Assembly (NCBI GenBank): GCA_048882045.1
Contig: JBHLRZ010000009.1
Location: forward strand, 1 to 64,000
Direction: 5' to 3'
DNA: 64,000 bases
Source: Candidatus Thorarchaeota archaeon
Lineage (GTDB): Archaea > Asgardarchaeota > Thorarchaeia > Thorarchaeales > Thorarchaeaceae
A program made the position numbers and the translations under genes. Every line of letters begins with the position of its first letter. Within the stretch, counting starts at the first letter, position 1. Of this stretch, positions 1 to 64,000 are shown piece after piece. The notes beneath the pieces were generated by a model. That model worked only from the letters and a program-made list of their open reading frames with translations. It had not been told where the DNA came from and made no database searches.

Positions 1-7
1 TAGATCG

Positions 8-1246
8 ATGGAGCATACCTCGAAGCTCATCAAGGGTTCGTTGAGTGACTCGCTGAAAGGAAAGTCCATAGCACTATGCATAACAGGAAGTGTCGGTGCA
101 GTGGAATGTGTAACCTTGGCTAGGAAACTAATGCGACATGGGGCAGAGGTCTACACTGTCATGAGTAAGGCTGCTCAGGAAATCATCCATCCCTATCTGA
201 TGGAGTGGGCTACTGGGAATACAGTAGTCACGAAACTAACGGGACAGATCGAGCACGTGACCTTGGCTGGGAAACATAAGGACCGAGTAGACCTTGTGAT
301 TGTTGCCCCCTCCACCGCGAACACAATTGGCAAGATTGCAAATGGTATCGATGACACTCCTGTAACAACCACGGTTTCATCGGCCATTGGAGCAGGAATT
401 CCTCTCATTGTGGTTCCTGCTATGCATGAGTCACTATACGACCACCCAGCTGTGCTGGAGAACATAGAGAAGCTGAAGGACATGGGGATAATTGTTGTTT
501 CTCCACGCATGGAAGAAGCGAAGGCAAAGATGCCAGCAGTCAAGACCATTGTGGATCATGCGCTAGCTGTTTTAGGACCCAAAGATCTTGAAGGAAAACG
601 ATTCGTAGTCACGGCTGGTCCAACCAGGGGTTGGATCGATAGGGTTCGATTCATCACGAATCCATCAACGGGAAAGATGGGCATTGCGATAGTAGAGAAT
701 CTACTCCTGAGGGGAGCTGCAGTCACACTGATTACTGGACCCATCTCAGAGAGTGTTCCAGACAAAGCAGAAGTCCGGAGAGTAACAACCTCTCAAGAGA
801 TGTTGGATGTTGTGTTGGAGGAGATTTCTACTCACAATGCGGACGTCTTTGTTTCTGCTGCTGCAGTTCTCGACTATGAACCATTGGAGAAGGAAGATAG
901 CAAGATTGCTTCTGGGTCACCGGACTTAAGTGTCAAACTGGCTCCGACAAAGAAGATTATAGAAGAAGCAAGAAAGAAGTACAAGGACCTCTTCATTGTT
1001 GGTTTCAAGGTTGAATCTGGCGTGTCTGACAAGGATCTCGAGAATCGTGCAAGAGCAAAAATCAAGTCAGGGATATGTGACCTAGTAGTTGCCAATGATG
1101 CCCAAAAGAAAGGAGTCGCGTTTGGAACAGACACAAATGAGGTTCTAATTGTCGGCGGGGAGGATTACAAGAAACATATTCCGCTAGCACCCAAGAGTGA
1201 GATAGCACGGCAGATAGTTGATGTGATCATTGAGAGGATGAAGTAG
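8..1246 (+). CDS. coaBC: Bifunctional phosphopantothenoylcysteine decarboxylase / phosphopantothenate-cysteine ligase
   Basis: Flavoprotein N-domain (LCITGSVGA, APSTANTIGKIANGIDD, PAMHESLY) plus DFP C-domain (VTAGPTRGWIDRVRFITNPSTGKMG, VGFKVE, VVANDA). Confidence 0.96.
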   Translation: MEHTSKLIKGSLSDSLKGKSIALCITGSVGAVECVTLARKLMRHGAEVYTVMSKAAQEIIHPYLMEWATGNTVVTKLTGQIEHVTLAGKHKDRVDLVIVAPSTANTIGKIANGIDDTPVTTTVSSAIGAGIPLIVVPAMHESLYDHPAVLENIEKLKDMGIIVVSPRMEEAKAKMPAVKTIVDHALAVLGPKDLEGKRFVVTAGPTRGWIDRVRFITNPSTGKMGIAIVENLLLRGAAVTLITGPISESVPDKAEVRRVTTSQEMLDVVLEEISTHNADVFVSAAAVLDYEPLEKEDSKIASGSPDLSVKLAPTKKIIEEARKKYKDLFIVGFKVESGVSDKDLENRARAKIKSGICDLVVANDAQKKGVAFGTDTNEVLIVGGEDYKKHIPLAPKSEIARQIVDVIIERMK

Positions 1247-1247
1247 T

Positions 1248-1610
1248 TCAGAGTATCTCAAGAAGGGTTTCAGCCATTCTTTTCATGTCTACAAAGATCA
1301 GACCAATCTGTGCATCAGCCTTGGCCAACACGAGAAACAATGCATTCTCACCAACAGACGTGAGTAGAGTATAACCACGGTCACTCTTTACGTATATCTC
1401 CATTAGATTGCCGCGGTCGAGTTCGTTGGTCGCTTTCTCACCGAGTGACAACATTGCTGCACTTATAGCTGCAACGCTTTCTTGTTCAGCTTCTGGAAGT
1501 GCTGACGAAATCATGAGACCATCAGCGGATACAAGGGCAGCACCTTCCACCCCAGGGACAGTCTCAAAATCACGAATTATTTTGTTGATGTTATCGACAC
1601 GGCTGGACAT
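1248..1610 (-). CDS. Roadblock/LC7 (MglB-like) protein
   Basis: VPGVEGAALVSADGLMISS...VAAISAAMLSLGEKATNELDRGNL...AQIGLIFVDMKR matches the roadblock pattern. Start moved to ATG 1610, preceded by an SD-like GAGGGTG. Confidence 0.93.
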   Translation of the reverse strand: MSSRVDNINKIIRDFETVPGVEGAALVSADGLMISSALPEAEQESVAAISAAMLSLGEKATNELDRGNLMEIYVKSDRGYTLLTSVGENALFLVLAKADAQIGLIFVDMKRMAETLLEIL

Positions 1611-1683
1611 TCTTACACCCTCTGCGAATCCGAACAAACGCTAGTCTGTGGCCACTGTATAATAACTTATTGCATTTTCTCAA

Positions 1684-4600
1684 TTACACGCCAAAATACT
1701 CTTTGACATCAGCTTTACCGTCCTCCTCCTCTCGTCGCTTCTGTTCATCCCTACTCATCTTTCTCTCACGAGGAGGCTTGTCGCGTGACCACGGCATATC
1801 GTCACCTCGCCTTCTCTTGACATAAATCCATCCTACAACCAAGGCGACAATTCCACCACCAAAAATCCCGATTATCAGCCATGGGAAAGGACGAACTAGT
1901 ATGAATTGTTCAAAGGTAAGAGAGAGTGAGTCATATCCTGCTCTCGTTGCATGAATTCGAAGATCGAATAATCCAACGTTTGATGCGGTCCAAGCACCTG
2001 TCAAAGTGACTCTGAAAATTCCTGCGCCGATGTTCTCGGCCTCTATCTGACTCGAGTTCAACCAGACAGTAACATCTGCATCAGAAATGTCATTTCCAAC
2101 AAGATCTTCAAACTGGAGATCGATATGAACAGTATCGCCAGCCCAAATTATCTGTTGATTGAGTGTGTAACTGCTAAGGAGAACCGATGGAGCGTCATAC
2201 CACTCAACAGCATTCTGAATCGTAGAGTCCCTCTCCGAACCGGATGGATTTGTCGTTGTCAGCGCTAGTTTCCCGGATCCGATTGCCCCAGCGACAACGA
2301 CTGGATTTGAACCGTCTGTTGCCAAAATGGTAAGATTAGCTGAAACTGATGAGAAATGCCCTTGATAATCGACAGATGATGATAGTGTATTTGAAATACT
2401 CAGCAAGGGATGCTGTGCATCTGTAATGGTGATCGAAGAACCAGTTCCTGTTGGCGCATAGGTTGCATCCCACGGCAACCAGTCAAGATTGTCGGATACA
2501 CCAAGGACAACTAGGACTCCACCATTTCTAACAAATGTTAGAATTTCATTGGTAGAGGTCATAAGACTTGAACTAAGAGTCGAGATAGTGTTCGGTTCAA
2601 TGAGAACTACCTTTCGAATCGAAAGCAGTTGAGTGAAGGAGGAATAGTTGGAAACCTCATAATAGTCATAGGATAGTCCGAGTGAATCCAATGAGTCCGG
2701 CAAATAGCTCGAAACACCAAGAGCAGCTATGCCTGTTGCACCTCGTCCTGGAACATGTGAGTCATATGAGTTCGAAAGAGGATCCTCAGACGCTACATGA
2801 GGAGAGGAACTAGGCTCGTAGAGACGTACCGATGGGTCTCCAAATAGTATCTGTTGATCGGCATAATCCCGTGGATCCCCGGGAAGTGGGTCTGAGTAGT
2901 CAGCAGATATGAGCTTGAGTGCATCAGTCAATGCCTTTCCAAGTGTATTGTTATTACAGAGAGACTGAGCTAGGAGGACAGAGAGCATACCAGCCGGCTG
3001 GAAATATACCGTTCTGGGAGCTGCAGTGACTCCAACTGCTCCGTGCTCCATCAGCATGAGAGGCATTCCAGTACCTCCAAGCAAACATGCTGTTAAGATA
3101 ATAATCGGAGATCCGATATTTCCAATCGCAGCTTCGAGGTCGGCTGTTGACCTAATTACATGATTGGCATTCTCAGCTGCATAGACCACTGGATTCACCA
3201 AAAGATCAGTATCCTGACTACTTTCTCGTATCGACTCAGTTTCTTCAAATCCCCAAGATGCGTCAGCATTTCTCAGTGAGAAATATCCAGGACCAGAAGG
3301 ACGAGAAGGTGGATCTCTTGGTAATAGTGTGAGAGTGCCATGTGTACTGAACGTCCACAGACCCACTTGAGAGGCTACAGTTTCGAAGACTTCGTTCTGT
3401 CCAACATGGAGCTCATTTGTAAAACCAGCAGTCTCCAAGGCATCAGTGGTGTTCTCAATCTGATAGAGTATATAGTCATCATAATTGTTATCGAAGAACA
3501 GAGCCCCGTCAGTGTATGCATACATACTGACCAAAGCTGTGTCTGCATTTTCAGCTGTGATGAAAAGGAATCTATGAAGCAGACCACGGTTGACCAAAAC
3601 AGATGCCATGGTGGCTGTCGTAGCTGGAATTCGACCTGGCATAAAATGTGACTGAAGCGACCTGTCAAAGCTCAAGGGTATAAGTGAGTCTGGAGCAACT
3701 ACAACAACTGGTTGGGAGGATGTAGCGTTGTATGCACCTCTATATGACAGAAATGACTCGAATGTGTCCACTGACTCCATCATTGAAAATTTGTTGGGAA
3801 TTCTCTCATCATACCATCCGTTCTCTGCACGGTTTTCAAATTTCTTGATGACATAAACGTTATTGATTTCAGGTCCTATCATATATGGAGCCCATGTTTC
3901 CTGTGCACGTGTTGTAACTAGGTTGTCATCTCCTACCAAGGAGAACAGCGGAGCACCATGTGCTGCTGCAGAGAAAGCAGCTGGTGCAAATACCTCATTC
4001 CCAGTACACATTGGTACAGTTAGGACAAGATCTGGCGACTGTGATAACCCAGTTATTGTTGATGAAACAGATGAATAACTCTTCATGTTATTCACAGTCA
4101 TGGATGTATTCAAGAGTCCTTCAAGTGAAACATCCTGATGATTATTAGGATCTACCAACCAGACATCTGTCACCCCAAGACGAGCGAGTGCCCATTGAGT
4201 TTCTGTAGGCACTGCATCCGCAGTAACATAGAGAAGTGGAGAATTGAGCAGAGATGATAATACAGCTGCATTAGCTGCTCCTTCCATATAGTCAGACAGG
4301 TCAGTTGGTTGTTGTGATATTTCCCAGGACAACTCGATGTTGTTCTGCTCTGTGGTCGCATCCATCCAAGCAGCGATGATCTTCCACTCTCCAGCCATAG
4401 GATATGGTAATTCGATTGATTCAACTCCAGGACTGGAGAGAATGCTTCCAGCAGGTGCCCACATTGTCATTCGACCATTTGGATCAACAAGTGCGAGGTT
4501 CAAGTCGGTGGCTGCGTTGTCCCAAGTCAGTGTCGTGTTGAACCATCTTGCACCATCTGGAACAGTAGCTGTCACAATATGACCGGGGTGATAGATCACA

Positions 4601-5511
4601 TCTGCTTCCATATCTGTGTTAATGGCAGGTGAGGCAGAGGCTCTGGTCAATTCCATGGTCCACATCCCATCAAGAGTTCTTGGTATCCAGAAGTTCAATG
4701 GTACTGGAGAAACGACGGTCGATGGATTTCGTGACCATAAGACCTGGATGAAAACGGAATAGTCAACAATCTCTCCATTTGGATCATAGAGCTGATGAGT
4801 GATTATGTCATCAGTTGTCCAGTTGAACGCCCCTTCAATCCAACCAGCCCAAGCTGGAGGAGTGAAATTCATCGTTGAGGGAGCACTATAATCTACGATA
4901 CCTGAAAACTCAACGAGCTGAGAAGCTTGACCTTCAAAGGTGTGAGTTGAACTTCCGGTGATTGGAGAAGGTGTTGAGAAGCTTTCATCAATCACAGCAA
5001 TTACTGCTGTGCTGCTCGAACTCCACTCAGAGGTTGCAATCTTTGCAGCAATGTCAGCCGCACTTGTCCCTGAAATCCGAGGATACACCTTGACACCAAG
5101 CCGATGTTGGAGTGATGTGATATAATTCTCTGAGAAATCACCAACAGCAAAAGCTTGTGTAATCCCTCCATCAGAAGCAAGGTATTCTGCCCAGTCCTCC
5201 AACAACCAGCCCTCACTCTGGGATCCAGAACTATAGATTAATGGAGATATGTATTGAGACCCACTGTGATAGAACACAGCTGTTGGCACTGTTGCCATAT
5301 ACGCATACTCGTCGACATATGAGTTTGAATCAGGAGCGACAACAGCAACTCGTCGGAGCGGTACTTGAATGGATGGCAGATCGCTTGTGAAGTATGAGCG
5401 CGCAGTGTCATCTATTGAAACATTCCTGAACGGAAGGGATATTGGATTGATTGCTCCTAAGATGAGGACTAGAGCAAGAATCGAGAGAAGTTTGTTCCTA
5501 TGAATTGGCAT
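1684..5511 (-). CDS. Large secreted, C-terminally membrane-anchored protein with a C25/gingipain-like (clan CD) peptidase domain
   Basis: N-terminal signal peptide; CW_binding_2-like segments (AAVLSSLLNSPLLYVTADAVP); PPC-like LTWDNAATDLNLALVDPNG; STHG...LTACLLG...QILFGDPS; C-terminal TM helix followed by KRRR. Confidence 0.7.
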   Translation of the reverse strand: MPIHRNKLLSILALVLILGAINPISLPFRNVSIDDTARSYFTSDLPSIQVPLRRVAVVAPDSNSYVDEYAYMATVPTAVFYHSGSQYISPLIYSSGSQSEGWLLEDWAEYLASDGGITQAFAVGDFSENYITSLQHRLGVKVYPRISGTSAADIAAKIATSEWSSSSTAVIAVIDESFSTPSPITGSSTHTFEGQASQLVEFSGIVDYSAPSTMNFTPPAWAGWIEGAFNWTTDDIITHQLYDPNGEIVDYSVFIQVLWSRNPSTVVSPVPLNFWIPRTLDGMWTMELTRASASPAINTDMEADVIYHPGHIVTATVPDGARWFNTTLTWDNAATDLNLALVDPNGRMTMWAPAGSILSSPGVESIELPYPMAGEWKIIAAWMDATTEQNNIELSWEISQQPTDLSDYMEGAANAAVLSSLLNSPLLYVTADAVPTETQWALARLGVTDVWLVDPNNHQDVSLEGLLNTSMTVNNMKSYSSVSSTITGLSQSPDLVLTVPMCTGNEVFAPAAFSAAAHGAPLFSLVGDDNLVTTRAQETWAPYMIGPEINNVYVIKKFENRAENGWYDERIPNKFSMMESVDTFESFLSYRGAYNATSSQPVVVVAPDSLIPLSFDRSLQSHFMPGRIPATTATMASVLVNRGLLHRFLFITAENADTALVSMYAYTDGALFFDNNYDDYILYQIENTTDALETAGFTNELHVGQNEVFETVASQVGLWTFSTHGTLTLLPRDPPSRPSGPGYFSLRNADASWGFEETESIRESSQDTDLLVNPVVYAAENANHVIRSTADLEAAIGNIGSPIIILTACLLGGTGMPLMLMEHGAVGVTAAPRTVYFQPAGMLSVLLAQSLCNNNTLGKALTDALKLISADYSDPLPGDPRDYADQQILFGDPSVRLYEPSSSPHVASEDPLSNSYDSHVPGRGATGIAALGVSSYLPDSLDSLGLSYDYYEVSNYSSFTQLLSIRKVVLIEPNTISTLSSSLMTSTNEILTFVRNGGVLVVLGVSDNLDWLPWDATYAPTGTGSSITITDAQHPLLSISNTLSSSVDYQGHFSSVSANLTILATDGSNPVVVAGAIGSGKLALTTTNPSGSERDSTIQNAVEWYDAPSVLLSSYTLNQQIIWAGDTVHIDLQFEDLVGNDISDADVTVWLNSSQIEAENIGAGIFRVTLTGAWTASNVGLFDLRIHATRAGYDSLSLTFEQFILVRPFPWLIIGIFGGGIVALVVGWIYVKRRRGDDMPWSRDKPPRERKMSRDEQKRREEEDGKADVKEYFGV

Positions 5512-5612
5512 CTGAGGCGCACTCCGATAAAGGGCATATCGATGTGCTCAATTTAGCAAATAGAGTTTGTTCTTGTGGAACCCACAATGTAATAGGCAAG
5601 TGGAAACAGCTG

Positions 5613-6491
5613 TCAGTCCTCATCCTGAAATTCGAGGAGGTCTTCATCGAAGTCATCATCTTCATCATCAGGGGAATCAATCTCCTCTGGAAGAGCATCG
5701 ATTAGATCATCAATAACTCTTCTAAGACGACGACGAGTACTCTTTGGAATATCCCACATCTTTTGCTCTGCACGCTCAACAACTTCTCTAGCAATGTCAA
5801 AGATCTCTGACTCGTAGTAGTTTTGGGCGGCTTCCACAAAGAGCTCTGCAGCTTTCTTCTGGTTTCCTTCTGTTTCTGCAATGTCCCCGAGGAGAGATAG
5901 TGCATCAGCAATACCAGCAGTGTCTTCGATCTCTCGGTATACCTTAAGTGCTTTCTTGATGGTTGTTTCAGCTACTGTCCATTCTTCCTTATCGACATGT
6001 GCTGCACCCATGTCCATAATTACACTTGCTACACCCTGTTGATTGTCCAGCTTGCTGTATGCTTTCTGAGCCTTCTTGAAATGCGTCATGGCTGTATCAA
6101 AGCTCCCTTGACCCAAGTTGGCGAGTGCGAGCCCGTATATGACGTCTGCCGCACCACTTTCATTGGATGTCTTGTCAAACATCTTCTTGGCAGCCTCAAG
6201 TGTCTTAATAGCTTCATCCCATCTCTCAAGATTGATTTGAGCAACACCAAGATTGTACATTGTATCACAGACACCAGTTTCGTCTTTCATGGCCTTGTAG
6301 AGTTCGAGTGAGTCATGGAAACAATTGTGAGCCTCATCAAATTCAGCTACTGACATGTAGATATTTCCTGCTGCGTTGAACATCTTAGCAGCAGTTTCTT
6401 GATCCCCGGCTTCTCGAGCCTCAGCAGCTCTTTCCAAAATCTCTGCCGGATCCATGTCTTCAATATCTATAGACTCACTCATTTGACTCAC
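5613..6491 (-). CDS. TPR / alpha-SNAP-like repeat protein with acidic tail
   Basis: About 40-aa TPR repeats (AAKMFNAAGNIY, TMYNLGVAQ, ALSLLGDIA); Asp/Glu-rich C-terminus. Confidence 0.85.
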   Translation of the reverse strand: MSQMSESIDIEDMDPAEILERAAEAREAGDQETAAKMFNAAGNIYMSVAEFDEAHNCFHDSLELYKAMKDETGVCDTMYNLGVAQINLERWDEAIKTLEAAKKMFDKTSNESGAADVIYGLALANLGQGSFDTAMTHFKKAQKAYSKLDNQQGVASVIMDMGAAHVDKEEWTVAETTIKKALKVYREIEDTAGIADALSLLGDIAETEGNQKKAAELFVEAAQNYYESEIFDIAREVVERAEQKMWDIPKSTRRRLRRVIDDLIDALPEEIDSPDDEDDDFDEDLLEFQDED

Positions 6492-6588
6492 CTAGCAAGT
6501 ATCATCGGAGGCGGTCTATATCGCTTTTGATTCTTTCTGAACGACCTCGATGACTCTGGAATGATTGGCGCGTGGCGTTTAGTTAAGT

Positions 6589-7290
6589 CTAACGCTTCAT
6601 GAGAAGTACGGGATTTTCCAGAAGTGGTCGAATTGCTTCCTTGACGACAAACTGCTCGTCACCAACTTGAACCTCAAGGAGTTTTCTGAGCTCAAATCTT
6701 CGAAGATAACCAACAGCTTGGTCACGTTCCAAGTTCAAGTCCTTCATTAGGTTCTTGAGTCCTTTCTTGTTTCCACTGAACTCAGCGAACTTCACAAAGA
6801 CTGAACTCCATTGCATCATCACAAGGTATAGCAGAGTTCGAAGCATGCTGTCAACATTATCACCGGTCTTCGCAGATACAGGGAACACAGGTAAACCAGC
6901 AAGGAATCGAAGTTTCTTGCGGAGTTGGTCAACAGGTCGGGATTCTTTAAGATCCTGTTTATTGGCAGCAACAACACAGGGAACACCTGGTAGAAAGAAT
7001 GCAATCTCTCTGAAGAACAACTTTGCACGGGCATCAGATTCAGGATCGACTGAGTCAACAACGAATATGATTCCATCTGCTCCCTCACTGAGAATCTTGC
7101 GCATTGTCCGGAACCTGAGTAGTCCAGGGGTTCCAAACATGAAGACGCTCATTCCATCAACATTGGCAAGACCATGGTCCATTGCAATTGTGGTTCCCTT
7201 TCTCTCGACGTTGATACACGCACCATTGGTGATGTGGTGGATCATCTGGCTTTTGCCAGCTTCGAATGGACCAGTGACAACAATCTTCAT
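6589..7290 (-). CDS. Small GTPase, MglA/CvnD (ATP_bind_1)-like, with C-terminal wHTH-like extension
   Basis: G1 GPFEAGKS, G2 TTIAMDHG, G3 FGTPGLLRF, G4 NKQD, G5 SAK. Confidence 0.9.
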   Translation of the reverse strand: MKIVVTGPFEAGKSQMIHHITNGACINVERKGTTIAMDHGLANVDGMSVFMFGTPGLLRFRTMRKILSEGADGIIFVVDSVDPESDARAKLFFREIAFFLPGVPCVVAANKQDLKESRPVDQLRKKLRFLAGLPVFPVSAKTGDNVDSMLRTLLYLVMMQWSSVFVKFAEFSGNKKGLKNLMKDLNLERDQAVGYLRRFELRKLLEVQVGDEQFVVKEAIRPLLENPVLLMKR

Positions 7291-7445
7291 GCGACCACCC
7301 TTTTCTATTTCGGAATCAGTGTGTTTCCAATATTCTGATGCTCATTATAAGGTTTATAGTGCTATTATCGGTCTAAGCCATCAAGGCGCCACAATTTCCT
7401 GAATGCGCAATCGGCTGAAAATGATAAGGGAGACCAGCTGCTTGC

Positions 7446-7558
7446 AGCAGCAGTCCTCAGACCAAGAGCCACAATTGGCTATCCCAGTCGTCACAGGAAC
7501 TCGGTTTCAATCCTCCTTTCATCTTTTGGGCCGTCTTGCCCAGTCAACAGCTGCTACT
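7446..7558 (-). ncRNA. Candidate K-turn / box C/D-like structured RNA
   Basis: Terminal stem AGUAGCAG/CUGCUGCU; hairpin UGGGC-AAGACG-GCCCA; box C-like AAGAUGA, D'-like CCGA, C'-like GUGACGA, D CUGA; K-turn geometry UCC-UGU-GA...UGA-GGA; G-U pairs form only on the minus strand. Confidence 0.55.
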
Positions 7559-7628
7559 CGTGAGTAATAAGAATCTGGGTCAGGCTACTTCACAAGCCTT
7601 ATAGCACGTCTTTCGAAACAGTGCGCCG

Positions 7629-9095
7629 TTGATAGAGAGAGTGATTCATTTGGACATCAAGAAAGTATCAGAAAACATACATACAATCTCACAAGACACA
7701 CAGCCTTGCATGAAGGTCCCAGTTTCAATCTTTGCATCAGACCTTCTTGTGCGAAAGATGAGGCAAGATAAGACATTCACGCAGGCTACAAATGCAGCGT
7801 GTCTTCCGGGAATCTATAAACACAGCATTGTCTTACCAGATGGACATCAGGGTTATGGATTCCCAATAGGGGGCGTAGCAGCCACGGATTACGAGAGTGG
7901 TGTGATATCACCTGGTGGAGTGGGATATGACATCAATTGTGGTGTGCGTGTTCTCAGAACGAACTTGGATGAGAAGGATGTCCGACCCAAACTTAGTACA
8001 CTCATCGATACTCTCTTCCAAGAAGTTCCAACCGGAGTTGGAAAGCAGGGTAAAATCAACTTGAGAAACTTCGATGGAGTTGATGAAGTTCTCAAATATG
8101 GTGCAAGCTGGGCAGTAGAGAAAGGATTTGGTTGGGAGGAGGACCTTGACCATCAAGAAGCAAATGGGAAACTAGACATAGCAAACCCAGACGATGTTCC
8201 TGAATCTGCGAAGAGCAGAGGTCTCAAACAGAGTGGGACTCTTGGATCAGGCAACCACTTCCTAGAGATTCAGCTAGTTGACGAGATTTACGACGAAGAA
8301 GCAGCCAAGACCATGGGGATAGACAGAGAGAAGCAGGTGATGGTCATGATCCACAGTGGTTCTCGGGGTCTTGGTCATCAGGTGTGTTCAGAATATATCA
8401 AAATAATGACCCATGCGATGCGAAAATACGAGATCGATTTGCCGGATAGGGAGCTTTGCAGTGCACCGACAACATCGCCTGAGGGACAAGCATACCTCGG
8501 CGCGATGAGTGCAGCAGCCAACTATGCCTTTGCAAACAGACAGGTAATGATGCATTGGACTCGCGAAACATTCGCGAAGGTCATGGGACAATCTGCAGAA
8601 GACCTGGACATGGGGCTCATCTACGATGTGGCTCACAATATGGGGAAAGTCGAGGAACATGATATAGAAGGAAAGAGAACAAAGGTTGTTGTCCACAGGA
8701 AAGGAGCCACACGTGCATTTCCACCCGGACATCCTGAAGTAGCAAGCAAGTATCGAGCGATTGGTCAACCTGTTTTGATTCCAGGAACAATGGGAACTGC
8801 CTCCTACATTCTGATTGGCAATGCGAAGAGCATGGAATTGACTTGGGGTTCAACTGCTCATGGTGCGGGAAGATTCATGAGTCGTTCAAAGGCAAAGAAG
8901 CAGTTCTTTGGGAAAGAAGTTCAAAGTAAGCTAGCCAATGAGGGGATAATTGTAAGGGCAACTAAGGGAATCGTTATTGCGGAAGAAGCTCCAGGAGCCT
9001 ACAAGGATGTGGATGAGGTCGTGAAGGTCTCTGATGCAGTAGGAATCGCAACAAAAGCAGTCAGATTAAGGCCCATCGGTGTCATCAAGGGATAG
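7629..9095 (+). CDS. rtcB: RNA-splicing ligase RtcB
   Basis: LPDGHQGYGFPIGGV, VGYDINCGVR, GTLGSGNHFLE, HSGSRG, YDVAHN, HRKGATRA, HGAGR, EEAPGAYK. Confidence 0.98.
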   Translation: MIERVIHLDIKKVSENIHTISQDTQPCMKVPVSIFASDLLVRKMRQDKTFTQATNAACLPGIYKHSIVLPDGHQGYGFPIGGVAATDYESGVISPGGVGYDINCGVRVLRTNLDEKDVRPKLSTLIDTLFQEVPTGVGKQGKINLRNFDGVDEVLKYGASWAVEKGFGWEEDLDHQEANGKLDIANPDDVPESAKSRGLKQSGTLGSGNHFLEIQLVDEIYDEEAAKTMGIDREKQVMVMIHSGSRGLGHQVCSEYIKIMTHAMRKYEIDLPDRELCSAPTTSPEGQAYLGAMSAAANYAFANRQVMMHWTRETFAKVMGQSAEDLDMGLIYDVAHNMGKVEEHDIEGKRTKVVVHRKGATRAFPPGHPEVASKYRAIGQPVLIPGTMGTASYILIGNAKSMELTWGSTAHGAGRFMSRSKAKKQFFGKEVQSKLANEGIIVRATKGIVIAEEAPGAYKDVDEVVKVSDAVGIATKAVRLRPIGVIKG

Positions 9096-10016
9096 CTCTT
9101 TTGCTCGTTCCTTAGTCACAATGTCAGCCAATACAATGGCAACTCCGATTAGGATGATGAAGAATCCGATCCATACTAAAGGTGGAGGAAATAGCATGTA
9201 TATGAGTGCACCCAAGAGAGTCGCACCAATTGGTTCTCCCAGAACTGCAGAGGATACTACATATGCTGGAACTTTCGTTAGTAGATAGTTGTTCACCGAA
9301 TGTCCCAAGACTGTTGGAAAGATTGCAAGACTAAGGAAAATCAGTACTTCCGTTGGATCGAAGACAAGAACATCAAAACCAAATGGAATGCACATAAAGA
9401 AAGTCGTAATAGCAGCGAACAAGTAGACAACAGATGTATAGATGGTGATTGGCATTCCCTTAGCATACTTCCTCCCTCCGATGAAGTAGATAGCAAGAAA
9501 GACTGCTCCTGACAGAGCCAGTAGATCTCCACTTAATGCACCTAAATCAATCCCTCCATAATCTACCCATGCAAGAGAGATTGCACCAGAAACTGCGATA
9601 AGGATACCAGCCCAAGATCGCCTTCGGAGAGATTCGCCCAAGAAAATTGTGGAAAAGATTGCAGTGAATATCGGTGAAGAGTCTACAAGAACTACACTTG
9701 CTGCAATAGAGGTCAACTCCAATGATTGAAACCATGTAGAGAAATGCAAAGACAGAACAACGCCAATTCCTGCCAACCAATGGATGTTGTTCCTGACCTT
9801 TGGTGTTCGTAATTCAGAGAGGTCGCCTCTTGCTGCACCAATAACCGCCATGAAAAGAGCACCATAAAGCGTTCTCCAGAAAACCTTCACTAGAGATGGA
9901 GAGGTACTAGCGAGAATCAAGATACTTGCACTCGAAACCATTGAAACTGAGAGAATCAGAAGTAGGATTATTTGTGTTCTACTACTGGATTCATCAATCA
10001 ATGATTCTGCCATCAT
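9066..10016 (-). CDS. EamA/DMT family transporter
   Basis: About 10 TM helices in two repeats; SIAASVVLVDSSPIF, GDLLALSGA, LGEPIGATLL. Confidence 0.92.
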   Translation of the reverse strand: MMAESLIDESSSRTQIILLLILSVSMVSSASILILASTSPSLVKVFWRTLYGALFMAVIGAARGDLSELRTPKVRNNIHWLAGIGVVLSLHFSTWFQSLELTSIAASVVLVDSSPIFTAIFSTIFLGESLRRRSWAGILIAVSGAISLAWVDYGGIDLGALSGDLLALSGAVFLAIYFIGGRKYAKGMPITIYTSVVYLFAAITTFFMCIPFGFDVLVFDPTEVLIFLSLAIFPTVLGHSVNNYLLTKVPAYVVSSAVLGEPIGATLLGALIYMLFPPPLVWIGFFIILIGVAIVLADIVTKERAKELSLDDTDGP

Positions 10017-10517
10017 TTACACCATTGTCTGATGGATCTCGAACCCACAACCAAGGCATCGTAAATTGTCACCATTCACTTCAGCAACCTGGGCATCGCA
10101 TGTAGGACACTTCTGAACGATCAAGTTTTCAAGGTTGTAATTTCGGAGTATCTTTTCTACATCGTTAAGGCTGCGATACTCAAACAAAACCTTTCCATCA
10201 GCGCCTGTCACCATCTTAGAGATAGGTCCAGCTTTTGAATCATAGAACATCAGTAGTGGTTTCATCAATTCAATCCCAAGCATGATTTCCATTCCAACGC
10301 CAAGTGATGGATTTGATATCTCTACGACCAAAAAGTCACTCATTCTGATATTATGGACATCACGTCTATAGATCTCCTCAGGTTCTGCAGGAGCCAGTAA
10401 TTGCGGTGCGAAGACGGTGAGGCCAAGGTCTTCCATAACTTGAATGACAGTACTACAGAAGTCATCCTTCCGAGATTCCTTTTGAATGATTGGCGCTGAG
10501 AGATAGACCAAAACCAA
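10017..10517 (-). CDS. Nucleoside 2-deoxyribosyltransferase (NDT/DNPH1-like) protein with C-terminal zinc ribbon
   Basis: VYLSAPI, IYRRDVHNIRMSD, PSLGVGMEI; CPTC...CLGC. Confidence 0.8.
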   Translation of the reverse strand: MVLVYLSAPIIQKESRKDDFCSTVIQVMEDLGLTVFAPQLLAPAEPEEIYRRDVHNIRMSDFLVVEISNPSLGVGMEIMLGIELMKPLLMFYDSKAGPISKMVTGADGKVLFEYRSLNDVEKILRNYNLENLIVQKCPTCDAQVAEVNGDNLRCLGCGFEIHQTMV

Positions 10518-10530
10518 TTGAATAACCCTC

Positions 10531-10884
10531 TCAAACCTCAGACTCTGCAGATGCTCCTAAATCCGTAATTGATGGAATAGAACCATCATCCACAAGCTCT
10601 TCATATCTTCCTGATTTCCCTAGTGACAACTGAACTTTGCCACGCCACTCCTTTGCCCAACCATCTATTATCTTGATGACTTTTCCAGCCGAAAGGTCTG
10701 CGCCGACACCATAGCCCCAGAGTGAGAGAATTGCAGATGAGCCTGGTTCATCAGCGATCAACACCTCGATGAGCTGTGTCGTCTTCCCATACCTCGTTTT
10801 AATCATTCTTGGAGGGGCGACTGAAACAACTCGAACAACGAGTTCAGTCACATTCTTCTCTGGTTCGACCTCAGCCAATTTCAA
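10531..10884 (-). CDS. ssb: Single-OB-fold ssDNA-binding protein (crenarchaeal SSB-like)
   Basis: VVRVVSVAPPRMIKTR, IADEPGSSAILSLWG, GKVIKIIDGWAKEWRGKVQLSLGK. Confidence 0.82.
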   Translation of the reverse strand: MKLAEVEPEKNVTELVVRVVSVAPPRMIKTRYGKTTQLIEVLIADEPGSSAILSLWGYGVGADLSAGKVIKIIDGWAKEWRGKVQLSLGKSGRYEELVDDGSIPSITDLGASAESEV

Positions 10885-10951
10885 AAGGATTCACTCATGA
10901 TTGCTGTATCAAACAAGCAAATCAGTCTTTCCGAGTGACAAAACTAAAGAT

Positions 10952-12673
10952 TTAGTCAGTTTCTTCTTCGGATTCTCTGGTATCAAGAAGACGGTCTAGT
11001 TCAGCCAATGATTCACCATTTAATGGGAGATGATCGTCATCATGTGTTTCCTCTGTGCCTAGTCCTCCAACAGAACGTTCTAATGGACCAAGAATCGACT
11101 CAAGTTCCAATAATGATTCTTCATCAACCTCTTCAGTTCCATTGTTTTCCCCTTCAATCGGGATAGCTTCATCACTTCCAATCGCTTCTAGGGCTGTGTC
11201 TATCTCTTCTGCTGGCACTTGATCAAGTTCAGCAGCAATGATGTCATCAGCTTCGAGGGCCTCAAAAATGAGATCTTTTGCCATCTTTATGGCTTGAAAA
11301 TTCTCTTCGATGACTATTTCAGGACCTCCTTCTCTCATGACCCTCACCCTCATCTTGAGTTCAGGTAAAGGAGGTTGAGCTTCGGACTCAATCTCTACTT
11401 CAACAGGCGCTTCTATATCTTCATCAACAGTCGGAACCTCATAGGCTTCTACCTCTTCAGGTTCCACAAAAGGTCCCTCATCTTCCTCAATTTCAATCTC
11501 AACAGGGACTTCTGGTTCTACCTCAGCCTCGACGAGTACCTCTTCTTCTTCCTCTTCTATTTCCACCTCTTCCTCAATGGTTTCCTCTTCTTCAATCACT
11601 TCCACTTCTTCTTCGATAACCTCGTATTCATCAATGTCCTCTATGATTCGACCATCTTCATCAACATAGATTTCCTCATACTCTTCTTCTTCCTCTTCTT
11701 CCTCTTCTTCTTCCGCTTTCAGAGCTTCCTCTTCTCGCAGCTCCTCAATAGCGTCTACTTCTGCAATAGCTTCTTCTGTAGCAGCATCGGTAAATTTCAG
11801 AAGCTCTGAAGCTGGGAGGTCTGGAAGAGCCACACCTACAAATTGAGAAGCAGCAGTCATCAATATCCTAAGCATCTCATCTCGACGGTCCTTGTCAATT
11901 GCTACCATTGGATAAGTTGGAATACCGAGGATTTTTTGGACTACTTCAGGCTTCATCGCGTTTGGTTTGTCTTGTTTGTTGGCCATAGCGAATACCGGAA
12001 CTTTCGGTGCGTCCCGTTTGATGAGTTTCAAGATGTCCTTGCTGATAATCACATTACGAAGAGTCGAGTCACAGACAAGGAAAATTACATCCGCGCCATG
12101 GAAATAGAACCTCCATAATGTGCGAAAACGTTCTTGGCCTGCAAAGTCCCACAAAACGAGTGAGTAGTTACCAAATCGGATGTTCTCTACAGTTTCGAGG
12201 TTGAGTGCAATAGTCGGGACATACTGAAGGGGAGGAGTATCACCAAGTAGAAGGTGAAGAGTCGTTGTTTTTCCGACACCACCTTCTCCGACTAATGCGA
12301 TTTTTAGTCGTGTAGTTACCGATGGTTCGATTAGAACCTTGTAGATCTCACTAACGCCGTCGATTCCCTTCTTCTTGAAAGTCCTGTTTAGTACCTTAAT
12401 AGCTTGATCCATTTTCTCGTAAACGTTCCCCTCTTCTTCACTCTTATCTGTAACGAAAACCAAAACTGTGTCATCCAGGCAGTCTCTTCCAAGAAACTTG
12501 TGATCACCAATAATAAGGGGTAGTTCTGAGACCTGATCGTGCTCAGATCTCAAGTCCTCTCTAGTTGTGATGAACTCATTAAGAGCTCCTTCTGTGACAT
12601 CCACTGGCCAATATTGTGTCGATGCAATGACCTCTCGAGTGGAAATTAGGACGAGGAAAGTATTGTGAATCAC
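10952..12673 (-). CDS. Longin-like domain + Arf-like small GTPase + long acidic low-complexity tail
   Basis: GEGGVGKT, YVPT, WDFAGQERFRTLWRFYF, NKQD; N-terminal ~120 aa resembles a longin fold; about 280-aa Glu-rich tail. Confidence 0.85.
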   Translation of the reverse strand: MIHNTFLVLISTREVIASTQYWPVDVTEGALNEFITTREDLRSEHDQVSELPLIIGDHKFLGRDCLDDTVLVFVTDKSEEEGNVYEKMDQAIKVLNRTFKKKGIDGVSEIYKVLIEPSVTTRLKIALVGEGGVGKTTTLHLLLGDTPPLQYVPTIALNLETVENIRFGNYSLVLWDFAGQERFRTLWRFYFHGADVIFLVCDSTLRNVIISKDILKLIKRDAPKVPVFAMANKQDKPNAMKPEVVQKILGIPTYPMVAIDKDRRDEMLRILMTAASQFVGVALPDLPASELLKFTDAATEEAIAEVDAIEELREEEALKAEEEEEEEEEEEYEEIYVDEDGRIIEDIDEYEVIEEEVEVIEEEETIEEEVEIEEEEEEVLVEAEVEPEVPVEIEIEEDEGPFVEPEEVEAYEVPTVDEDIEAPVEVEIESEAQPPLPELKMRVRVMREGGPEIVIEENFQAIKMAKDLIFEALEADDIIAAELDQVPAEEIDTALEAIGSDEAIPIEGENNGTEEVDEESLLELESILGPLERSVGGLGTEETHDDDHLPLNGESLAELDRLLDTRESEEETD

Positions 12674-12799
12674 TTCGATATCACCAGACTCATTTAGAGC
12701 GAGGAATTCATTTTCGCAAGCCTAGGTACTTCTAAATTAAGCCTTTAGGAATAGATTAAGTTGTTCCGTGTGTGTATTTTGATGTTCTGTGTACCTATT

Positions 12800-13012
12800 A
12801 TGCTCCCTCAGAGAAGTTAGATGTTGGAGCGGCGGTTCGCCAAAGCGAACCTTCCGCATCCGTGGAGCTCTTTCCAACAGGATGCATGGTAAAATCAAAT
12901 TACATGCGCAAGACTTGCCCCATAGGGCAAATAGGGACCTAGAAACTCACTTTGGGACCGTGTTTGAGTTCCTTTGACGGGGGAAGCCATGCAACCCTGT
13001 TCTGAAAGATTT
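12800..13012 (-). ncRNA. Candidate structured non-coding RNA, family unknown
   Basis: 14-bp closing helix (12987-13001 with 12876-12889), three more strong hairpins, G-U wobbles favouring the minus strand, upstream BRE/TATA. Confidence 0.6.
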
Positions 13013-13033
13013 CTAGGAAACGAAGCATCTCTT

Positions 13034-13050
13034 CATATATAGGGTTTTCT
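13034..13050 (-). promoter_or_regulatory. Archaeal BRE + TATA box
   Basis: Minus strand AGAAAACCCTATATATG, about 30 nt before the structured region; no CDS start nearby. Confidence 0.55.
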
Positions 13051-13186
13051 GGTTGTGAAAGAGTCGCAGAATCGTCCTGAGTAAATTGTGGAAATCGCAG
13101 TCTATTGTAGAATAATCAAGCCAACCGTAGGTCTTCTATTGACTGTAGAAGATGAGTCCTCATCTGGGGTGCTAGATGAGAAAAGG

Positions 13187-14326
13187 CTACCTTGGGAAAT
13201 TGTCTCTCAGAAGGCGTAGGTGATGATGCACCATTTCCATCTGTTTTGGATCGTCAGGAGTCTTCTCAAGGTCTGTTACCAGAGTCTGAAGGAAGTATTC
13301 GGGGAAGAAGAGTCTTACACGGATATCATTGAGCAAGAACAACCACTTGTCATACTCACCTGAAGCACCCTTTCTCCTCTTCTCAGAGATGATTCGGAAC
13401 TTCTTCAGCGTTTGGATTGCTTGTTTAAGTTCCTTTGGTGGAATTGCTAGGGTTGCCTCCAACTCTGAGATGTTGACTGGTCTTCTTCTCAGCTCACTCA
13501 GTGTATCATAGCAGTCTGGGTCCGCAAGGACCTGAGCTACGGAAACTGTGTCCTCAGGAGTTTTCTGCCATTCAGTTAGAAACTCCAAGACCTCTCCTTT
13601 GTACTCAGCGGCGAGCTCTGGATCAAGTACACTTCCAGCAGCCTCCATTGCGATGAGCGGTGGAGCACGAAAGACTTCAAGGTCTTTTATCATAAATACA
13701 CAAGTACGACCGATTTCATCAACCCACTCTGTCTTCACCAGACCGAGCTCTTCAAATGGAGCCATGATTGAATCAACACTGACACTTGGTAGGCCTGTAA
13801 CCATCTTGAGCCATTCTTCTAGCTCCTCCTTCGAGATACCACCCTTCCAGAGTTTCGGAAACACAGCACGAGACACCTCGTCTGAAAATAGACGCGCAAG
13901 CCGTGACTCGTCTGTCATACCTGCAAGGCGGATAATTCGACGATAGGTGTTGTCGAGCTCTGTCTGCAGTTCAGCGTCTGTCATCGCTACAACTGCATTG
14001 GTGAGGGGTGTGACCACAGAGGTTATTGCAGCCTCGTAGGTTTTCGGATCTTCAGAGGGTGTAAGCAGGAGTGACACACAGTATTGCTCTTCTTCTCGAA
14101 CAATTCCAGTATAGTAAGACGCAACACCGTATTCCTCTCCTCCTATTCTAACGCTCAGTGATGAGAATCCTGCAGTGGCATCTCCCATGGCGTGTGAGGT
14201 GAAAATACGCATTATTTCTGTATTGAGATCCTCTCGATAGTAATCCGCAAAGTCTCCAGGAACCTTTGCTTTAAGGACGGCTCCTATCTTAGAGTCCCAG
14301 TCTATCAACAGCATAGCTACGGGCAT
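13187..14326 (-). CDS. uDENN/NPRL2-like longin domain protein with tandem wHTH domains
   Basis: N-terminal MLLIDWDSKIGAVLKAKVP...YCVSLLL longin/uDENN pattern; wHTH-like segments (ISKEELEEWL...ELGLVK; VNISELEATL...LKKFRII). Confidence 0.65.
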   Translation of the reverse strand: MPVAMLLIDWDSKIGAVLKAKVPGDFADYYREDLNTEIMRIFTSHAMGDATAGFSSLSVRIGGEEYGVASYYTGIVREEEQYCVSLLLTPSEDPKTYEAAITSVVTPLTNAVVAMTDAELQTELDNTYRRIIRLAGMTDESRLARLFSDEVSRAVFPKLWKGGISKEELEEWLKMVTGLPSVSVDSIMAPFEELGLVKTEWVDEIGRTCVFMIKDLEVFRAPPLIAMEAAGSVLDPELAAEYKGEVLEFLTEWQKTPEDTVSVAQVLADPDCYDTLSELRRRPVNISELEATLAIPPKELKQAIQTLKKFRIISEKRRKGASGEYDKWLFLLNDIRVRLFFPEYFLQTLVTDLEKTPDDPKQMEMVHHHLRLLRDNFPR

Positions 14327-14478
14327 TTTTACTTCTCTCCCTGTCCCTAGGGGATGGTCAGTTTAAAGCCGGGTTACATTACGTTGCAACGAGCCAGCCT
14401 AAAAAACCTTGTCTTATTTGGATTCGAGAATGAGAAATTTCGACAAAATAAGCGCTTTTTGGATGGGAGTTTCGGGTT

Positions 14479-15177
14479 TCAGAACGCTCTAGATTCCGAT
14501 TTTTTTATCGTTTCCACGATGATTTTGTGAATTTCTTCCACTACTTGTTCAAGTGGATTATTCGAGTCGATGATTATGTAATTCGCTGTGTCGCTTTCAG
14601 CCATCTCAAGGTAATTCTGTCGGACCTTGATAAGTCGGTCCAGTTTTTCAAATTGTTGATTTGCTATTCCAGTTCTTCCAGTGGCACGCTCAAGACCAAT
14701 CTCAGCAGGGACATCAAGTATGAAGACAATGTCAGGTTCTGGAGCAGAGATTCCCTCACGATTTCTACGAAGGATTTCACTCCAGTGAAGATCCATGACT
14801 GTGGATTGGTATGCACCTGTGGCAAAGAAATACCGGTCTAGCAGCACAATTTTGCCTTCAGTAAGGGCTGGGAGAATCCTATTCGCGATGTGCCACTCGC
14901 GGTCTCTAATAAAGAGTTCAAGTTCTTCCTCAGGGGTTAGTTCACCGTTTGGAGACCGTTTACTAATCTCAATTCCCCACTTACTTTCTTTTGTTGGTTC
15001 TCTTAGATAAACTACCTCATGGCCTTCAGATCTGAGGAGACCCACTAGTCTTTCACAAGCACAAGTCTTCCCAGAACCATCAATCCCCTCCAGTACAAAG
15101 AGATGACCTGTGCGTTTCTTGGGTTCGACATCTTTCAAGGACTGAGGTCTCCTGAGCTGATTCACTGTCCCTTCCAA
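14479..15177 (-). CDS. tmk: Thymidylate kinase
   Basis: FVLEGIDGSGKT, REP, LDRYF, AYQ, PDIVFILDVP. Confidence 0.95.
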   Translation of the reverse strand: MEGTVNQLRRPQSLKDVEPKKRTGHLFVLEGIDGSGKTCACERLVGLLRSEGHEVVYLREPTKESKWGIEISKRSPNGELTPEEELELFIRDREWHIANRILPALTEGKIVLLDRYFFATGAYQSTVMDLHWSEILRRNREGISAPEPDIVFILDVPAEIGLERATGRTGIANQQFEKLDRLIKVRQNYLEMAESDTANYIIIDSNNPLEQVVEEIHKIIVETIKKSESRAF

Positions 15178-15267
15178 CTCGAGATAGTATTAGATGCTTC
15201 GGTTGAACAATCAAGGAGGAAGGCTTAAATCAAAGTTGTTATAGGATAGGTTAACCTATCCTATGAC

Positions 15268-15771
15268 GTGTGGAATTTGAAACGTGTTAAAACATGGTGG
15301 TTGGTGCCACTCATCTCACTCTTTCTTATGATGCAACCAATCGGTACAGCAGGAGAGAGTGAAGCTCGTTCAATCATCGCAGCAGAAGGAATCACCGTAA
15401 GAGTAGACTTTGGCAATGGAACGAGTATTGATTTCAGTGGCCTTAATGGTTCAACTGTCCTCGAGGTGACGTCAGGAGTCCTTGATGTGCAAGTTGACTG
15501 GTATGGGCCATTGGCATATGTTAGAGGAATAGAGGGTATTGTCGGTGAGGGGCAGTACGGTTGGGAATACTGGGTGAACGGTGAATTCGCATCGGTGGCA
15601 GTAAATCTGTATACAGTTGCTGATAACGACATAATCGAGTGGGTTTATTCTACTCCAGATCCACAATCCCTTCAGGATCCTACTCTGATTCCAGGCGTTT
15701 CCATCATATCAATATCCGGTTTCGGATTCCTCGTTGTTGTCTATGTTCGAACTTCTAGGAGGTTGAGATGA
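15268..15771 (+). CDS. DUF4430 (transcobalamin C-terminal-like) membrane-anchored protein
   Basis: Signal peptide; YVRGIEGI...GWEYWVNGEFASVAVNLYTVADNDIIEWVY; C-terminal TM helix. Confidence 0.8.
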   Translation: MWNLKRVKTWWLVPLISLFLMMQPIGTAGESEARSIIAAEGITVRVDFGNGTSIDFSGLNGSTVLEVTSGVLDVQVDWYGPLAYVRGIEGIVGEGQYGWEYWVNGEFASVAVNLYTVADNDIIEWVYSTPDPQSLQDPTLIPGVSIISISGFGFLVVVYVRTSRRLR

Positions 15772-16524
15772 ATGAAAAGAAAGGTTTCGATGATTTTGAT
15801 ATTAGCGCTCTTCATGATATCATTGGGTGGTGCACCACAAGCATTTGGATATAGCACAGCAATTCATCCCAATACAACAATTCTTTGGGAAATTGAAGCT
15901 GCTCCATCTGAACCATTTTTGATGTACTATTCTGAGGGTGGTTATTGGTTGGCTGAGAATGCAACGCATTTCACATTTGGTGTCACCTCGGTTAGTGATG
16001 ATGTCGCTGGTTACGTCAACCTTGGAAATGTATCCGTTTTGGCTAATGATACTGAAATTGCAAAGGATCTGACTCTTGGTGTATGGGGGACTCACACAGA
16101 ATGGTGGCCGGGTCTTATTATTGAGGTCACATCTCCTGCTATTATGAGCCTTAACGAATCTGCCTATGCATCAGCAGAGAGAGTTGCAGGTAATTATCTG
16201 AATGGAACTATGACGTCAAGATTCGATAACATAACAATTAGAGAAATTGAACACCAATGTATTGTCTTTGATTACGAACAAGACCCTCCTGGAAATCAAG
16301 TGACACACCTAGCCTACTCTTTGACATCTGGAGTATTGATTGAGGCGAATACAACCTTTACGTTTGGGACACCTTACGAACTTACCTTCAAATTCTGGGA
16401 ATTTGTAGAAGCAGTAGATTTCTCAATCGATACCGGTGGTATCATCATCTTGACAGGTGCTATCGGAGGAGCATTTGTAGCAATTGTATTGTTGGTCTAT
16501 GTGAAACTGAGTCGGAGTAAATGA
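15772..16524 (+). CDS. Secreted, C-terminally anchored hypothetical protein
   Basis: Signal peptide, beta-rich body, C-terminal TM; abuts both neighbours. Confidence 0.75.
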   Translation: MKRKVSMILILALFMISLGGAPQAFGYSTAIHPNTTILWEIEAAPSEPFLMYYSEGGYWLAENATHFTFGVTSVSDDVAGYVNLGNVSVLANDTEIAKDLTLGVWGTHTEWWPGLIIEVTSPAIMSLNESAYASAERVAGNYLNGTMTSRFDNITIREIEHQCIVFDYEQDPPGNQVTHLAYSLTSGVLIEANTTFTFGTPYELTFKFWEFVEAVDFSIDTGGIIILTGAIGGAFVAIVLLVYVKLSRSK

Positions 16525-17165
16525 CGAGGTGGAAAGCTATGGGAACCCAGAGATACACCAGAGGTATTGGTGGAAGTAGATGGGTTTCCATAACCGCCAT
16601 TATGACTGCACTCGCACTAGTAGGTAATTATGCACTTGTGGCAGTTCCGAATCTTGAGCTTGGATCAAGTATGCTTTTCCTGACCGCATACATCTTTGGT
16701 GCTCATATGGCAATCTGGTCGACACTCATAATGTCACTACTCTTTGGAATCATCAATCCATGGGGTGCTTTCATTCCTCAAATCTGGATGTCCCAAGTTG
16801 TAGGATGGTTCTACATCGTTGCAACTGGATCGATAATGGGAAGAGTAAGACCAAGTGGTGAGCGACTGGAACCGAAAAAATGGGAGCTGGCAATAGCTGG
16901 GGCTTTTGTCACATTTATCTTCGAACAAGTTACAAACATAGGTTATTCCGTAACCTTTGGTGTTCCTTTCTATATTGCAATCACTGCAGCTATTCCATTC
17001 ACCTTGTTACATATCGTTTCCAATACAATCATCTTTTCACAGGTAGTGCCAATGCTAGATTCAGCCTTGACACAACAGCTCAAAGGGCTTATCTGGAATG
17101 CTGAAACAGAGAAGGATAGTATAAGGGGAACAGATTTACAATTCTATGGAGAGACCATTAGTTGA
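16521..17165 (+). CDS. ECF transporter S-component (CbrT-like, putative cobalamin)
   Basis: TAIMTALALVGNYALVAVPNLEL, about 6 TM helices, IPFTLLHIVSN; DUF4430 neighbour. Confidence 0.75.
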   Translation: MTRWKAMGTQRYTRGIGGSRWVSITAIMTALALVGNYALVAVPNLELGSSMLFLTAYIFGAHMAIWSTLIMSLLFGIINPWGAFIPQIWMSQVVGWFYIVATGSIMGRVRPSGERLEPKKWELAIAGAFVTFIFEQVTNIGYSVTFGVPFYIAITAAIPFTLLHIVSNTIIFSQVVPMLDSALTQQLKGLIWNAETEKDSIRGTDLQFYGETIS

Positions 17166-17800
17166 CATGGAAAAACGAGTTCATCAACCTCTCGCAGCCT
17201 GCAGATGGGCGGGTTGCACCAGCCTTCAAACCGCACCATGCTGCAGTAGCTCTGATAATGATAGGACGGGAGCAACCTCTTGGACGGTATGAGCTTTGCG
17301 GAAAGATGTCCATTGGAGAGGGGAGTGCACGGACTCTGTTGAAGCGTCTAACTGAGGCGGATTACATTGAACCAGAAGGAAAACAGGGGCAGAAACTCAC
17401 AGCTAAGGGTCAAAGGTTGTTTGATGCTGTTTCCAAAGATGTGCCTGTAGGGCTTTCACTAGATGTCAGACGTCTTGTGATGTATGATGAAGCCTATGCA
17501 AACCTGGTTAAGAGCAGGGCTTTACGTGTGACTGATGGTATCAGACAGAGAGATGAAGCAATCATTCAAGGAGGATATGGGAAGGCTGGTGCCACGACAC
17601 TCGTTCAGAAGAATGTCCGACTTGTAATGCCTCCGGATGACTTCCATGTGTTGTTGGAGTATGAACCTGAAACCCTTCTTATAATTGAGAGTCTTAGACC
17701 TGAAGATGGAGATGTAGTCGTCATCGGTTCCGCAGATGATCCGAACCTAGCACGAGAGGTTGCAATGGCTTCTGTCATGACACTGTTCGACGAGGGGTGA
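17162..17800 (+). CDS. wHTH + DUF4443-type protein
   Basis: QPLGRYELCGKMSIGEGSARTLLKRL; GIRQRDEAI...GATTL. Confidence 0.75.
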   Translation: MTWKNEFINLSQPADGRVAPAFKPHHAAVALIMIGREQPLGRYELCGKMSIGEGSARTLLKRLTEADYIEPEGKQGQKLTAKGQRLFDAVSKDVPVGLSLDVRRLVMYDEAYANLVKSRALRVTDGIRQRDEAIIQGGYGKAGATTLVQKNVRLVMPPDDFHVLLEYEPETLLIIESLRPEDGDVVVIGSADDPNLAREVAMASVMTLFDEG

Positions 17801-17803
17801 TTC

Positions 17804-18631
17804 ATGCAGTCTGACCTCTTTGGAAATGTCCCAGAGATTGTAATTGATGTACATGAAACTGGCGGAAAGAAGATGAACTCTGTCAAGCATCTCATGTCAA
17901 TGTTAGACAAAGAGAACATCCCATATGTTATAGAGAAGATTCCAATTGGAGATGTCTTGGGTATGGAGGGCATCGCAATCGAAAGGAAAACAGTCAATGA
18001 TTTAGTGAACACACTCAAAGGTAGCAAAGTAGGAGTTCCACGTTTAACCAAGCAGATGGATGCGCTTCTTGAGTATGAGAAACCCTATGTCTTGATTGAG
18101 AACATACTCGCAATCAGAAGGGATCCAATGAAAGGATGTGTCTATGTCCCATTCTCGACTAAGCAGACTAAGGGGAAACCATATTTTGTTACAATGGAGA
18201 TGGCCAGCTATATTCATCCAAGTGCGTTGGATGCTCTCATTGAAAGTATTAGGGAGAGAGGAATTCAAGTCATTGAGGGATTCAATGCATTACATTCAGC
18301 TGGTCTTCTCTATGGAATTCTCATGGGAAACAACAAGAATCGAGAAAAAACTGGGCAACGACTCCCAATCATTAGGACTAGAAAGGGCCTAGACTCGATG
18401 AACGATGAGCAGGAGTTCTTTATTGCAGGATTCCCGGGAATCAATGTTGTACGCGCTAAGAGCATACTCGAACATTTTGGATCCCCCCAAGAAGCTATCT
18501 TTCGGATTGATGAGTGGGGAAAAATCCCTGGAATTGGTCCAAAAACAATTGCTTCTGCGAAGAGGTTGCTCTTCTCAGATTATGAAGTACAGCAGGAAGA
18601 AGATGTAGAAGAAGAGCCAACTGATTCTTGA
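17804..18631 (+). CDS. xpf: ERCC4/XPF structure-specific endonuclease (short, helicase-less form)
   Basis: GD...IERKTVND nuclease motif; tandem HhH (FPGINVVRAK, IPGIGPKT). Confidence 0.9.
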   Translation: MQSDLFGNVPEIVIDVHETGGKKMNSVKHLMSMLDKENIPYVIEKIPIGDVLGMEGIAIERKTVNDLVNTLKGSKVGVPRLTKQMDALLEYEKPYVLIENILAIRRDPMKGCVYVPFSTKQTKGKPYFVTMEMASYIHPSALDALIESIRERGIQVIEGFNALHSAGLLYGILMGNNKNREKTGQRLPIIRTRKGLDSMNDEQEFFIAGFPGINVVRAKSILEHFGSPQEAIFRIDEWGKIPGIGPKTIASAKRLLFSDYEVQQEEDVEEEPTDS

Positions 18632-18719
18632 CATTGCCAGCTCGATAATCTTAAAAGAAGTCTATCGGAGAAACCAGAAGCACTATTATATGATTATAGA
18701 ATAGTAAGGTGACTGTTCA

Positions 18720-19808
18720 ATGGGCGACGTAAGAATAGCAATTGCAGGCCTAGGAAATTGCGCCAGTGCACTCATTCAAGGTGCACACTATTATAGAAAC
18801 GCAAGAGCAGATGAAGAAGTTCCAGGTCTGATGCATGTAGATTTTGGTGGCTATTTTCCAAAAGATCTCAAATTTGTAGCAGCATTTGAGGCAAACAGTA
18901 AGAAGATTGGTCTCGACATAGCAGAAGCGATGTGGGCTGAACCGAACTGCTGTGTGCCATTCGCACCAGATGTTCCAAAGACTGGAGTGAAAGTCCTTCC
19001 AGGACCAATATCCGACGGTGTCGCACCTCACATGAGAGAATCTTTCTTTGCATACGATGAAAAAGAGATTGAGCCAGTTGATGTCGTAGAGGAACTGAAG
19101 AAATCAAAGGCAGACCTGCTGGTTTCATATCTTCCTGTTGGTAGTGCAGAGGGCTCTCGTATCTATGCCAAGGCCGCTCTCGAGGCAGGTATTGGTTATA
19201 TCAATGCAATACCTGAGTTTATCGTTTCCGATCCGAAGTCCCCAATCGCTCAGGCTTTTGAGAAGGAAGGCATTCCCTGTGCAGGGGATGACATCAAGAG
19301 CCAGCTTGGAGCAACAATCCTCCATCGAGTTCTCGCTCAACTATTTGACAAGAGAGGACTAATTCTGCAGAATACCTACCAGTTGAACATTGGGGGAAAT
19401 ACGGATTTTGAAAACATGCAGGTCGAGAACAGATTGTCATCCAAGAGGATTAGCAAGACGGAAGCAGTCACAAGTTGTGTCGAATACGAACTACCAACCA
19501 AGATAGGTCCAAGCGACTATGTTCCATTCCTCAATGACAACAAGGTCTGTTACATCAGCATGAGATCGAAAGCATTTGGAGACCTACCGATAGATCTTGA
19601 CTTGAAGCTGTCAGTACAGGACTCACCAAATAGCGGCGGTGTAATCATCGATGTTGCACGAGCTGTAAAGATTGCTCTAGACAGAGGCATCGGTGGAGAG
19701 CTTTCAAGTATCAGTTCATACAGCTTCAAACACCCACGATATCAGATCGATGACTTCGAGGCTCGAAAGCGGGTGGACGAGTTCATAGACGGTAAGCGTG
19801 AGAGATAG
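18720..19808 (+). CDS. ino1: myo-inositol-1-phosphate synthase
   Basis: IAGLGNCASAL, YLPVGS, GDDIKSQLGAT, YQLNIGGNTDF, DSPNSGG. Confidence 0.97.
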   Translation: MGDVRIAIAGLGNCASALIQGAHYYRNARADEEVPGLMHVDFGGYFPKDLKFVAAFEANSKKIGLDIAEAMWAEPNCCVPFAPDVPKTGVKVLPGPISDGVAPHMRESFFAYDEKEIEPVDVVEELKKSKADLLVSYLPVGSAEGSRIYAKAALEAGIGYINAIPEFIVSDPKSPIAQAFEKEGIPCAGDDIKSQLGATILHRVLAQLFDKRGLILQNTYQLNIGGNTDFENMQVENRLSSKRISKTEAVTSCVEYELPTKIGPSDYVPFLNDNKVCYISMRSKAFGDLPIDLDLKLSVQDSPNSGGVIIDVARAVKIALDRGIGGELSSISSYSFKHPRYQIDDFEARKRVDEFIDGKRER

Positions 19809-19826
19809 TTAGTAAAAAGAATGTGC

Positions 19827-19852
19827 ATCAGCCTAGTCAAAGCTAGGCTGAT
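19827..19852. terminator. Perfect 10-bp inverted repeat between convergent genes
   Basis: ATCAGCCTAG-tcaaag-CTAGGCTGAT. Confidence 0.55.
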
Positions 19853-19862
19853 CTCTTATCAT

Positions 19863-21014
19863 TCAAAGCGTAGTGAAGCTCTTGACTGCTTTTTCATCAA
19901 GTTTCTTCAATACTTCCACAAGGAGCTGAACTGCGTTCTCTACGTCCTCTAGATCAAGCATTCCATTGTGTGAGTGGATGTATCGGGTGGGAATTCCCAA
20001 GAAAAGTGAAGGAGCCCCCATGCCTGCTAGATGAATCTGACCTGCATCAGTACCACCCGCCTTCAGAAAAGCGGGTTGGTGACGAATCTCGTTCTCCTCA
20101 GCGATTTTTGTGACAAACTTGCGGAGTTTTGGATTGGGAATCATAGAACCATCTCCCGCAGAGATAGCAACTCCTTTACCCATTTTTTGGACAAGTCCTT
20201 CGGACCCAGGTGAATCGCCAGATATGTCTACATCAAGTGCAAAACCAATATCGGGTTTAATCATCTGAGCTGAAGTCTTTGCACCTCTTAAACCGACTTC
20301 CTCTTGCACTGTTGAAACAAAATAGACAGTATTGGGAAGTGATATGTTGTCCTCAGAGATTCTGCGAATTGCTTCAAGTGCTATGAAAACACCGATTCGA
20401 TCATCAAAAGCCTTTGCAACTACGAGAGTAACTTCTCTTTCCTCTTCTTTTGCATTCTTGTCATCTTCATTCTTCTTTTCCCTTCTCATCCTCTTCATTG
20501 TCCGGAAATCTGCGTAGGGAACAGCAGGGTCTCCAACTCGGATTCCGAGTTTCTTGACCTCTTCAATAGAAGACGCACCTACATCAAAGTACATCTTTTC
20601 TTTCGTAACAATCTTGCTACGCTGCTCTGGGGTAAGAACATGTGGTGGTGGGGCACCAATAACACCAATGATCTTCTCATCACTTTCAGATGGGCGAATG
20701 ACAACTTCCTGTGCTAAAAGTGTCTGATCCCACCAACCTCCTAATTGATGAAACTCTAGATACCCCTCTTTCTTGATGTTAGAGATTACGAAACCAATTT
20801 CGTCAACATGTCCTGCGACCATTATCTTTGGCCCACCATCTCCTTTTTTGAAGATGAGTGAACCAATACCATCCTGGAGAATTTCGACACCGAACTTCTT
20901 CGCGTACTCAAGTACTACCTTCTGAGCTTCGTTCTCGTGACCACTGGGTCCGAAAGCATTGCAGAGTTTCTCTAATAGCTTCAAATCAAGATTCAAATTT
21001 GTCATGGAACTCAC
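19863..21014 (-). CDS. M42 (TET-like) aminopeptidase
   Basis: GPSGHE, AGHVDEIG, KAFDDRIG, VQEEVGLRGA, GGTDAG, RYIHS. Confidence 0.95.
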   Translation of the reverse strand: MSSMTNLNLDLKLLEKLCNAFGPSGHENEAQKVVLEYAKKFGVEILQDGIGSLIFKKGDGGPKIMVAGHVDEIGFVISNIKKEGYLEFHQLGGWWDQTLLAQEVVIRPSESDEKIIGVIGAPPPHVLTPEQRSKIVTKEKMYFDVGASSIEEVKKLGIRVGDPAVPYADFRTMKRMRREKKNEDDKNAKEEEREVTLVVAKAFDDRIGVFIALEAIRRISEDNISLPNTVYFVSTVQEEVGLRGAKTSAQMIKPDIGFALDVDISGDSPGSEGLVQKMGKGVAISAGDGSMIPNPKLRKFVTKIAEENEIRHQPAFLKAGGTDAGQIHLAGMGAPSLFLGIPTRYIHSHNGMLDLEDVENAVQLLVEVLKKLDEKAVKSFTTL

Positions 21015-21095
21015 TTCGTCTTTCTTTGGATATGTTTCGTCGGATAGAATGTACTCTTTAGTGGTTTTGGTTTGAGCATAAAATCAGAAGATAAG

Positions 21096-21638
21096 TCAAG
21101 TCATTGCTAGACTACTCTTGGCTAGAAGGTGAAATGCTTCTTCAACGTTCTGACCAGTCAAAGCACTTGTTTCAAGATATCCTGTGAGGTTGTGTTCACG
21201 TACAAAGTCCATGCCCATCTCACTGGTGATTACTCTATGTTCAGCTAGGTCAACCTTGTTTGCTAATAGAATGATTGGGATTCTCTCTCCTAATGCATCC
21301 TCGGTCTCTTTGATCCATTTTGGTAGTTCGATCCAGGTACTCTTTCGTGTTGTGTCATAGACAAGTAGTGCGCCTTTGGAGCCACGATAATAACTACCTC
21401 GAATGAAATCGAACCTTTGTTGACCAGCCAAGTCCCAGACAAGCATCTTGACTACAACACTGCGACCATTTGCTGTTTCAACAGGGACTGTCTTCACAGC
21501 GAACTGTGAACCAATAGTAACGATGTATTCTTCAGAAAATTTCTGAGTGAGAAAACGATTGACTAGAGCTGTCTTACCACTACCACCAGCCCCTATCATG
21601 ACGACCTTCCGCATGTAGTCAAATCCGCCGCTACTCAA
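21096..21638 (-). CDS. Rab-like small GTPase
   Basis: GAGGSGKT, TIGSQF, WDLAGQQRF, YYRGSKG, LVYDTT, NKVD, ETSAL; no C-terminal Cys. Confidence 0.93.
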   Translation of the reverse strand: MSSGGFDYMRKVVMIGAGGSGKTALVNRFLTQKFSEEYIVTIGSQFAVKTVPVETANGRSVVVKMLVWDLAGQQRFDFIRGSYYRGSKGALLVYDTTRKSTWIELPKWIKETEDALGERIPIILLANKVDLAEHRVITSEMGMDFVREHNLTGYLETSALTGQNVEEAFHLLAKSSLAMT

Positions 21639-21889
21639 GTTTTCACCTCGCCCTTAGAACGGGCTTTCTGCTCAAGTTAATGGAATCACATAGGGAGGGT
21701 GCAAACGCTTCCGCCCGCAGGTATCCGTATTGGAAATTCGCGTCTACTGCTTTTAGCCTTTTATTGCTTGAATGTCATCCGATGAGACGACCATTTTCAA
21801 TCATCGAGTGGATGGCGCGTTGATATTTTCTTGATGTAGCGATTTATATCCGGTAATACCCGGTTAACACCAGCCTTGAGGGACTACTA

Positions 21890-22075
21890 GTGAAGCTAAT
21901 TACCGTGAAAATGAGTGACATCTATGTGAACGGGATTGACAAACTGGTCGAGATTGGGATGTATCCATCAAGAAGTGAAGCAATCAGGGTAGCAATACGA
22001 GACCTCTTGCGACGTGAACTCTGGCCAGCGGATGGCAGTCCCATCAGCATGAACGTTGACACTGAGAAAACCTGA
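21890..22075 (+). CDS. Ribbon-helix-helix (CopG / CdrS-like) regulator
   Basis: LITVKM...IDKLVEIGMYPSRSEAIRVAIRDLL. Confidence 0.88.
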   Translation: MKLITVKMSDIYVNGIDKLVEIGMYPSRSEAIRVAIRDLLRRELWPADGSPISMNVDTEKT

Positions 22076-22152
22076 TTGTATGCCCACAAGACACATTAAT
22101 ACACGTTCAATAGAAATGAAACTAACCACGACTAAGAAGGGAGGACACTGAT

Positions 22153-22668
22153 ATGAACTTCAGGGTATTCTTCAAGAGCATCAAGTTTGCGTATAGAGCA
22201 AGGATTCGAGTGTTGGCATTCATTCTGATCTATGCAATATTATACATAATTGTGGCAAAAGGTCTCACAACAAATCCAGGAGATCTTACCTACATAGGCC
22301 TTGCCTTTATTGTCGCAACAATATATGCTATTCTGGTTTCGCAATTCAGACGGCGAGACATATCCATTTTCAAATGTATAGGATGGGATAATTCGAATGT
22401 AATGCTTCTCGTCATGGGAGAGGTCGTCCTTGTTTCAGTCACAGCATTCCTTGTAGTGTTTCAGGTAAGTGTAGAAATTCTTGGACTGACAACCTATTTC
22501 CTTGGCACAGGAACAAATGTTTCAGGATTGTGGTCATATCTTTATGTTGACTTGATATCTATGTTCATCACTTTGTTCTGGATAATTATAGCTCAACTAC
22601 CAGGTTTGGTGTTATCAATGTGGAGATCTACTCAAGTACCACCAATGCGAGCACTGAGGGAGGAATGA
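22153..22668 (+). CDS. Minimal FtsX-like ABC permease
   Basis: RRRDISIFKCIGW...GEVVL; C-terminal [10 protein letters not shown]. Confidence 0.8.
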   Translation: MNFRVFFKSIKFAYRARIRVLAFILIYAILYIIVAKGLTTNPGDLTYIGLAFIVATIYAILVSQFRRRDISIFKCIGWDNSNVMLLVMGEVVLVSVTAFLVVFQVSVEILGLTTYFLGTGTNVSGLWSYLYVDLISMFITLFWIIIAQLPGLVLSMWRSTQVPPMRALREE

Positions 22669-23348
22669 AGATGGCAGGACCGATTATTCAACTTGAAAAT
22701 GTAAACAAGGAGTTTGGGAAAGGCAAGAACACTGTTGCAGCCCTGAAGGATGTCGATCTGCAGATAGATGCGGGTGATTTCGTTGCAGTACTCGGACCGA
22801 GTGGATGCGGCAAATCTACACTACTGCACGTCATGTCAGGTCTTGAAGCACCCTCATCCGGTCGCGTTTTAGTCGATGCTGTTGATGTGACTCTCATTAG
22901 CGAGAGAGACATGCCAAAGGTGAGAGCTCAGAAGATCGGCTTTGTGTTCCAAGCGTTTCTTCTCATAGAGCACTTGACTGCCTATGAGAACATCGAATCA
23001 GTATTATGGCCAAGAGAAGACATGACGAAGATGGAACAAGAAGAACGTACGCTTGCAGTCCTTCGTGAGGTAGATATGCTTGAGAGAAGAGACCACTTTC
23101 CAAGACAGCTCTCAGGTGGTGAACAACAACGTGTCGCCATCGCAAGGGCACTTGTCAATGATCCTCCGATATTGTTCTGTGATGAGCCTACCGGAAATTT
23201 GGACAGTAAGACAGGAGAGAACATTCTCAAGATCATTGCTCAGCTCAATAAAGAGAAGAGAATGACAGTGGTTCTCGTAACACACAACCATGACATTGCT
23301 CAGTTCGCAAAGAGAACACTAAACATGAAAGATGGAGTCATAAGATAG
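22665..23348 (+). CDS. ABC ATPase (LolD/MacB/FtsE-like)
   Basis: [33 protein letters not shown]; start placed at the ATGA overlap (22665). Confidence 0.93.
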
Positions 23349-23371
23349 GAAGGCTCAGTGAAACTGGAGTC

Positions 23372-24214
23372 TTGATGAATGTGCCGCAGTCTGACTGCAA
23401 AGAACATGAGAGGATAGCAGAGGAGTTGGCAGACTGTGGCAAGAATGAAGATGCTCTTATGATGTTCAAGAAAGCAGGTAACTGCTGGATGCGATGGGAA
23501 TCGTTCTCGAAAGCTGCTCAAGCATATGAAAGAGCCTATGAACATGGAATGCTAGCTCATAAGTTCGAAGAGGCTGCAAAGATCATGGATGAGGCAGGCG
23601 CAGCATGGATCAAGTATGGAGAACATGAGAAGTTCGAAATCAACTGTCAGATCGCAGCTCAGGCATATGTTTCTGCCGCTGAGGAAAAGAAGAACCCACT
23701 CCTCCTGCTCGAAGGTGCATTCTGTGCAATAACAGGAGGAGACATTGATCTTTCCAGACAACTAATCGATGGCGTGATCAAAGTCACAAAAGGAGAGGTC
23801 ACCGGGCTCATTGACCTTGCCCTCATGTTGATGGAATATCGTTTTGGCGATGCCAATAAGCTGATGGAAACAGTCTTGGCCGGGGAAATAACTAGACAAG
23901 AACTCGGTAGGTTAAGACGCATTTTCGAACTAGTCCTTGCGGGATTTATTCGAACTTCTTTGGAGTCAGAAGCAGCAGTGACCATAATAAGTCTAGAAGA
24001 GAGCACTGGAATTGATCGCAGACAGCTAAAAAAACTGATTGTCAGAGCGATTGAAAACGGGTATATCCCAGGCTATTATGACGAAATCTCGAATGAACTC
24101 ATTGTAGATAGTGATAGGTTCGATATTGAAACCTTAGAAACTCGGAAAGGACCCATTTTAAGTCGAGATCTTGATGATCCGGGTGCATGGGATATAGAAC
24201 TTGATGATGATTGA
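23372..24214 (+). CDS. Alpha-SNAP/TPR-like solenoid + PCI domain protein
   Basis: ALMMFKKAGNCW...AAQAYERA...DEAGAAW; C-terminal VTIISLEESTGIDRRQLKKLIVRAIENGYIPGYYDEISNELIV. Confidence 0.7.
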   Translation: MMNVPQSDCKEHERIAEELADCGKNEDALMMFKKAGNCWMRWESFSKAAQAYERAYEHGMLAHKFEEAAKIMDEAGAAWIKYGEHEKFEINCQIAAQAYVSAAEEKKNPLLLLEGAFCAITGGDIDLSRQLIDGVIKVTKGEVTGLIDLALMLMEYRFGDANKLMETVLAGEITRQELGRLRRIFELVLAGFIRTSLESEAAVTIISLEESTGIDRRQLKKLIVRAIENGYIPGYYDEISNELIVDSDRFDIETLETRKGPILSRDLDDPGAWDIELDDD

Positions 24215-24314
24215 TTGAAGTCGAACCAAACATCCGTTGGTCCCCCAAGAAACCTTTTTAGTACCATTGCTGAAACACTCAATTGCCCGCCAAAGAAATC
24301 AGGTGATACTACAA

Positions 24315-24530
24315 ATGGCTGAAGGGCTGAAATGGTTGCAGTGTCCTGTTTGCAAAGAATCGATCTATTGGGAGATTCCGCAGGAGGCCCTGAAGAAGGT
24401 CAAGAGATTCCCAGCCCCAGTCGTAGTGAAACACAAGGATCATTATCTTGTTTGTTATCTTGATAGCCACCATCAACTCGCTGATACAGAAGTAGCAATT
24501 GCTGGTGTAGATGGAAAAGCCAAGAAATAG
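24315..24530 (+). CDS. Small Cys/His metal-binding protein
   Basis: SD AGGTGA at 24301; CPVC...RFP...HKDH...YLDSH. Confidence 0.75.
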   Translation: MAEGLKWLQCPVCKESIYWEIPQEALKKVKRFPAPVVVKHKDHYLVCYLDSHHQLADTEVAIAGVDGKAKK

Positions 24531-24545
24531 GCACATCTTTTTTGT

Positions 24546-25097
24546 TCATTCGATTCCGTTATCCATCGCCCATTCCAATACACGTGCAGCTTGAGCACTT
24601 GCCATTCCCCAGGAACGCAGATTGAGTATGAGATTCCTTATACCAGTGATCCAATCATCTAGTAGCTCCCGAACTCGCTTCTTTATGGATAGATCTTCTT
24701 CTTCGTGATAGACTGGTAAGATCATCTCAACAAGACTTTGTGAGAGAACAAGGATGGTTTCTAGTCGGGCAATCCATTCCTCGCGCGGTAGACCAGTAAG
24801 AGTTTGTGCTACTGCTAGATGATAATCATATTGTGCTGTGAAATATCTCAGTCTCCAGCTGAGGACCTCAACAATGAGTGTCTTATATGCAGTGCTTGGG
24901 GCCGTCTTGAGAAGCAGACTTAGGAAACGTTGAGTCATCTCATCAGCAGACTGACTCGCATCAAAGTAGAGAGCCATTGCTTGTTGATATTCTTCACTCG
25001 TAAGGCATTCATTAGCTCGTCCGACACTCTCCTTGAAACGGTCAAGCAATGCCTTTGTTGATGAGCCCTCAACGTCTTCCAAGTAGATTTTCACCAC
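24546..25097 (-). CDS. Hypothetical alpha-helical protein
   Basis: 183-aa ORF fills the gap; amphipathic helices. Confidence 0.7.
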   Translation of the reverse strand: MVKIYLEDVEGSSTKALLDRFKESVGRANECLTSEEYQQAMALYFDASQSADEMTQRFLSLLLKTAPSTAYKTLIVEVLSWRLRYFTAQYDYHLAVAQTLTGLPREEWIARLETILVLSQSLVEMILPVYHEEEDLSIKKRVRELLDDWITGIRNLILNLRSWGMASAQAARVLEWAMDNGIE

Positions 25098-25198
25098 TTT
25101 CTCTGTTTTCTCGGGGATAACACTCTAAGCTGGAGTGTCTTCATGTTGCACTGAGCTTTGACTGGTTTAAACCTAAATAAGATGTTTTGCTGTTTCTA

Positions 25199-26173
25199 TT
25201 AGATTGGTGGGGAGTGCTTTATCTTGTAATCTTCTGAGGCTTGTGACCAAATCATGAATTCATCACTCGGAGGACTTCGTCGATAGAGCTCTTCCCTATC
25301 AGCCTCGTAAGTAGATATTTCATGTCCTCCAAGTTGAGCCATCGTGAGAATCCTATGTCCTACTCGTTCAGCAGCTGTCATCACTGGCTCAATCCATTTT
25401 GCCCAGCATTTCTCCCTGAGGAGATGATGATCAACAACTAAAAGTGGAATCGCTGAAGCCAAGGAAACAAGTGAGAAGAGGGCTCGTTCCTTGTCCGAAT
25501 CCGTAAACCGTTTGAGATACACAGGTGGACCTCCAACAATTGCCAGGTCTGGGTTCTTTGAGAGAATGTAGTGAAGACTGTTCTTCTCCAGAGGTCCTTG
25601 AACATCAGGTGCAAAAACAAAACAGGTTTCTGAATGCTCAATCGTTGTTGTAATTACATAACCAAGGCGAGTATTTGCAGGACCATGTGGTAGTGGAGGT
25701 GAGAAGGAAACTTTCGTGTCACCAAATTCAAAGATCTTATCATCTGACCATTCTATCTTTTTGACTACCTTCTGGACATCCTTCTCAAAATAGAATCCAC
25801 GTCGCCGTTGGGAGGGATTGATGTTTTCACGATTGTCCTTCGCGAACACAATCTTGTCCTTGAACATCTCTTTCCTCTCATCTCGTGTGCTAAGGTTATA
25901 CAGATAATTGACAAAACCAGGCCTAACATGGTCATAGTGGTAGTGTGAGATTGATAGAGCATCAGCTATTGAGGTTGATGTTCGAATAGCAGAAAGCTGA
26001 GATTTGAGTGTCCGATATTCCAACGGATGCGGTTCCAAGTTATGCCTTTTGGCAAGCGCCGCTGAAGGGTCGAGGACAATGTTGAGGTTAGGAGTGATGA
26101 CCTCTGTGCATAGAGACCTCGTTCCCAAACTCTCAGCAGCCAGTGGGGTTATCTTGATGCTACCGAGTTCCAT
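25199..26173 (-). CDS. UPF0282 MBL-fold metallohydrolase
   Basis: PLAAESLGTRSLC, ISHYHYDH, NPSQRRRG, DVQGP, DHHLLR; start moved to ATG 26173. Confidence 0.88.
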   Translation of the reverse strand: MELGSIKITPLAAESLGTRSLCTEVITPNLNIVLDPSAALAKRHNLEPHPLEYRTLKSQLSAIRTSTSIADALSISHYHYDHVRPGFVNYLYNLSTRDERKEMFKDKIVFAKDNRENINPSQRRRGFYFEKDVQKVVKKIEWSDDKIFEFGDTKVSFSPPLPHGPANTRLGYVITTTIEHSETCFVFAPDVQGPLEKNSLHYILSKNPDLAIVGGPPVYLKRFTDSDKERALFSLVSLASAIPLLVVDHHLLREKCWAKWIEPVMTAAERVGHRILTMAQLGGHEISTYEADREELYRRSPPSDEFMIWSQASEDYKIKHSPPI

Positions 26174-26666
26174 CTTCAGACTCCCTGTAGTAGATGAGGT
26201 GGTATCCATCATCATGAAGCAATTCTGCTTCATATAGAATAGGACCTCCACTATCACTGAAACATCGGAACATCTGGAAGTCCGAAGGCAAGAACTCAGG
26301 TTCAAGAGAGGAGATTTCACTCTCTGAGAAGATGGAGAGTGACCCTTCTCTATGATTCTCGACGTATGAAGAGATTTCCGCATAGTTCACAAAAATCAAG
26401 AAATGGGCAGACAGAGCACCATCAGGTCTAATCAAGCGTTCTGAAACCATCCCGCGGAACTCATAGCTGGTAACATCTGATGCTCCGGTCTCTTCCATCA
26501 CTTCACGAATAGCCGCATCCCGAATATGTTCGCCCAATGAAACCTTTCCACCGACCATACTCCAGAGATTCTCGTATGGAGGATTCTTCCGCTTCAAAAA
26601 CAGGAACTTATCCTCATGTTTCAGAATAGTAATGGCAATCGGGATCATTTGAACCATCAGAGCCAC
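26160..26666 (-). CDS. NUDIX hydrolase
   Basis: Nudix box GGKVSLGEHIRDAAIREVMEETG. Confidence 0.92.
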   Translation of the reverse strand: MALMVQMIPIAITILKHEDKFLFLKRKNPPYENLWSMVGGKVSLGEHIRDAAIREVMEETGASDVTSYEFRGMVSERLIRPDGALSAHFLIFVNYAEISSYVENHREGSLSIFSESEISSLEPEFLPSDFQMFRCFSDSGGPILYEAELLHDDGYHLIYYRESEDGTR

Positions 26667-26764
26667 CCTACTTTTCCAATCGTTTTGTCTGCTTTAAACA
26701 TAGAGGGAACAAAGAAGCCAACATTCATAGCGATGGGCATGAGTGTGTGGAATGGGTCTGAAAC

Positions 26765-28228
26765 TTGGGTAGGCTGATATCTGATGACATCCGAAGGACT
26801 GTTCTAGCACAGATAACTCCAACTAAAGAGGAGATACAAAATCAGAAGGAAACCATATCATCCCTAAAGGACTCTCTTGTTCATCATGCTGATATGGAAG
26901 GATTCCAGTTCTCATTTATTGAAGCACAGGGATCTACAGGAAAGAAGCAGACCCAGTTGAGAAATGCAGCAGATATTGACCTATTTGTTGGACTCGATCC
27001 TGAAGACTACAGCAACATCATTAGGTTGGCTCAGAAGGAACGTTCTACTGCAATAGACAGTATCATGAATGGACTAGTAGAAGATTGGTTCATCCCAGCA
27101 GTAGAGGGATTGGATGTTTCACAATTAAAGAAAGCATACTCCCAGCATCCATACCTATCATTGGTGATGAGTGGTCTTGAGATTGACATTCTTGGGTGTT
27201 TTGATATCGATTCTGCAACACTATCTAAAGAGGGCCCATATACTGCTGTTGATAGAACAGTACATCATACTAAGTATATAGCAGACAATTTGACCAAAAA
27301 GACACGAGAGGATGCTCGAATTCTGAAGTCGTTTGTCAGGGCAAGTCATGCATATGGTGACCGTTGTGCAGTAGGAAGAATGGGGCTCACAGGGATTTCT
27401 CTCGAGTTGTTGGCTATAGAATCAGACGACCTAGATTCTGCTTTCGATTCTCTCGAACATCTTGATGAGATGCCAATTGATCAAAAACGAAGATCACTTT
27501 CAGAACTTCGGAAGATTCAGACATTTCGAGATGACTTTGTGTATCTCATTGATCCCACTGATCTGAGGAGAAACATAGCATCCAGTTTCACCCCCCGTTC
27601 CTATAGATGGGTCCAATATCGAATTGGTCTTCTCAGAAATTCCAAAGAAAGGGTCACCATTGACATGCTTCTTGAGGCACCAATTCCTGACACAGAGCCA
27701 TCGAAATGGTTGAAGGACAATCTGTTCGTGTTCGAATTCAAATCAGACGGATCTACACACTACACAATACTGCGAGATAAACTGTATAGAGTATCTAAAA
27801 AGGTGCAGTCAAACATTTGCACCGAACGAACTGGAGAAACAAGGTTCGGAATGTCCATCATGGAAATATACTTTGAAAGAGAGAACTATGCAGTTGGTTT
27901 CGTTGTTGAGAATCCTACGATATCAGAGGAGTATACAAGGCGAGGGCCACCATCTGACATGAAGTCAGCTTCTGAAGAGTTCCTGAAGAAACATCCGCAT
28001 GCATACGAGAAGGATGGATTCTATTGGACCACTGAAAAAAGAGGATGGAGTTCAGCAGGAAAAATGATTGAGCACTTGTTTGGCATTACTCCGATAAATG
28101 GATTATCACTAACGAACCATAGTAGTGTATCCAAAAAAGTACTCAATGTGATAGAACAGTATATCTTCCCAATCGAACCAGACCTTCCAAAGAGAATGGC
28201 AAGAGTTAAGGAGAGCGTCAAAGAATAG
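26765..28228 (+). CDS. cca: Archaeal (class I) CCA-adding enzyme
   Basis: QGSTGKKQTQLRNAADIDLFV, HPYL, TAVDRTVHH, IDPTDLRRNIA, RRGPP. Confidence 0.88.
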   Translation: MGRLISDDIRRTVLAQITPTKEEIQNQKETISSLKDSLVHHADMEGFQFSFIEAQGSTGKKQTQLRNAADIDLFVGLDPEDYSNIIRLAQKERSTAIDSIMNGLVEDWFIPAVEGLDVSQLKKAYSQHPYLSLVMSGLEIDILGCFDIDSATLSKEGPYTAVDRTVHHTKYIADNLTKKTREDARILKSFVRASHAYGDRCAVGRMGLTGISLELLAIESDDLDSAFDSLEHLDEMPIDQKRRSLSELRKIQTFRDDFVYLIDPTDLRRNIASSFTPRSYRWVQYRIGLLRNSKERVTIDMLLEAPIPDTEPSKWLKDNLFVFEFKSDGSTHYTILRDKLYRVSKKVQSNICTERTGETRFGMSIMEIYFERENYAVGFVVENPTISEEYTRRGPPSDMKSASEEFLKKHPHAYEKDGFYWTTEKRGWSSAGKMIEHLFGITPINGLSLTNHSSVSKKVLNVIEQYIFPIEPDLPKRMARVKESVKE

Positions 28229-28243
28229 ACTTGGTGAACTAGC

Positions 28244-29317
28244 GTGGTTGACAGAGAGATTGCTTTCATATCACATCCAGAATCAAGCTTACATCGAATG
28301 CCATTTCCAAAACCACATTTGGAGGCGTTCGAAAATCCGATACGGACACAGGTAGCAGAACTATACCTCGAAAAAGCGGACCTATTGAAAGACATGATGA
28401 GAATCAGAGCGCCAAAGGCAAGCCTGGAAGATGTACGTACAGTACATTCAGACTATCTTGTGGACAGTGTCGAAATCATGACTGAGATTGGCAGTGGTCA
28501 ACTCGGTGAAGCATCGTATGCTAGTCCAGATCTGCTTCAAACAGCACTATTGGCAGTCGGTGGTGCAAAGAAGGGAGTCGATCTCATCAACTCTAAAGAG
28601 GTTAAACATGCGTTCGTTCTGATGCGACCCCCAGGGCATCATGCAACCACTTCGAACTCAATGGGACTCTGTTATTTTAACAACGTGGCTATCGCAGTCC
28701 GACATGCCCTGAGAAAAAATCAGATCAGCAAAGTATCAATATTCGATTTCGATGACCATCATGGAAATGGGACTTCAGAGATTTTTTACTCCGACCCAAA
28801 CGTACAGTACATCTCAGCCCATGAATATGATTATGAGAACTTTGGACTAGGGCATTATTCTGAAACCGGGTATGGAGAGGCAAACGGGACAAACATTAAC
28901 ATCCCATTACTTGAAACCTCACCAGACTCATCATACGAAGAAGCCATCAAACACATTATTGAGCCAGCTCTGAAACGTTTCAGACCCGATATCATCATCC
29001 TCTCAGCAGGATATGATGCGCATTATGCTGATCCAGTTGGAAATATGGATGTAGATTCAACCACATTCTGGAAAATCGGAGATAGTATCAGGAAAATTGC
29101 AGATTCACTCAAAGTGAAAGGAACTGTATGGGTATTGGAAGGGGGATACAATCCGTTCATCCTAGGACCAAGTATCAGGGCGAGCCTCGAGGGGTTGAAG
29201 GGTAAACCGACCCCAATACTTGATGACCAAATTGAAAGAGAGGTTCACGAACCAATCATTGAAGCAAATAAGGAAATCATTGAGAAGGTCCTTGAAACGG
29301 TCAGACCTATTTGGTAA
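28244..29317 (+). CDS. Zn-dependent histone-deacetylase-family protein
   Basis: RPPGHH, GLCYFNN, DFDDHHGNGT, SAGYDAH, LEGGY. Confidence 0.95.
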   Translation: MVDREIAFISHPESSLHRMPFPKPHLEAFENPIRTQVAELYLEKADLLKDMMRIRAPKASLEDVRTVHSDYLVDSVEIMTEIGSGQLGEASYASPDLLQTALLAVGGAKKGVDLINSKEVKHAFVLMRPPGHHATTSNSMGLCYFNNVAIAVRHALRKNQISKVSIFDFDDHHGNGTSEIFYSDPNVQYISAHEYDYENFGLGHYSETGYGEANGTNINIPLLETSPDSSYEEAIKHIIEPALKRFRPDIIILSAGYDAHYADPVGNMDVDSTTFWKIGDSIRKIADSLKVKGTVWVLEGGYNPFILGPSIRASLEGLKGKPTPILDDQIEREVHEPIIEANKEIIEKVLETVRPIW

Positions 29318-29392
29318 CATGTAGCGCCATGAACAACATTTTAAGGTCATCCGAGTTGGCGAGCGCACAATCAGTCATGGTGGAACTGAATA

Positions 29393-29680
29393 TTGGGTAA
29401 AAAGAGAAAATCCGGCGGTCGAAGCAAGGGCAGTTCGGGTAAGAGCGGAAACGTTCAATGCTCGAAGTGTGGACGCATCGTTCCAGCTGATAAAGCAAAG
29501 AAATACACGAAGAGAGTATCTGCTGTTGACCCTCAGCTTGCTCGAGAGCTAAGACAACAGGGAAGCTTCATCCAGACCAGGAAGGTCACTTCTTACTATT
29601 GCGTGAGTTGTGCAGTTCACGCTGGAAGAGTCCAGATAAGACAAGCTTCTGAGAGGAAGTCTGTACCAGGTCGTCGCTGA
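29393..29680 (+). CDS. rps26e: Ribosomal protein eS26
   Basis: KKRKSGGRSK...VQCSKCGRIVPADKAKK...YCVSCAVHAGRVQIR. Confidence 0.95.
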   Translation: MGKKRKSGGRSKGSSGKSGNVQCSKCGRIVPADKAKKYTKRVSAVDPQLARELRQQGSFIQTRKVTSYYCVSCAVHAGRVQIRQASERKSVPGRR

Positions 29681-29757
29681 AAAGAAACTCATCATGAACG
29701 ATCTTCCTGTGTTTCCAAAGAGATCATCGGAATAGATCAAATCAGCTGGTATGCCAA

Positions 29758-30357
29758 ATGCAGCCAGAAACCACCATGCTCAGATTTATTCAACTGCTTC
29801 CTAATGCATCCCCACAGGGGAAATTCCTTCTCAAGGATCTTCCAGGTTCTGGGAAAAGGATTGACATTCTTTGTCGAGATCTCGAAGCCTGTTTCTCATG
29901 GGGTCCGAGGACTTGGGGAAAAGACAGTCTCGAGTTTGTAGCAGTTATCGCAGATTCAAGAATAATAGTCTTCAACAATCCAAGTGATGCCGCTCCAGAG
30001 AGTGAGGTGTCGTGGGCGACTGTTATTCGGAATTCATTAAACGACAATCCGCCCAGATATGTGAAGGTTTTGAATGGTTCCACTGAAGATATCATTTTGA
30101 AATACTGTAACCCTCATATCTCAAATCTATGGGTATTGGATGAATCTGGTTCACATATCTCGTCAGTTCGGTTCGTAAGATCAGCTACTCAGAACAGTTT
30201 TATGCTCGGTGACCATAAAGGCTTCGATTTCCAGACAGAAAATCTACTGTCGAGATATTCTGTACCCAAGGTTTCTCTTGGGAAGAAGAGTTATCTTAGT
30301 AGCCACTGTGTGGCATCAATAATATCTGAATTCGAGAGGTCAAAAAATGCCCGATGA
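29758..30357 (+). CDS. trmY: tRNA (pseudouridine54-N1)-methyltransferase, SPOUT
   Basis: DLPGSGKRIDILCR, FMLGDHKGF, VSLGKKSYLSSHC. Confidence 0.85.
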   Translation: MQPETTMLRFIQLLPNASPQGKFLLKDLPGSGKRIDILCRDLEACFSWGPRTWGKDSLEFVAVIADSRIIVFNNPSDAAPESEVSWATVIRNSLNDNPPRYVKVLNGSTEDIILKYCNPHISNLWVLDESGSHISSVRFVRSATQNSFMLGDHKGFDFQTENLLSRYSVPKVSLGKKSYLSSHCVASIISEFERSKNAR

Positions 30358-30694
30358 TTCCCCCCCTGATAGACCGAAGGCAATGACGAGACTTGTAAAC
30401 AAGATGACAAAAGAGATGCTATGGATGTACATCTTGAGATTGCTACAGGAACGTCCTCACTACGGCTACGAGATCAAGGAACTGATTACAAAGAGGTTTG
30501 GTTTCTCACCAGCAACCGTCAGTGGATATGCTATAATCTATCGACTGACAAAGGATGGCCTCATAGAAGTTCAGAGAAAGGACGACTCCCCACGAAAATA
30601 TTACGTTATAACAGAGAAAGGTAGCATGGCTATGTCTGAGGCCAAAGCGTTCCTCACAAAGACCGTTGACATGGTGTTTGATGTGACAGATTGA
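30347..30694 (+). CDS. PadR family regulator
   Basis: ILRLLQERPHYGYEI...RKYYVITEKG. Confidence 0.92.
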   Translation: MPDDSPPDRPKAMTRLVNKMTKEMLWMYILRLLQERPHYGYEIKELITKRFGFSPATVSGYAIIYRLTKDGLIEVQRKDDSPRKYYVITEKGSMAMSEAKAFLTKTVDMVFDVTD

Positions 30695-30695
30695 T

Positions 30696-31580
30696 TTACC
30701 GAATCTCAACAGAATCCAAAAGTAGTTCGATTCTTTGTCCTAAGTCCCTCTTATCAATATTGAAGTCAAGACCTTTGTTTTCGACTTTGATACTAGCGAT
30801 TGATGAAGCATATACTCCGCATTCAGATAGAGAAGCACCACTGATATGTTGGTATGCAAATCCAGAGAGATAGACTGACCCAGCTCCAAAAGAGTCCACA
30901 GAATCTGTGAGATAGGGAGGGATAATGTGGAACTCGGAACCATCGTATATCAGACTCCCTTTATCCCCCATTGTTAGTACACAAATCTCTGTTGCCCAAT
31001 CAACCAGGAGCTCAGCCGCAAGATATGGATCAGACTCTCCAGTGATTAGTGAAGCCTCTGCTAAGTCTGGTTGGAAAATATCAATGAAGCAGTGTGTCTT
31101 CTCCATTAGATTGAGTTCCTTGATGTATTCTAATTGGCCACTAGGACTGATAGTTTTTAGCTGAGGTTTGAGGAAGATTAGTGAGTCTGATGAGTTACAA
31201 ATCCACTCTACGAGTTCTGCATTGATTTCCTGTAAAGATGGACTGAGAAGTATTGCCTGAGCTTGGAGAAACTCATCAGGGATGTCTTTGATACCGATCT
31301 CACGAGGGACTCCTAGGAATTCTATGCCATCCATTGTCCGAAGCTGGCGAGGTCTATTTTTGTCAGGTGGGACTATATAGTATTCAGGAATACCCAATAC
31401 ATCTGCAGATTGTATGAAGTCATCACGGAAACTCTCGTCAACAGATCCAACTATTGCTAAATTCTCAATTCCAAGTTTCGCTGCTGTTGCAGCACTGTAA
31501 ACACTCGGACCTGATAGTTGATTATACACACTAGACATGAGAAATGTCGGATTGCCAATCACCACAATATCATACATCAA
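30696..31580 (-). CDS. PfkB-family sugar kinase-like protein
   Basis: LSGPSVYSAATAAKLG, LTMGDKGS, DSFGAGS. Confidence 0.82.
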   Translation of the reverse strand: MMYDIVVIGNPTFLMSSVYNQLSGPSVYSAATAAKLGIENLAIVGSVDESFRDDFIQSADVLGIPEYYIVPPDKNRPRQLRTMDGIEFLGVPREIGIKDIPDEFLQAQAILLSPSLQEINAELVEWICNSSDSLIFLKPQLKTISPSGQLEYIKELNLMEKTHCFIDIFQPDLAEASLITGESDPYLAAELLVDWATEICVLTMGDKGSLIYDGSEFHIIPPYLTDSVDSFGAGSVYLSGFAYQHISGASLSECGVYASSIASIKVENKGLDFNIDKRDLGQRIELLLDSVEIR

Positions 31581-32328
31581 CTGATTCTCCCTGTTCAGAG
31601 GCAGTTATCACCTCGTGAGCATATGCAAGTCGCTGAGCGACTGTGATATGAGATAGTATTCCAACGATAACAATACAGATTGTCAAGATGTTAGTAATTT
31701 GTAGCATGGAGAAGAAATCCCAAAGCCCTATAGGCTCTACAAGGTCCCTCCATACATTTGTCGTGGGGATTAGAAGAAGCAAAATCCCAGCAAACTGAAG
31801 GATCAATTTCTCTTGTCTTTCTGCAACACCTACGGTGCAGCTCTCCATTCCACCAACTGACTCTGCCTTCGCACGAGCAAAGCTAGCCATGATCATTCCA
31901 AAAAGTGTGAAGAATCCCCAGAACCATGGAATGAACGTATCACCTGCAGACCACCAAGGAATCATTGTTGTGCCAAGAGGGCCCATCATAAGTCCTAGCA
32001 TGAATAAATACTCAGCATAGCGATCTAGTGTGTGGTCAAATGTGGCTCCAAATTTTGAAGAGAGTCCAGCAGCTCGGGCAACAGCTCCATCGAACATGTC
32101 CATGACAACTGTCAGAATCATGAAAAGGAAACCAATCACCAGATCCCCCATAGCGAAGAACCAGGCACTGACAAGTGCAACAAGAACCGTGAGACCTGTT
32201 ATCATATTGGGAGTTATTCCAGTCTTGGCCAGAGCTCTTCCAACTGGCATCATGGCACGCTGGTACCGTTCTCTAAGGGACCCTAGCATAAGTTCACTAA
32301 CCCTTCCTGTTGGTCGAGAGTCGCCCAC
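31570..32328 (-). CDS. CDP-alcohol phosphatidyltransferase (archaetidylinositol-phosphate synthase-like)
   Basis: TPNMIT, DMFDGAVAR...GATFDHTLDRYAE, SFARAKAES, VGVAERQEK. Confidence 0.92.
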   Translation of the reverse strand: MGDSRPTGRVSELMLGSLRERYQRAMMPVGRALAKTGITPNMITGLTVLVALVSAWFFAMGDLVIGFLFMILTVVMDMFDGAVARAAGLSSKFGATFDHTLDRYAEYLFMLGLMMGPLGTTMIPWWSAGDTFIPWFWGFFTLFGMIMASFARAKAESVGGMESCTVGVAERQEKLILQFAGILLLLIPTTNVWRDLVEPIGLWDFFSMLQITNILTICIVIVGILSHITVAQRLAYAHEVITASEQGESVDV

Positions 32329-32361
32329 TGGTGTAGTGTTAATAAACGTGTTGTGAGGGGG

Positions 32362-34035
32362 TCAAAGAACACTGTTAATTCGATTCAAGACCCAATCGTA
32401 TCCCAATAGGTTCAGGAAGCCACCAAGTCGAGGACCAGATTTTCGAGAGATGAGAATCCTATAGAGAACTAAGAATGCCCTCTTGTCCTTTAGACCAACT
32501 GCCCGAGCAGATTCAAAGACTTTGGCCTGAATCTCTTCGTCATCAAGAGCAGGTCCCTTCAGTACATCTACGAATCTATTGAGAAACTCGCGGTCAGTAT
32601 CAGTGAGAGTGGCGATGATTTCCTTGGGAACTTTGTCAGGAACCGATACTATGTCCCTCTCATTGCCGAAATGCTTTGCCCAGTGCAAAGCTCGTGACAA
32701 CCTTGTTGGAATCAATGCCTTTGATTCTTGAGAAACCTCACTGAGATCATGTTGCTTTTTCAACGCGATGTAGCAGCGTTCCAGAATAGTTTCTTCACTA
32801 AGGATTTCTTGGAGCTGAGATGTTACTACTGCAAATTTGAAGGAGAGTTTAGGAACATACACATCACTAATTGGACGAACCTCTGTGAGAGGATAGAGAA
32901 TCTTTGCTAGTTCGTGCTTTTCACTCTCGACATCATCAAATCCATAGTATTCACGCTCGAAAGTTTCGTAGATGTCAACTAGATTGGGTATAAGATCGGT
33001 TTGGATATTGTTTGCTTTATCAGGGTCAGTTCTGAGAACCATATACCTGAATAATTCCGGAGGTGCAATCTTCAACCATTCCCCAGGAGTGAAAACATAG
33101 CCTCTTGATGTCCCCATGTCTCTTCCACCAAGTCGAACCCATTCAAATGGTACTTTGACAGGACCTTCCCAACCAAAGACCTGTCGAGACATCTCAAGAC
33201 CAGTATCGTATGATCCACCTTTCACTGCGTGATCCTTCCCAGCAGGTTCACAGGTTGTTTTCATGACATACCATTTTGCAGGCCAATCAACTCTCCATGA
33301 CAATTTGACTCTGATATTGTCGAGTCTAGCGGTTTCTGAATGTCCACAGTGGGCACACACGTAGGAAACTTCATCACTCTCTGAATTATACGCGGTCACG
33401 CGATTGGGTACGATTGATCCCTTACCACCAGACTGTAATCTTCCACAAATGGGACAGATGACTGAAACAGGAAACCAAGTCTTCATGGATTCGATGTATT
33501 CGGCTCTTTGTTTGTCGTCAAAGTCACGAGCCACATATTCAATCAATATGTTTCTAATAGTTTCAGTGTGGTTCAGACAAATGCGAACCGCATCCATCAT
33601 CTCTTTTGTTTCATAGAGTTTTGATTGATATACGACCTCGGGGTCAGCTCCAAATTCAGGGAATGTTTTGACCAGCTCATTTGTCCAGTGAGCCCCTAGG
33701 TTCTCACAACAGCCATATGGATCTGGAGCATCTGAGTAGGGAACACCCATATACTCATCTGGTGAGAGAGTCACACTTGGAGGGAATGATCGAATTGGAT
33801 CGAAGTCATCTGCAATGAAGACTGTTTTTGCGTCTTTCCCCATTCTCTGTAGTTCTCGTTTGATAACGTCTGCAATGATTATCTCTTTCATAAAACCAGA
33901 ATGAACACTGCCACTCATACTCTTTCCAGTAACGATTAGATAACGATCAGGATTACGTGCGAGGACTTCGTCAACCACATCTCGGATCCAGTGGATTGAG
34001 AATTCCTCTTCCGGTGTGTCTTCTGGAGACATCAA
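32362..34035 (-). CDS. lysS: Class I lysyl-tRNA synthetase
   Basis: HW, SGSVHSG, DDFDP, KLSWRVDWPAKW, EPAGKDH, C-terminal GPRLG. Confidence 0.95.
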   Translation of the reverse strand: MMSPEDTPEEEFSIHWIRDVVDEVLARNPDRYLIVTGKSMSGSVHSGFMKEIIIADVIKRELQRMGKDAKTVFIADDFDPIRSFPPSVTLSPDEYMGVPYSDAPDPYGCCENLGAHWTNELVKTFPEFGADPEVVYQSKLYETKEMMDAVRICLNHTETIRNILIEYVARDFDDKQRAEYIESMKTWFPVSVICPICGRLQSGGKGSIVPNRVTAYNSESDEVSYVCAHCGHSETARLDNIRVKLSWRVDWPAKWYVMKTTCEPAGKDHAVKGGSYDTGLEMSRQVFGWEGPVKVPFEWVRLGGRDMGTSRGYVFTPGEWLKIAPPELFRYMVLRTDPDKANNIQTDLIPNLVDIYETFEREYYGFDDVESEKHELAKILYPLTEVRPISDVYVPKLSFKFAVVTSQLQEILSEETILERCYIALKKQHDLSEVSQESKALIPTRLSRALHWAKHFGNERDIVSVPDKVPKEIIATLTDTDREFLNRFVDVLKGPALDDEEIQAKVFESARAVGLKDKRAFLVLYRILISRKSGPRLGGFLNLLGYDWVLNRINSVL

Positions 34036-34081
34036 TCACTCCTCAAGTACCCCCGAAGCCTGACCCTAAAGAACATTATCA

Positions 34082-35935
34082 TCAAGATGAGAACTCTGAC
34101 ACTATAAGGTCATTTCTCGTTGCAAAGAAGACATAGGTAGGTATCGAAGCAAGAAGAATCACGACCAACATTGCAGCGAACACTGTTCCAATGGTGAGAG
34201 GGAGATATGCAATCGATGATACTGCTGCTTCAGGAAGGAGAGAGTAGATACTGAGTAAAGATGCAACAATGAGCGCAGGAATTCCAGCCCGTAAACCTAC
34301 TTCGAGACCTTCAGCCATCATCACCTTCGCAATGAAGGAGGGTTTTGCACCAATCGATCTCATGATTACATAGTCTCTAAGTCTTCCAAAAACCGAAACT
34401 AGTAGATAGTTCATGAGACTCAGAAATGCGCTAATCAGTGTAACAATGGCTAAGGGGTTGAGTAGAGCCCAAATGGCGGATATTGCATTCAAGTTCTCTT
34501 CGAGAACATCCTGCTGTCTATATATCTCAAAGCCATAGCTTGCCGCTATGGACTCGATCTGTGCAATGGTTGAATCGTCATACTCCTCAAGCTGGACAAG
34601 GGCCAGGTTTGTACCTGACACGCCCCATAAACCCTGCAACTCAGAGAGGTCCATGATTGCCATCATACCACCATTGAGGATATCGAATGCTTGAGCCCGG
34701 ATTTCGAATGAATGGCCTAGAAATGCTAGATTCTGGATGAGGGGGTCATCGAAGAAATCGCTGGCCATCTGACCTCCAATCCAGACCTGTTCTGTGGAGT
34801 CCAGTCTCCTACCTTCATAGAACCAATCAGAAATCGTATCATCCCAGTTAACACCGACTAGAACTGCATTGGATACACGTCCCTGCCCAATTCTCTCATA
34901 CTGCTGCAGTTCTTCATTCCAGATATCAGCATAGCCTTCTTCTACTTCGGAGTAGATAACCAAACGAGTTTCAACATTGCTCACTCCTAGAAGACTCTCA
35001 AGCTCTGCTACTATTGAATTATTAATCAGATCAGATGTTTGGAGGAAGTTGAATGATTCATTCATAGGAGTACCATAGAGAGAGTAAGCCCTATAGTACT
35101 GTTCCAACATGGCAGGATTTCCAATGGCGACTACATTCTCACCCATAGAACGTTGAACATAGTCATTCGTTGTAGTATGCACAACGCCTCCTCCAATCCA
35201 TAATAGTGAGGCGATAGTGAAGCTCAGAAACAACGAGAGGACAGTCCGCCGAGTGCCCTTAATTCTTCGACCTGTGCCTTTCGTAGCAATCCGAAAGGGC
35301 AATCCAAAATTGTCTAGATAGCCAGAAACGCGGACCTTTGAACCAACCTCTGGATTCAAGGCAAGTGAAGGTGATTCTTGAACTGTATCATAGATTGGTT
35401 TCTGTGAAGAGTAATAACCTGCAAAGACAAGAATAACTGCCAGGAGTCCTATCTGAATGAACGGGAAAGATCCAGTTAGGATAAATCCTGGAGCGACGCT
35501 TGAAAGCCATATGATTCCGAGAAGGTATAGTACAGTTCCAAATGTCAATCCTAGAACTACACTTGCGAGCAGCACTATCACAGATTGAGCCATGAAGAAG
35601 TCAAAGATTGTGTCGAGGAGTGTCCCGATTGCTTTCATCAATCCAATATCGCGTCGTCGGGTCACCATCTCAAGAGAAACAGTTGTGGACACTACCACTG
35701 CCCCAAGTATAAAGACAAGAAGAAGGATGGCCCATACAAAGGTTGTGAAGAAAGTTCCAAATGATGTTGACAGTGCCGTAGAGGTTGCAGATGTAGTCAC
35801 GTCCAAGAGGGCATTGCCAAACAAGAAGACAAAGGTCGTAGCAGTAATGACACTGGTTAGAGAGAACAGAGTGAGCGTGGTCCTGAATGGTCGGCGTTTA
35901 AGGTCTTTTGAGGCATAGACTTGGTGTTCACTCAT
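34082..35935 (-). CDS. FtsX/MacB-like ABC permease
   Basis: Two FtsX repeats (RRRDIGLMKAIG; RLRDYVIMRSIGA) around an extracellular domain. Confidence 0.88.
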   Translation of the reverse strand: MSEHQVYASKDLKRRPFRTTLTLFSLTSVITATTFVFLFGNALLDVTTSATSTALSTSFGTFFTTFVWAILLLVFILGAVVVSTTVSLEMVTRRRDIGLMKAIGTLLDTIFDFFMAQSVIVLLASVVLGLTFGTVLYLLGIIWLSSVAPGFILTGSFPFIQIGLLAVILVFAGYYSSQKPIYDTVQESPSLALNPEVGSKVRVSGYLDNFGLPFRIATKGTGRRIKGTRRTVLSLFLSFTIASLLWIGGGVVHTTTNDYVQRSMGENVVAIGNPAMLEQYYRAYSLYGTPMNESFNFLQTSDLINNSIVAELESLLGVSNVETRLVIYSEVEEGYADIWNEELQQYERIGQGRVSNAVLVGVNWDDTISDWFYEGRRLDSTEQVWIGGQMASDFFDDPLIQNLAFLGHSFEIRAQAFDILNGGMMAIMDLSELQGLWGVSGTNLALVQLEEYDDSTIAQIESIAASYGFEIYRQQDVLEENLNAISAIWALLNPLAIVTLISAFLSLMNYLLVSVFGRLRDYVIMRSIGAKPSFIAKVMMAEGLEVGLRAGIPALIVASLLSIYSLLPEAAVSSIAYLPLTIGTVFAAMLVVILLASIPTYVFFATRNDLIVSEFSS

Positions 35936-36680
35936 TCTCAGTTAGCTCTCCATTTGCCATTGTAAAGTGACGGATACCTTTCCGTTTGATGATGCCTTCG
36001 TCATGAGTCATTACGATGACAGTCTTTCCCTGTTCATTCAACCTAGCAAGGAGGTCGCGTATCATTCGACCACTATCTCCATCGAGGTTTGCTGTGGGTT
36101 CATCAGCCAAGATAATTGGTGGGTCATTGGCCATCGCGCGAGCAATAGCAATGCGCTGTTGTTCACCTGAACTAAGCTGCCAGGGCAGATGATCTATTCT
36201 GTGTCCCATCTCTACTTCTTCAAGGAGTTTGATTGCATCCTCTCTCAGCTCCTTTTGGCTCTTGGAAGAGAGTTGCATAGGAAACATTACGTTCTCGACC
36301 GCAGTCAACGTTGAAACTAGATTGTAACTCTGAAATATGAAGCCAGTATTGTCCAATCTGAAAGTAGATCGAAATGATTCATCATAGTCATTGATGGGTA
36401 CATCCATTACAAAGACCCGCCCGGAAGTGGCAAGATCAATGGCTCCAATGAGGTTCAGGAGGGTTGTCTTACCAGAGCCAGACTTCCCTGAAACCACGAT
36501 GTATTCTCCATGTTCGATGACAAGAGACACATCATTCAGAGCGGCAATCTCTTCTTTACCGATCTTGTAGACCCTGCACACTTTTTGAAGTCGGACAGCG
36601 TGTTTAGATTCCTTGAGGTCCTCAATATCGAGGGTATCCCTAGTATAGTCAACCGCATCAAAATAATCGTCATCCGCCAT
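35928..36680 (-). CDS. ABC ATPase (LolD-like)
   Basis: GKSGSGKTT, LSSGEQQR, ADEPTANLD. Confidence 0.94.
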   Translation of the reverse strand: MADDDYFDAVDYTRDTLDIEDLKESKHAVRLQKVCRVYKIGKEEIAALNDVSLVIEHGEYIVVSGKSGSGKTTLLNLIGAIDLATSGRVFVMDVPINDYDESFRSTFRLDNTGFIFQSYNLVSTLTAVENVMFPMQLSSKSQKELREDAIKLLEEVEMGHRIDHLPWQLSSGEQQRIAIARAMANDPPIILADEPTANLDGDSGRMIRDLLARLNEQGKTVIVMTHDEGIIKRKGIRHFTMANGELTENE

Positions 36681-36744
36681 TCATGACCACCTTGGCTGAC
36701 TGGCGGATGTTTCATTCGGCAAGATAAGGTTAGAGGTTGGACAA

Positions 36745-37554
36745 CTATTGTACCAAAATGCCTTGTACGTCAATAGCGGTTCGAGCCCAGTCAGTGAGAA
36801 GGACTGGTTTTTCACGACCAAAGACCTTCACAGTACGAAGGATGTCCGCTTTCAGAAGCCCGCTAACATAATAGGATACCAAGCTTTTATCTACTTCAAG
36901 TGTCCGACTAATCTCAGCTTGAGTTGTCTGACCGTTCTTTGCGCACTCTGACAGAATCTGACCAACGGTGGGATTTCTCGCGATTGCCGTAAGTCGCATC
37001 ACATTCTCATCAGTGGAGTAATCGTTAAGGAAGATGTGACGAACGTTTCCGTATCGTAGCGATACCACCAACCCCTCTTCCTCAAGGAACTTCAAATGGT
37101 ATTGAAGTGCACCCATCGCACATCCAATGATTCTATGAAGTTCGCGTAAATGAATACCCGGATTCTCAGCTACCTCAACGATGATTCTGTCACGTAGTTT
37201 CTGCAACCTGCGGTCGTCGCGCCGTTCTATCGACACTGTGCTTATTACTAGTGCCATAAAACCTGTCTCTATCGCGGTGAAAATTGCATCGGACCAAGCT
37301 ATATTGGTTCCACCGGAATTCCAAGAAGTCAGAATAACATCTAGTGAGATATTCACACTTGTTGCAGTTGAAATCAAGAAAGAGTAGATCTCAAGATCCT
37401 GTTGATTCTGTGAATTAGTGGTAGGAGAAAGATCAAGAGCTACAAACTCGGTTTCACCAATACCAGAACTGGCTAATGCTACACCAATGATGCTCCAAGT
37501 AAGAAGCACCAGCGAAATTCCAATGAATATTCGTTTGGTGAACTGCCTGTTCAT
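36745..37554 (-). CDS. Membrane-anchored tandem wHTH transcription regulator
   Basis: N-terminal hydrophobic segments; NPGIHLRELHRIIGCAMGALQYHL; TQAEISRTLEVDKSLVSYYV. Confidence 0.82.
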   Translation of the reverse strand: MNRQFTKRIFIGISLVLLTWSIIGVALASSGIGETEFVALDLSPTTNSQNQQDLEIYSFLISTATSVNISLDVILTSWNSGGTNIAWSDAIFTAIETGFMALVISTVSIERRDDRRLQKLRDRIIVEVAENPGIHLRELHRIIGCAMGALQYHLKFLEEEGLVVSLRYGNVRHIFLNDYSTDENVMRLTAIARNPTVGQILSECAKNGQTTQAEISRTLEVDKSLVSYYVSGLLKADILRTVKVFGREKPVLLTDWARTAIDVQGILVQ

Positions 37555-37623
37555 AAAATACCTATCACCATCATACCCTAAAATGGTTTTGTAGTTAAGC
37601 AGTTGGAATGAGGTATAATTGTA

Positions 37624-38178
37624 CTATGAAGTACCACGTGCTGGATATGTCATAGTGATCTTGAATGAACAACAGCTGTCACCAGAGGACATACACGTAT
37701 CCTCAATGACAATCAATTTCTCATACTCAATCCTATTGAAATCTGTAAGGTATTCCAAAACAGCTTCTACAAATCCTTTGAGAAAGAAACAAGAGGGCTC
37801 GTCGGCTTCATATCCAGAAGCATAAGGATTGTCGCCAATTTCGATAATTGCTTCCTCATCCAACCAGAGTTTGTAGAGTTTCGCGATTTTTACATCACCA
37901 AAAGGAACGATGAGAGTTTCTAGTGCCATTTTAATGAACTCTACAATACCCTTGAAATCTCCCGGGGGATTCTGTTTTCCAACCTTGAAATACTCTCTCT
38001 GAGCTTCCAGACCAGCAAGACGACCAGCAGAATAATACAAGTCACGCAGTTGATCTGGGAACATCACTGCGATTCTGCTTCCAAGCTTATTCCAAGTCTT
38101 CGCAAAGAATGCAACCATCAAGTCACGTTCCTTCAGCCGACCTTTCCACCATGGAATCACGTTTTCGGAGTCTGACAT
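37624..38178 (-). CDS. V4R domain protein
   Basis: LYYSAGRLAG, NPYA...PSCFFLKGFVEAV...EDTCMSSGDSCCSFKI. Confidence 0.85.
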   Translation of the reverse strand: MSDSENVIPWWKGRLKERDLMVAFFAKTWNKLGSRIAVMFPDQLRDLYYSAGRLAGLEAQREYFKVGKQNPPGDFKGIVEFIKMALETLIVPFGDVKIAKLYKLWLDEEAIIEIGDNPYASGYEADEPSCFFLKGFVEAVLEYLTDFNRIEYEKLIVIEDTCMSSGDSCCSFKITMTYPARGTS

Positions 38179-38246
38179 ATCACTGGCCTCGTTATCACTA
38201 ACGTTGGAAAATTAGAATTAAAGTGCTTTATGTGTGTGTGATACGC

Positions 38247-38729
38247 TTACACAAGACGAACGTTCCAAACACAAGAGTCGGACCCTGTAGCCTTGCTCAT
38301 TTCTTGGAAAACTTTGGCATTTACACCCTTGAACTCTAGTATTGATTCAAGCACACCACTGAAAATCTCACAGTAGCCAAACCCTCGCATTCCTTCAAGG
38401 TTGACCTCTTGACACCAGACACAGTTGTCATCTGAGATACGGACTGACCCACGTGCACTCTTCATGTCGACATCACGGGGTTTCTTGTCATATAGTACTT
38501 TGTAGACGGTTTCAAGGAGCTTTGCAACATCTTCACGAGTAGTGACGTTTTCTTTAGTCTTCTCTACAATCTCAGTATTGAGGTAGACTTGCTGACCAAT
38601 TTCCCGCCCTATTTCGCGAAGCCGCTCATTTGCATCCTCAATGCTTTCAGTTTCAGCAAGAGTCTTTTCAACATAGTATGAATACAAACTGATTAGTAAT
38701 GGGTTCTCAATCTTTGGCATAGCATTCAA
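38247..38729 (-). CDS. Bet3/TRAPPC3-like (V4R) protein
   Basis: LISLYSYYV...DANERLREIGREIGQQV...YCEIFSGVLESIL parallels Bet3 LFTLTYG...VNKQLDKMGFNIGVRL...YSNLLCGVLRGAL (Bet3 recalled from memory); likely start ATG 38720. Confidence 0.8.
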   Translation of the reverse strand: MNAMPKIENPLLISLYSYYVEKTLAETESIEDANERLREIGREIGQQVYLNTEIVEKTKENVTTREDVAKLLETVYKVLYDKKPRDVDMKSARGSVRISDDNCVWCQEVNLEGMRGFGYCEIFSGVLESILEFKGVNAKVFQEMSKATGSDSCVWNVRLV

Positions 38730-38743
38730 TCCTCTTTTCTGTA

Positions 38744-39757
38744 TTAGATTGTCTTACCTATCACCTTGAGACCGTGCTTTCGATACTTAGCTACTATCTG
38801 AATAACCTTCGGAAGTGGAAGTTTCAAAGCTTCAGCAATCTGTTCTGTTGTTCGACTACCATCACACATATTGATTATACTCTGATCACCTGATGCAACC
38901 TTGGATATGTCACCCTCAAATCGTGGACATTTGACATAACGACCCATCGTACTAGGAGCGGCAGCTACGCTCTCATCACCCGCCTCAATCTGAGGTACAT
39001 CGATGATACCCTTTGATGCGCCCCACTTGAGCAATTCGATAACCCGATTGTTTGGCTGAAACATCGAGTCTGCAATCTGTTCAACACTATTGTTCCCATC
39101 AACAAGCATGAGAACGTCAAATCCAAAGTTACGGTACTGGGTCTTCATCTCTTTGTAGAGTGACGAGTCCAAAGAGAGTGCATTAGCATATTCGGAGCCT
39201 CTTGTTGGAACTGTTCCAGGCTGTACATTGAAATCATCTGGTGACAGCTCTGGTTTAATTTCATCAGCAGGAGCTTCTACAACAGGAGTTTCAACTACGG
39301 GAGTTGGAGTTTCTATTGGGGGTTCTAGTGGGATTTCAGGAGGAACTGTTTCAACAGATGCTGCCTGAATCGCAATACTTTCCAAAACCTGAAGATTTGA
39401 TTCACTGGACTCCTCGAAATCCTCTGGTGGTGGTGGGAGCTCTATACCTTCAAGAAGACGTAGAACATTCTTGGTCTTGGCAATTGCAAGACCAAGCTGT
39501 AGTTCTGGCACATAGAGTACAGTGAGAATCCAGTTATCATCGACAGGAGAGAGGACGACTAGTCCACGGTCTGTGTCAATGGTCATAAGGCGTAGATCGG
39601 ATTTGTACAGGGCTATACTATCTTTGACCCTTGGAAATAGTTCGTCAGGAAAAGCAAAACTAACGAAAGGCCTTCCGACCTTTGTCATTAGTGAATAACC
39701 TAAAACTTGGTCATCAAATCTCAGTTTTGAAAGAGCTCGCTCCAAATCCTTGGACAT
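38744..39757 (-). CDS. Roadblock-like domain + Pro/Glu linker + two wHTH domains (paralog A)
   Basis: VLGYSLMTKVGRP...GLVVLSPVDDNWILTVL...LQLGLAI; VDGNNSVEQIA; CDGSRTTEQIA; SD GAGGTG before ATG 39757. Confidence 0.75.
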   Translation of the reverse strand: MSKDLERALSKLRFDDQVLGYSLMTKVGRPFVSFAFPDELFPRVKDSIALYKSDLRLMTIDTDRGLVVLSPVDDNWILTVLYVPELQLGLAIAKTKNVLRLLEGIELPPPPEDFEESSESNLQVLESIAIQAASVETVPPEIPLEPPIETPTPVVETPVVEAPADEIKPELSPDDFNVQPGTVPTRGSEYANALSLDSSLYKEMKTQYRNFGFDVLMLVDGNNSVEQIADSMFQPNNRVIELLKWGASKGIIDVPQIEAGDESVAAAPSTMGRYVKCPRFEGDISKVASGDQSIINMCDGSRTTEQIAEALKLPLPKVIQIVAKYRKHGLKVIGKTI

Positions 39758-39911
39758 CAATAACACCTCACGGACCTTGGTCTGACCTTAGCCTGCCTGT
39801 CAATTCCTCTTTTCGAAAGGCGTCGTAAAAGGATTGTGGTGATAATATAATTTTCTGAGTTACGTCGGTCAATAACGGTTAAGAGGGATAGAGTGCGTCA
39901 ACAGGAACAGA

Positions 39912-40469
39912 ATGAAGAACTTACTGAGTAGCATCATGGCTGTTGTCGTAGGCTCTACACTAATAGTGTGGCTCACGAACCTTACGCAACCAACATATCC
40001 TGAACCTTTCGACGTGATATGGATGCTTCTCATAGGAAGTAGTACACTTCAATCCACGTTGTCTTTCATCACAGATGTGAACAACGTACTAGCGTTTCTT
40101 GCATCATGGATTGTGATCGGCGTAATCATTGGACCTTTCTCTAAGTTCGGTTGGAATACAGTTCGGTCAGTGTTATGGGTTGGATTCATTCACGCTATTC
40201 TGTCGTTGGCATCACTTCTTCTGTTGAATCCTGCGTTCTGGGAAATGTCATCTAGAAACTTCGAACTCTTGTATCAGTTTGCCACCTCAATGATTGTGGC
40301 GTTACTCGCACTACCTTCTGCCCTCCTTTCAGCTCTGTTGATTAAACGAATTCGAACACAGACAGATCCTCCTATCCCAGTGAAGATCGAAACTATATGT
40401 GAGTGCGGAGCTGTATTCAAATCTAGACCAATGCTCTGTTCAGAATGTGGGCGGAAACTGTCTGATTAG
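39912..40469 (+). CDS. Membrane protein with C-terminal zinc ribbon
   Basis: 4-5 TM helices; CECG...CSECG. Confidence 0.75.
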   Translation: MKNLLSSIMAVVVGSTLIVWLTNLTQPTYPEPFDVIWMLLIGSSTLQSTLSFITDVNNVLAFLASWIVIGVIIGPFSKFGWNTVRSVLWVGFIHAILSLASLLLLNPAFWEMSSRNFELLYQFATSMIVALLALPSALLSALLIKRIRTQTDPPIPVKIETICECGAVFKSRPMLCSECGRKLSD

Positions 40470-40993
40470 CGATCTCGGGAGATTCCGCCTCCAAGGAAGC
40501 CGCCAATCGCACATGCAATGGCAGGATAGATCGTTCCCTCTAGTGCAGCTTGCATTATATACATAGACCCAGGCTCAAAGATAGCCATGAGATTGAATGA
40601 GGGGGATATCATAAAGAACAACAACCAGGTAAGAAATGCACCTATGACAGCGCCGATGATGGCAGCCATAATCCCGGGAAGGAAGTCCTTTGAGGCTAGG
40701 CCAGCGAGAAGACCACCAGTGCCCCAAGCCAGCCACATGAGTCCACTGGCATACTCAGCACCATAACCAACAAGCGCTCCAAGGCTTGGAGTGCCAAGAA
40801 AACCTGGGGAGGGGTACAGAACTGTTCCGACAACTGCTAACCTTAGCTCGAGGTCATTGTTGATCAAAAAGTCATCAACAACAAGTGCGGATATCAGATC
40901 GTTGGGGACGAGAGCCCCAAATGTAAGTACTATGAATGTTATTGCGAAAGCTGTTATCAGCCCTATTAGCGTGCCTAGACCTTGACCCAACAT
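40466..40993 (-). CDS. Gly-rich membrane protein
   Basis: 4 hydrophobic helices with GxxxG motifs. Confidence 0.75.
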   Translation of the reverse strand: MLGQGLGTLIGLITAFAITFIVLTFGALVPNDLISALVVDDFLINNDLELRLAVVGTVLYPSPGFLGTPSLGALVGYGAEYASGLMWLAWGTGGLLAGLASKDFLPGIMAAIIGAVIGAFLTWLLFFMISPSFNLMAIFEPGSMYIMQAALEGTIYPAIACAIGGFLGGGISRDR

Positions 40994-41066
40994 AGGTCCT
41001 CCATGAATGATGAATTACAATACAATTTTCTCTTTTTAGGGTTTTATACCTATGCCAGATGGTTTA

Positions 41067-41570
41067 CTACAGAAGAGTCAGGGTCCAAGTGCAGGCTTCA
41101 TCGCCAAGTGCTTTACATGACTCCTGGTAACTTTCTGCTTGGAATCCTCGAAGCTTCATCACTGCATCGAATACTCCACTCACGATGACACAGTATTGCA
41201 GTCCAGGCATGTCTGTGATTAGAACTCCTGCACATATTGGACAGTCTGCATCAGTGAACTTGATAGTTTTCCGGTCCTCGCTTATCCATATATTAGTAAA
41301 TTCCTGGCCAGAGTTCACTTTATACGCAAGCTGGAGTGTCTTAGCAAACTCGTGGAATGCCCCTGCATGCTGACTGATTCTGTCTGCATAATCCATGAGC
41401 AGAGTTTCTCCAACTCGAAAACCAATATCCTTCATCTTGAAATTGATCATGTTAACGGAGTCACTGGTGCTCATCAACAGGTTCATCAGTTCTCTGTAGC
41501 TGGCTTGGAATAGAACCTTACTTACTTTCGGGGTCATGGCAGTCCAAGCAATTTTCCCTTTGATTCCCAT
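41067..41570 (-). CDS. Bet3/TRAPPC3-like (V4R) protein
   Basis: KVSKVLFQASYREL...INFKMKDIGFRVGETLLMDY; CPIC, YCVIVSGVF, ESCKALGDEAC; SD GGAGG before ATG 41570. Confidence 0.82.
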   Translation of the reverse strand: MGIKGKIAWTAMTPKVSKVLFQASYRELMNLLMSTSDSVNMINFKMKDIGFRVGETLLMDYADRISQHAGAFHEFAKTLQLAYKVNSGQEFTNIWISEDRKTIKFTDADCPICAGVLITDMPGLQYCVIVSGVFDAVMKLRGFQAESYQESCKALGDEACTWTLTLL

Positions 41571-41586
41571 TGTTATTCCTCCAAAC

Positions 41587-42597
41587 TCAGTATCTTGATT
41601 CTTTGTCAGTACGTATGATTTTGAGAGTTTTCCCTCGATAGGGAAGTATGGTTTGCAACGCTTCGAAATAGGGTATGCCAACCTCAGTCGCAATCTCCTG
41701 TAATGTACGTTTTCCATTACAGAGTTCGATAACAGCTCTATGCTGTTTCTTGACCTTGTCAATTTTGCCTTGAAACAGTGGCAACTCGATTATCTCCTTC
41801 TGGGAAGGTTCCTGAACTTCAGGACATTCAACAGATACAATATCGCGTGAAACACACCAAGAAACAATCGCAATGATTTTATCTACAGGACGAGATAGAT
41901 GTTCAGCAATCCTATAGACAGTCCTTTTCTCATCTACTAAAAGAAGGACGTCAATACCGACATTCGAAAATTCCTTCTTTATTCGAGTATTCAAGTTTGT
42001 GTCAAGAGACATTGTTTCGCTGTACCTTCCAGCTCTAAAGACAACACAGCCATGTTGGACAACAACTTCCTTTTCTTCGTCCTTAACTTCCTCAACTGGT
42101 TCAAGAGTAGGTTCTGGTTGCGGTTCTTCGACTGCTTCGGGTACTTCAACCATTGGGACAAGCTCCGACTCTTCAGCCGATGATGCTTGATGCGTTTCTG
42201 CTGGGTTTTCAAATACGGCTTCCATTGAGATAGGTTCAGGAAAAGATGCTTCAACATCTTCTTCGAATCTTGGTGGGGGAGGAAGGTCTACTTGGACTAG
42301 CAAGTCAACGACTGCTTTGGTTCGTGATAATGCACCTCCAAGTTGGAAGTCGGGTTCAAAGAGCACAGCAAGGACCCATAATGGGTTCACTCTCGCGAGA
42401 ATAACGATTCCTTTGTCAGTCATTATATTAACTAGTTTCAAATCAGAACCGTGTATCTTCAAGGTTCCTTTGATCTGAGGGAGAACTGCATCAGGCAAAG
42501 AAAATGACAAGAAAGGATGTCCGTCAGCAGTTATGAGGGCGTATCCATTTACTGACTCATCGAATTTCAATTTAGTCAGGACACGCTCTAGCTGCAA
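41587..42597 (-). CDS. Roadblock-like domain + Pro/Glu linker + two wHTH domains (paralog B)
   Basis: Aligns by eye with paralog A; VDEKRTVYRIA, CNGKRTLQEIA; likely TTG start 42597 after AAGGTG. Confidence 0.75.
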   Translation of the reverse strand: MQLERVLTKLKFDESVNGYALITADGHPFLSFSLPDAVLPQIKGTLKIHGSDLKLVNIMTDKGIVILARVNPLWVLAVLFEPDFQLGGALSRTKAVVDLLVQVDLPPPPRFEEDVEASFPEPISMEAVFENPAETHQASSAEESELVPMVEVPEAVEEPQPEPTLEPVEEVKDEEKEVVVQHGCVVFRAGRYSETMSLDTNLNTRIKKEFSNVGIDVLLLVDEKRTVYRIAEHLSRPVDKIIAIVSWCVSRDIVSVECPEVQEPSQKEIIELPLFQGKIDKVKKQHRAVIELCNGKRTLQEIATEVGIPYFEALQTILPYRGKTLKIIRTDKESRY

Positions 42598-42644
42598 TTC
42601 ATACACCTTATCAAACGATGCAAGTATTAGTAAAACCACGGTAT

Positions 42645-43742
42645 TTACGGTTTAAGTAACTTTGTGCCATCTCCTGACAGACGAGGATTGCTCTCTAAGA
42701 ACTTCACGATTTCTGTAAGGGACGGGTGGCGGGCATTTGCAGAAGAAACGTAGAGTGCAGCCATTGCATTGGCAAGTGTGAGACGATCTACAGGTTTTAG
42801 GTCAAGAAGTGTCCCATAGATAGTACCTGCATTCCAAGCATCACCAGCTCCACATACCACTCGACTCTCAACCTCAAATACAGGAATAGAGGTTGTTGTT
42901 TCTTCATGGATAGTTGCAGTATAGAATGGAGTATGGAAATCGATTTGAACACCCGTTTCTTTGGAAACAAATTCAGCAGCTTTCAGCCACTGCATTGGTT
43001 GAGTCTGAATATCTTTCCAGTGTCCTCTACCTCCTGCGAGACTTTCAGCCACCCATCTGACTTCATTCTCATTGAGTCCAAAAATATCAACCAAGCCCAC
43101 AGACATGACTTGCTCTACGAGATTTCTAACGAGGTCAGGATTTCCAGAAGGATCGCCCATGTCCATGAAGGTTATTGCATCTGAGGACTCCTTTACAAAC
43201 TTGAACAGGTCGTGAGCTAGTTCAGAACCCTTCAAATTGTGATTCAGATTAACAAGTGCAACAAAGCTGCATCCTCTGATTGCTTTGATGTCTGAGTCAG
43301 TGAGATCTGTGAATGTGAATTCTCGTGCAGAGCCACTGTCACTGATCATAAGATTGACCTTTCTTCCCTTGTATTCGGTTTCAATTGAAACTGTGGAAGA
43401 CATGCGACCTTTCGTCTGGACATGATCATAATCTAAGTCCGGACTTGTCAGAGCGCGAAGTAGTGCTTTACCGTGTTCATCAGTTGTAACAATGAGTTTA
43501 GGCTTCAGACCGAGGGAGTTAAGGGCTGATGCAGTATTCACTGCATTTCCACCCCTTCGGATGAACTGTTCATTCTCGAGGAGGTTGCCTCCACCCTGAA
43601 TAGCAAGTCTTTCCAGACCTTCAATCAACTTGTCCAGGGAGTCAATCAACACAAAATGGTCTACGAAGAAGTCTGGTAGGATAACTGGATAACCAACTAT
43701 CTTCGATTTTTTCAGAATTGAGATGAGTGGAGTGTAGTCCAA
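42645..43742 (-). CDS. PfkB-family carbohydrate kinase
   Basis: RGGNAVNTASAL, LNENE, CGAGDAWNAG. Confidence 0.88.
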   Translation of the reverse strand: MDYTPLISILKKSKIVGYPVILPDFFVDHFVLIDSLDKLIEGLERLAIQGGGNLLENEQFIRRGGNAVNTASALNSLGLKPKLIVTTDEHGKALLRALTSPDLDYDHVQTKGRMSSTVSIETEYKGRKVNLMISDSGSAREFTFTDLTDSDIKAIRGCSFVALVNLNHNLKGSELAHDLFKFVKESSDAITFMDMGDPSGNPDLVRNLVEQVMSVGLVDIFGLNENEVRWVAESLAGGRGHWKDIQTQPMQWLKAAEFVSKETGVQIDFHTPFYTATIHEETTTSIPVFEVESRVVCGAGDAWNAGTIYGTLLDLKPVDRLTLANAMAALYVSSANARHPSLTEIVKFLESNPRLSGDGTKLLKP

Positions 43743-43776
43743 CTCGTCCGGCTCCCAAGCATAGAAAGGTTCTGCT

Positions 43777-44223
43777 CTAGACCTTCTTCAGAGCCGCCTT
43801 AACCATTGCAGTTATTCGCTCTTCATCTATACCAGTCTTCTTTGCGACCTTCGGAATGTCGCAATATGCCAAATCGGAAAATGAGAGAATACCTGCATCA
43901 ACGAGGAGTTTGGCTTCGTCAACCTTCACACCTCGAAGGCTAGCGAGGTTCTTAGCAATCTTGGCCGCATCCTTCTTGGGAGCGGTTTCCTCAGCTAGCT
44001 TGGCAACCAGTTTTTCGAGGTCTTTCATATACTGATTTAGAGCTTCGACATTCTCTGGATGCACTGTCTTTCTTCGAAGATCAACTATCAGGCCCATCTT
44101 TCGAGCATCATCTATAGTGAGACCTACTTGCTTCGTTTCCTCAACACTAAAACCTCGACCCCTTTTAGGCCGACCATCATTTGGCGATTTCACCATAGGT
44201 TCTGCGATAATGTCGTAACTCAT
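43777..44223 (-). CDS. rpl13e: Ribosomal protein eL13 with C-terminal HhH domain
   Basis: RGRGFSVEE...GLIVDLRRKTVHPENVEAL; tail LASLRGV...LVDAGILSFSDLA. Confidence 0.9.
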   Translation of the reverse strand: MSYDIIAEPMVKSPNDGRPKRGRGFSVEETKQVGLTIDDARKMGLIVDLRRKTVHPENVEALNQYMKDLEKLVAKLAEETAPKKDAAKIAKNLASLRGVKVDEAKLLVDAGILSFSDLAYCDIPKVAKKTGIDEERITAMVKAALKKV

Positions 44224-44348
44224 CGGTCATACACCTGACTCGGCATCGTGCCTTAGGTCCGCTTATTAGGCTTTCGAGATGGTAGTGGTCTGTACATTTC
44301 ACTGGAGCAACATCTGCCATACTAATCGAATAATCGAGATACAGGGAT

Positions 44349-44822
44349 TCAATACAAAATGGTTACGCTGGACACTCCAAATGCAAAAAACATCACCACC
44401 AGCCACAGGACCAAAAGCAGAGCCCAATTCGAAAGAGAGGTATAGAGTCCTGAGGATTCAGGTAATCGGAGATCAAGATACATTAATGCTATGGGAGGAC
44501 TAATGATGACAAAAAACCAAATCGGATTGTTGAGGATGAGTATACTCGACAAAATCAGAGGCATTCCTCCATAGATTATCCCAATAATGTAGATTGTAGC
44601 ATCAATAACGAGAAATACAAAATAGAGACCAAGCACAACCCTTCCTGCCTTGAGAGCGCCTATATTTGAGCTATTCCGATTCCAAGTAATTCCGAGGAAT
44701 GAAAGGATAAGAATCACATGAAGTAATAGAGTGATAGCCAAGAGGAATTCAATAGATGTCTGTGAAAGCTGTAGGAGAGAAAACAGAATACTAGCATTTG
44801 ACAGATCAAGCATTATTGTCAT
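44349..44822 (-). CDS. Hypothetical membrane protein
   Basis: About 4 TM helices. Confidence 0.6.
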   Translation of the reverse strand: MTIMLDLSNASILFSLLQLSQTSIEFLLAITLLLHVILILSFLGITWNRNSSNIGALKAGRVVLGLYFVFLVIDATIYIIGIIYGGMPLILSSILILNNPIWFFVIISPPIALMYLDLRLPESSGLYTSLSNWALLLVLWLVVMFFAFGVSSVTILY

Positions 44823-44975
44823 CCAAGGTTTATTCTATTCAACCACTTATCTATTCTTGGACAGGAGGGAGTTGTCTAACAATTCCATCTAGGTTCTCGT
44901 TTAATCAATCCTCAGGTTTCTGTTTATTCAGCCTTCGAGGATTATTAACTCTAATCGTTATAGATAGCAGATCTC

Positions 44976-45695
44976 CTATACACGCCGCTTGATAACATAC
45001 ATGATGAGAACAACAATGACAACACTCCCACCCGCCGCCATTATGAGTATGCTCATTGAAGGGGCAGGACTACTTTCTGATGGTACTAATGTTGAAGTTG
45101 TTGTATCTGAGGAAGTCGTTGTCGTCGTCATTACTGGCGTTGAAGAGGTGAGTATGATATCAAGGCCATAAAGAGCGACACTATCTGCGTATTCGTGCAT
45201 ATGATAATGTTGAACAACACCATCAGACTTTCGGAATTGGACTTCCTTGTGTTCTCCATTCCCTAGAACTATGTCATAATACTCATAGGCAAAAAGGGTC
45301 TCGTTATTCAAGAATCCTGCATCTTTGGGAAATGCATCAATGAGTTGGGTCCAATCACCTACAGGTAGAAGATTGAAACCGAAGGGCTCCCCTACATCAG
45401 AAGGTTCGAATCCAATACCAGTTTTCCAGAATAAAGATACATTGAATCCCGTTTCAGCCAGTGTCCAAACATCAGCTGGGTCAATGTTTGATGGGATTTC
45501 AGACAATTCTTCTATAATGACATAGAAATTCTGTTGAAACAAGACCGTCTTCGATTCGTCTTCAACACTCCAGCTATAGTCATATCGGTTTCCCACTTGG
45601 ATAACCCATTCATAGTCCGTTGAAGCAGATGTGAATGTAGGACTACCAAGTATCAGGAAGCTGAGAAGAAACAAGAGAATCAATGGTTTTCTCAC
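44976..45695 (-). CDS. Secreted protein with Thr/Ser linker and C-terminal TM anchor
   Basis: Signal peptide, TTTTTSSDTTT linker, TM followed by KRR. Confidence 0.8.
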   Translation of the reverse strand: MRKPLILLFLLSFLILGSPTFTSASTDYEWVIQVGNRYDYSWSVEDESKTVLFQQNFYVIIEELSEIPSNIDPADVWTLAETGFNVSLFWKTGIGFEPSDVGEPFGFNLLPVGDWTQLIDAFPKDAGFLNNETLFAYEYYDIVLGNGEHKEVQFRKSDGVVQHYHMHEYADSVALYGLDIILTSSTPVMTTTTTSSDTTTSTLVPSESSPAPSMSILIMAAGGSVVIVVLIMYVIKRRV

Positions 45696-45852
45696 TTACT
45701 CGCACTCTCCTTGTAGTTTTAACTATAGTGAATTTGTTAATTAATTCTCGGTTGTGACAGTAATATGTTGTTCGAATGTAGGATCCAAAATCACGAGTCT
45801 TGCGGAACACCTAGACTCACCTAGCAATCAAGTGTTTTCAAGGAATCTTGAT

Positions 45853-45978
45853 TTATTTGCTCAACAATATACTCCTATGAAACGCTCCACAATCACATTC
45901 GACACAGCTGTCTTTGAAATCCTCGTGATCATCACGTACATGACCACAAGTACATTGGTCAAGGTTTCTTATACTCAT
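45853..45978 (-). CDS. 41-aa Cys/His zinc-finger microprotein (not in the ORF track)
   Basis: MSIRNLDQCTCGHVRDDHEDFKDSCVECDCGAFHRSILLSK; SD GAGGTGA; ATGA overlap with the upstream ORF. Confidence 0.75.
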   Translation of the reverse strand: MSIRNLDQCTCGHVRDDHEDFKDSCVECDCGAFHRSILLSK

Positions 45979-46121
45979 CTTATCACCTCTTCTTCTGATT
46001 TTTCTGACAACCTTTCACGCATTATTTCCTGTGCCATCTTTAGCATTCGATGAGGCGCATATCCATTCCTTACCCTTGCTCTATTGTATAGAATCTTCGA
46101 ATTGATCTTCATTTCTTCCAT
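45975..46121 (-). CDS. Small hypothetical protein (48 aa)
   Basis: MEEMKINSKILYNRARVRNGYAPHRMLKMAQEIMRERL...; stop overlaps the next start. Confidence 0.45.
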   Translation of the reverse strand: MEEMKINSKILYNRARVRNGYAPHRMLKMAQEIMRERLSEKSEEEVIR

Positions 46122-46316
46122 TTTGATATCCTGCTGATGAGTATAATTTGGTCTAATGACTAAATACGAGATGTGCAAAAACAGATGTTTCAAATACCAG
46201 ACAATAGGGTCTGTTCTATACAGTTTTCACTGACCTGTTTCTATCTCTCTCACTTTCTGCAATCTCGAAAAGTCATGTATGCTAATAAGTCTGAGGTATT
46301 ACGAAATTTAGACACA

Positions 46317-47144
46317 TTAGAAGAAAGAATCTAGGGTTGATTGCTTTGTTTCTGATGCTCTCAGCATTCGGTCAAGTTTTACTTGTTGTTTGGGATTAAT
46401 CTGTTTCATCAATGAAAGCATTTGAAATGCATTCAACGGAGCGTTTCCAGCAAAGTGATTGTTGAAGTAACCGAAAGTCGTTGGAACTGCGTTCGTCACC
46501 TGTTCCAAACGAGGGACCCAAGGCTTTAGCTCATCAAGTGAGTATCTGTAGTTGAACCATGGGTCTTCTCCATGTCCATGCCAGCGAATATAGGAAAAAT
46601 CAGTTGTAACTCTTAGATCAATAGGAAGTTTAGGCTCATCAACTATAACATGAGCAATACCATAGTCTTCAATCAATGACCAGACCCTCGGAACCAACCA
46701 AGACTCGTTTCGAAACTCAATCGCGTATCGAAAGGACGAATCTAGAGCAGAGAAGAAGTTTTCCAATTCACCGAACTTGGAGAGTTCCCATGGGGGTAAT
46801 TGAATCAACAGAACTTGAACACGACCGTGAAGTGGTTCGAGAAGACTGAAGAATTCGTTGAGTATGTTTCTGCCTTTCCCATCCTTCATTCTGAGATCAA
46901 GACGTGTATCGTGTGTGACAGCCTTCGGAAGTTTGGCAGTGAAGAAGACATTATCATCTAATGACGACAAGTGCTTCACAAAGTTCTTTGTGGGGAGTGC
47001 ATAGAATGTGGAGTTTATCTCTGAAGTGTAAAAATACTTCAGATACTGCTTAAGCAGGGACCCTCCACTAGAATAGAAGACTCCGCGCCAGTCCTTGTCA
47101 TAAGACCATCCACTCGTCCCGATATGTAGTCCTTTCTTCATCAA
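46317..47144 (-). CDS. DUF72 family protein
   Basis: IGTSGWSY, EINSTFY, LIQLPP, AIEFRNESW, YIRWHG, YFNNH. Confidence 0.93.
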   Translation of the reverse strand: MMKKGLHIGTSGWSYDKDWRGVFYSSGGSLLKQYLKYFYTSEINSTFYALPTKNFVKHLSSLDDNVFFTAKLPKAVTHDTRLDLRMKDGKGRNILNEFFSLLEPLHGRVQVLLIQLPPWELSKFGELENFFSALDSSFRYAIEFRNESWLVPRVWSLIEDYGIAHVIVDEPKLPIDLRVTTDFSYIRWHGHGEDPWFNYRYSLDELKPWVPRLEQVTNAVPTTFGYFNNHFAGNAPLNAFQMLSLMKQINPKQQVKLDRMLRASETKQSTLDSFF

Positions 47145-47238
47145 TCTCAGTATTCAGTTAGGTTTCAATTACTATTTGTCTTCCGGCCTATTATCAAGAT
47201 AATGAAATTCATAAGAAGGATAGTCGAACCATTACTGT

Positions 47239-47556
47239 GTGAAACCGATGATTGCTGAGAATGTGAAAGTGGAGTTTAGTAACCTTGAGATCCATATGGG
47301 TGATTTCAGTGACCGCAAGTTCAAGATTAAATGTGTCGTATCCTACAAAGATCAGCTTCTCATCATGGATGGCGGGAAGAGAGTCGCCACTATGCATGCT
47401 CGCAATATCGGGAAAGTTGACCTTGAGAAGAAAGCGATCAGGATTGCAGCTATGAATTTTGAAATCAAAGAAGGCGAGGAAGTAAACGTAGCCAGTGGTT
47501 CAATAAGATTGGAGTTAGAGGATGCAGAAGCTTGGTATAAAGAACTCTGGGAGTGA
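47239..47556 (+). CDS. Hypothetical protein, possible PH-like fold
   Basis: Beta-strand-rich body ending in helix EDAEAWYKELW. Confidence 0.65.
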   Translation: MKPMIAENVKVEFSNLEIHMGDFSDRKFKIKCVVSYKDQLLIMDGGKRVATMHARNIGKVDLEKKAIRIAAMNFEIKEGEEVNVASGSIRLELEDAEAWYKELWE

Positions 47557-47618
47557 ACCAAGACCTTTAAACGATACAAGCTCCGAGCCAAAGAAGCGGA
47601 AGCATTGGTGATGAGACG

Positions 47619-48920
47619 ATGTCAGAAAGAATTGAGTTCCTTGAACTGAGGTTTCCTGACTTACTTGGTAGAATGAAGTCAATGATTGTTCCGATAGAGC
47701 CGGTAGAAACCCTTGCTGAAGTTGCAAAAGATGTAGCTCTCAAGAGAGGTACTAGTTGTGACGGAAGTTCTGTTACCGGTTTGGCCAATGTTCAAGCATC
47801 TGATCTGAGGCTTGACCCGGACCCAGAGTCATTGATTGAACTTCCATTCGTAGCACACCGTACAGCTGCTGCAATGTGTTTTGTCAGAAAGAAAGCTTCC
47901 AAAGGGAAGGAGTTCTATCCTCTAGACACTAGAGGTCTCCTGCACAAGACCATTGAAGAACTACTTCCCGGAAAGATGCAGCTCAAGGTCAAGGTTGAAC
48001 CTGAATTCCATCTCATCACATCAGATGGTGAGCCATTTGACGAAGCGGGATATGCTGACACATATCCAAAAAGCCCTGGGATGGATATTCTTCTAGACAT
48101 TTCATCGGCATTACGCACCTTGGGTATTAAACCACGAGTGATACACCATGAAGTAGGAGAGGCACAACAAGAGGTTGAATTGGAATATGCGGATGCATTG
48201 AAGATGGCTGACAACATCCTAATCTTCAAGAACCTCGCAAGATCAATTTCTCAGAATCAGGAAGTAGATGTAACCTTCATGCCAAAACCGTTTGAGAATC
48301 AAGCTGGAAATGGCCTTCACTGTCACCTTCAACTCTGGGATGGAAACAAGAACCTGTTTGGAGTAGAGGATACTTCTGAACTCTCTGACACAGCAAAGAT
48401 GTTTGTAGCAGGCTTGATTGAACATTCTCCAGCAATTACTGCCTTTGCAAATCCGACAATCAATTCATACAAGCGCTTGGTTCCACACCATGAAGCACCT
48501 GTGTACATCACCTGGGGTATAATGAACAGAACAGCTTTGATTAGAGTGCCAATGTTTAATTCAGGTGAAAGCGCTGCAATTGAGTTTCGGTCACCTGATC
48601 CCATGGCCAATCCCTATCTTCTCTTTACCGCCATTATCGCTGCAGGTATGGATGGTATCAAACGAGAGCTAACACCTCCAGAACCTCGTAGTGAGGATAT
48701 CTTCCACATGACTGATGAGGAGAGGAATAAGATTGGAATTCGAATTCTCCCAACTGCACTTGATGAAGCTCTTGAATCTCTTGTGAATGATGAAGTAATC
48801 AGTAGGGTGGTAGGTCCGGAATTAATGAGTTCCTACATCAGTTTGAAAAAGGAAGAGTGGCGCATCTACACAAGTCAGATAGTCACTGATTGGGAATGGG
48901 AGATGTACGAGTATCACTAG
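47619..48920 (+). CDS. glnA: Glutamine synthetase family protein
   Basis: DGSS, EPEF, HHEV...QQE, TFMPKP, GNGLHCH, NSYKRL, NRTALIRVP, EFRSPDP. Confidence 0.9.
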   Translation: MSERIEFLELRFPDLLGRMKSMIVPIEPVETLAEVAKDVALKRGTSCDGSSVTGLANVQASDLRLDPDPESLIELPFVAHRTAAAMCFVRKKASKGKEFYPLDTRGLLHKTIEELLPGKMQLKVKVEPEFHLITSDGEPFDEAGYADTYPKSPGMDILLDISSALRTLGIKPRVIHHEVGEAQQEVELEYADALKMADNILIFKNLARSISQNQEVDVTFMPKPFENQAGNGLHCHLQLWDGNKNLFGVEDTSELSDTAKMFVAGLIEHSPAITAFANPTINSYKRLVPHHEAPVYITWGIMNRTALIRVPMFNSGESAAIEFRSPDPMANPYLLFTAIIAAGMDGIKRELTPPEPRSEDIFHMTDEERNKIGIRILPTALDEALESLVNDEVISRVVGPELMSSYISLKKEEWRIYTSQIVTDWEWEMYEYH

Positions 48921-50074
48921 GCATGGTTGAAAAATCTTGATAATCTGTCGAACGCTTCATCCACCGCTTCAGGAGTCAATGGACCTATCGAGATTCTGAC
49001 ATGACCTTCGCCAGAACTACCAAAGATTACTCCTGGCAGAAGTAGCGTTCCTGTTGACTGCAATATATCCATCACAAGTTTTCTTGAATCGGAAAACCCC
49101 TTCACTCGTGGGAACATGTAGAAAGTTCCCTTTGTATGAATTGGTTCAAACACATCTATTTCTCGCATCCTTAGGTAGGCTAAGTTTCTAAGAAGGTTAA
49201 GTCGTCCAAGCTCCTTGTCCACTTCGTCGAGACCCTCCTTGAGGATTTCAAGGGCAAGTAGTTGTCCGGCTGTAGGTGCACAAATTGAAACGGTATCTTG
49301 GACCTTGAGGAATTCATTGGTGAAATTAGGAGACCCAATTATGAAGCCGACTCGCCATCCACTCATACCGAAGTCCTTGGAGAAGCTTCCGAGTGTCAGA
49401 ACATGTTCACCTGCATCTCGTCGCGATCGTGGACTGTAGTGCTCTGCTCCCTCGAAGACCATTCGTGAGTATGTTTCATCTGAGATGAGAAAGATATCAT
49501 GCTGTAAACACAGGTCTACGATATCATCAATGACCTTCCTACCATAGACTGCACCTGTGGGATTGTTGGGAGATATCAAGGAGATGGCTCGAGTCCTGTC
49601 ATTGATTGCAGACGCAATGTTGTCGACCTGTGGTTGAAAATCAGAATCAACGGGGACTTCAATTGCCTCTCCGCTAGCCAACTTGATGGCCATTATATTG
49701 TTGAAGTAGTAGGGACTTGGAACGATTACGTTCTCACCTGGTTCTATTAGAGTGAGAATGGCTCCAGTATAAGCATTGTTAGCACCTGCGGTGATCACGA
49801 CTTCATTCTGTGGATTCACATCAATTCCAGACTTCTGTCGAAGATAGAGCGCGAGTTCTTCACGCAGCTCCAATAGACCTTCATCTGGAGTGTAGAGATG
49901 AGTAGCGGGATGAAACATTCTATCTCGCAACGAAGATAGAGCCGCTTCAGGGGGAATATGTCCTGGCAGTCCCTGTCCCAAGTTCAAGAAATCAGGCGAT
50001 GAAATGAACTTCTTAGCCGCCTCTGTAAGCTTGACGATGGGGGGTGACTGTATATCATCAGTCCTGTACTTCAT
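48917..50074 (-). CDS. PLP-dependent class I/II aminotransferase
   Basis: SPNNPTG, SDETY, SFSKDFGMSGWRVG. Confidence 0.95.
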   Translation of the reverse strand: MKYRTDDIQSPPIVKLTEAAKKFISSPDFLNLGQGLPGHIPPEAALSSLRDRMFHPATHLYTPDEGLLELREELALYLRQKSGIDVNPQNEVVITAGANNAYTGAILTLIEPGENVIVPSPYYFNNIMAIKLASGEAIEVPVDSDFQPQVDNIASAINDRTRAISLISPNNPTGAVYGRKVIDDIVDLCLQHDIFLISDETYSRMVFEGAEHYSPRSRRDAGEHVLTLGSFSKDFGMSGWRVGFIIGSPNFTNEFLKVQDTVSICAPTAGQLLALEILKEGLDEVDKELGRLNLLRNLAYLRMREIDVFEPIHTKGTFYMFPRVKGFSDSRKLVMDILQSTGTLLLPGVIFGSSGEGHVRISIGPLTPEAVDEAFDRLSRFFNHA

Positions 50075-50185
50075 GCACTACACCAAGGTCCACGCTACTA
50101 TCACTTCATACTGCTATGATATAACATTACCTTAAATCTGAGAGATTCAGTAATCATTATATCCTGTGCAGGAAGGCGCTAGCTT

Positions 50186-51589
50186 GTGCCAAGAATGGAT
50201 AAAGTCGCTGAAGGAAGAAAGAGAGTTCAGAGGGTTGCTCTAATATCCGTTATAGCAGCAGCTTCACTTACAGTGATGAAGTTCATCATTGGCATTCTTA
50301 CAAACTCTATTGGTATCATCTCTGAAGCACTTCACAGTGGACTTGATTTTGTGGCGGCAGGAATAACTCTTGTAGCAGTGAGAAGAGCTTCAAAAGCACC
50401 TGACTCAGATCATCAATATGGACATGGAAAAATCGAAAACTTTGCGGCACTATCTGAAACGATAATTCTTTGGATTACGTCTATATGGATTATTTATGAG
50501 TCTTGGCGGAGAATCGAGCTTCAGGAGTGGCCGGAAGCCTCCATTTGGGGAATCTTTGTAATGTTCGTTGGAGTCATTGTTACCTACCAGCAGAGTCGGA
50601 TCCTCTACAAGACTGCTGACGAACATGGTAGTCAGGCACTCGAAGCGGACGCACTTCATTTTCGGACAGATATGATAAGCTCGAGTGTTGTTCTATTGGG
50701 TCTTGCATTTGTCTGGATTGATGTACCAATTGCTGATCCTCTAGCAGCCATTGGCGTGGCGATAATCATCTTTGTAGTTTCCTACCGCCTCGGGAGAAGG
50801 ACTTTCGATGCACTTACTGATGCAGCTCCTGAAGGAATGAAGGAAGAGATTATTCGTAGAGTTGAGGGAGTAAGTGGAGTTGTTGAGTGCACTAGAGCCC
50901 GTGTTAGACACTCCGGACCAGAACTCTTTGTCGATGTTGTGGTTTCTGTGGATGAAACTGTCAGAGTAACTGAAGCTCACGGTGTTACTGATCTGATTGA
51001 GAGAGCTCTTGTAGACTTGGCAAGTAGAGTTGATGTTGTCATTCATGTCGAACCCGCAGAGGGAGATGAATCTAAATTCTTGAAAATGGACATCTATAAT
51101 CAAATGCAAGTTATTGCGCGAAGACTACCAGATGTGCACAGTGTTCATAATCTTCGTGTATTCTCAACTCATGATGGGATGGAAATAGCTGCTGACCTCG
51201 AGATGTCTACAGATTTAACTCTTGAAGAAGCGCATTTGGTTTCAGAACAATTTGAGCAGAGTCTCAAGAAGATTGTCCCACAAGTTAAAACTGTCACCTT
51301 GCATCTCGAAACAACAATCAAGGAGAGTCCCGCGATGGATATCACTCATGAATCATCTCATATCGTTGAATCGGTTGAAAACATCATAGGAAGTATGTTT
51401 CACTCCACAACATGCAGAAACGTAGTCGTTCAAAAAGAAAAGGAAGACGTTGCGGTTCTTATTACTTGTACGATTCCTGGGGAAATGACACTCACTGAGA
51501 GTCACGAAATAGCAGAATCCTTGAAGAAGAGTATCCTCGAAACTGTTTCAGAAATCAACTCGGTTTTCATCCATTTTGAGCCAATTTGA
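50186..51589 (+). CDS. Cation diffusion facilitator with three ZT_dimer-like domains
   Basis: EALHSGLD, HQYGHGKIE, ADALHFRTD; three EAH/ESH...(I/L)H(V/L/F)E repeats. Confidence 0.92.
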   Translation: MPRMDKVAEGRKRVQRVALISVIAAASLTVMKFIIGILTNSIGIISEALHSGLDFVAAGITLVAVRRASKAPDSDHQYGHGKIENFAALSETIILWITSIWIIYESWRRIELQEWPEASIWGIFVMFVGVIVTYQQSRILYKTADEHGSQALEADALHFRTDMISSSVVLLGLAFVWIDVPIADPLAAIGVAIIIFVVSYRLGRRTFDALTDAAPEGMKEEIIRRVEGVSGVVECTRARVRHSGPELFVDVVVSVDETVRVTEAHGVTDLIERALVDLASRVDVVIHVEPAEGDESKFLKMDIYNQMQVIARRLPDVHSVHNLRVFSTHDGMEIAADLEMSTDLTLEEAHLVSEQFEQSLKKIVPQVKTVTLHLETTIKESPAMDITHESSHIVESVENIIGSMFHSTTCRNVVVQKEKEDVAVLITCTIPGEMTLTESHEIAESLKKSILETVSEINSVFIHFEPI

Positions 51590-51641
51590 TTGACCACACC
51601 CTTAATATTCATCAAGGTGCGATTCGAAATAGAGGTTCCGG

Positions 51642-52424
51642 ATGATGGATGAAGATTGTGCGGTTAAGATTCTTGGAGCACCTGAAGCTCAGGTTGTTCA
51701 GACGAAAGATGTAGATATGAAGCAACCACTTCTAGTCTGTTGCTTCCCATCCGCTGGAGTTGTTGGTACAATAGCAGCCCAAGAGATGATTCAACAGTTT
51801 AAGATGGAAGAAGTAGCTCACGTCAGGTCACGTTACATGCCCTCAGCTGCAGTATTTCAGGATGGGAAACTTCGTCATCCATTTCGAATCTATGGGCACC
51901 AGGACAAGAACCTGCTCGTTGTAACTGCAGAACTTCCTGTTGCTGAAGATGGCCTCTATATGGTGAGCTCAGCTCTACTAGATTGGGGAGCGACAGTAGG
52001 TGTTAAGGAAACTGTCATCCTTGATGGGATTCCAGTCCAAGGACTTCCCTCAGACAGGAAGGTCCTATACGCTGCGGAAGAGGAGAAACTTGGTGAGCTT
52101 GAAGAAGACGATACGATGGAGATTCTTACAAAAGGAATCATCACGGGAATAGCTGGTTCCATACTTTCTGAAACTCTCTGTAGAGAAATGGTTGGGTTTG
52201 CCCTCCTGACACCGGCGATAGCTATGGTTCCAGATCCAGAAGGTGCAGTTCAACTACTGGAAGCTCTAAACAGGCTCTATAAGACAGATGTAGATGTCAC
52301 AGCCTTGAAAGAGAGTGCCACAGAGATTCGTAAGAAGATGGAAGAAATGGCACAGCAAGTAGAAGGAATGCGTAGACAGCAACCTGGAGCAGGACGACCA
52401 GGATACGAACGGATGTATGCTTAG
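51642..52424 (+). CDS. PAC2-family proteasome assembly chaperone / activator
   Basis: FPSAGVVGTIAA, PFRIY, PDPEGA; C-terminal MYA (HbYX). Confidence 0.9.
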   Translation: MMDEDCAVKILGAPEAQVVQTKDVDMKQPLLVCCFPSAGVVGTIAAQEMIQQFKMEEVAHVRSRYMPSAAVFQDGKLRHPFRIYGHQDKNLLVVTAELPVAEDGLYMVSSALLDWGATVGVKETVILDGIPVQGLPSDRKVLYAAEEEKLGELEEDDTMEILTKGIITGIAGSILSETLCREMVGFALLTPAIAMVPDPEGAVQLLEALNRLYKTDVDVTALKESATEIRKKMEEMAQQVEGMRRQQPGAGRPGYERMYA

Positions 52425-52972
52425 TCTGTGCAGGTATCGTATGCTTCCCTTGCACCTTGAGCATTACGCTCACCAACTTTACCGGCCCAATTTTCGCAGA
52501 TGACTTTCTGTACTGTTTCCAGCTTCACCAAACCGGTTGCCTTTGCAATAGCTCCAAGCATTGTTGTATTTATGACCGGAAGTCCTCCAACCAGTAGTCC
52601 GTTCTTGAGTGCAATTCCTGTCCCATCATAAGTGTAGATGTGTCCTTGTGGAAGACTGATCTCACCAGGAGTCTTGGGTGTGTTAATGATCACCTTCCCG
52701 TTATCCACTAAGCCTTCGGTGACATCAATAAGGTCGAGAATTGTCGAATCGAGAACTGCCACCACATCAGGAGTGTACACCTGACTCCTCACATTGATCA
52801 CCTCGTTGTCTATCCGGGTGAATGCCTTCACGGGGGCTCCACGACGCTCAGCCCCAAAGTATGGGAATGCTTGTACTCCCTTGTATCCGTCAATGTAAGC
52901 AGCCTTTGCGAGGAGTTCAGCAGAAGTAACACCACCCTGTCCGCCTCGTCCGTGCCATCTGATTTCGATCAA
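52421..52972 (-). CDS. porG: 2-oxoacid:ferredoxin oxidoreductase gamma subunit
   Basis: EIRWHGRGGQGGVT, FPYFGAERRGAPV, NTTMLGA; likely TTG start 52972. Confidence 0.92.
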   Translation of the reverse strand: MIEIRWHGRGGQGGVTSAELLAKAAYIDGYKGVQAFPYFGAERRGAPVKAFTRIDNEVINVRSQVYTPDVVAVLDSTILDLIDVTEGLVDNGKVIINTPKTPGEISLPQGHIYTYDGTGIALKNGLLVGGLPVINTTMLGAIAKATGLVKLETVQKVICENWAGKVGERNAQGAREAYDTCTD

Positions 52973-53105
52973 TGTGATAGACTCCTGGGACCAGTCCTGT
53001 GACAAGCCTTGCGCGGCAACGGCCAAACATAACCTTTACGTTTGTACTACCAAGCTGAGTAAATCTTATCATCTTGCGAATCAAGCCAATAGCTAAGGAT
53101 GAGTT

Positions 53106-53846
53106 ATGACCCAAGATAGAGAGGAGCAGATGATATTACAACCCCTGCAGGAGTTTATCAACATCATCACCTTAGGAAAGCCATGGATTTATGAGGCGAA
53201 TGATGAAGAAGTGCTCAAGAGATTGGATGCACTGGCTGAATATTTGGGGAAGGGAGCAGATAAGAAACTGTTAAAGAAACTGAGAAAAATTTTGGAATCA
53301 GGAAAGATTGAGGACAAAAGGAAATTCGTCATCTCATCTATCCCTTCTGATACTCAAAAGGCAGAAACCATCAAGAACGCCTTTAAACAAGCCACGGACT
53401 TGCAAGTCCATATGGCTTTCTATTTTTATGCAGTGACAAAGCTTGAAAAACCAAAACTCAAAGAACGTCGAGAACGTCTAAGACATAAGACAGAATCCTA
53501 TCAAGAGCCAATCTTAATTCGAAAAGGGACGGATCATCCAGTTCTGAAGCAATGGGAGAAGGAGAATGCAATAAAAGCACAAGCATTCCATTCAAGTATC
53601 AGTGAATTCGCAGAAGCTCTTGAGAAATATCCAGATAATATACATCTCTGGGCGAACTTGGCATCATACCTAGCTGGACCTGTGGGAAAAGACTACTTGG
53701 CGAAAGCAGCACAATCGGTAGTCAATAAGGATATAGAATGTCATGTTCGAACAAAACGAGAATTAGCAAAACTACTAATCGACAGTGGAGCTCCTAGAGC
53801 AGCAGAAGTAGTGTTGGATGGAGCAGCATTGGACCCGTTTGCCTAG
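53106..53846 (+). CDS. Hypothetical helical protein (TPR-like segment)
   Basis: ALEKYPDNIHLWANLASYL. Confidence 0.65.
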   Translation: MTQDREEQMILQPLQEFINIITLGKPWIYEANDEEVLKRLDALAEYLGKGADKKLLKKLRKILESGKIEDKRKFVISSIPSDTQKAETIKNAFKQATDLQVHMAFYFYAVTKLEKPKLKERRERLRHKTESYQEPILIRKGTDHPVLKQWEKENAIKAQAFHSSISEFAEALEKYPDNIHLWANLASYLAGPVGKDYLAKAAQSVVNKDIECHVRTKRELAKLLIDSGAPRAAEVVLDGAALDPFA

Positions 53847-53881
53847 CAGAAACTTTACGTAAGGGATCCACTAAAAATCAT

Positions 53882-54700
53882 GTGAGTAAAATGGATGAGT
53901 TTCTGAAAGCGAATAGAAAACTGTGGGATAAACTAGCATCAATTCACCACAAATCTGAGTTTTATGATGTAGAAGGCTTTCTAAAAGGGAAACAGACTCT
54001 TGATCCTATTGAGATTGAAGAACTTCCTGAGCTTACAGGAAAAAGACTGCTCCATCTGCAATGTCATTTTGGGATGGACACCCTATCACTTGCAAGATTG
54101 GGAGCTGAGGTCACTGGTGTGGATTTCTCTTCAGAAGCAATTGAGTTGGCAAAGTCACTGAGTGAAACAGCTAGGATTGATGCCAATTTTGTCTGTGCCA
54201 ACGTCTATGCTGTTCCGGAGATTTTGAATGAAAAATTCGACATTGTCTTCACCTCAGGAGGTGTATTGACGTGGCTTCCAGACCTCGAAAAATGGGCCAA
54301 TGTGATCTCGTCGTGTTTGAAACAAGGGGGTCTGTTCTACATCCGAGAGTTTCATCCGTTTGCGTACGTCTTTGATGATGAGGATGATGTTACAGAGCTC
54401 CGAGTGAGGTATCCATATTTCCAGGGTAGTGAACCTTTGATGTTCGAAGATGATGGAACCTATGCCAGTGATGAAAAGGTGGGAATGATGAAGACCTATG
54501 AATGGAATCATTCGATCTCAGTCATCCTGAACTCATTAATCAACAATGGACTTCGGATAGACCACTTCAACGAGTTTGCAGTAACAGGGTACAAGGCTTT
54601 ACCGTTCATGATTGAGAAAGAGAAAGGCAGGTGGGTCTTGCCCGGAAATGAAAACAAGATTCCACTGATGTTTTCAATAAAGGCAACCAAAATGGAATAG
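53882..54700 (+). CDS. Class I SAM-dependent methyltransferase
   Basis: LHLQCHFGMD, GVDFS, FDIVFTS, WLPDL. Confidence 0.92.
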   Translation: MSKMDEFLKANRKLWDKLASIHHKSEFYDVEGFLKGKQTLDPIEIEELPELTGKRLLHLQCHFGMDTLSLARLGAEVTGVDFSSEAIELAKSLSETARIDANFVCANVYAVPEILNEKFDIVFTSGGVLTWLPDLEKWANVISSCLKQGGLFYIREFHPFAYVFDDEDDVTELRVRYPYFQGSEPLMFEDDGTYASDEKVGMMKTYEWNHSISVILNSLINNGLRIDHFNEFAVTGYKALPFMIEKEKGRWVLPGNENKIPLMFSIKATKME

Positions 54701-54701
54701 A

Positions 54702-56111
54702 TTATTGGTCCTCGTGTATTGCTTTCACTGCACCATCTGCTGACTGTGCTGCCTGTTGTAGTCCCACACCAGACCCTCCAGTGTCAGTTCCAACTATGTA
54801 AAGACCTTTGATGGGAGTTCTGGGACCTGGTCGATCTAGGTCAGTTTGGCCGGGAATGAGTGCTGCACGAGTTGCATAGGACATCTGAACATGTTCCATC
54901 TCAACATGGTCAAATAGTCCAGGATGATACTTCTCCAGACCATTACTCTTCATAATATCGACCATCTCTTCCTTACTTCTGCCTGAAATGGCCATCATCG
55001 CAATGGCTACAAGCTCCTTGCCCTCTGGAGCACAAGACGGATCAAAGCTCGATATCGAAACAATCCACCTATTGGGATTGGGATGGACAATGACTCGGTT
55101 CTTTCGGTCGCCTATGACTGGCTTGCTGAGCCCCAACCATAGTGTGATGCCTTGTGTGGGTCTCATGTTGCTCCATCTCTTGAAAAACTGTAATGTTTCA
55201 GAATTTTCAGATTGGATTATGTTTGGCATAGCCCAGAGTGGGATGTTACTCACTATTCTGGAGTGTGGCAGTGTCATGCCATTGACAGTGCAACCTGAAA
55301 CCGTACCGTTGTTGTCGTGTATTTGTTCCACTGTTGCATTTAGAACATAGTCCCCGTTGATAGTTTCAATAACACGTTTGATGAGTAAATCCATGCCTCC
55401 AATGACATAGCCTTCATCATAATCGCTTGAACCGAGAAGCAGTCTCTTTACAGAGCCTAGTTTGGAGGACTCTCGGTCTGTGTCCTTGAGGGTTCTGAGT
55501 GATTCGTACGCTGAAGCCTCGGAAATAGGCACGCCAGCTGCCATGTAGATGGCGCTTTGCATGACATCGAGGATGACTTGGTTTGTAGCACCTCGTGACT
55601 TCATGAAATCCAGAAATGAGATGTCTTTGTACTTTTTCATCTCCTCGAGCTTCATTGTCTTGATCTTAGCTCCAATCCTGACAAGACTCAATCGACCTCG
55701 CCAACCTGTGAGGGGCCACCGGAGGGTTTCGCCCACACTTGAAGGGATTGTACCAACTTTATCATAGACACGAAACTCCCAGCCTTCATGAAGGACGAAT
55801 TCAGGAGGTGGTGAAAGGTAAGTCTTCAGAAACCTGACGAAAGCTCCCCGAGTAACTCGGGTGATGACATGAAGTCCCTGATCGACACGGAAGCCATCAA
55901 CCCAATAACTGTGCCAGACTCCACCAAGTCGGTCAGCCTTCTCTAGAATAACGACTTTTTTGCCCTCAGAGGTAAGGGCAAGTGCTGTCAGAAGACCACC
56001 TGCTCCTCCACCTGCTATGATGACATCGTATAGCGATGTATCAACCTGATCTAGAGATATCTGCTTCATACTGAGTTCGACTCTTAGACATTGGTACTTA
56101 AGGATGTTCAA
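54702..56111 (-). CDS. FAD-dependent oxidoreductase (phytoene desaturase / amine oxidase-like)
   Basis: IAGGGAGGL...EKADRLGG, VDQGLH, RTPIKGLYIVG; start probably at MKQISL. Confidence 0.88.
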   Translation of the reverse strand: MNILKYQCLRVELSMKQISLDQVDTSLYDVIIAGGGAGGLLTALALTSEGKKVVILEKADRLGGVWHSYWVDGFRVDQGLHVITRVTRGAFVRFLKTYLSPPPEFVLHEGWEFRVYDKVGTIPSSVGETLRWPLTGWRGRLSLVRIGAKIKTMKLEEMKKYKDISFLDFMKSRGATNQVILDVMQSAIYMAAGVPISEASAYESLRTLKDTDRESSKLGSVKRLLLGSSDYDEGYVIGGMDLLIKRVIETINGDYVLNATVEQIHDNNGTVSGCTVNGMTLPHSRIVSNIPLWAMPNIIQSENSETLQFFKRWSNMRPTQGITLWLGLSKPVIGDRKNRVIVHPNPNRWIVSISSFDPSCAPEGKELVAIAMMAISGRSKEEMVDIMKSNGLEKYHPGLFDHVEMEHVQMSYATRAALIPGQTDLDRPGPRTPIKGLYIVGTDTGGSGVGLQQAAQSADGAVKAIHEDQ

Positions 56112-56201
56112 AGCTTGGTTGCAGAAGGAAACATCATCACGGGAAGGGTTATGAGGAATGACAAGTCAAGAACTCCAAGCACTAAATGATGTGACCCAAG
56201 C

Positions 56202-58001
56202 TTGACATCGGATGACGATATACTGAAAGAGGCCAGGAGCGCGCTAGAAGATGGCAACAAAGAAGTAGGTGCAAAATTGCTCCTAGCTGCAGCAAGTCGA
56301 TTATCTGACAAGACAGAGTATGAACAAGCAGCAAAGGTGTACGAAGAAGCAGCAATCGTCTTCAGAGACCTCTATGAAGCTGATGAGGCTTTCAAAGCAT
56401 TTGATAATGTCACTCTAATGTTGATTAGACTACCCCAGACTCCAGAGATATATAGTGAGATTGTCAGAGTAAATTCTGCAGCAGCCAAGGTAGCTGAAGA
56501 GGCAACAGAGTACAAGAAGGCTGCAGACTTCTATTTCAGGGCTCAAGACTTTGCCACAGACGAGGAAAAGTCAGAGATCAATATCAAAGCAGCAGATGCT
56601 TTAGAGAACCTAGCGGATGTAAAGGAAGAAGAAGAAGACTATGGCGAAGCAATAAGCCTGCTTCGAAAAGTGAGCCGTCTGTATTATACAGGTGGCGATG
56701 ATGAACTGGGAGAACGTATCAATGATCGTGCGGTAAGACTCGCCCGAAGATGGGCAAATGCAGCAAGAGACAATGGTGACTATGCATCCGCAGGCAACGC
56801 ACTGGCAGAAGCGGCCCAGATACTTGACACAGGCGAGTCTACGGAAGCAGCACGAATCATGATGGAAGCGGGGGAACATTACGAAGCTGCTGAACTCTTC
56901 GAGAAAGCGGGAAACATCTATGACGCAGCTCAAGAGTCATACAAGCTTCAGAGGTTGACATCAGCCAGAAATCAAGCGATGTCAAAAGCGGCTGAAGCCT
57001 ATCTGAAAATGGAAGGAACTCCTGAAGCAGTAGCCCCCCTCCTAGTAAAAGGAGGAAACATGTTCCTTGAGATCGGGCGACCTATGAAGGCGAAGTGGGC
57101 ATTTAAGCGAGGGAATGAGCTATTTGGCGAACTTGCAGAGAAAGCCAAGGCACGGAATGACACTGAATCGGTAATGAAATACTACAGATTTCAGGCAATG
57201 TGTCTTGAGAAATGGGGAGAGCAAAAAGATGCAAGTAAGTTGTACCAGCAGGTCATTAATCATTATCTCAAGGAAGCAGTCAATGAGAAAGAATCAGGAA
57301 ACAAAGAACTCCAGGCAGTTGCCCTCGAAGAAGCCGCTGAAGTCCTCAGTGAATCTGGAAAGGACACAGAAGCAAAAGGGCACATTGAAACAGCCTTGGA
57401 ACTATATGTTGCACTAGCAGAGGAAACCTCCACAAGTGGAGACCCAGAAGGCGGATCCAAGCACTACAGTAAAGCTGCTGCATGTGCCATGAATCTTGGG
57501 GATAAGGGAAGACATGAGTCATTCCATCGCATGGCAAGCGAAAAGGCAGAGAAAGCAGCTGAGTACTATCAAGAGCTTGGAGTCCCTGAGCTTGCGACAA
57601 TCTGGATTCGTACAGCAGGTCTTGAAGCACTTCAAACCAATTCGGAAGATATGGTTGACAGAGCAATTGAACTTTTGACCAAGTCTGCAGATGGATTCAA
57701 AGAAGCCAATGAACTTAGAGAAGCCTTTGAAGACCTATTCACAGTGTTTGAAACCAGGTTTATGCATCTCCCTGACAAAAAGAAACCCATAAACACAACA
57801 ATCAAAATGATGGGAGAGATTGCCACCGAAACACAGGACGAGATCCTAGTCGCCATTGTATCTCTTGTGAGAGCACTCAATGCAGGAAACCACATTGGTG
57901 CACTCATGATTCTTCAAGAGAATGAAGAAGATCTCTTGCCAAAAGCAGAACGCATCAGAAAACTCATTGCCCAATCGAAAGTAGTCAGGAAAATCAAGTA
58001 G
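56202..58001 (+). CDS. Long alpha-SNAP/TPR-like solenoid protein
   Basis: Repeats such as YEQAAKVYEEAA, YKKAADFYFRA, FEKAGNIYDAA. Confidence 0.8.
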   Translation: MTSDDDILKEARSALEDGNKEVGAKLLLAAASRLSDKTEYEQAAKVYEEAAIVFRDLYEADEAFKAFDNVTLMLIRLPQTPEIYSEIVRVNSAAAKVAEEATEYKKAADFYFRAQDFATDEEKSEINIKAADALENLADVKEEEEDYGEAISLLRKVSRLYYTGGDDELGERINDRAVRLARRWANAARDNGDYASAGNALAEAAQILDTGESTEAARIMMEAGEHYEAAELFEKAGNIYDAAQESYKLQRLTSARNQAMSKAAEAYLKMEGTPEAVAPLLVKGGNMFLEIGRPMKAKWAFKRGNELFGELAEKAKARNDTESVMKYYRFQAMCLEKWGEQKDASKLYQQVINHYLKEAVNEKESGNKELQAVALEEAAEVLSESGKDTEAKGHIETALELYVALAEETSTSGDPEGGSKHYSKAAACAMNLGDKGRHESFHRMASEKAEKAAEYYQELGVPELATIWIRTAGLEALQTNSEDMVDRAIELLTKSADGFKEANELREAFEDLFTVFETRFMHLPDKKKPINTTIKMMGEIATETQDEILVAIVSLVRALNAGNHIGALMILQENEEDLLPKAERIRKLIAQSKVVRKIK

Positions 58002-58062
58002 TTCTGATTTCTTTCGGAAGACAGAAGAGTAATTCATCCTGACACTTCTATGCTGGTGATAA

Positions 58063-58485
58063 TTGATGACTACATATAGTGATACCATTTCTTTAGAAAC
58101 CAGAGGTGATTGTGATATGATTGATATCACATCAGAGGTTTCAGACTCTGTGAGTAAGAGTGGTTTGAACACTGGTATTTGTACTGTTTTCTGTACTGGC
58201 TCTACAGGTTCAGTCACAACAATAGAATACGAGGGAGGTCTGATCAAGGATTTCCCAGAAGCAATGGAGAGGATAGCCCCAACTGATGCCGTTTATGAAC
58301 ACCATCTAAGATGGGGAGATGGTAATGGACACTCGCATGTGAGAGCGTCAATTCTAGGGCCAAGTCTCACCGTGCCTTTTGCGGATGGTAGGTTGACTCT
58401 AGGGACTTGGCAACAGATGTGCTTCGTTGATTTTGATAATAAACCTAGAAGTAGAAGACTTGTTGTTGTTATCCTAGGCGAGTGA
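58063..58485 (+). CDS. yjbQ: YjbQ/UPF0047 family protein
   Basis: DITSEV, YEHH...DGNGHSHVRASILG, LGTWQQ. Confidence 0.93.
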   Translation: MMTTYSDTISLETRGDCDMIDITSEVSDSVSKSGLNTGICTVFCTGSTGSVTTIEYEGGLIKDFPEAMERIAPTDAVYEHHLRWGDGNGHSHVRASILGPSLTVPFADGRLTLGTWQQMCFVDFDNKPRSRRLVVVILGE

Positions 58486-58764
58486 TCATGGAAGGTCGTG
58501 ATGATCCTCCAGGTCCCAGGATAATGTTCTTGCACTTGGACTCTGAGGAGTGGAGTCTCGGATTTTCATCGCAAGATAGTGGATTCTCATGGCTCGACGT
58601 AGACGATGAATCTGGAAAGGAGCAGTCCAATTTTCAATGGGTTTTCGATAGCCAAAAGAGTCCATGAGGTCACGTATTGTATCGAGCTCTTTCCTGACCT
58701 GGAGCTTGATGTCGTCAAGGTCTCGCTGTATAGTTAATCCAGGCGTATCTGTCATTCTGGACAT
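58486..58764 (-). CDS. Hypothetical protein
   Basis: GGAG before ATG; ends flush with the yjbQ stop. Confidence 0.5.
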   Translation of the reverse strand: MSRMTDTPGLTIQRDLDDIKLQVRKELDTIRDLMDSFGYRKPIENWTAPFQIHRLRRAMRIHYLAMKIRDSTPQSPSARTLSWDLEDHHDLP

Positions 58765-58829
58765 CTCTCCAACTCTTACAGTCCAAGAGTTGGCATATTA
58801 TCTCATGTAAGACCCAAGTATTACCCAAA

Positions 58830-59348
58830 TCAATGTAACTTTCGCTTCTTCATGGGGAACCTACGCATCTCAGTTCCACAGACTGGACATTCAGTTTCGC
58901 GCGTAGGTTTCGCTGACCGATAATTGCATGCGGGACACTTCATGATCCAAGTGATTTCTTGTCCAAACTTTTTGTTTGGGTCAAGTATCTTGAGACCCAT
59001 ATGACTAGATGTATTCAGAACTGCAAAGTCTGTTGAAACAAGAGTGCTATCAGGATTCTCTCGGGAGATTGTTAATGCAAGAGCTATTAGTTCTAAATCA
59101 TTCTGAGAAAGCTTGGACAGATCCCCTGTTGAGCCTGCGGCTTTTTTAGCCTTCTTTAGATCATCAGCAGTAGGAGTGCGCTCGACCATTTTGTCCAGCA
59201 AGAACAAAGTTTCTGCTCGAAAGCGGCTCAAACGATTTCGAATCTCACCTATTATCCGAGGTGTTGTAACAAAGATTGAATCCTTTCTTGTGTCGGTCCA
59301 TGTCGAAACTAGAACTCCTGTATCTAGGACATAGATTCGAGACATCAC
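58830..59348 (-). CDS. nob1: Nob1 PIN endonuclease
   Basis: YVLDT, TGDLSKLSQNDLELIALA, STDFAVLN, CPAC...CPVCG. Confidence 0.9.
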   Translation of the reverse strand: MMSRIYVLDTGVLVSTWTDTRKDSIFVTTPRIIGEIRNRLSRFRAETLFLLDKMVERTPTADDLKKAKKAAGSTGDLSKLSQNDLELIALALTISRENPDSTLVSTDFAVLNTSSHMGLKILDPNKKFGQEITWIMKCPACNYRSAKPTRETECPVCGTEMRRFPMKKRKLH

Positions 59349-59353
59349 ATCAC

Positions 59354-60220
59354 CTAGAGAGTCCTTGGTACAAGTCGTGTATTGAGCCTGTCATAGTAAT
59401 TATCGTATAGACGAATGAATCTTGAAACAAGATTGGACTTCTTTATCCAGACAGTCTCAAGATGTTCTACCTCCCATTGAGTCTGACCATCAATGATTGC
59501 TAATCCATGAGCTCCGGGTTTGACAAGTTCGAGCTCGAGTGTTGATGTATCTGGAATTACTATGGATTTCAGTTCAAACCTTGGTGGACAAACAGGTACG
59601 AAGATGAAACCGTTGACATCCGGAGCCAGAATGGACCCTCCAGCAGCAAGTGAATACGCTGATGAGCCAACAGGAGTTGCTAACATCGCACCATCAGCCC
59701 GACCATAGTCCACTTGGACACCATCAAGAAAAACCTTGAATGTTAGTAGTCGACCGGGCATTTTCGAAACAATATAAACCTCGTTTAGTGCTTCCCCAAA
59801 GATCCGATCTCCCACACCAGAACTGAGATTCATATTGATTTCGATGACACATTCGCCTTCGAGTACTTGTTCAAGGGCGGGAATGGCAGATTCATCATCA
59901 GCCTCTGTGAGGAATCCAACATAACCACGGTTAATACAGAAAAGAGGAGTCCCACGGTCCTCCAACCTGGAGAGGGTGTACAGGATTGTACCGTCACCTC
60001 CAATAGTAACTACAAAATCTGCATCTATATCTTCAATTGATGTAAGTTCAATCTTTTTTGACTTGACATTACATGAACCTTTGTCCATCTGAACATTGAG
60101 TTTCTTCGATAGCAGGAACTCTGCGACCCTATTGGCTATGTTTTCAATCTCAGGACGGTCAGGTCTACATACAAGACCGACTGTGTTTTTATGAGAAATC
60201 TGAGGATTCTCTTCAATCAA
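59354..60220 (-). CDS. nadK: NAD kinase
   Basis: GGDGTIL, GFLT, ALNE, DG...ATPVGSSAYSLAAGG. Confidence 0.96.
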   Translation of the reverse strand: MIEENPQISHKNTVGLVCRPDRPEIENIANRVAEFLLSKKLNVQMDKGSCNVKSKKIELTSIEDIDADFVVTIGGDGTILYTLSRLEDRGTPLFCINRGYVGFLTEADDESAIPALEQVLEGECVIEINMNLSSGVGDRIFGEALNEVYIVSKMPGRLLTFKVFLDGVQVDYGRADGAMLATPVGSSAYSLAAGGSILAPDVNGFIFVPVCPPRFELKSIVIPDTSTLELELVKPGAHGLAIIDGQTQWEVEHLETVWIKKSNLVSRFIRLYDNYYDRLNTRLVPRTL

Positions 60221-60363
60221 TACGAGACACTCTCAAATTTGGCCTTTATCTCGACCCTTTTACAGTTATTGCAGGGAATTAAAAATCAAGCGCAGCCAAA
60301 TATTTATAGATGAGACAAAAGGTCTGGAGTATTACGGTCTGCAAGACTTAGTTGGTGAAGTAA

Positions 60364-60765
60364 ATGAGTATTAAGAAGTCTGAAGCTAAAAGTCTGAAGC
60401 CAGGAAGCTACTTCCTGATTGAAGGAGAGCCATGTAGAGTGGTATCAATAGAGAAGTCAAAACCTGGAAAGCATGGTGCAGCAAAAGCAAACATCGTGGC
60501 AATTGGCTTCTTTGACAATCGTAAAAGAAACGTCATCATGCCAGCAGACCGAATGGTCGATGTTCCACTCATTGACAAGACCAGTGCTACAGTGATCGCT
60601 GACATGGGTGAAACCTACAGTTTGATGGACAGTGAGACCTTTGAAACCTACGAGGTTCCAAAACCAGCAGATGATGAAATCGCGTCGAAGATTGAATTGA
60701 ATGTAGCAGTAGAAGTCTGGAACGTCATGGACCGAAAAGTGATTACTAGGGTCAAGACATCTTAG
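60364..60765 (+). CDS. eif5a: Translation factor aIF5A
   Basis: Hypusination motif KSKPGKHGAAK. Confidence 0.97.
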   Translation: MSIKKSEAKSLKPGSYFLIEGEPCRVVSIEKSKPGKHGAAKANIVAIGFFDNRKRNVIMPADRMVDVPLIDKTSATVIADMGETYSLMDSETFETYEVPKPADDEIASKIELNVAVEVWNVMDRKVITRVKTS

Positions 60766-60849
60766 TTCAAATAACAACATTAAATCTCTGGACCCACAAT
60801 ACTCAATACAGTCTATTGATACAAAATCAGACTCGGAGAGTTAGCATAA

Positions 60850-61263
60850 ATGTCTGTAGACCAGCTTGAGAAATGGTTGACATCACTCGACCTACCTTTT
60901 GAACTTCTTCAAGATATTCACACCTTCAGGGTGATGTGGGAGGTTGAAGAAGCTACTTTCGAGATTAGAATTGCAATTCGTGCTGACAAGTGGATTCATG
61001 TTTCGGTTCTTCTACTGAAACCTGATGAAATACCGCATGAAAGTAGAGAGGAGCTATTTGAAATCCTACTTCGTGAGAACTGGATGCTTGATGATGTAAC
61101 CTATTCCATGGATGAGAAAGGCAATATTTACTCTGAGAATGACATACCAGAGCAGACTAATCTTGAGAATTTCAAAAGTGAGCTCGACGCAGCCATCTTT
61201 GGATTGGAACGTTTTGTAACAATCGTTTCCAGTAGACTTGGAATTAATCCTAAGGGAGTTTAG
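60850..61263 (+). CDS. YbjN-like (T3SS-chaperone fold) protein
   Basis: LEKWLTSL...LFEILLRENW...YSMDEKGNI. Confidence 0.65.
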   Translation: MSVDQLEKWLTSLDLPFELLQDIHTFRVMWEVEEATFEIRIAIRADKWIHVSVLLLKPDEIPHESREELFEILLRENWMLDDVTYSMDEKGNIYSENDIPEQTNLENFKSELDAAIFGLERFVTIVSSRLGINPKGV

Positions 61264-61406
61264 AGAACTCATTTGATTCAGAAGATCTTCCAATCCAGAA
61301 CCAGAAATGTGTGATTCTACTTATTGTAGATAGTGAAGAGATGAACTCAGGTGGAAAATTATGCGAAGAGAGAGATTTGATATGGAAGTGAAACGTTCGT
61401 GACTAT

Positions 61407-61865
61407 TTGATGACAGATCATTTCTATTCGACCGCATGCAAAGAATGTGGTGGATACTGTTGCACATTGGGAGGTACTCTTGCGACACAGTTGGAAGTTG
61501 ACCGAGTCATTGAAGCTGGATATCCGAATAAATTCGTTGAAATTACAGAGAACTGCTATATTACAGATTTTGGAAAAACCCTGATTTGCCCGTATCTTAA
61601 AGAGTCCAAATGCGAAATCTATCCTGTGCGTCCATTGCTTTGTAGGAAGTATCCCATTTTCTCAACAGACGGGGAAGAGCATTATTTGGTCCATTGTCCT
61701 CTAACTCAATACCTTTCAAAAGATGATATCGCTCAATGTATTGAAGCTGCCTTAGAGGTTCCTGAAGAACTATACACATGTACACAGAAATTTATGGCTC
61801 CTTTTGGTTCAGGAATTGACGAACGAATGCGTAAATTCAGGATGGAGCCTATCAATCTTGAATGA
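61407..61865 (+). CDS. YkgJ-family CxxCxxCC protein
   Basis: CKECGGYCC, CPYL...CEIYPVRPLLCRKYP. Confidence 0.9.
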   Translation: MMTDHFYSTACKECGGYCCTLGGTLATQLEVDRVIEAGYPNKFVEITENCYITDFGKTLICPYLKESKCEIYPVRPLLCRKYPIFSTDGEEHYLVHCPLTQYLSKDDIAQCIEAALEVPEELYTCTQKFMAPFGSGIDERMRKFRMEPINLE

Positions 61866-61946
61866 AAAGAGTGAATGAAGATATGATTCTCTTTTTCGGG
61901 AATTGAAGTAACAGATAGGTGCTACAACTAATAGAGTGGAGTCCTG

Positions 61947-62795
61947 TTAGTCATGTAGTTTCTCAATTTCTATTGGATATGATCCCAGAACTTTGACAAA
62001 GAGTGACCTAGATTCCAATCCCTCTAATGCCTCTGCACAGATTGAATCATCAATATGGCCTACAAAGTCTAAGTAGAAATTATACTCCCAGAGATTTTCT
62101 TTCGTCGGTCTCGATTCGATCTTAGTCATGTTGATACCCCTCGTGGCGAATTCGCCCAAAGCGTTGTAAAGGGCTCCTGCAACATGTTTGGTCGAGAAGA
62201 TTACTGAAGTCTTATCATTTCCAGTTGGAGGAGCTTTGTCTTTGGATAGAACAAAGAACCTCGTGTAGTTGTTCCTAGTGTCAGCAATATCCTGAGCCAG
62301 AATTTTCATGTCATATATCTCTGCAGCTCTTTCAGCCGCCACAGCAGCTGCATCTCCCAACTCTTTCTCTCTAATCATTTTCACACTTCCTGCTGTGTCA
62401 TAGGTAGAAATCATTTCGATGTCTAAACCTTCTAAGTAGCTTCTACATTGTCCTAAGGCTTGGGGATGGGAATAGACCACGTTGATGTCACTCAAGGCTG
62501 ATTCTGGATTAGCTATGAGACAATGTTCTATTCTTAGCGCCAGTTCTCCTCCCACTCTCAAATCAGATTGAAGGAATAGATCGTATACTGGGTTGACACT
62601 CCCCTCGATTGAATTCTCAATAGGTACAACCCCAAACTTGGTTACATCATCTTCAACAGTTCTGAAGACTTCTGAAAAACTCTTGCAAGGTTTGGGTCTG
62701 GCTCTGGGACCAAAGATTTTGATAACTGCAGATTCACTGTAGGCGCCAACCTCTCCCTGAAAAGCAACTTCTACATCTTGATTCAAATCAAACAT
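61947..62795 (-). CDS. pheA: Prephenate dehydratase with ACT domain
   Basis: VPIENSIEGSV, SHPQALGQC, NYTRF, IESRP, LGSYP. Confidence 0.97.
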   Translation of the reverse strand: MFDLNQDVEVAFQGEVGAYSESAVIKIFGPRARPKPCKSFSEVFRTVEDDVTKFGVVPIENSIEGSVNPVYDLFLQSDLRVGGELALRIEHCLIANPESALSDINVVYSHPQALGQCRSYLEGLDIEMISTYDTAGSVKMIREKELGDAAAVAAERAAEIYDMKILAQDIADTRNNYTRFFVLSKDKAPPTGNDKTSVIFSTKHVAGALYNALGEFATRGINMTKIESRPTKENLWEYNFYLDFVGHIDDSICAEALEGLESRSLFVKVLGSYPIEIEKLHD

Positions 62796-62889
62796 TTTCG
62801 TTGTCTCAAATCACTTGTTTCACCTAGCTTTAATGCTCTATGCATTTCAGCGCAAGAAGACGACGATGATGCTGAGGGTGAGGGTCCAG

Positions 62890-63375
62890 TCATTCACTGG
62901 AGCCAAGTATTTTCCTTAAGGAACCAATGTCATTGATGAAGACTAGGGTCAAAATTGAACCAGCGAGAGGTGTAATCAGAACTGGCCTAACAATCCAATC
63001 TTCTAGTACTCCATATATTTGGAATGATAGCCAGACCCATGATAGAAGAATCACTATAGATACAGGAAAAACTACCTTAATCAAGGACTCTCTGACCATT
63101 AGGATGATTAGAAGTAGAACATAGATCATAATCAACCAAAGAAATGGTAGAGTTGATGCATCAGAAACACCTTCTGCAATCTGATATCCGGCCTGAAACT
63201 GGGAGATACTAGAGTACGCACCAAAGAGATAGATGACAATTGGATCAGACCAACCTCCAGTTACAATTACAGGAGGTTCTGAATCTGCGATTTGGTTCAA
63301 TTCTGCAACTGGCATGAATAAAGAGACTAGAATGAATATACTGACTGCAATAATCCCTTTTACATCATCTCTCAT
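62890..63375 (-). CDS. Hypothetical membrane protein
   Basis: About 4 hydrophobic helices. Confidence 0.6.
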   Translation of the reverse strand: MRDDVKGIIAVSIFILVSLFMPVAELNQIADSEPPVIVTGGWSDPIVIYLFGAYSSISQFQAGYQIAEGVSDASTLPFLWLIMIYVLLLIILMVRESLIKVVFPVSIVILLSWVWLSFQIYGVLEDWIVRPVLITPLAGSILTLVFINDIGSLRKILGSSE

Positions 63376-63469
63376 CTCACACCACTATAATCCGTAGTAA
63401 AATTAGATGGAGATATGTTTTTTGAAGAAAGCATGGTGCTGAGGGCGAGATTTGAACAGAAGTCAGGAC

Positions 63470-64000
63470 TTAGACAGATGATTTGACATTATCTATTGAG
63501 TTCCATAGAGTTTCAGGTGAAATAAGTTCAATGTTTCCACTGTGTATCATGTTCTGAAGTTTCTGCATCAGGAGAGAGTTCACAGGTGTAGCTAAACCGT
63601 ATATTTCTCCTAAACTCACAATTTCACCAGTCAAGAATTCTTCTTCACTTGAAGAACCACGGAGTAATGATTGGTATGTAGAGGAGATAAAGTCAAGGCT
63701 ATCTCTTTCTTGCTTCATCCAGGGTTCAAATGAAGCATCATTACTAAGAACTGTCATCAACTGGTCAAGAACTCGATAGTTCGGTTCAATCCCGGATTTT
63801 TTGACCACATTTCGACCTTCATCCCAGGTAGCAACGAGAATTTGTCTCAAGTGTTTATTCTTCAAACTTTTTGGAAATCCAGACCCTGTGAGGGCAAGAG
63901 GCAAATTCATGAGATTCAGAACTAATTTTGCCCAGAGATCACTCTCAATATTAGTGGAAATATCGGTCGGTATTCCGGAGGACATGTAGTCACAGAGTCT
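63470..64000 (-). CDS. panE: Ketopantoate reductase family, C-terminal part (5' end outside window)
   Basis: LWAKLVLN, SSTYQSL...SEEEFLTGEIV...TPVN; frame stays open to the window edge. Confidence 0.75.
   Translation of the reverse strand, partial: RLCDYMSSGIPTDISTNIESDLWAKLVLNLMNLPLALTGSGFPKSLKNKHLRQILVATWDEGRNVVKKSGIEPNYRVLDQLMTVLSNDASFEPWMKQERDSLDFISSTYQSLLRGSSSEEEFLTGEIVSLGEIYGLATPVNSLLMQKLQNMIHSGNIELISPETLWNSIDNVKSSV

Follow-up and report, generated by a model that had tools for sequence, protein, structure and literature searches.

A family-specific gene for a structured non-coding RNA in Thorarchaeota, with candidate base-pairing sites at the starts of an adjacent gene and a Ras-family GTPase gene

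The 64-kb stretch of Thorarchaeota DNA analyzed here (referred to as the window) carries, on its minus strand, two protein-coding genes that flank a spacer of 513 nt (positions 13186 to 12674), the length given for this gap in a preliminary description of the locus. The spacer contains a genuine gene for a folded non-coding RNA that is found family-wide. This single-copy structured RNA gene of ~195 nt occupies positions 13013 to 12819 of the minus strand, with a predicted 5′ end at ~13013 and a predicted 3′ end at ~12821 to 12811. The gene directly upstream (13187 to 14326, minus strand) encodes a protein of 379 amino acids, which has no significant family in Pfam; “longin-wHTH” is the label that it received in the preliminary description. 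Its winged-helix-like similarity is below threshold (DUF4423, E = 0.025, in Pfam, and SmtB, E = 0.26, in a PDB sequence search that returned nothing significant). This gene, the candidate target discussed below, is directly upstream of the RNA and co-oriented with it in every genome, and its product shows 84 to 100% amino acid identity across the family, versus 69 to 88% for the GTPase encoded on the other side. The latter gene (10952 to 12673, minus strand), which lies outside the RNA, encodes an Arf-type GTPase (Pfam Arf, 76 bits).

In BLAST comparisons with relatives, 13013 to 12821 is the only part of the spacer that aligns, with 78 to 93% identity in 15 members of the genus, sharp ends, and unalignable flanks. 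The covariance-model match in the same genome covers 12819 to 13015 with 213.7 bits and is the only copy there, so a dispersed repeat or MITE, an alternative that the preliminary description had raised, is rejected. That description had put the structured RNA at about 210 nt; the structure stands, on the strength of covariation, but the length comes down to ~195 nt. The aligned RNAs differ by 1- to 4-nt indels and, in some species, by self-complementary hairpin insertions, across which no reading frame survives; a conserved reading frame is therefore ruled out for this element.

The 201-nt minus-strand stretch from 13010 to 12810 has a minimum free energy of −71.8 kcal/mol, lower than expected by chance (z = −4.5; 200 dinucleotide shuffles). 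With z = −3.9, the plus strand is nearly as stable, so folding energy by itself is proof neither of an RNA nor of its strand. Covariation was assessed in two alignments, both fitted to the model and therefore biased toward structure: among 67 family sequences, 94.0% of the cells are paired and 34 of the 42 modeled pairs change on both sides, with a covariation score of 0.41, whereas shuffles give 0.16 (none of the 500 attains 0.41) and slid registers no more than 0.083, and in a 24-sequence set the corresponding figures are 93.6% of cells, 31 of 42 pairs, and a score of 0.49 versus 0.19 (again 0 of 500), the slid registers of both alignments remaining at or below 0.086. Single-sequence folds of the two clades of this genus (clades A and B) and of other genera share a common architecture despite differing helix sequences. 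Because of the magnitude of the covariation and these independent folds, the RNA structure is secure despite the fitting bias. The strand follows from G-U pairs, which the preliminary description had already noted in three helices as a sign of selection on RNA structure: in the 3′ hairpin, two pairs are G-U in 16 and 12 sequences of the 67-sequence alignment, and such frequent G-U pairs, which would be C-A mismatches if read on the opposite strand, identify the minus strand as the RNA strand.

The common architecture consists, in order, of a long closing stem, a small C-rich loop, a hairpin (H3) with a conserved loop of 15 to 20 nt, a variable region (H4), a U-rich strand, and a 3′ hairpin. 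All the stems and loops listed in the preliminary description, its two copies of GGUCCC, its U-rich tract, and its 3′ hairpin are present on the minus strand where it had placed them. The closing stem joins 12987 to 13009 with 12869 to 12889, and every pair in it is compensatorily changed, UGCAUGG/CCAUGCA in clade A becoming GGCGG/CCGCC in clade B. Next to its 5′ strand is the C-rich junction or loop CUUCCCCCGUC (12976 to 12986), whose CCCCGU hardly varies, if at all, across the family and which in many genera is closed by a short GAC/GUC stem. H3 (AGGAACUCA/UGAGUUUCU, 12941 to 12973) has a stem that is 97 to 98% paired, with its sequence compensatorily replaced in genera g28 and g27, and a 15-nt loop with ACACGGUCCCAAAG; the GGUCCC of this loop (12959 to 12954), of which GGUCC is invariant, is candidate seed 1. 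Candidate seed 2, a further GGUCCC (12939 to 12934), lies in the single-stranded junction CUAGGUCCCUAUU (12930 to 12942), which across relatives reads UUGGUCCCC, AGGUCCC, or AGUCCC. H4 (UUUGCCC-UAUG-GGGCAAG, 12914 to 12931) covaries in all four modeled pairs and is enlarged elsewhere to one or two hairpins, often with extra UCCCC loops. It is followed by the invariant unpaired CUUGCGCAU (12904 to 12912), kept in both clades and in most genera, and by the U-rich single strand UAAUUUGAUUUUA (12890 to 12902), a tract of variable length that is present here in all genera. The 3′ terminal hairpin (GGAUGCGG..GGUUCGC-UUUG-GCGAACC..CCGCUCC, 12826 to 12861) has two-sided changes in 11 of its 14 modeled pairs, carries an entirely different sequence in clade B (GAUGUU.GGGGUUC), and leads into a pyrimidine- and U-rich tail (12808 to 12825) that is more U-rich in relatives. 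The invariant segments of the RNA are thus mostly unpaired: CCCCGUC, ACGGUCCCA in the H3 loop, UUGGUCCCC or AGGUCCC in the junction, CUUGCGCAU, and the U-rich tract. GGUCCC-like motifs are found in 2 to 6 copies per RNA, always in loops or junctions, with the genera that have up to six often carrying them in extra hairpin loops.

That this RNA belongs to no recognized family, as previously proposed, is supported by a scan of the 64-kb window against Rfam 15, which returned no match at gathering thresholds. A permissive Rfam scan of positions 12600 to 13250 yielded only a chance opposite-strand match to mir-9318 (14.7 bits, with a threshold of 90; E = 5.2), no tRNAs were found in the window, and a full-text literature search found no description of the RNA. 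RNase P and MRP RNAs, of which there is normally one per genome, are recognized by the P4 pseudoknot and the CR-I/CR-V motifs, and SRP RNA is recognized by a covariance-model match that includes helix 8 and the Alu domain. Neither RNA is matched here, and both are encoded elsewhere in the genome, RNase P as a full-length RNaseP_arch match of 167.4 bits (G000:C1:75143-75483) and SRP (7S) RNA as a full-length Archaea_SRP match of 80.5 bits (curated threshold, 96.5) at G000:C11:46113-46423; both identities, which the preliminary description had also dismissed, are therefore rejected. Box C/D sRNAs have RUGAUGA and CUGA boxes with a K-turn, and H/ACA sRNAs have a pseudouridylation pocket and an invariant ANA box 3′ of the stem. 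The RNA contains no UGAUGA or CUGA, the triplet after its 3′ hairpin varies (ACA, ACG, ACU, or ACC), and this hairpin has a 2×1 internal loop only and no pseudouridylation pocket, so that both of these classes were likewise rejected.

The preliminary description had also suggested a switchable leader of the Arf-type GTPase gene, with a GUUGGA/UCCAAC helix competing with the closing stem. In this genus, the RNA is indeed upstream of the GTPase gene and co-oriented with it, the strong 3′ hairpin and U-rich tail could resemble an expression platform, and one metatranscriptome contig (X9, described below) extends from the RNA into the GTPase 5′ region. However, the competing helix shows no compensatory change, its middle pair being broken in 8 of 15 sequences, and clade B lacks a possible pairing of CUUGCGCAU with AUGCGGAAG, the 5′ strand of the 3′ hairpin. 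The GTPase gene of this genus has an apparent SD sequence (GGUGAU, within 12671 to 12686) and an apparent TATA-like box (within 12770 to 12800) of its own, both downstream of the RNA. Furthermore, it is more than 1 kb away from the RNA in g15, g23, and g26 and was not found within ~2.5 kb downstream of the RNA in g24, and in the two genera where this was checked, g24 and g26, an opposite-strand ORF directly follows the RNA. Since the downstream gene varies by genus and can be on the opposite strand, the RNA is not a leader of the GTPase gene. These observations, along with the lack of an Rfam match, the RNase P and SRP RNA genes elsewhere, and the missing C/D and H/ACA features, leave us with almost no credence for the RNA being a cis leader or riboswitch of this gene, a divergent version of a known RNA (RNase P/MRP, SRP, C/D, or H/ACA), or a ribozyme.

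The RNA gene is widespread within one family and was found in none of the other genomes searched. A covariance model built from 15 sequences (R1) has full-length matches in 26 of the 28 genomes of the genus, with scores of 188 to 243 bits in one clade and 65 to 70 bits in the other. In the family, represented by “Candidatus Thorarchaeota” MAGs, R1 finds the RNA in 72 of 85 genomes, one copy in each except for two MAGs with two copies; the homologs and the covariation that the preliminary description had called for are thus both in evidence. With the speed filters off, or with a short core model of 75 positions (R2), g28 proves to have divergent copies at the syntenic position, and the copy in genome G081, lost to the speed filters, is recovered; a further weak match, in g20, is on a contig separate from that genome's fragmented neighbor gene. 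R2 gave no match in any of the 234 genomes from two other Asgard classes (151 genomes of one and 83 of the other), a search that very divergent homologs could escape, as R2 missed one known divergent copy (in genome G094). The RNA is also absent downstream of the distant longin-wHTH homologs (30 to 37% identity; 11 loci), and in the one genome of the sister family f2, neither the RNA nor the 5′ untranslated region (UTR) site described below was found. The best explanation of these data is an independently transcribed RNA gene of ~195 nt that is specific to a single Thorarchaeota family.

The predicted promoter is a BRE/TATA-like box, CCAGAAAACCCUAUAUAUG (13034 to 13052, minus strand), ~20 to 30 nt upstream of the RNA 5′ end. 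A box with the consensus CYAGAAAGSTTCWTATG is kept upstream of the RNA in nearly all genera, and in the genus alignment, the conserved box AGAAAGCTTCATATG (here CCAGAAAACCCTATATATG, 13052 to 13034) stands ~22 to 25 nt before the conserved block. The RNase P and SRP RNA genes of the same genome have T-rich TATA-like boxes at a similar distance. The preliminary description had credited the RNA with its own BRE/TATA; the box is there and conserved across genera, and its placement suggests that it acts as the promoter from which the RNA would be independently transcribed. Parts of the region are present as assembled contigs in four metatranscriptome runs, which are unstranded and of low depth. An adapter-flanked insert of 133 nt (12863 to 12995) in one run is wholly inside the RNA and 100% identical to it. 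The 433-nt contig X9, from another run, aligns over 12697 to 13006, ending 7 nt inside the predicted 5′ end and running past the RNA 3′ end into the GTPase 5′ region; its remaining 123 nt, beyond 12697, are unmatched to the window. Contig X19 covers 12939 to 13089, and X20 covers the 3′ end of the longin-wHTH gene and 13034 to 13100; both are of low depth and could be DNA, and one of the low-depth RNA-library contigs spans the predicted promoter. Together, these contigs lend weak support to transcription, leaving its ends and strand undefined.

The same contigs bear on another reading, in which the RNA, instead of or besides having its own gene, would form the structured 3′ portion of the longin-wHTH transcript, produced by read-through and possibly processed, and its GGUCCC would pair in cis with the transcript's own 5′ GGGAC (see below), controlling translation or stability. 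Such an arrangement would account for the strict adjacency and co-orientation with longin-wHTH in every genome and for X19 and X20, which cover the spacer and promoter region. However, the contigs that span this region are those that could be DNA, whereas X9 stops at 13006, near the predicted start; nearly all genera have a suitably placed BRE/TATA-like box; from the stop codon to the RNA, relatives have ~90 to 790 nt of spacer, which is otherwise unconserved; and a second complementary site is located on an unlinked mRNA. We therefore regard the RNA as rather improbable as a part of the longin-wHTH transcript.

The preliminary description did not mention the complementarity between GGUCCC and the 5′ UTR of the upstream gene. 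The invariant unpaired GGUCCC of the RNA is the exact complement of GGGAC(C/U), found just 5′ of the longin-wHTH SD sequence. In the window, the candidate target site UAGGGAC (14343 to 14349, minus strand) precedes the SD sequence GGGAGAG (14335 to 14341) and the AUG (14324 to 14326) and is the perfect complement of GUCCCUA in the RNA (12932 to 12938). Among the 58 genomes with both features, the UTR site is GGGACC in 29, GGGACU in 21, a close variant in 6, and absent in 2. The GGAC-containing forms beside the SD sequence in the other 56 genomes are GGGACC, GGGACU, GGACC, GGGACA, and GGACA, and outside this site the UTR is variable.

Pairing was scored by searching the last 45 nt before the gene for its best perfect helix with the RNA, and the UTR of the neighboring GTPase gene served as the control. 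This helix contains GUCC for the longin-wHTH UTR in 31 of 41 genomes versus 1 of 37 for the control; the mean stacking sums are −17.5 versus −13.1, and p ≤ 0.05 against shuffles is reached in 32% versus 0% of the genomes, a modest significance at the level of single genomes. The perfect-helix score was used instead of global RNAduplex energies, which for the RNA and the UTR are the same as for shuffles (mean z of about −0.1), because RNAduplex permits unrealistically large loops. GGGACC is not generally enriched before the SD sequences of this genome (7 occurrences versus a mean of 6.6 per hexamer), and a whole-genome search for 12- to 15-nt complements of the conserved motifs with up to one mismatch returned only the RNA gene itself.

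The two sides of the predicted duplex appear to change together. The junction motif AGUCCC is seen only with a UTR site of GGGACU or GGGACA (10 of 10) and never with GGGACC (0 of 29), a correlation that, the genomes being related, represents perhaps 2 to 3 independent events. In this genus, where the UTR has U instead of C, the junction has either GGUCCC, giving a G-U pair, or AGUCCC, giving an A-U pair; clade A shows the G-U intermediate, and in clade B the RNA-UTR duplex reaches 11 to 12 bp across the SD sequence. In the window, both duplexes are only 7 bp long, and the UTR reads GGGACA, with a mismatch at the helix end, making the clade B relatives the better test material. In g28, the UTR site is lost and the RNA is by far the most degenerate. 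In g15 and g18, the RNA is intact and the canonical UTR site is absent, with GGAGACC-like sequences in its stead; a longin-wHTH target alone therefore cannot explain the conservation of the RNA.

A second candidate target came from a scan of the same genome for the motif beside SD sequences, which returned nine genes, one of them for a Ras-family GTPase (G000:C38:22887-23423) with a UTR site that is kept across the genus. The clade A UTR sequence UUGGGACCG is complementary over 9 bp to the H3 loop CGGUCCCAA. Its clade B counterpart, UAGGGACUAG, perfectly complements 10 nt of the junction CUAGUCCCUA, which is specific to clade B, and the only places where this 10-mer recurs in five clade B genomes are the RNA gene and the Ras-family GTPase UTR. 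The clade A site was found by motif search and is subject to selection bias; the clade B match was not so selected and is unlikely to have arisen by chance (by a rough estimate, about one time in a hundred). Genome-wide, TAGGGACTAG shows no enrichment in clade B (2 to 5 matches versus 2 to 6 for the reversed control), and the other eight genes with the motif near the SD sequence include no paralog of the neighbors of the RNA.

The GGGAC motif is close to the expected mRNA 5′ end, some 22 to 26 nt after the TATA-like box, and could be conserved for initiation or as an operator. GGGACC/GGTCCC would then be a double-stranded DNA operator, perhaps for the wHTH protein itself, that is found inside the RNA gene by coincidence or for feedback, with the function of the RNA being unrelated. 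Both candidate target genes do have the motif close to their predicted transcription starts, and the longin-wHTH protein has the sub-threshold winged-helix-like similarity mentioned above. Yet within the RNA gene the motifs are always in unpaired parts of a covarying RNA structure, and the UTR and RNA versions differ as DNA while keeping G-U pairs (GGGACU opposite GGUCCC and GGGAUU opposite AGUCCC). Several of the UTR differences are transitions of this G-U-keeping kind, which fits RNA pairing better than a shared DNA operator, and we consider the operator highly improbable.

A stronger competitor is that the RNA is a scaffold or sponge for proteins, in which the GGUCCC/UCCCC motifs and the U-rich strand would bind proteins such as SmAP or a C-rich-RNA binder in an RNP or for titration, the UTR match being incidental. 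Several features of the RNA fit this description: the 2 to 6 motif copies displayed in loops and junctions, the further invariant single-stranded motifs (CUUGCGCAU and CCCCGUC) and complex conserved junction, which are typical of RNPs, the U-rich strand beside a stem in all genera, and the retention of the RNA in g15 and g18 without the canonical UTR site. However, no candidate protein has been identified, and protein binding leaves unexplained both the complement of the motif beside the SD sequences of two mRNAs and the in-step change of the flanks in clade B. As the main function of the RNA, protein binding seems to us unlikely but well worth keeping in view. The scaffold and base-pairing readings are compatible, not exclusive: the invariant CUUGCGCAU and CCCCGUC and the elaborate junction, which go beyond simple seed pairing, suggest that the RNA has a protein partner too.

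With the gene, its fold, and its conservation across the family established, the mechanism is what we infer. The RNA is probably a new regulatory RNA, and it combines a conserved unpaired seed with conserved sites at translation-initiation regions, as expected of a trans-acting sRNA. Specifically, we propose, at about even confidence, that it is a trans-acting, multi-seed base-pairing sRNA that acts on the translation-initiation region of the mRNA of the adjacent gene and, in this genus, also on that of the small GTPase mRNA. The long closing stem would hold a multi-way junction that displays unpaired C-rich motifs, namely, the GGUCCC of the H3 loop, the GGUCCC after H3, and the UUCCCCC loop, with the U-rich strand and then the 3′ hairpin completing the RNA. 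On the longin-wHTH mRNA, the GGUCCC motifs would base pair with a GGGAC(C/U) that directly precedes or overlaps the SD sequence, and in this genus they would also pair with the Ras-family small GTPase mRNA. Such pairing would occlude ribosome binding, with repression as the simplest outcome; both the pairing in vivo and the direction of its effect are predictions from sequence.

To our knowledge, very little has been reported on regulation by non-coding RNAs in Asgard archaea. The RNA described here is a clean new family that has one copy per genome, covaries strongly, keeps its synteny, and occurs in almost all genera, and it could be added to RNA databases and used in the annotation of Thorarchaeota MAGs. 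Our broader interpretation, offered with slightly less than even confidence, is a family-wide Asgard riboregulator, an sRNA encoded behind its main target gene whose GGUCCC seeds control longin-wHTH, a putative GTPase regulator, and, in this genus, a Ras-family GTPase. If true, the eukaryote-like GTPase machinery of Asgard archaea would have its first described post-transcriptional circuit. If the pairing holds, longin-domain and small-GTPase proteins, which figure centrally in the debate on the archaeal origin of eukaryotic membrane-trafficking control, would be tied to riboregulation, and the defined RNA-RNA pairs lend themselves to in vitro tests, although these archaea are uncultured.

Several known systems resemble parts of this picture. 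The U-rich single strand, with helices on either side and a 3′ terminal hairpin after it, is reminiscent of eukaryotic Sm-class snRNAs and archaeal SmAP-bound RNAs, an analogy drawn in the preliminary description, and UAAUUUGAUUUUA is a possible SmAP site; unlike in the Sm-class snRNAs, however, the sequence and length of the tract are unconserved, and there is no RAUUUUUGR consensus, snRNA motif, or Rfam snRNA match. CsrB and RsmZ typify sRNAs that serve as protein sponges through repeated loop motifs. As in these RNAs, a short motif is repeated here at unpaired positions of a stable fold, but there are only 2 to 6 repeats and no known cognate protein, and on mRNAs the motif has a conserved complement, an indication of RNA-RNA pairing.

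Base-pairing sRNAs with C-rich motifs are exemplified by RsaE/RoxS of Firmicutes and by RNAIII of Staphylococcus with its UCCC loops. The RNA described here shares with them unpaired C-rich motifs in hairpin loops, complementarity to G-rich sequence at or near ribosome-binding sites, and more than one seed per RNA. It has no sequence or structural homology to them, and none of those Rfam families was matched; it is an Asgard RNA of 190 to 250 nt in which a long closing stem encloses a multi-way junction, its GGUCCC seed is predicted to pair beside the SD sequence and not with GGAGG itself, and its chaperone, if any, would be SmAP rather than Hfq. Among archaea, sRNA162 and sRNA41 of Methanosarcina mazei are trans-acting sRNAs that mask ribosome-binding sites. 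Like them, the Thorarchaeota RNA would be an independently transcribed archaeal sRNA, with a predicted archaeal promoter, and is predicted to pair with 5′ UTR and SD regions. In contrast to these two sRNAs, for it the regulation is predicted from sequence, and it is unrelated to them in sequence, comes from another phylum, is far more structured, and displays family-wide conservation and strict synteny with its candidate target.

The gene directly upstream of the structured RNA (13013-12819, minus strand) encodes a 379-aa protein (13187-14326, minus strand), given a longin-wHTH label in the preliminary description, for which sequence searches of Pfam and PDB gave no significant match. Its amino acid identity is 94 to 98% within the genus and 84 to 93% across the family, compared with 69 to 88% for the adjacent Arf-type GTPase (10952-12673, minus strand), a remarkable degree of conservation. 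In the sister family, identity falls to 65%, and homologs from other Asgard classes, whose genomes each encode several paralogs, are 30 to 37% identical.

A TATA-like sequence, CUUUAAAC, lies at 14361-14368 on the minus strand, approximately 35 to 45 nt upstream of the AUG codon of this gene, so that transcription would be predicted to begin at, or immediately upstream of, the GGGAC site (14343-14349), the candidate pairing target of the RNA beside the Shine-Dalgarno (SD) sequence. The leader of this mRNA would thus be very short, and the candidate target would be its 5' end. The ortholog from another genus of the family, g20 (L101, G055:C130:11650-11780), is fragmented across contigs and has no GGGACC site in its untranslated region (UTR). 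This ortholog also seems to start with AUU, the start being AUG in all others.

A site complementary to the RNA is also found in the 5' UTR of a 178-aa Ras-family GTPase encoded elsewhere in the same genome, G000 (C38:22887-23423; locus L185:188-721, plus strand; Pfam ID PF00071, 139 bits). There, GGGACC immediately precedes the SD sequence (GGUGA) and is retained genus-wide; the annotated start codon in G000 is UUG.

The SRP RNA of G000 (C11:46113-46423, locus L032) is a full-length match to Archaea_SRP. Its score of 80.5 bits is below the Rfam gathering score of 96.5, and standard annotation would miss it.

Within the genus, a conserved box, AUAGAUACACAGAAYAUCAAAAUAUACACAC (12770-12800, minus strand), is located approximately 30 nt downstream of the RNA. 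Rather than being part of the RNA, it is probably the promoter, with TATA box, of the adjacent GTPase gene.

Two metagenome-assembled genomes carry the RNA locus twice, G011 on C103 and C21 and G018 on C14 and C95. With estimated contamination of ~7% in both, mixed strains are a likelier source of the second copy than true duplication. In G011, one copy has, and the other lacks, a 17-nt self-complementary insertion, AUGUUUCGAAAGAAACA, which in some species directly follows the invariant CCCCGUC. Two species have an additional 5' hairpin, and the RNAs of three other genera of the family (g15, g18, and g26) have an extra GGUC-N5-GACC hairpin 5' of the 3' hairpin. The places of these insertions and extra hairpins (loci L040, L041, L039, L046, and L058; RNA positions about 30 to 50) are typical expansion points for structured RNA.
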